Shown: positions 1 through 29,652, numbered from the stretch's first letter. The stretch is 29,652 nucleotides of DNA from Macrostomum lignano (GCA_002269645.1 NIVC01003690.1:1-29652), one strand, 5' to 3'. A program made the numbers and translations. The notes: generated from the letters alone by a model not told the origin.

Positions 1-674
1 CAAATCCTTTTTGTATACTATCTGGATCTGGTACAAATGTACATATATCAAGTTAAATACACATTAGTGGCACTTCATTAATCATTGGTTGGTAAGCCTA
101 GTCATACTATAAGTGTAATTTTTTGGCTTGCCACTTATAGGCTGCTTTCCAATTGTGTAACACTTCAATATAAGGCTCAATTGCAGCCATTGGGTTGGTT
201 ATGGTTGGCAGCTGCTAGTAGGCCACAAGCATTTTTAGTAGGATAGAATTTGAAATTTTATTTTTTAAACTTGGAAGATGAGACCAAAGCAGACTGTGAG
301 ACTGGGTGGCAAGGTCAGGGCCACCTAGTCAGTTACTATATAGAAACTATGCACTATAAATTATCTTTAACTAGACTAGGCCTATGCCACATATACTTAT
401 AGTTATAGGCCTAGGTTATTATTATAGTTGCTAGGCCTATATTTAGTGGTGAAGGCCTAGCCCTAAAATAAAATAAAATAAATAGGTCTATATAGTATCT
501 ACTCGAATTAAATACAGTAAATAGAAACCCATAATTGAGTTACGTTACGACCATTAAAAAACAATTTAAAGGATAATTATATTTGACTATAACTGGAGCA
601 GGCCTATTTATTTTCCTCTTCGTCTTTCTTCTCCGTAGGCCTATCCACTGGTCAGATGGTTCTGCTGATTGGTA

Positions 675-692
675 TAGTAGTAGTAGTAGTAG
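675..692 (+). repeat. (TAG)6 microsatellite
   Basis: tagtagtagtagtagtag read directly. Confidence 0.9.
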
Positions 693-1380
693 TAAGTTTG
701 GCTCAGGCAAAGAGCCTGTTTTGCCAATATGATTCGATGTATTAAACATTTGTTCAAAAGGTTGATTATTTTTACAAGATCGCGATGTAAATTATATGAG
801 TTACGAAGGCATTTGAAAGATCGTCTGGAATTTTTACGGTTTTTTCGAACGACTAACGACAAAAAACATAACGACAAGATTTTAAGTTGGGAATAATAAA
901 AAACAGATAGATGCAATTTAACGATTCATCTAAATGCGATTCAACAAAGGTAGTGTAATATTATTCTGTCAATATAGGCAAACATCGAGTATAAGGATTT
1001 CTTTCAATAATAGGCGACTTTTTGTAAAGATATGCAGTATTTGAAAGCGCGTGATATGTAGATAGTGTATTATGTTTTTGAAAAGTTGAGAGTTTCCGTA
1101 ATAATCAAACAATACGTTTTAAAAGCTAAGGTTTTCAATTTTTAAGTCAGCATTTGAAACAAATTTTGAAGGTAAAGATTTATAAAACACAATAAATTGG
1201 GCACAAAAGTCACGAAGTTAAGGGATTGTCTTCGAATATGTCCGTATATTTTGTTTAAACATTATAAAGATAACAAAGCACACTCTGTCTGACTATTGTA
1301 CATTACGATTTCAAAATATTATATTTGCGAGTAAATTGAATCTTGATGTTTGATTTAATACTAACCACTCACACTTATTT

Positions 1381-1580
1381 CAAAAGTCTGGCAGTCAAAA
1401 TTTGCTGGCAGTCTCAAAAGTCGCTGGCAGCTCAAAAGTCGCTGGCAATCAAAAGTCTCTGGCAGTCGAAAGTGGCAGTCAAATTGTGGGGATTTTTGGC
1501 AGTCAAATTGTGGGTAGTCAAACTTCTGGCAGTCAAAAGTCACTGGCAGTCAAAATCTGGCAGTCAAAAGTCGGTGACCC
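1381..1580. repeat. Degenerate minisatellite, about 11 units of 13-24 bp, consensus TGGCAGTCAAAAGTC(GC); possibly the subterminal array of a DNA-transposon end
   Basis: GGCAGTCAAAA recurs about 11 times; array ends at TCGGTGACCC. It accounts for the low-complexity ORFs 1343-1585, 1361-1543 and 1402-1692. Confidence 0.85.
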
Positions 1581-1799
1581 CATAGAAAAGTTGAATTATT
1601 ATACTCAAATACAACTCATGTACATAGCTCGTAGAACCACCAGGGCAAGAAATTCGAAGAATCATAAAGAATCTCAGGGCCCGTTTAAATGAATATTCTA
1701 TCCACAGTTCCCACACTGTGCTGCTGCAGTACAGCTTGCGGGAATATACCATTTATCCACTGATTTATGTGAATAATACATGTAATTCTCCGGTAGCGG

Positions 1800-2440
1800 G
1801 TCAGAATTTAGGAGGCTTTTGAACAAAATTGGTCCTCGTATCTGGGTTGCGGAGATCAGCCCAGAGAGGAAAAGGGCGGTTGCTAATTTTTGTTGGTGTG
1901 CCAGCGAAAGTCGACGTCACAGGCGTCCACAGAGTGGTCGGACGGAAGGCACTTGGACCTAATATTGATCACCTTTGGCCAGGTGCTTTATGTGCTTCGG
2001 ACAAAGCAGCCAGTCAAGGCGAGTGACACGCCCGTTGATACCTTAAAAGATGGGCAGCTTTAGCAGAACGCTGCCGAAAGTAGCCATCAAGAAGAATCAG
2101 CTACTCCGAGGTGATGAAGTCGGTCAGGAAAGGAGAGTTGGCATTCAAACGTCCACATTGGTTCTTAACCAGCTCGCCGTCAACCGCAAGGGGAGCATTG
2201 AAATCTTCCATAATGAAGAGAGCTAGCGTCGCGGTCCGGTAAAGAGCTGCAGATCTGTCTCAGAGTTCTGTAAAGATCGACGGTGGTCTCGCTGTCTTCA
2301 CTCTTTTGCGGGCTAGTCGGTGCGTACACACAGATGAGATTGATCCGGCGGTCTTTCAGGGTAAAGGTCGCGCGGCCTATTCGGTCGTTGATAAAGCTGA
2401 TGTCGAGAAGGGCAGCAACAGCAGCCCGTGGTTGTGGTAG
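1800..2440 (-). mobile_element. Decayed non-LTR retrotransposon APE endonuclease fragment, RTE-like
   Basis: Minus-strand motifs across frames: DRIGRATF..INLICVYAPT (VYAPT 2315-2329), DFNA (2194-2205, after a frameshift), TRLDWLLCP and SDH (1934-1942). In-frame TAG at 2101-2103. No RT domain seen. Confidence 0.75.
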
Positions 2441-2460
2441 CAGCCTCTTCGCGGCGACCC

Positions 2461-3940
2461 ATGTCTCATCCATTCTCTTCGATGGGACACGAATGCTACC
2501 CGTACAGGCCCCCACACCGGTCTCGGGTCTCGGACCCGGCCCGACGACAGTGGTGGCCGTGGAGTGCCTCGTTCCAACCTCAGCCAGTGCCTGCCATTGT
2601 CAACATCTGCAGCTGGCGCCTCAGCCGCTCCGGGGACATAGAGAGCAACCCAGGCCGCGGCCCTGCCGCCGCCTCTGCCCGCTGCGCCCTCTGCGCGCGG
2701 GCTCTGCGCTCCGGGGCCTCCGGTCTGACTTGCGCTGCCCCTCACTGCAATAACAGCTGCCACTGTCAACCCTCCTGCAGCAGAATCCAGCGTGCTCAGT
2801 CGTCTGCCACCTGCACCGGACCATCGTCGAACCCCCGCTCTCGGCCGAACCTACTGGGATCGTTGCCAGTGCACTTCCTGCTCCCATTGCGGCGGCCAAC
2901 TCCGCAGGGGGAGCCACCTCCACTGTACAACTGACGGCTGGAGCGCGGCCTGTCACTGCGCTTGCAGCGAGTCCTCGCGGTACCGGTGCGACGCTTTTTG
3001 GCGGGGCCCGTCTCCGGGTGGCCGCGACCCGGACATCCTTCACGGACCGCCCGCGGCCTGTCTTGACGGCCGCCCCTGCCGGCACCCCCACCAACTGCTG
3101 TCTTTGCCACAAACGCATCCGGTCCAACACCGTGCCCCTCCGCTGTGTCACCTGCAGTCGTACCGCCCACAAAGCGTGCGCCGGGCTCCACCGGATCAAA
3201 GCCAACAACCCTGAGGCTCGGAATTGGCATTGCAAAAGCTGCGCGGGTTCCGCGGCCCCTCCTGCTGCGGCCCGGCTACCCCAGCCGCCCCGCCGCCCAG
3301 CAGCTGGACAACTCCGCATCCTTTAATGGAACGCGGACGGCATTCGGACTAAGCTCTCCAAACTCGGCGCAGCGCTGGCCAATCTGGACATTGACGTAGC
3401 TGTCACCAAGAAACTAAACTTCGGCCCCAGGACAACTTCAAACCGCCACATGGCTTTGCCGCTGTCCGCCTGGACCGCAGCGATGGGCGCGGGCCGGCGG
3501 GGGCCCCTCACGCTCATTAACCACCGGATACCTTTCTCGTCATTGCCACCCGCCGGCGCCAGTAACGCCCTGGAAGTCCAATCGGTCTTTGTCGACACTG
3601 GCTGCCGCCGACGAGCCAGAGCCCACCTGGCGGCTGCTGCCAGCGGGCAGCCAGCGGGCTGGCTAATCTACGGCGCCTTTAACGCCCACTCCCCCCTGTG
3701 GGACCCTGTGCAGCCACCTGACGCCCCCGAAGAGTGGCTCCTGCACAACAACATGACCACCTGCAACGACGGCGCGGCGACCCACGTCAACCGCAACACC
3801 GGCGGGCTCAGCTCCCTGGACGTGAACATTGCTCATCCCCGGATGGCCAACTGCGCCGACTGGTCAGTCGGGGAGGATCTCGGCTCCGATCATCTGCCTA
3901 TCGTGGTCCAGTTGCAGCTGTATGGTCGCCCGCCCGTCGT
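2461..3940 (+). mobile_element. Decayed 5' part of an I-group (Ingi-like) non-LTR retrotransposon: 2A-like peptide, three PHD-like fingers, APE endonuclease
   Basis: SGDIESNPG; CALC..TCAAPHC..CH..C; CSHC..HCTTDG..CH.AC; CCLC..CVTC..HKAC..WHCKSC, each finger in a different frame. Then LRIL*WNADGIRTK (TAA 3324-3326), QETKL (3407-3421, shifted frame), GAFNAHSPLWD, NDG..T, SSLDV and SDHLPI (SDH 3885-3893). RT absent. Clade assignment is inferred. Confidence 0.8.
2635..2658 (+). other. 2A-like (StopGo) motif DIESNPG-R; canonical final Pro replaced by Arg
   Basis: GAC ATA GAG AGC AAC CCA GGC CGC matches D(V/I)ExNPG/P except the last codon; in frame with the first PHD-like finger. Confidence 0.7.
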
Positions 3941-3949
3941 GGCCTCTCT

Positions 3950-4215
3950 CAACCGCCTCCGCCTCCGCTTCAGATGCGGAGCAGACCGCATCTGAAACTA
4001 ACAAGACAGTGATGCAGCAGTACGACAAGTCCAAGAAAAGTCTGGACCGAATCAGAATTGGCTCGACTTTGGTTCTACAATACCCGACAACAAAGCTGTG
4101 GCAACGGAGGGATGTGGTGGTGGAGGTAGGCAAACACCGCGACTACCTGATCAAGCTAGCTAGTGGCCTAATACTACGGAGAAATCGTATCTGCATCCGG
4201 CCAACACTACCATGG
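3950..4215 (+). mobile_element. Ty3/Gypsy LTR retrotransposon fragment, C-terminal part of integrase
   Basis: QQYDKSKKSL..IGSTLVLQYPTTKLW....VVEVGKHRDYLIKLASGLILRRNRICIRP fits the Gypsy pol tail pattern YD..A..L..G..V..Q.P....W..G.V......R.Y.V....G...RRNR. Confidence 0.7.
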
Positions 4216-5798
4216 AACGCCGATGATCTGCAACAGGCGACTAACAAGCTGGTGGGTCAAGAATGTACCAAGACGGACAATCATAGACTTGATCGGATCA
4301 GAGGCCACCGGAAAGACCTCGTGTTAGTGCCAGGTCAACAAAAAATATTCCGCCAATTCGGTTTCAGTACAGCCGACTGGGGCAGTCGAAAGTTCAGTTT
4401 CTCGAGTAAATAAGGAACAATGACTTTGTGTTGCTCCTTCCCGAGTTCTTGATGATGTTCCTAGAAATAGAACTCGCTGCTCCGGAAGTAGCTAGATAGC
4501 ACCGTTGTACTACCTATCGATTTGCCTGAAATTGAACCTAAAACGTTAGCCTTAACTTGGTAGGGTTGCTGCCACCTTGGTGTGCGGACTCGACGCGTCG
4601 GCAGAGTTGTCTATCCGTCACCTGAAATAAAATAATGAAGTCGCTCGGAGCAAAGGCAAATCTGAAAAATGTCTCGACAGCCGATCGTCTTAGTAGATGC
4701 TGCTCGAACCTGAAAACCTGTAAAACCTGAAATGAGAGAGGAGAGCTCGGAGGAGGCTTCACGAGTCAGCCACGATGCTCCGCGAGACGACGCAGTCGAA
4801 CGAAGACGCTCCTGCTACCCTAGCCAGATATGCAGCTCATGCAGTTATGCCTTGTGCATGTAAAGTCCGTCCACCAACCTGTTACGGCGGCGTTTTTGAC
4901 AGGTTCGTGGTCACGTACACTGTATATCATCTTTATGTATCATTTTACGTGGTCAGGCAGCTTTAACGATTGAAAATTTCATCAAGGTTTCTGATTTTAC
5001 TCCAGTAACTTCTGCAGTAGGGTATGCGATTATTTCCATGCGCTGCTTTCGTGTCTTCATGCAGCGACAGGGGAGAGGCGGTCTGAAAAGCGTGATGGAC
5101 ACCGTCCCATTAAGACGCCTGATGATTTAGTCATGCCATTATACGGAGCCTCTCCAGCTGTTTCCTTGATTTCAAGAAAATGAACTGACTGAGAAGGAAG
5201 GACGCATGATATGAATTTAGACTGAGTTGAGTTTTGCTGAGATTTTAGAACAAATGACGCGTGCTGATGTTGTTCGTCATTGCGTAAAAGATTCATATTA
5301 AGGATCTCAACAATGGTAGTCCTCGACTCTCTTTATTACATCCTTTGCCCATTTGCCCTCTGTGAGCAGGAGATACTCGTACAGAGAAATATAAACGAAT
5401 ACGCGGATATGCCTGCCGGAATACAACTGCAATGCGTTTCACATTGCTTTCAAAATACAGAATAAGCTGGCTGAGCTAAAAGGCATAGCAAAAGAGATGA
5501 AAATGAACATGTATACGCTTTTTCTTATATTGGTGTGGTGTAGACAAATTCTGTACAGTCATGGTCTTCATTGTATGCTAATGGAGACGAAGAATGCAAA
5601 CTGAAAGAGAAACGACGTACTTGAGGTTCAATCTTTTGGTTTTATTGTACAATACCGTGCAGTCACGAGCAAACTTGTGCAGTCCCGACAACTCACTGCA
5701 GCAAATGCTGATTCATACACGCATGACTATATTAAAAAAACCTAGATTAACCACATCATCAGCCACATCTAAAAGTCTATCGCGATTCTAATCTTAAA

Positions 5799-5983
5799 AT
5801 GGCTACCGCTAGATCATCTGCTTCTGTGCCTATTTCTGCGGCAGAGCGTGGTGATTATGCTGCTGTGAGAAGCTTCTTAAACACCAGTCAATCTGCTTCG
5901 AATGCTGTGGCCATTGATTCCGCCGGTCGACGCAGCACATTGCTACATGCCGCTGCTAGAAATGGTCAGCGCAACATTGTCAG
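5799..5983 (+). CDS. Ankyrin-repeat / NEK11-like kinase, exon 1 of 6
   Basis: ATG 5799; ankyrin motifs AAERGDYAAVRSFL and STLLHAAARNGQRNIV; donor AG/gtgaaa, phase 2. Confidence 0.85.
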
Positions 5984-6368
5984 GTGAAATTCATAAATGC
6001 GCCTCTTCAACTTGATCGCATTGGCCACTCCCGTGCGAGAATCTTTTACAGGATCGTTACAGGATCTTTTAGATTGGGTAGGATGTGTTAAGCCCGAACA
6101 ATGAATATATCAGTCAGTTGAGAACTTGTTTTCATGTATAAGAAGTGTATAAGAATGCTGACCTTATGCCTGATAGTTGTTATGCAAGAATCCCGAGAAT
6201 GCTGCATTTGAGATTCAGCCCCTAGGCTATAACTATTGTATACCCCGTTGGGAAGAAAAAGGAATGGTGGATTATTTCTTAGTTATACGCAAAATGTTTT
6301 AACAACCCTATACCCTAATCCTAACTCTCAATTCGATGCTTGGCCTACCAGCAACTCACAATGGATCC

Positions 6369-6499
6369 TTGGCATTTCGGCAAGCAATTTGTCTTGTGAG
6401 CCTTGGCATCTCCGCAACTCTCCTTAAGCCTTAGCATCTCGGCAAATCCCATTAAACCAATTGGCATCTCAGCTATTCCCCGTTCAGCCATGGCATCTA
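6369..6499. repeat. Five degenerate ~30-bp units starting T(T/A)GGCAT(C/T)TC in intron 1; probable MITE remnant
   Basis: ttggcatttcgg, ttggcatctccg, ttagcatctcgg, ttggcatctcag, atggcatcta; preceded by accctaatcctaac. Confidence 0.6.
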
Positions 6500-6613
6500 A
6501 ACCCCCCCCCTGAGCCTAGTCATCTTAAAAGTTTTTTAACAACATTCATTAAATCAGTCTCTTTTCAACTTGTACCCTATACAAATACATTTCGCTCATA
6601 ATTTACATTTTAG

Positions 6614-7075
6614 TCTACTCATCGAGTACGACTGTCGGGTTAATACGCCTCAGGAAGGCACAGACGACACACCGCTGATGCTGGCACTGACCGGCGGTCA
6701 CGAAGACGTGGCTGAAGAACTACTCAATCACGAGAAATGCCACTACAATGCTCAGAACAGCGCAGGTTGGTCTGCTCTGATGATTGCTGCTCAAAGCGGA
6801 CTCGTCAGTGCCATGGATCAACTGTTGATGAAGGGACCCGACATGGAACTTGAGACTCACGAGGACAGGGAGACGGCACTGACCTTAGCTGTGGCTGCTG
6901 GACAAGATGAAGCCGTGAAAATGCTAGTTGAGTTTGGTGCTCAAACCGGACACATGAATGGCAGAGGTTTCACGCCGTTGGATCTGGCTTGGCAGCTGAG
7001 GGACGAGCAAAGCGGTAGACCCACTGAAGGTGGATACAAGCGCCGAATCATTGAAGCGCTTTCCGAGAGGAGGAG
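6614..7075 (+). CDS. Ankyrin-repeat / NEK11-like kinase, exon 2 (ankyrin repeats)
   Basis: Acceptor cattttag/T; TPLMLA..GGHEDV, SALMIAAQSG, TALTLAVAAG, TPLDLA; donor AG/gtaaag, phase 2. Confidence 0.9.
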
Positions 7076-7154
7076 GTAAAGTTTTAGTAGAATTTAGTAG
7101 AGCAGAATTTGAGTGTTTAAAAATTAAGCATCGCTAAATTCGATGCGGTGTGCG

Positions 7155-7552
7155 CCTCTTCTTTCTCATCTCCCCTATCCTCTCTCCCATCTCCTCTTTT
7201 ATCCTCTCTACTCTCCCTCATCTTTTCTCCTCTCATCTGGGTTCATTTTTGCCATCAAAAACTTGACTGAAAAGTTGCAACCAAGAGTCAAAATTAGAAA
7301 TGAACTATTAGGTAGAAGCTTCTTAGCAACAAATCAAAACTTACGCTCGTAAATTTAGATGCAAAGATCCAAAAAACAGCTTGTATACCGAAAAATTTTA
7401 TTTTGCAATCGTATAGAGCAAAAAGTAAACCTAGTCTCTCCTCCCTCTCCACCCCTCTCCTCTCTCTTCTCCCCTCTACTCCCTTTCCTCCCCTCTCTTC
7501 CCTCTCCTCTCCTCTCCTCTCCTCTCCCTCTTATCCCTCTCCTCCCTCTTCT
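7155..7552. repeat. Two CT-rich low-complexity tracts in intron 2 (about 7155-7240 and 7433-7552)
   Basis: Nearly pure pyrimidine runs read directly. Confidence 0.8.
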
Positions 7553-7663
7553 AGCGCTAGTTTTATTTGATAAAAAAATACAGCATATAACTTATAGCAT
7601 ATATTTACCCTTCTGAATTAGTTTGTAACAGACCCCAGTCCATTTTGCTAAATATTAATTTAG

Positions 7664-8025
7664 CGCCCCAGGCAGGCGGCGGAGGCGCAGAGCAGAAGCA
7701 GATGACGCGTCTGACGACGATCTGTCAGCAGACGACGCCGAGGATCGCTCCGGCCGCAGCAGCGGCAGCAGCAGCAGATTGATCGCCGGCCGCTACAAGA
7801 ATCTCGGTCAGCTGGGCAGCGGTGCGCACGGACTTGCCCTGCTGGTGCGGGACATGCGTTGCAATCGAGGCGGCCACGGTCCGGACTCGCGCCTGAAGGT
7901 GCTGAAGCAAATCAGCAGGCAGACTGGGCGGGACCTGCAGGCTAGCGGGCGGGAAAACCGGGAACTGCTCTCTCTGAGACAGCTGGACCACTCGTGCTTG
8001 CTGAGTCTGTTGGACTACTTCAACG
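7664..8025 (+). CDS. Ankyrin-repeat / NEK11-like kinase, exon 3 (linker and kinase subdomains I-IV)
   Basis: Acceptor aatttag/C (an alternative at 7676 has the same phase); IAGRY..LGSGAHG, LKVLKQIS, LRQLDH; donor G/gtaggt, phase 1. Confidence 0.85.
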
Positions 8026-8492
8026 GTAGGTGTTCTGATTAGGCGTCTGCTTAGATTTAGTTGTGTTCAGAGTTTAGTGTTTAGATTCAGAATGACATGA
8101 GCAGCGAACTCTTGCATACATGACGCAAAGGTACATTTGTTGTATCTTTAGAAGACACTACATGTATGTGTTATGCTCAGCCGCTTGTGGAGCTGATGTA
8201 TTTGGAGGCAATTTGTTAAGAAGCATGCATATATTGTACTTATTGGTTGAATTCAGTGTTGCCTAATCAGCCATGCGATGGTCTTACTTATACGAAGTAA
8301 TTGGGGGCATTTATAGAGATTAGAGTGTAGTAAGTTCCAGAATACACAACACCAATCTAACTTACTTGTAAGCATTTTGTTTTCCTGGGTTCATCAGCTT
8401 CAACACCTACATGTATTTTGGAGTTTAATGTCACTGCTTTCCTAATATGTAACAAAAATGCAACCACTGTTACCAACAACTGCAACATTCAG

Positions 8493-8825
8493 ATACGGAC
8501 GACAAGCTCTGCCTAGTGACAGAATACTGCGAATTGCGCGATATGCACACTTGGATCCAGTGGGCCAACAACACCGACATTGCCCTGCCATTCAGGCTAG
8601 TGACACATTGGTGCCTCCAGATGCTACTGGGGCTGAGCTACCTCCATGAGCGTCAGATCGTGCACGGCGATTTCAAACCATCGAACGTGTTTGTACAGTC
8701 CGATGCGACCGTCCGAATAGGCGATTTTGGCTGCTCACTGGACCTGGGCGATGCCGAAGAGGCCGTGGCCAGTGCCATCAGTGGCACGTGGATCTATATG
8801 AGCCCGGAGATGATTCAAAATAATG
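8493..8825 (+). CDS. Ankyrin-repeat / NEK11-like kinase, exon 4 (subdomains V-VIII)
   Basis: Acceptor cattcag/AT; LVTEYCE, YLHERQIVHGDFKPSNVF, IGDFG, GTWIYMSPE; donor G/gtacgt, phase 1. Confidence 0.92.
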
Positions 8826-9600
8826 GTACGTTATTGGGCAAACAAATTGTCGGAAACGTCAAAAGTACGTCGACGGACGTCGAAGTGTTGAACGGGAGAT
8901 AAGAGTTATAAATGAAAAGTCTTCACGCTTTAAGCGCAGCTCGTAAAGAAAATTTCTGGAAATATTTTCATATTAATGATGCCAGTAGCGAAATGCAGCC
9001 CTATATTATGCACGTATAAAGCGTACGTTGAAGACTGCGGTGTAGATGTAGTTCAGTTCAAGGACCACTAGAAGTTACAGTTGTATGCTTTTTCGAGGGC
9101 AAGCATCGCTAAATACATGTAAAAAACAAGCGGGCCCTCGATCAAATAATTTTGCACAATTTACGAGTTGTGACGCTGTTGATAATGCTAGCTGTTTTGC
9201 TATGCGTAAGACCGCTTCATCCGAATTCGATTCCGGTTACACTAATTTCTCTAGACAAGAACTACGTCGTAGATTCTATGAACCAGAAAATCACTGGGTT
9301 GGTATTGCGATCGTAGAAAATAGATTAATAGAGAGTTGAATATGAAAATATTGTAGATGAGTGATATAAATGATTAAATATAGTAATAGCCAATGTGAAA
9401 TGTAGAGAACCTAATAAATAATTCTTAAATTTAGATAGGTAGCAGCTATATATAATCAGAATGCATGTAGCTAAATGTATAAGCCAAGTAATGCGTGCAG
9501 GGGCCAGAAGAAATGTGCAACAAAGAGAGTGACTATAGGCTAGCAAGCTGATAAAATGCGAACATACATGTATTTTACCTACTCGAAATTGTTACCCCAG

Positions 9601-9998
9601 TTCGAAGCACAGCCAACGACATGTTGAGTCTTGGTTGCACCTTCTACGAGCTGTGCACCTGCCAGCCGCTGTTCGACCCTGGCCTACCTCGACCGGCTCT
9701 TCGTGCGCAAATTTGCAGCAAAGCTGAGCGCCGATTCGATGAACTTCCCCAACTGCTGCCGGCTTGGCTCCATGCTGCGCTGCCGCGAATGCTCCGTCAA
9801 TCGCCGCCTTCAGAGCGGCCGACTGCTGCCGGCTTGCTGCTTGAAGACGAAGTGGCCAACAGCCTGAGGAAAATGCAGCCGGATCAGCTGGCTGAAGATC
9901 GGCAATTCCTGGCCGACAATTTGGCCGGGGTGCTGGAGGCTGGGGATGATAATGATGCGGCAAAATACTCGCCGAATCGTGGCTTCGATTATTCACTG
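9601..9998 (+). CDS. Ankyrin-repeat / NEK11-like kinase, exon 5 (subdomains IX-XI)
   Basis: Acceptor ccccag/TT; DMLSLGCTFYELCT, RMLRQSPPSERPTA; donor CTG/gtaggg, phase 0. Confidence 0.88.
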
Positions 9999-10413
9999 GT
10001 AGGGTTTTTGTTTGGATTTCTAGTGCTGTGAAAGGGATTGTTAACATAGACGAATAAAGTAGAGTATGTACTTCATTATAGTCCTTGGGTGTGAGCTTAA
10101 TCACTTCGATTGGTTAGTCACCTTAGCTATAAAACCTTGTACTTGACCAAAGTTTTACAGATGTCTAATTGACGTATAATGAGGTGTGCAAGATGCGGAA
10201 TATTTGCAATCTTCTAACTAGCTTATTCAATGCTGTCTCTGGTCAACTACATTTAAGTACATTTTGAGTGTTAGAAAATGCTTCGAAGCGAAGACCGCAT
10301 TTAGTCTTATCCCATTGTTTTAAATGCCGTCTTTATACATGTATATTGTAACCGTAACAATCTGTAAGTTATTTTGTGTCAGACAAATCGTCCTAATTTC
10401 TATCTGGCTTCAG

Positions 10414-10659
10414 GCTTACGACGCTCTCCTTGCCGACGTAGAGCGGTTTGTTGCCTCCTCGGATGCAGATCAGCAACTATCAGACTATCAGCAACTTGAG
10501 AACCTTCGAGCTAAACTAGCCGAGAAGAAGAACCAGGCCGAATTCCCCTTGAAAAAGTATACCAGATTTTTACGGAACAAAACGTGGAGCAGGGCACCGG
10601 CACCCGGTCAGCGGTCGCTCGAAGCGGACAGCAGCTTGAACAACGTATGGCTGAGCTGA
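10414..10659 (+). CDS. Ankyrin-repeat / NEK11-like kinase, exon 6 (helical C-terminus); CDS total 1986 nt, 661 aa
   Basis: Acceptor ggcttcag/GCT in phase; open to TGA 10657-10659; all six exon phases agree. Confidence 0.75.
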   Translation, partial: AYDALLADVERFVASSDADQQLSDYQQLENLRAKLAEKKNQAEFPLKKYTRFLRNKTWSRAPAPGQRSLEADSSLNNVWLS

Positions 10660-11607
10660 CATCGGATGCAGAAGGCTGCGAAATGGTTCAAATGGCGATT
10701 CTGTTGGAGCGGCAATGCCTCGACTCTTAATTGTTGTGTTTAAAGTGTTGATAAATGCTGGGATCTTAACCGTCTCCATTGGTGTCATCAGTATAGTGGC
10801 AAGATGTGAACCTTTAGATTTCAAAGAACCATTGACACTGCGGTTGCATGTTAATAATTATACTTCTTCCTTTGTCCTACTCATTCCCCCAATTGCATCA
10901 AAGACGATTTTTATTTGTAATCGACATTTTAGTCATTATAGTGTTGGTCGATTTGCTATGTTTAGCTTTCAGGACAAGTCAGGATAATCTTACGCTTTAA
11001 AAGTGTTTTCAAACATTCAACGCAAAACCTCGTGTTGACAAGAATTATTGAAATTCCAACCCTTAAAATATAAAAACCAATGAAAAATGGTGGGGTGTGG
11101 GGGACAAAGCATTGGCATGTCCCCCCATAGCTTTTACTGGACGGGAAATGTCCCCTGCTGTCCCCCCTCGGTGGCGACGCGGCTGCCAATATAGTAGCAA
11201 TAATCTGTCAAGCATCTGCAAATGGGTCCTATATAGCTATAAGATCGAAGTCTGCAGCTAGAGACAAGCTAAAATTAAAGCAGCAAAAAATCGAAAGGGT
11301 AGATAGAATCAAATCAGCTAAGCTATTAATACTAAGCTCAATCCGCCGCCATCCTCCCCATGCTAACTCGCTCACCAACCACAGCTCTCTCGAAATCGGG
11401 TTTCGAGACGAAGCTATACCATACGGGCCGGCTGAACCAATTGCTGCCAAACCAGCCTGCACTTTCACTTGCTGTCAATAAATCTCGAAGTCATAATAGC
11501 CGATAAAAGGTTCACTTCAATTTGGAAACTGCATCGCATAATTGTTTATTCAGGAACAGAGAGAGGAATTTTTGCATGGGGGTATTAAGGCGCGACTATA
11601 TATGGCC

Positions 11608-11620
11608 TGGGAAATGTAGT
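11608..11620 (-). promoter_or_regulatory. ACTACATTTCCCA, a ZNF143/Staf-THAP11-type promoter motif (ACTAYRNNNCCCR)
   Basis: Plus strand TGGGAAATGTAGT is an exact consensus match, about 1.1 kb upstream of the proposed zinc-finger start codon; function is inferred. Confidence 0.4.
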
Positions 11621-12748
11621 TTGAACAAATTATAAAATTCCTATACTTGTACATACAAATGTATGCAGACTATACTACATATGTATATCTTCTGGCCAAG
11701 AGTATACGACTGGCTTGAATTGAGTTCTGATAGAAATTAATGCATGATTTTATTGCAGGTATTGGTTGATCATCGATCGACTGAGCTCGAATTTTGTTTC
11801 CAGGAAAGGCTGGGTTGCAGTAACAATTAATACAATGTAACTTTTTTCTCGCACAAAATTTACGAAAAATGCCTTAATTGTAAATGTATCTCCAATGCTA
11901 CAATTGGATCATGCATGATGATTATCCATGCATGATGGTGGTGCAGCTGGGCCTACAACAGAACAGTAGGAAGGCCGAAGGGCAGTGAAATCTGCTACAA
12001 GGACTACTAGACTATATATAACGAAGTGTTCCTAGTGGTCCTTGATCTGCTAATAAGAAAATTTTTGCGGAAAATGTCGATTTTTGGCTGTATAAAACCC
12101 AAAAAAAATTTATGTGTAGGTACTGCCTACAATGTAAACTCTGAAGCAATTAAAAGTTGTGCTCTGACCCCGCCTCTCACTAAAACAGAAAAAATCCGTT
12201 TGATTTACTTAACGTTATGTAGAATAACAAGATAGAAATAAAATTAATGTTTTCTGAAAAACAAAAAGATAACACCAGGTTTTATATACTGTCAAAATGG
12301 TATATGTTTTTAAGCAAAGCATGCTAAGAAATCTTTTGGTAGACTGTACAGTTTTTTAAATAATTGTATTTTACCATACTGTACTCACGGGTAGGGATTA
12401 TCTCTGACTACAACATAGACTAAACCAAACAAAGGACGAGAATTCTGTTTCTAGTTAAACTCCATTTTTTGTAGTTTGTGGCTAAGTTTGCTTTATCAGA
12501 GGTAGACAAGCTTATCTTAACTTTTTATCGTTAAGAATAACGTCAACGAGCAAACTCATCAGCAAAAGCAAAATCATATAATTTCTAACTCTAGTCTAGG
12601 CCCTTAGTCCATATATTATTGCTAATTTAAAACTAGGCCATATAAGGCTAGGGACCGAGTTGAGTTGCAAGTCAGGAAATCGCTTTGCTGTAGCCTTCAG
12701 CATAGGCTTTAGGCTTGCTAAACATAATCATTGATAGATAAGTAAGCT

Positions 12749-12925
12749 ATGTTAACGTCTGCTTCTGTAACAAGTTCGTCCCAACTTCATGACTATAAGC
12801 CAAATTCTGCTGAAGCCATTCCTTCACGGGTTATAAAAAGTGAAAAATTGGATTTAGATTCTACAGATCTACACAAAAACGTGAATATCAATACTTCAAA
12901 TGGCGAGCTGTCATTTGATAGTCAT
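12749..12925 (+). CDS. Probable first coding exon of the C2H2 zinc-finger gene
   Basis: ATG with an in-frame TAA two codons upstream; 59 open codons including VIKSE (psiKxE); strong donor CAT/gtaagt in phase 0, matching the phase-0 acceptor at 17914/17915. Confidence 0.5.
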
Positions 12926-13088
12926 GTAAGTTACATTTTTAACTTTACAACTGCATTTTGCTACTTAAGATTTAATCTTAAGCCCCTATAGAACTATATA
13001 TAGCAAATGGCACCTGGTAAAGTTTCTGTTTGATTTAAGAAAAAAAGCATTTATTTTCCATATTAAAACACTACCACTATTCCTTATA

Positions 13089-14387
13089 CGAGGGGGGTTC
13101 AAAAAGTTTTGTCGTTTGGCTATATCACATAATATTTTCATGAAACTTTTTTTGGTTTAGAATAGTCACTTTTATATAGAGTGTATATGACAGATGTTCA
13201 ATCTTCTATCAGTTTTTGAAGTCATTTTTTCAGCAAGAACTCAAGGCACCCCCTGCATTTTCAGCAAAATGGAGAAACAGGAGTATCAAGCTCTCATTAA
13301 ATTTTTTACCTTAAAAGGATTAAAGCCACCAGCAATCAAAGCAGAGATCAAGTCTGTGTACCCCACAACTTGCCCGTCTCTACGCACAATTGAGAGACAC
13401 CATACTGAATTTAAGCGAGGCAGGGTGACCCTCGAAGATGACCCCCGGAGTGGGCGCCCTGCTACCAGCGCCAACCAGGAGAAAGTTGATGCAGTTGCCA
13501 AGCTCCTGGATGAAGATCGGCAAATTCGAGTTGCCAGCATTGCACACACTGTTGGCATCTCAATTGGGTCAGTTGAGGAAATCCTGCACCAAATCCTTGG
13601 GTACAACAAGGTCAGTGCCCGTTGGGTACCCTGAATGCTTTCGCGGGACCACAAGCTTAAACGGGTGAACTCTAGCCGCTTCATGCTTGACCTGTACAAC
13701 GCGGACCCAAATGGATTCAAGCGACGAATCATAACAGGGGATGAGTGCTGGCTACACCACTACGACCCTGAGTCCAAGCGTGACTCCATGGAGTAGCGGC
13801 ACCCAGGAGAAGGTGCACCTCACAAGTTCAAGCAAGTGAAGTCGGCTGACAAGGTCTTGGGCTACTTCTTCTGGGATTGTCAGGGGATGCTGCTTGCTGA
13901 GTACCTGCCAGTGGGGCACACTGTGACAGGTGTATGGTACGCTGAACAGCTGGGCCGACTTCGTCAAGCAGTTGTCAGGAAGAGGCGAGGCAAGTTGAGT
14001 ACTTGCCCCCTGCTGCTTCATGACAACGCCCCTGCTCACACAGCCCAAGTTGCAGTGAATGCTGCCACCACTGCAGGATTCGAAATTCTGCCCCATCCTG
14101 CCTATTCACCAGACCTGGCCCCATCGGATTTCTACTTGTTTCACCAGCTGAAGAAGCCACTCCAAGGGCGCCATTTTGAGTCCAATGAGGAAGTCATCGC
14201 CCTCGTGAACCAGTGGCTGGAGGACCAGACGGCAACCTTCTACACCAGCGGCATCCAAGAGCTGCGTGACCGTTGGCAGAAGTGTATTGATCGCCAAGGA
14301 GATTATGTTGAAAAATAATGTAGCCTTGTCCCAAAAGTTTTTGTTTGAATGTACAAACGACAAAACTTTTTGAACCCCCCCCCCCTG
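13089..14387 (+). mobile_element. Full-length mariner (Tc1/mariner, DD34D), irritans/Himar-Hsmar2-like
   Basis: TA then TIR CGAGGGGGGTTCAAAAAGTTTTGTCGTTTG (13089-13118). Right TIR CAAACGACAAAACTTTTTGAACCCCCC from 14354, with an expanded C-run and altered tip (CCCCCTGATA instead of TCGTA). Confidence 0.95.
13269..14318 (+). pseudogene. Mariner transposase, 349 codons in one frame with two nonsense codons
   Basis: MEKQEY.ALIKF, RSGRP, WVP* (TGA 13632-13634), TGDE.W, ME* (TAG 13794-13796), HDNA, YSPDLAPSD; 34 residues between the second and third Asp. Confidence 0.93.
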
Positions 14388-14749
14388 ATATTATATTAAT
14401 AAAGTACAAAGAAAAATAATATTTTTTTAAATTTCATTTGTCTGTCTTTTTAGTTGCAAAGCCATACTAGGGACTACACTGAGATTTTGAAGGTTATTTT
14501 TTAGTATTTTTCAATTATACTTATTTAACCTCAAAAATATCTTTATTTAACTTTTAAGTCTTTAATTTTTGGTAGCTATGTTTTTTTGATCCCTAGCAAT
14601 TCTCTAATGCCATAGTCTCATAGATATATTAGCCATGCAGCAAAATTTTTTGGCTGCCATGGAAATTGCAAGTGGTATATAACCCTGACTCTGGATGGTA
14701 TACATGTATGCCAGAAAATTCTAGTGTATAGGACCTAGAATATACTATT

Positions 14750-15346
14750 GGTGTCACTTATGGACATTTCCCCTCCGGACATTTCCCCTCTGGCATTTCC
14801 CCTCTGGACACTTCCCTTCGGGGATATTTCCCCTTGGGGACTTTTTTCCTCTAGATATTTCCCCTCCAGATATTTCCCCTTTATCTAGAATGAAATAACA
14901 GTGCCTTCAGACATGTTCAAAGAGAACATAAGTTGCATATATATATATATAAATGTATATAAATATATATATAAATGTAATAATATAGTAATATTATAAT
15001 ATAGTATAAAAATAATAATATACAAAATAATATTATAATAAAACCTATAATAAAACATAATAAAACCATCTACTCTACTCTCACTTTTTACTTACATAAT
15101 TTTTAAAATAAAAGCAATCTAACAGCATAATTACATGGATATGACATACATGCATGCAAAACTTCTTTTTGGCATATTCTTAAGCTCTGTTATTTCATTA
15201 TAGCTGGATGGGAAATGTCTGGAGGGAAAATGGCTAGAGGGGAAATGTCCGGAGTGGAAATGTCTTGAGGGGAAATGTCCGGAGGGGAAATGTCCAGATG
15301 GGAATTGCCAAAGGGAAAATGCCAGAGGGGAAATGTCCGGTAGCCC
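14750..15346. mobile_element. Foldback/MITE-like element: inverted arms of 15-bp GGACATTTCCCCTC(C/T) units around an AT-only core
   Basis: Eight units at 14762-14882 and nine inverted units at about 15206-15340. AATGAAATAACAG (14889-14901) is mirrored by CTGTTATTTCATT (15187-15199). Confidence 0.8.
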
Positions 15347-15594
15347 ATTGGTGTACAACTTGGCATACAGAAAGGCCTAGCATGCCCTCTTGGCATAAAG
15401 TTTAGCATATAAAGATTGCCAAGACAGTAGTAGGTAGGACCAGAATTTCCAAGTCCCAATCAGGACTTTTTGAACTTTAGGTAGATAAAATAGTTGTAGT
15501 TTTAACAGGACCATAATTTTGTCTCTATAGAGGTTTTTGATAGTGTTGATTTCAAATTTGAACTTCATTTTTTTGTACCTTAAAAGCCAACCAC

Positions 15595-15965
15595 TAGGGC
15601 ATAGGGAATGGGAGGTTTTAGGGTTAGGAGAATCTTCATAGGGAATGATTTTATATACCTAAACTTCAATAGAAGCATGGAGATCTATTGAAGATTAGAT
15701 AGATAAATTTGGAGGCTAAGGGAAAAGGGCAAGTCTTGGGATAGGAAATGGAGGTAAAAGGGGGGGGGGGCTGACAAGCACTAAAAACTAGGGCATGGAG
15801 AATAGGGGATTTTAGGATAGGGAGAATCTTCATCAGGATATATTTTATATACCTAAACTTCAATAGAGGCATAGGGGTCTATTGAAGATTAAGTAGATAA
15901 ATTCCAAACCTGAGGGGGGTCTGACAAGGGGGGTGGCTAACAACTACCAACCACCAAGGCATGGG
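15595..15965. repeat. Diverged tandem duplication, about 190-bp unit
   Basis: GGAGAATCTTCAT..ATTTTATATACCTAAACTTCAATAGA.GCAT.G.G.TCTATTGAAGATTA occurs at about 15627-15700 and 15822-15895. Confidence 0.8.
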
Positions 15966-17366
15966 GAATGAGAGTCAGCTGCAGCTGATAGGGCAGGGAA
16001 TATTGGTTTTAATCTGTAATTTTTATTTTGGCATATTTTTGTATGCAATGAAATGTTTGTTGGCATACATTGGCGTACATGAGCTATGGAAGCAATTTTT
16101 GTTCCAGCATAAAGCAGTACACAATCCTGACCCTAGTGTATAACTAAGCAATTATGATTTCTACATAGGCCTTTAAGGCATTGCAACAATAAAAGACCTT
16201 TTTATATTTGCAATAAACTATAGTCTGGATCATGGCAAGCATATATTGGAATGAAAATTCTTATTTTTTCAATTTTATGCATTTTACATGGGTTATATCA
16301 AGGGTCACTAAGTATGCACTATGGCCTAAGAGGCATTGCAACAATAAAGGACTTTTTTGGCACTTTGCATTTGCATTACTCAACAAAATAGCACTGCTAT
16401 GTAGAGCATGCCAAAAACTATAATTGGTTTCTAAAATAGGTCAAATAATGAGAAAGTTAGGGCAATAATTTTTTTGTAAGTCTTTCCAATTTTTTTTCTA
16501 ATTTTTTTCCTATTTATTTTTATAACCAATTTAGCCCAAAATCTAGTTTTTTTAATAAGTATTATTGATATAATTTTTATTTTACTAAATTCTATGGCTT
16601 ATTTTTTTATGCTTTATCCTTTATTTATTTATAGCAACATCTAATTGTAACATTTGCAATCATTCTTCAAAAGTTAATATTAGATCTAAAGTCTATTGAA
16701 AGACTATAAAATGACATGTTTTATCATTTTTGCTATAATAAGTAACTTTATTTCTTCTTTCCTTTTATAATAAGCATAGTTTAACATATTAAAAGTCATT
16801 TCCTAACTAGGGGCAACAAAGCTAACTAGTTAAGAAAGTAATAAAAGTGAGAATATTTTAGTGAGAGGGAATTAAGGATAGGATAACAGGTAGCACATCT
16901 TGAGGAAAGTAAGGGGTGCTTGAGCAGTTGCAAGCATATAGTGCTCAGAAATTACCATGTGCTTCTAGTTGTGGGTATAGCTAGACATTTTCTCACAAGT
17001 TTAATCATTGCAATTTCTTGGCTCCATTTATCTTAGTATATTGCTGAATTAGACTTAATCAGCTAATCTTATACTTTTGCTTATCTTTACAGAGATAAAA
17101 AATACCCTTAAATCCTGTAAATGAAACTGCCAACATCTTTATCAATTTTCATTTTAGCCACTTTTAAATTAGTTATGTAAGTAATTTAAAAAAAATTGAA
17201 CATTTTTTAGTTTAAGTTTAAAGTCAAGTTATAAGTATTGCTTATTCTTTTACAAGTTTGAGTAATACTGTTTGCAAGTTTCAGATCTATTTAAAGTTAA
17301 AAATATTTAGATTAGATAGATCAAAATGAGTTGAATATTATTAGTTAAGCTTACAAAAGCTTTAGA

Positions 17367-17723
17367 GGGCCCATGGCATAGTAGTCTAGTGTGTTGCTGT
17401 GATGTGTCAGCTGCCCAGACTTGATTCAAGTGCAGTCACATTAATTTGTGGCTGAATTGGAATCTTTGCTTGGGTCTGCTTGTGCAATTAGCACCCTTGA
17501 TTGAGGGCTAACCCTAAGGCACAGTGAAGTGTACATGCATAACAGTAAATGAGGTTAGGACCGCTGTACACCTGTGTGTGTGCCTGTGAATATGACTGCA
17601 CACTTGCCTGCTCAGTGGAGTCGGCAGAATGGGCAGTAATGGCTCTCGCCAGTTGTGTGACAATGTGGCTTCAAGTGCTCCAGAGTGCACTGCACACAGC
17701 CGCCCCTTCGCCTCTAATAAAAA
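17367..17723 (+). mobile_element. tRNA-derived SINE, copy A
   Basis: Degenerate A box (17374-17384) and B box (17418-17428); body and tail collinear with copy B (GGAGTC.GC.GAATGGGCAGTAATG.CTCTCGCC.GTTGTGTGACAATGT); ends CTAATAAAA; possible TSD AAGCTTTA (17357-17364 / 17729-17736). Confidence 0.8.
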
Positions 17724-17914
17724 TATTCAAGCTTTAAATCACTTCCCCAATGAAATGTAACCATACATTTTTGTTTTCATGCTCTCAGTTTTAATTTTTT
17801 GTTAATGTTAAAGTTTTAGTTTGCAGTCGTTTTGATTGTTTTGCTTTTTTGTTGCGTTAATAACTTTTTTGACCATTCAACAATCAACAAACGCCTTTTT
17901 TGATCTTAAAACAG

Positions 17915-18983
17915 CACTCATCTGGGGACGACTTCCTTTCGGATCGAAAGTTTCGTCGTAAAAATAGTCGGCCGCAAAAAGTGACAATGATTGCTGACCA
18001 GAACCAGTCAACTCACAATCGGCACAAGCAGTCTAATGATCTTCCCCAGCAAGTTGAGCAGATTGATCATCAGTCTGCTCTGGTTGCAGCGCAGGATGTG
18101 CCAAACGCTGCTGATGCTGATCCCTTTGCATCTCTTGTGATCGATGCTCCCGATCCATTAGCAGTTACTGCTGTTCCCACAGTGGCCGTCCAAGCCAGCA
18201 GCAGTCTTGGCCTGTGCGAGACCTGCGGATCGCCATTGTCCAGAATTAAAAATGGCCGATCTGACGCGTGCGACTTCATTGTTTTGTGCATCGACTGCAC
18301 TTGCAACAGAATTAGCTTGCTGTTGGAGGAAAGTGGCAGTTGCGAACGAGGTGCTCCTGGCGATGCCAAAGCGGACACCAGCGTCGCTAGTGGAAGCGGC
18401 ACTAGCGCTGGCAACGCAGCGTCTGTGTCTTCATCAATTTATGCGTGCCGCTTGTGTCAACCGCCAGTAATGTTTGCCTCGTCAAGACTCTACCTAGAGC
18501 ACTACATGTGTGAGCACGAAAAAGTGACGCTTAAAGTTGAAGCATCCACTCCAGCAGATGATGAGCTAGATGCGGACGCTGCTATCGCCGCTGCAGCGGA
18601 AGCTTATCGTTGCAGCCACTGTGGTCTGGGCTTCCGCTCAGAGGACGATGTTGAGCAGCACGAACGTTTTCATCTTGAATGCGAATTCGATGCCAATCGG
18701 CTCCGATGCTATTACTGCTGCAAAGAGTTTAACGAGTTGGATGCGCTCAATGCTCATCAAAGGGCGCACAGCACGGAGCGGCCACACCAGTGCACAGTGT
18801 GCGACCGCAGCTTCAGCTTCGCCTGCACCCTTCAGCGACATATGCTTGTGCACCAGGCATTTCACAGCACTTACACATGCCACTACTGCGACCAGACATT
18901 TTCTGATGCTGGTCAGCTTGATCGGCACTTTGACGTGTGCGAACGAAATATGGACGATGCGGCTGGATTGTCGCCAACTGACG
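17915..18983 (+). CDS. C2H2 zinc-finger protein, main exon (N-terminal CxxC..CxxC plus five fingers)
   Basis: Acceptor aaaacag/CAC; fingers such as CSHC..HERFH, CYYC..HQRAH, CTVC..HMLVH, linker HSTERPHQC; donor G/gtaaga, phase 1. The alternative start is ATG 17987. Confidence 0.88.
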
Positions 18984-19084
18984 GTAAGAAGTCTTTCAAT
19001 CCAGCTTACAACCTTTCGCCATGATTTGAAACGGTATTGATTTTCCTTCTTACGCTTATATAACCCCTTTACAATCCAGCAAGA

Positions 19085-19429
19085 AAGGCGGCCATAGTTT
19101 AGTGGTCTAGTGCGCGGCGCTCTATGTGCCAGCGGCCCATGCTCGATTCCAAATGCAGTGACATTAATTGGAATCTCTGCTTGGATCTGCTAAAGCCATT
19201 AACGTTCTTAAGGGCCAAGTCAGCCCCCAAGGCACAGTTGAGTGTACATGCCTAACACAGGCAAAAGTGTCCTCTGTGAGTGTGTGCCTGTGCGTATGAC
19301 ACTGCGTACATATCAGCGCGCTTGTGTGCCTGCTCAGGGGAGTCAGCGGAATGGGCAGTAATGCCTCTCGCCGGTTGTGTGACAATGTCGCTTAAAGTGC
19401 ACCAGGGTGCCCTGCCTCTAATAAAAGAC
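19085..19429 (+). mobile_element. tRNA-derived SINE, copy B (intronic)
   Basis: A box TAGTTTAGTGG (19095-19105), B box GCTCGATTCC (19141-19150), tail CTAATAAAA, 9-bp TSD CCAGCAAGA (19076-19084 / 19430-19438). Confidence 0.88.
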
Positions 19430-19488
19430 CCAGCAAGAGGCGGAGATGTGACGACTCGAAAATTTATTCATAGAAATTTGAATTTTAG

Positions 19489-20111
19489 GTTCAAAGCCGG
19501 GTGCTCCTAACCGGTTCCTGCCGTACAGTCATACCTGTTCGACATGTGGCAAATCTTTCCGCCTTGCCTGGCGCTACAAGCTTCACATGCGCGCGGCCTG
19601 CAACACAGCCGATAAGTATAACGCTGACTCTGACCGCACGTGCAGCATCTGCAAGAAAATGTTCGCCAATCCTATGAATCTTCATCGGCACGAGCTCATA
19701 CACGCTGGCATTCGCAACTACCAATGCAAATTGTGCGGCAAGGCGTTTGTACAAAAGACCCAACTCGAAACGCACATGAATATACACAATGGAATTAAAC
19801 CATTCCAGTGCGAGGTTTGCAGCAAAACTTTCACTGATCGATCAACCTTTCACAAGCACAAGAAGATCCACGGTAAGCCAAAGTCATTCCCGTGTACTGT
19901 GTGCGGCAAAGTGTTCAACCAAGCCGGCTACCTGAAATTGCATGCCAAAGTGCATGGAGCAGGTGATGGCGGTGGCACCGATAATGTTACACAGAGACCA
20001 CTTCCTGCGATCCAGTCTACCGAGTTCGCTGTTGCAGCCGCCGCCTCTGCGTCTGGTGCCGCAGCTTCTGTGGCACCCGGCCTCACTTACTGCAACTTGG
20101 ATCAGCTCTAG
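19489..20111 (+). CDS. C2H2 zinc-finger protein, last exon (five fingers)
   Basis: Acceptor aattttag/GT in phase; CSTC..HMRAAC, CSIC..HELIH, CKLC..HMNIH, CEVC..HKKIH, CTVC..HAKVH; stop TAG. Confidence 0.92.
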
Positions 20112-21748
20112 AAAAAGTAGAATCAAATAAGATTTGAGAAAGCACTTGCCTAATTTTTCTTCAATAGATTTCGTTGCAAATTTACAAGTATTGTACGTTT
20201 AGATTATTCTCTTTGAACCCTGCTTTTCAATAAGTTATCTAAACGTTTCAAGGTTTTGTGTTACCGAAAATTTAAAGTATGCCATTTTGTTATTTAGTTG
20301 AAATTCCGTATGTACTATTGTTTTTATTTGTTATTAGCAATTATACGTATATATGTTTTTTATTATTTGCGTTCAGTGTCTTTTTGGTGTTGTACCTTCA
20401 TAGTATCTGACATCTAAAAGAGTCGCTGATTGTGTATTCGAGTGTTGAAACCTGAACAATAAACTTATTATAGTTATACGCTTGTTCTCGTGACTTTAGC
20501 AATGAAATTTTGATGTCCTTATTGTTCTTTATTGAAATTTTAGTAATTTGCTTAAGCTAGTATTTATCATCGCTTATCCTTGTTTAATGCTCTTGGTTAT
20601 AATAAAAACCGTCATTCCCTGCACCAGTACATGTTCCTATTTCGTCAATTCGCCTTATGTGTATTTAGTTAGCTTAATTACTATTTAAGGTTTTAATTTT
20701 TTAATTCTGCCACGAAAATCCTGGATTGTTTTGTGTTGTTTGTAAATTGTAACTAATATAATATATCTATCTGTGCAATTCTCTGGCCTGTTTCTCATCA
20801 ATCCAACCTTTTCACCGTGTTTCTCCGTGTTGCTCTAGTGGGTTACCGCTCGTGGCTTTGATTGTTTTCATAAAGAATTTGAGTTGTTTAAGAGCTTCAG
20901 ATTAGATCAGAAAATAATCAGCAACGCCTTGCAGCAAATCTGACTCATATTTACTCATATCTACTTAAGTAATGTACGTTCTTGCGCAGAGTTCATGCTT
21001 CATAAAATTGATTCGGATCATTCTTGATTACTTTGCTCGTTTTTTGATGTTAAACACTTTCTTGGCTATCGTATACCTTTAAGTACCTTATTAAAGTTGA
21101 TTGATTTATACGCTAATAGATGCAGTTTGGTAAGAAATCAAGTTATAAATCCATATGCTAAAAGTATTTGCTAAGTTTGAGAATGCCAGCAGATTTCCAG
21201 ATTTGCATGATAGCTCGTGTTAGCTAAGTGCATAGGTAAATTTGAAGATCTTTCAAATAGAGAAGTAAAAGTTGCGTAAAATATTTGGAATGTTAGGGAT
21301 TTTCCTGCGATCTGTTCTCCTATTATAGATATGCGGATTTGTCTTTAGAAATTATAGTGTGGTTGTTTGATTTTTCAGGCGTTAATAGTCTTAATATTCT
21401 GTTGACAGCACAGCACCAACATTTCCTATTAATATCCTTTCTGTGTTTTAAATGTGCTTTTCATTGTATCTGCGCAGCGCACACGTTAAAGTTCAATAAA
21501 TTTATTACAATACAGTTGGCTCGCAGCTGTCGCGTCAGTACTGTTACTTTAACTTTTTTAGTTTGAAAAATTTATTTAGGATTGCATAGTTTCTTTGTAC
21601 TAGAAAACTCATTATTTTAACTCTATACTCTGCCCTCCCGTTAACTCGTTACGATAATTAGTTGCTTCTGTGATTTTCAATATAGTTAAAAGCAGGACTA
21701 GGACTTAAGGTTACAACGAGTGTTGATATTAACTTGTAACACTTTAGA

Positions 21749-22013
21749 GGGGGGTTATAGCCTAGTGGTCAGAGCGTGGGACTTACGACTTGAAGGTCAG
21801 GGTTTCGATTCCCGATCCCTCTCAGAAATAATTGTGTCCTTAAGCAAGACACTTAACTCTGCATAAATTCAGTACACCGAGCTGTAAAATGGGTGCAGTC
21901 TTAGCTGGGGTAATTGAGGGTGTGTGGCGACCCCACCCCCAATCCTTGGACTGAACAGCCGTAGCATCTTTGGGACACCCGTTGTTGTTTCTGTACGACC
22001 AGAAGTAAAAAAA
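21749..22013 (+). mobile_element. CORE-SINE (tRNA head, CORE domain, A-rich tail)
   Basis: A box TAGCCTAGTGG (21758-21768), B box GGTTTCGATTCC (21801-21812), CORE-like TTGTGTCCTTAAGCAAGACACTTAAC..CAGTACACCGAGCTGTAAAATGGG (21832-21893). Confidence 0.85.
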
Positions 22014-22687
22014 CCGCTATTCTCGAGCTCCCACCCACCCTCCGGTCACCGAGATTTCTGTCAATAGCTTTAGCTTTAGGTTAAACGATGTACTAAGATA
22101 GTAGTTTAGTAGTTCGCCGAATGTGTATTTTCGGTGAGCATAGACTTGAGAACAGAAATAGACAAGAAGACGGATAAAGTATGAAGATGGATTAAGAGAC
22201 TTTCTGTTAGGATTTATATTTCAAGAATTACAAGAATTAGAAAAAATCAACTTGAGTATGCTGTTTAAGAAAATATAATTTCAGTTAACGGTCAATTGTA
22301 TTAGACAGTTTGAAGATACAAGTACATTCGCTTCGGAACAGGCTCTTTACGATTGGTAAAATATTAAGCACGCACAAGCCTTGTATCGAAAGTCACTTAC
22401 AAGCCAAGGCAACAGACTTGTTTTCCAACTAAAGATAATTATCCTGTCGCTAAGCTAAGAGTAGTATGAATTGTCGCATATTAACGAATACAAAATATCG
22501 CCTATAAATCAATGTAGAGTAAACTATTCAGCAATTATAGTATCCTTGATATATGTTATCAACCTACAGACTACTTTTACTGCATTACCAAATATATTAG
22601 TCATCCTAATGTGATTTGTTCATTTCAGCTGGACCAGCAAAGCATCCGCACACGGGTAGCTAGATCACCTTCCCTTACTGAGCAAGG

Positions 22688-23164
22688 ATGCAGCGCCAAT
22701 CAACTTTGGATCGGCATCCGCAAATGTTTGTCAAGCACCGTGTCCAGTCGCAAGATGTACTTGGCCGTTGCCAAGGCGACGGCGTAGCCGACGGTGAGCC
22801 GGTAGGTGCTTGGCCGCATGCCCGCTCAGGGCACCGGCTGCTAGCAGGAGCTCACAATCTATGGTTAATTGGCGGCTTTCACCCAGAGGAGAACGACGCC
22901 GGTGGCCTATTATTTGAAGAGGTGTGGCAGTACAACATCGCTAGCGGTCAGTGGCGCCGGCTGGTTACAACTGGCGACATGCCGGCCGAATTGGCGTCCC
23001 ATGCGGCTCTATTAGATCCGCCCTACCTGCTTGTCCATGGAGGCACCGCCACACCGTTTGGGATTCGAAGGAGTCGCCGACTGCATCGACTCTGTTTGCG
23101 AACCTTGCACTGGTCTGAGGTACCCCTGACCCATATTGGCGGGCCTGACGGGCGGCCTAGAAAG
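22688..23164 (+). CDS. KLHDC10: Kelch domain-containing protein 10, exon 1
   Basis: ARSGHR, LIGGF, LFEEVWQYNIASGQW, MPAELASH, HGGTATPFG match KLHDC10 motifs (ARSGHR, GGY, LFRELW, MPRELAS, GGTGIPFG); donor AAG/gtaagc, phase 0. Confidence 0.9.
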
Positions 23165-23307
23165 GTAAGCAGCTTACTTAATTACTGCAGCTGCAGAAAG
23201 ACTAGAAAGTTTTAAAGGAAGGTTAAAAACCAATATTTATTACCTTTGACAGTAGTAGAGATTGTTCCAAGCATCAAATTTTGAACCAATATTTAAGTTT
23301 ATGATGA

Positions 23308-23610
23308 GGGGGCACTGCAGCTCCGCGGTAAATGCGTCAGACTCTCCCGCCACGACCCCTGGCTCGATTCCCGGTCGCGGCCACATTCATATGGGGCTTT
23401 GTGTACGAAAAATTGACCGCGGGATTTTCGTTTGATTCACACCTACGAGGGCCAACCCCCAAAGTGCAGAAAGTGTTCATGCGGGACGATTAGAAAGTCA
23501 GGGCCGCTGTACACCCTGTTTGAGCGTGTGAAGTATAAGTGCGTGCCTGCGTTCACTACTGGCGCGCTTGTTGATAGAATGATAGGTGCTTACAACCCTC
23601 TTGCGATTAT
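23308..23610 (+). mobile_element. tRNA-derived SINE, copy C (intronic; central block shared with A and B, different tail)
   Basis: tRNA-like head with B box GGCTCGATTCC (23361-23371); GAGGGCCAACCCCCAAAG..AGGGCCGCTGTACACC at 23447-23515. Confidence 0.75.
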
Positions 23611-23758
23611 ATTTTTTGTTGCAGATGCAGAATATTGCTTCAAATACTTGTTTGTTTTTTTACACTTACGTACTACTCGTATTTTATTGGGTTTTTTTCA
23701 AACGGCATCTGTAAAATAACAGTATACTCCATACAAAAATCCGTACAAACACGTGCAG

Positions 23759-24682
23759 GTCTATGGGCACTCATTCACGCTGGTTAAACGACCAGGTGGC
23801 AATCGGGTAATATACCAGTTCGGCGGCACTACTGGTCACGTCTACACTAATTCTGTCCACGCTCTCGACATGGACACCTGGCAGTGGTGTCACTTTGACC
23901 CTCACTCCCCGCTGTCAGCTGCTGCTTTAGATGACGCGGACGAGCTTGAGGCTAATGCCACTAATGGCTATCCGCCAAGTCCGCGCTACAGGCATGAAAC
24001 CGTGTACTGGCGGGGTTGTCTCTTAGTAGTTGGTGGCGGTACATCAGTATCCGTGTGCAAACTAGACCGCTTAGCCATGTTCTGCCCGGAGTCCCGCACT
24101 TGGTCCCGGATGCTGACGCATGGTGCAGTTAACAATGGTGTGCCGCAGGCACGGCGTTGCCACTCGTGTCTACTGCATGGCGATTGGCTTATGCTCTCAG
24201 GCGGATGCACTCAAAACAACATACCACTGGGCGATGTCTGGTTCCTGCACCTGCCAACAGCCGTTTGGCATCGATCAGCTTACCGTCTGCCTCAGCCGAC
24301 CTACTTTCACGCATCCGCAGTCACCCCGGCCGGCCAGGCCTTCATATTCGGCGGCGTGGTCACTACTCGCCGGGGTGAAAGTCCCAGTAGATCCGATGCC
24401 CTCTACAGCTGTTGGTTTCCAGGAGCGCCTGGTCGTCTGGAATCTTTGTGTCTTCGACTGATTGTGCCGCGTGCCGTGGCCTGGCTGCGCCGATGCAGCC
24501 TGACAATTCAGTGTCAGAGCTTGAGACTGCGGCTAATGGAGCTCGGCGTGCAGCCAGACCTCATACTGGATGCATTGGCTCAGCCTGTCTTCTCGCTGCC
24601 TCCGGCACCACCGACGCCCGAGGCTGACCCTTCCGTTGCCTGGCAAAGACTGCAGGAACAGAGGCCCAGTCCTCCCGCCTGA
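23759..24682 (+). CDS. KLHDC10: Kelch domain-containing protein 10, exon 2; total 466 aa
   Basis: Acceptor gtgcag/GTC; FGGTTG.VY, RYRHE, GGGTS, ARRCHSC, LGDVW, YFHASAVTPAG, GGVV and a BC-box-like RLESLCLRLI. Confidence 0.93.
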   Translation, partial: VYGHSFTLVKRPGGNRVIYQFGGTTGHVYTNSVHALDMDTWQWCHFDPHSPLSAAALDDADELEANATNGYPPSPRYRHETVYWRGCLLVVGGGTSVSVCKLDRLAMFCPESRTWSRMLTHGAVNNGVPQARRCHSCLLHGDWLMLSGGCTQNNIPLGDVWFLHLPTAVWHRSAYRLPQPTYFHASAVTPAGQAFIFGGVVTTRRGESPSRSDALYSCWFPGAPGRLESLCLRLIVPRAVAWLRRCSLTIQCQSLRLRLMELGVQPDLILDALAQPVFSLPPAPPTPEADPSVAWQRLQEQRPSPPA

Positions 24683-25369
24683 TGACCGAGCTCTAAACTA
24701 AGGAATCCTCTAGTTTCTTTACTCCACAGGTAGCAACACTAAGCTGTCCCATTTCAAATCATTTTTTCACTCACACTGAACATATTTCAGAGTTTCAGAG
24801 CACCTTCTTACACAATTTAGCGTAACTGTGGTCTGCTGCAACCAAAACTTGATCTGATCATATCTGCTTTATTTTAAAGCTGAATATACTCTCCGCAACT
24901 CTCTTAACCGTTAGTTTAAGAATTACAAGAAATTTGTTACATCATAGATAATACATCGCTATACCAAACATAATAAGTGGGTCAAAAAAAATTTTTAAAG
25001 CGTAAAATTAAACGTGATAAATTTTCTTTTCATCACAAATAAGTCTCGAAGTCAAAAGAAAAATATTAGGGCTACTACTACAAATGCTACTACTTTTAAT
25101 GTTTTGCCTTGCCTTCAGCTTCAAGGGAATTGTAGAGAACCTATTCAGCTGCAACGTGATGAGATAACTCAAATCGATGTCATCAGACATAAGTTGTATG
25201 CCAAATTGTGAGTGAAGGCGTTCTAAAACTGTTATATGTAAATGAAAAAAGTGAGTGAGACAACAGAGAAATCTTTCATGAAACTTGGGTGTGGCAGCTG
25301 AGTGTCGCTTTATGGGTAGCAAAGCGACAATCGTGGATTCCTTGCTCTGAGCCATTGAAAACGTTACCG

Positions 25370-25925
25370 TGACAGGATTTGCTTAAGAGTCATTGTAATC
25401 AAATCGAGTGTAATAAAATCTCGTATAATGACTATAGCAACTCTGGGACGACTCTTTAACGACTCAAACGACTGTAATGCGACGGATAGGCGACTGTTGA
25501 GTCACGAGCGCATTACGTGAGTTGCAGAATTGTAAAAGTTTCGCGAAAAAGTCGTCCAAAAGTTGTGCTGGCGCTCAACTTACTACTAACTCAAGTAGAC
25601 TAAATAGAGTTTCGTTATAAATGCCAAATGCGATTCTAATTCATAAAGTGACGCAGATGCGCTTTAGACGCAACTCAGTGATTCTACAGCGGCTTTAGCA
25701 CGTCTCAGATACGACTACGTCCCCAGATTCATTATGGAAGCGCCCCAGTCGCGGACAATAAAACGACTCAAATAGACTCTGGCGACTTTTTGACGACTTT
25801 TGCCACGACGTCTTGTCGTTTTAGAGTCGTCTAGAGTCACTTCTTTCCTATTTTACCTGTGTTACCTGCAATGACTCTGAAACAACTCTGGGGCGACACA
25901 AGTGACTCTAAGACGCTTCTCGGTC
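25370..25925. repeat. Degenerate quasi-palindromic element built from GACTC/CGACT motifs (foldback-like)
   Basis: Inverted pairs: AAAAGTCGTCCAAAAGTTG (about 25547-25565) with CGACTTTTTGACGACTTTT (25783-25801), and AGAGTCATT with AATGACTCT. A direct repeat at 25427-25465 / 25870-25908. Confidence 0.6.
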
Positions 25926-27029
25926 TAGGTGCCATTTTCATTGGGTGAATGCTCTTGAGTTTCTGAGAAAGGCTGTGTTTCTAATCTGCTTTGATTTATT
26001 TTTCCTAGTAAAATTTCCTGTTTCGTATAATGTACCGGTATATTCATATACTTAGTTGAAATTAAAAACCGATTGGCACACGAAGGAATGGCATGAAGGA
26101 AGGAAGGTGCTGTATTGGCAGTCCGCTTTACCAATAAGGCCGTTGGCTAAGTTCCTGCTAAACTTTTTTCATAGAATATTTATTTAAAAATGAACATGTT
26201 TGAACATATAGTTTGAAACTGTCCAAAGTCATTATTTCAGCCTATTACTTTGCTTTCTATCATCATGATCTGCCATATTTTATAATCATTTCCAACTGGA
26301 CTAAATGTTCTCACCATGTGCTCCATGCTCTTGATTTTGTGTTTTTTAACCACAATGCTTTTGAGTATTTGAATGATAGTCAATATAGTAGAAAATATTT
26401 GTAAATATACATTGTGTTTCCGTCACTGATCTGGCATTCTTTCTCTGTTGGCTCTTTCATTAATTTGTTTACGTGTATTTAAGTTAAGTTATTTAGTTAT
26501 TTACACCGCTAAGTTACACCGCTCAGTTACCCTGGTATTTAGCGGTGTAACTTTTTAGGCGCTGTGAACCACAGCGCCTTCCAAGTTTGAAAAAATATTG
26601 TCTCAGCAATAGTAATACGCTTGTAGTATGAATTTATGCTTTTGTGTAATGCAAGTAGGCGTTTAAACTTTCAATTTTTGCGTTTCGCGTGCATGATTTC
26701 CTCTATTTTGTATATGCAGATTTTTGTGGTTTTGGTAAATTCTTCAATTTGTTTTCTTGTTCTTGTATACTTTGTCGCATTAGATGCTGGAAATTTTAAT
26801 TTAAGAATTGACTTAATTATAAAAAATAAAGCACACAAGTAATAAACTATACATTACTATTCACTATGTGTTCACTTATTATTTTTGTAGTATAAACCTG
26901 GTCTCGTATGTATTTCAGCATATTTTGTCAGGTAGCTTATAGGTGAAATATTCTTACACATCCATCTAAGACAGGGGTTGACAAACTTTTATACCTCAAG
27001 GCCAGATAGAGAATTTAGCGCATGACCAG

Positions 27030-27215
27030 AAGAGGAGAGAGAGATGAGAGATGAGATGTAGGAGAAAAGAGAGACGAGAAGCCTAAGGCTAGGCGAGGCG
27101 AAAAGAGAGGAAAGGAGAGATGAAATAGAACAGAGAGCAGATAAGGAGAGGTTGAGAAGAAGAGAGGAGAGAGAGACGAGATTAGAGAAATGGGAGCTGA
27201 GAAAAGATACAGATC
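27030..27215. repeat. GA-rich low-complexity tract upstream of ARL2
   Basis: Purine-dominated run read directly. Confidence 0.75.
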
Positions 27216-27412
27216 TTGCTCGGGCCGCTTTGTGAAGTTTCAAAGAAATATAAGGTGTAGAATAAATCTTTTTTTATATACCTTTAGTTATGGGCACTCG
27301 TAATTAGATGAAAAATAATTGAAAGCTCATTGATACTTTTTGGTTAGAGAATAAATCTGTCTGTCTTTATATTCATGATTTAAAAAACTACAACCAACTA
27401 TCAGAAGCCAGC

Positions 27413-27724
27413 ATGGGGTTCTACTCCATTCTTAAAAAGCTGAAGGAGAAAGAGAAGGAAGTTCGCATTTTAATTCTTGGATTAGACAATGCTGGTAAAA
27501 CTACGCTTGTCAAGAAGTTCAATGGCGATGATATTGACGAAGTGTCGCCTACGCTGGGATTCTCTATCAAAACTCTTGAGCATCGCGGCTTCAGATTAAA
27601 CGTATGGGACGTTGGCGGCCAGAAGTCGCTTCGGTCCTATTGGCGGAACTATTTCGAAGCCACCGATGGTCTTGTGTGGGTAGTTGACAGTGCTGATCAG
27701 CGGCGGTTGTCTGATTGCAAGCAG
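27413..27724 (+). CDS. ARL2: ADP-ribosylation factor-like protein 2, exon 1
   Basis: [48 protein letters not shown]; donor CAG/gtaaaa, phase 0. Confidence 0.96.
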
Positions 27725-27924
27725 GTAAAATAAGTTTTCTGCATGGCACTTTGAAACCCTGTATTGCGTTATCATTTTCTGCGCTTACTTAATTAATAGG
27801 TTTTAAACTCAGTTAAGGGCTGAGTTGGGTCTAACCTACAATATAAAAATATAAGTTTTGAAATCCCTAGAATCCAAATAGTTATTTCAAACGAATAAAT
27901 ATGAATTACATAAATATAAGAAAC

Positions 27925-28530
27925 CCCAGATAGCAAGCATCCCAGATAGCAAGCATCCCAGATAGCAAGCATCCCCCAGATAGCAAGCATCCCCCAGATA
28001 GCAAGCACCCCCCAGATAGCAAGCATCCCAGATAGCAAGCACCCCCCAGATAGCAAGCACCCCCCAGATAGCAAGCACCCCCCAGATAGCAAGCACCCCC
28101 CAGATAGCAAGCATCCCAGATAGCAAGCAGCCCCCAGATAGCAAGCACGCCCCAGATAGCAAGCATCCCAGATAGCAAGCACGCCCCAGATAGCAGGCAT
28201 CCCAGATAGCAAGCATCCCAGATAGCAGGCATCCCAGATAGCAGGCATCCCAGATAGCAAGCATCCCAGATAGCAAGCATCCCAGATAGCAAGCACGCCC
28301 CAGATAGCAGGCATCCCAGATAGCAAGCATCCCAGATAGCAAGCATCCCAGATAGCAGGCATCCCAGATAGCAGGCATCCCAGATAGCAAGCATCCCAGA
28401 TAGCAGGCATCCCAGATAGCAAGCATCCCAGATAGCAGGCATCCCAGATAGCAAGCATCCCAGGTAGCAAGCGCCCCCAGATAGCAAGCACCCCCCAGAT
28501 AGCAAGCATCTCTAAATAGCCAGCATCCCT
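27925..28530. repeat. Intronic minisatellite, about 35 units of CCCAGATAGCA(A/G)GCAT (16-18 bp, variable C-run)
   Basis: Units counted by eye. The three minus-strand ORFs 27793-28509 are products of this array. Confidence 0.95.
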
Positions 28531-28805
28531 GGATGTAGAGAGAATTCCTAGATAGCTAGTCGTATATTAAATGGCTTCTAGCTTGAAAAAACAGGATGAT
28601 AATTTGGCATCCGGGTCCAAATTCCGGATGCCAGCATAAAAATTTATGTGACATGACACTCGGTATGACGCGAAACTTGTGAGCTAGCGGAATTGACCTG
28701 CAAGATCTTTCTAGACGATATCAAGTTTCCAGCTTATGACGTTTGCAACTTGTGAAAACAGAGACATATTTTTTAGATTTGATAATTTACTGCCATTCGC
28801 TGTAG

Positions 28806-29048
28806 GAGTTCGGACAGCTGCTTGTCGAAGAGCGCCTTGCGGGCGCCAGCCTGCTGGTGTTTGCCAATAAGCAGGACCTGCCGGGCGCCCTGGATGCCGG
28901 CCAAATCTCCGCAGCCTTAGAGCTGGATAATGTAAAGACGCATCATAGCCGGATTTTTGGATGCTCTGCGGTCACTGGTCTGAACCTTCTGGAAGGAATT
29001 GACTGGCTTATTGATGATATTGCATCCAGGGTATTTTCCGCTGATTAA
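28806..29048 (+). CDS. ARL2: ADP-ribosylation factor-like protein 2, exon 2; total 184 aa
   Basis: Acceptor gctgtag/GAG; [47 protein letters not shown]. Confidence 0.96.
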
Positions 29049-29652
29049 ACTAAAGTGCTCACAGATCTAAAAAGCATTGAGTAGCTAGGCCTGTGCGAAA
29101 CTTGTTGAGTCTTGTAGCAAATACCACTGTAGTACAGCAGGACCTAAAACTCTAGGATCGTGTAATTTTTTATAGGCCTAGAGATAGCAAAAAATTCATA
29201 GCAAATCTGTAGTTGCATTCGATCTGGGGCGGTGAAGATTGCCATTCTTTTCATTTAGCATGCGCGACATGTTACTATATTGTATTTTATATAGTGTTTC
29301 AGTGAAAGTTTCATTTTAATATTGTTTTATTTATTTTATTTACTCGGGTATGTAAATCTTAAGCCATTACTACAGGTAAAGTTCTTTTTCAACGCATGTT
29401 AAATCATTTTTCATATTTTTTTGACCTAGTCTAGAAAGCTATAATTATTTAAAGCCAGGCCTGTCTAGATTATTATTACAAATATGCTTGGTTCAAGAAG
29501 AAACAAAAGAAAAAGTTCAGCTAATACCACTTGTGAGTAGTTTATAAAAAGTTGTCTTCCGGCTTATGAAAAAACAATATTAAGATGAAACTTTCACTGC
29601 ACAACTACCTAAAATACAACAGAGTAACATTCTATACATGCTAAGTTATTTA

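Follow-up and report, generated by a model that had tools for sequence, protein, structure and literature searches.

NEK11 is among the least understood of the human NEK kinases and acts in the DNA-damage G2/M checkpoint. Several other NEKs rely on separate ankyrin-repeat (ANK) proteins, and we know of no ANK partner of NEK11. It has been reported that such partnerships in trans include ANKS6-NEK8, ANKS3-NEK7 and, in C. elegans, MLT-2/3/4 with NEKL-2/3, and that the ANK repeats of ANKS6 bind and activate the kinase domain of NEK8 (PMC11974183; PMC5897031; PMC8999480). The combination of a NEK-family kinase with ANK repeats in one polypeptide has been described in Giardia and is said to occur in no other species; there the kinase comes first, as a preliminary description of the present locus had it for the typical case, 1-26 'TALM' repeats follow it, and most of these kinases are catalytically dead (PMC3218828). 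ILK and TNNI3K have N-terminal ANK repeats and then a kinase domain, which belongs to the TKL group.

The locus treated here lies in a window, that is, the whole stretch of 29,652 nucleotides that was analysed, and is a real gene of Macrostomum lignano with a predicted product, in which about 215 aa of ANK repeats stand before the kinase domain (Pfam, AlphaFold2). The product resembles vertebrate NEK11 and the sponge NEK11-like protein in the motifs LIAGRY, LKVLK(E/Q)I, TEYCE and IGDFG, in the absence of the 'Tyr-down' residue, and probably also in a long helical tail ending in a motif of the type F-x-x-V-Y ... C-x-x-V-x-Q-L-L-x-x-E-x-Q. In NEK11, however, the kinase comes first, and every NEK11 match was free of ANK domains, as had been supposed; the flatworm protein carries the ANK block and an Arg8/acidic linker ahead of the kinase and, in the family of the window gene (family A), HGD for HRD and an acidic activation segment. 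Unlike the Giardia Neks, it has the ANK repeats first, no TALM motif and intact catalytic residues, and a Giardia NEK scores only 62 bits against its kinase. The complexes in trans likewise pair an ANK domain with a NEK, but there the partners are two different proteins and the NEKs come from other subfamilies; the flatworm ANK block resembles consensus ANK, and homology to ANKS3, ANKS6 or INVS would be hypothetical. As for ILK and TNNI3K, the proposed distinction from such TKL-type ANK-kinases is upheld, since the flatworm kinase scores 130.6 bits with Pfam Pkinase versus 89.7 bits with PK_Tyr_Ser-Thr and its best matches are NEKs.

The ANK-first order has not been described for animal NEK kinases, and the proteins themselves are already present as uncharacterised database predictions. 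The architecture had been thought possibly undescribed, which holds for animal NEKs but not for the proteins, which were on record as the unnamed predictions A0A1I8GHU7, PAA93899.1 and PAA59455.1. Outside M. lignano, no ANK domain joined to a NEK11-like kinase was found in the database searches, which were word-prefiltered (the exhaustive list was swamped by giant ANK proteins), and nothing was found in the literature under the gene identifiers or on NEK11 in flatworms.

Gene model and domains of the product

The gene comprises six exons on the + strand (5799-10730), with GT-AG at all borders and compatible phases. Its features are as follows:

5799..5983, + strand: exon 1, with the ATG, the N-terminal cap and the first ankyrin repeat(s) (Pfam Ank); phase 2 end, GT donor
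6614..7075, + strand: exon 2, with ankyrin repeats 2-6; phase-2 donor AG/GTAA
7676..8025, + strand: exon 3, with the Arg8 run, the acidic/Ser-rich linker, LIAGRY, the Gly-rich loop GSGAHG, the beta3 Lys (LKVLK) and the alphaC Glu
8493..8825, + strand: exon 4, with the hinge TEYCE, the catalytic loop HGDFKPSN (HGD at 8663-8671), DFG, the acidic activation segment and SPE
9601..9998, + strand: exon 5, with the kinase C-lobe DMLSLGC, the Leu codon TTG at 9624-9626, the subdomain XI Arg and the start of the tail
10414..10730, + strand: exon 6, with the helical tail; the frame as read stops at 10657-10659, and the conserved frame ends with TAA at 10728-10730
10551..10552, + strand: 1-nt deletion, one G fewer than in the coding sequence of A0A1I8GHU7, by which the frame is lost for the last 59 codons

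The six phase-consistent exons first described, with about six ankyrin repeats, a linker and a complete kinase, are thus borne out by the GT-AG borders, the phases and the Pfam matches. Exon 3 had been started at 7664, which is indeed in phase and adds SAPG, but the second in-phase acceptor, 12 nt downstream at 7676, reproduces the near-identical UniProt model A0A1I8GHU7 (681 aa). With acceptor 7676 the product is 99.5% identical to this model, from which it differs in three residues and one frameshift, and the N-terminus encoded by exon 1 is identical. The end of the gene had been placed at 10659, which proves to be the stop of the shifted frame created by the G missing at 10551/10552; the conserved frame runs on to 10730 and carries a probable NEK11-type C-terminal motif, FPLEKVY...CEMVQMAILLERQ.

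The ANK block is matched by Pfam Ank_2 (E 1e-37) in three stretches at about aa 14-200, and in the AlphaFold2 model it folds into about six helix pairs of the ANK type (pLDDT 85-95). Against the PDB it finds generic consensus-like ANK matches alone (DARPins, ankyrins), which point to no particular donor family. The linker to the kinase consists of the Arg8 run and then an acidic, Ser-rich stretch. Pfam Pkinase covers aa 261-524 (E 9e-38), and in the PDB the kinase is matched best by NEK1 (E 4e-28), with NEK7 and NEK2 next. The catalytic set is complete, as the sequence and its alignment to NEK11 show (GSGAHG, LKVLK, RELL, HGDFKPSN, IGDFG, YMSPE), with HGD in place of HRD in family A, a non-RD variant. 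The autoinhibitory 'Tyr-down' residue, which is missing only in NEK3, NEK5 and NEK11 (PMC8999480), is absent here as well: Leu (family A) or Ile (a second family, B) stands where NEK11 HPAIVKF has Phe. By its best matches the kinase belongs to the NEK family, and its catalytic residues are intact.

After a long helix, the tail ends in a small C-terminal module, likewise helical, with a probable NEK11-type terminal motif. AlphaFold2 places its helices at 575-680 with pLDDT about 80-87. When the open reading frames were searched with a tail HMM built from 19 NEK11 sequences, the ORF 10515-10727, which is out of frame in the window, was the best of 956, with a weak E of 0.022 (the next had 1.4), and the hhalign comparison with the NEK11 tail gave P 4.4e-4 at a probability of only 33%. 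The full-length model is confident in the ANK block and the C-terminal helices and poor in the kinase, and its pTM is 0.38, so it says nothing on the docking of ANK to kinase.

Affinity of the kinase to NEK11

The per-domain scores of the kinase are 140 bits with NEK11, 102 with NEK1, 81 with NEK7 and 78 with NEK2. In the single-query search NEK11 reached about 150 bits and the next non-NEK11 match about 110, in the profile search the values were 229 and 169 bits, and the more than 30 top named matches in the databases were all NEK11. The identity to the NEK11 kinase domain is about 34-37%. The NEK11 landmarks named in the preliminary description are confirmed by alignment to actual NEK11 sequences: LIAGRY recurs there unchanged, LKVLKQI corresponds to LKVLKEI and TEYCELRDM to TEYCEGQDL, and LLGLSYLHERQIVH of the flatworm kinase corresponds to LLGVNYLHKRQILH of NEK11.

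The neighbour-joining (NJ) tree (24 sequences, 260 columns), in which the other subfamilies were represented by NEK1, NEK2 and NEK7 only, places the M. lignano families as sister to NEK11 with a bootstrap of only 47%; families A and B are monophyletic (77%), and the NEK11 sequences of sponge and vertebrates join each other, with the flatworm genes outside. Moreover, lizard NEK11 scores 219, 178 and 160 bits with human NEK1, NEK7 and NEK2 and about 140 with the flatworm kinase. Lizard NEK11 is closer to these human kinases, which makes the flatworm kinase a long branch and long-branch attraction a possibility. The assignment to the NEK family, with NEK11 as the nearest member, accordingly stands on the scores and top matches, while orthology to NEK11 finds weak support in the tree.

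These results leave room for a kinase that did not come from NEK11, being a fast-evolving lineage-specific NEK or a member of another subfamily with a superficial or long-branch likeness. The low bootstrap, the separate grouping of sponge and vertebrate NEK11, the higher scores of NEK11 with NEK1, NEK7 and NEK2 and the sampling of the tree all speak for such a kinase, as does the lack of introns in common with the sponge NEK11-like gene. It is nevertheless doubtful in view of the uniformly NEK11 top matches, the 40-bit lead over NEK1, the identical LIAGRY motif ahead of the kinase, the absent Tyr-down residue, the collinear C-terminal motif ranked first among the ORFs, and the searches, in which no distinct ANK-less NEK11 of M. 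lignano appeared. As far as its sequence goes, the kinase is closest to NEK11 among named kinases and would represent a very divergent member of the NEK11 lineage. As for the intron positions of the sponge NEK11-like gene (L003), none (0) coincides with a flatworm intron, from which nothing can be learned on orthology. Microsynteny with sponge NEK11 was also considered and rejected, as its neighbours (a Kelch-annotated gene and G-alpha/Arf) had no tblastx similarity to the Kelch and Arf-like genes of the window.

One gene or two, and the second family

It could be supposed that gene prediction has wrongly merged two neighbours, one gene with ANK only (exons 1-2) and one for the kinase (exons 3-6), perhaps members of a single polycistronic, SL-trans-spliced unit. 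M. lignano does have many trans-spliced and polycistronic transcripts (PMC5730564), and read-through of the unspliced exon 2 donor stops at once (7077-7079), so that an ANK-only product is formally possible. The kinase exons, however, have no start of their own: there is no in-frame ATG in exon 3 before the Gly-rich loop, a stop sits just upstream of the exon 3 acceptor, and the exon phases match.

The comparison with the paralogues bears on the same question. One full-length collinear relative was obtained by exhaustive search, a protein of 653 aa with 34% identity (P0223; query 12-675, target 10-649), the rest of the full-length list being dominated by giant ANK proteins and by proteins with several kinase domains and a low score per domain, so that this relative alone was informative; like P0328, it is a GenBank model of an M. 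lignano protein. The second family, B, has the members PAA93899.1, PAA59455.1 and A0A1I8G3J2 (genes Mlig021918/Mlig025243), and dN/dS between the two family B copies is 0.39. PAA93899.1, 34% identical to the window gene and an RNA-seq-based model, has the same collinear ANK-linker-kinase-tail architecture. The annotation of M. lignano is based on RNA-seq transcripts that were split where trans-splice and poly(A) sites occur (PMC5730564), and the fusion is found in such models too. Two introns of P0223, in the kinase N-lobe and the activation segment, agree exactly with window introns 3 and 4 in both position and phase, and its intron at the ANK/linker boundary has the phase of window intron 2 and is at most about 2 codons away from it, in an Arg-rich, ambiguously aligned stretch. 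The identity between families A and B is 35% in ANK, 34% in the kinase and 30% in the tail, that is, the parts are equally diverged. Family B thus shares with the window gene the order of domains, three introns (one approximate) and the joint clade; unlike it, family B has the canonical HRD, a short linker that lacks the Arg8/acidic insert, 12 additional aa ahead of DxWSxG, and four exons rather than six.

Taken against these data, a merger of two genes is very improbable. As read from the sequences, ANK repeats and kinase are parts of a single gene, and the fusion appears to be old and common to the two families. The lineage-specific shuffle proposed earlier agrees with the searches, in which no counterpart came up outside M. 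lignano, but it is not a one-off event at this locus, for two families only 34% identical have the fusion.

Possible regulation and the state of the window copy

The locus probably encodes a single polypeptide of ANK block, linker, NEK11-lineage kinase and tail, with 681 aa in the intact sister copy, the ANK block having presumably been fused to the kinase gene at its 5′ end in a single event before the duplication into families A and B. The kinase would be active, and the ANK block may provide a platform for protein binding within the molecule, by which the kinase is targeted or allosterically regulated, doing in cis what the ANK partners in ANKS6-NEK8, ANKS3-NEK7 and MLT-NEKL do in trans; AlphaFold2 gives no confident ANK-kinase arrangement that would lend such cis-regulation structural support. 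Because of HGD for HRD and the acidic activation segment, family A is probably independent of activation-loop phosphorylation. By analogy with human NEK11L, the conserved C-terminal module may be autoinhibitory, and by analogy with NEK11, cell-cycle or DNA-damage checkpoint control is a likely role; the suggested 'signalling module' is likewise putative. That the ANK block is a cis regulator which has replaced ANK partners and, in family A, activation-loop phosphorylation as well, is improbable.

If it were so, macrostomid flatworms would own a checkpoint or ciliary NEK module that has been rewired, and the gene, as a natural 'Rosetta-stone' fusion, would predict that NEK11 of other animals has an ANK partner yet to be discovered. 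The conserved cis fusion widens the known domain architectures of animal NEKs, contradicts the published impression of NEK-ANK association as Giardia-only, and offers a testable hint on NEK11 regulation in a regenerative flatworm, for which RNAi and transgenesis are available. In itself it is a domain-architecture variant of one species, with unnamed predicted proteins already in the databases.

The copy in the window may be a decaying duplicate in a polyploid genome, or its defects may be assembly errors, single-base indels being typical of long-read assembly. For decay of an intact ANK-NEK gene into a pseudogene, the mutations being real and tolerated because the polyploid genome holds further copies, it can be said that the conserved C-terminal motif is lost through the 1-nt deletion at 10551/10552, and that Leu452 replaces the Trp of DxWSxG (A0A1I8GHU7 has Trp, L452W), which is invariant in 17/17 aligned relatives. 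Furthermore, family A has no GenBank protein in its 90% cluster, and large duplicated blocks of at least 95% identity exist in M. lignano (PMC5730564; PMC10733133). Decay is a possible but unlikely explanation, since the copy has 3 amino-acid differences in 681, no further stops and no splice-site damage, and ORF intactness varies between assemblies according to the genome paper (PMC5730564). Short NEK11 isoforms with a truncated tail are also known (PMC8999480), and a truncated tail could leave the kinase active.

Gene model and state of the window copy

In the three-frame translation, coding blocks are visible across 5700-10800, and six of them can be joined into an open CDS of 1986 nt, with exon borders that are GT-AG throughout and phases that are all compatible:

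5799-5983 (+), exon 1
6614-7075 (+), exon 2
7664-8025 (+), exon 3
8493-8825 (+), exon 4
9601-9998 (+), exon 5
10414-10659 (+), exon 6

In the product, Pfam places Ank_2 (E 1.1e-37, three stretches) and other ankyrin (ANK) models at about aa 14-200 and Pkinase at aa 261-524 (E 9.2e-38, with a score above that of PK_Tyr_Ser-Thr), and the AlphaFold2 model contains about six ANK helix pairs with a pLDDT of 85-95. The exon joins, the Pfam domains and the helix pairs bear out the anatomy of ankyrin repeats plus kinase given in the preliminary description. Intron 1 carries a 28-bp tandem repeat (6399-6498), and intron 2 carries CT-rich low-complexity arrays of CTCTC type (7436-7549).

One near-identical protein was found for the full-length product, that is, UniProt A0A1I8GHU7 of Macrostomum lignano (681 aa), which is automatically named "non-specific serine/threonine protein kinase" and has both ANK and kinase Pfam domains. 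The acceptor of exon 3 offers three AG dinucleotides within 13 nt (7664, 7672 and 7676), of which 7664 and 7676 are in phase, so two in-frame isoforms, with or without SAPG, are possible. Exon 3 had been started at 7664, but the acceptor is likely to be 7676, 12 nt downstream, since with it, and with X at one frameshift, the window product has 681 aa, as A0A1I8GHU7 does, and the two proteins then differ only by A21D, L452W and K484E.

Compared with the coding sequence deduced from A0A1I8GHU7, one G is absent at 10551/10552, and this single loss puts the last 59 codons, including a conserved C-terminal motif, out of frame. The stop earlier placed at 10657-10659 belongs to the shifted frame, and the conserved frame runs on to a TAA at 10728-10730. 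In addition, codon 9624-9626 in exon 5 reads TTG and encodes Leu, whereas 17/17 aligned relatives (the sister copy A0A1I8GHU7 and 16 others) have the invariant Trp of the kinase C-lobe motif DxWSxG. Judged from its sequence, the 3′ end of the window copy is either damaged or wrongly assembled. The copy could be a decaying duplicate in which the missing G is a real mutation, or the missing G could be an assembly indel or error; the M. lignano genome became polyploid recently and contains large duplicated blocks of at least 95% identity, and the intactness of ORFs varies between its assemblies (PMC5730564, PMC10733133).

A single fused gene in two families

Exon 3 has a stop shortly upstream of its acceptor and no in-frame ATG before the end of the Gly-rich loop, and therefore the kinase cannot be translated intact by itself, which speaks against the ANK part and the kinase being two neighbouring genes. 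When 1.84 billion representatives were searched exhaustively with HMMER, one end-to-end collinear relative besides giant ANK proteins was present among the matches listed, namely P0223 (653 aa, 34% identity, query 12-675 on target 10-649), which is GenBank PAA93899.1 (BOX15_Mlig021918g1) of M. lignano. Its relatives PAA59455.1 (Mlig025243g1) and A0A1I8G3J2 are also all from M. lignano, and the three are called family B here, with the window gene and A0A1I8GHU7 as family A. The GenBank models of M. lignano go back to RNA-seq-based transcripts that had been cut at trans-splice and poly(A) sites mapped by experiment (PMC5730564), so the fusion in family B rests on transcripts. The P0223 gene was reconstructed on contig NIVC01000020.1 with four exons, as was a second family B copy; all three of its introns correspond to window introns 2, 3 and 4:

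Intron 2: ANK/linker boundary, phase 2, about 2 codons apart in an Arg-rich stretch where the alignment is ambiguous
Intron 3: shortly before the strand (D/V)xxx(L/F)C(L/I)V, phase 1, exact coincidence
Intron 4: six residues before DxWSLGC, phase 1, exact coincidence

Moreover, the two families have diverged equally in the ANK part (35% identity), the kinase (34%) and the tail (30%), and dN/dS between two family B copies is 0.39 (few substitutions). The lack of a start in exon 3, the architecture of family B, the common introns, the equal divergence and the dN/dS together show, at the level of sequence comparison, a single old ANK-kinase fusion maintained as a unit, and two neighbouring genes are unlikely. 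The lineage-specific domain shuffle proposed earlier is partly supported: the fusion is real, but older and, with its second family, more widespread within the genome than supposed.

The exhaustive search also returned proteins of 1900-2900 aa with 4-10 tandem kinase-like domains (P0201, P0266, P0287, P0269, P0320 and P0324), each domain of which has a low score against the window kinase.

Affiliation of the kinase and its architecture

Of the solved structures, NEK1 matches best (102 bits), followed by NEK7 (81) and NEK2 (78). In a large database, the top named matches to kinase plus tail are, among the matches listed, all NEK11 or NEK11-like and span reptiles, birds, amphibians, fishes and one sponge; they reach about 150 bits with a single query and 229 with a two-paralogue profile, against about 110 and 169 for the next non-NEK11 matches listed. 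Scores per domain are 140 for NEK11, 123 for the sponge NEK11-like protein, 105 for a plant NEK-like protein and 62 for a Giardia NEK. The NEK11 landmarks named in the preliminary description are confirmed by the alignment to NEK11 (LIAGRY before the kinase is identical, and LKVLK(E/Q)I and TEYCE match), and LLG.xY(L/M)HxRxI(L/V)H and IGDFG are matched as well. The Tyr-down residue is absent in the window kinase as in NEK11; it is absent in NEK11, NEK3 and NEK5 (PMC8999480). With a tail HMM of 19 NEK11 C-termini, the ORF at 10515-10727 is the best of 956 six-frame window ORFs (E 0.022, next-best 1.4), while profile-profile comparison of the tail with NEK11 gives P 4.4e-4 and a probability of only 33%.

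Lizard NEK11 has higher scores against human NEK1, NEK7 and NEK2 (219, 178 and 160 bits) than against the flatworm kinase, which makes the latter a long branch. In a neighbour-joining tree with PDB-verified NEK1, NEK2 and NEK7 as the other subfamilies, families A and B are monophyletic (77% bootstrap) and sit beside the NEK11 clade (94%), but the joint clade has a bootstrap of 47%. The window kinase is NEK11-like and probably of NEK11 descent, a candidate rather than a proven orthologue.

None of the NEK11 matches listed contains ANK. Other proteins with ANK and kinase in the match lists, from Phytophthora, one chytrid, a snail ("ankyrin-3-like") and Giardia (NEK), either carry an unrelated kinase or show the two domains in reverse order. 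Giardia Neks with ANK are kinase-first with TALM-type repeats, a combination that the Giardia kinome paper reports from no further species (PMC3218828), whereas the flatworm repeats lack TALM. No mention of a flatworm NEK11 or of these gene identifiers was found in the literature. The ANK-NEK11-like architecture, suggested to be possibly an undescribed signalling module, is already in databases as unnamed predictions (A0A1I8GHU7, PAA93899.1, PAA59455.1), yet it appears undescribed; among the matches listed (up to 150) in word-prefiltered searches it is, with moderate confidence, confined to M. lignano. By these comparisons, the window gene encodes an ANK-first NEK11-like kinase that is real and restricted to its lineage.

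Proposed working and neighbouring elements

As every catalytic residue is present, the intact copy probably has kinase activity. In family A, HGD replaces HRD and the activation segment is acidic (DLGDAEEAVASAISGTW), suggesting an activity independent of activation-loop phosphorylation; in family B the HRD is retained. AlphaFold2 predicts for the tail a long helix and a helical module that is compact (pLDDT about 80-87), and human NEK11L has a C-terminal region that binds its kinase domain and represses it (PMC8999480). Other NEKs are bound in trans by the ANK domains of ANKS6, ANKS3 and the MLT proteins, which activate or target them (PMC5897031, PMC11974183, PMC8999480); in the simplest model, the N-terminal ANK block would act likewise in cis, or it would recruit substrates. 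AlphaFold2 gives no confident ANK-kinase geometry for the full protein (pTM 0.38).

The window also contains the following elements; the Kelch and Arf/Arl genes do not resemble the genes next to the sponge NEK11-like gene:

About 2000-4400: GC-rich (60-66% GC), overlapping long ORFs on both strands, of which 3450-3995 matches endonuclease-reverse transcriptase (Exo_endo_phos_2); probably part of a LINE-type retroelement
13194-14318: mariner/Tc1-like transposase split in two ORFs (HTH part, 13194-13634; Transposase_1/DDE_3 part, 13836-14318), probably a degraded copy
14761-14880 and 15204-15340: shortly downstream of it, two inverted tandem arrays of the 15-bp unit TGGACATTTCCCCTC or its reverse complement, about 320 bp apart; a similar motif lies near 11100-11160
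17900-20111 (+): two ORFs for C2H2 zinc-finger proteins, which may be exons of one gene
22688-24682 (+): Kelch-repeat gene, KLHDC2/KLHL20-type
27413-27733 (+): first exon of an Arf/Arl-family GTPase gene
27925-28529: 16-bp satellite CCCAGATAGCAAGCAT, 36 copies, 89% matches, with spurious long ORFs on the minus strand
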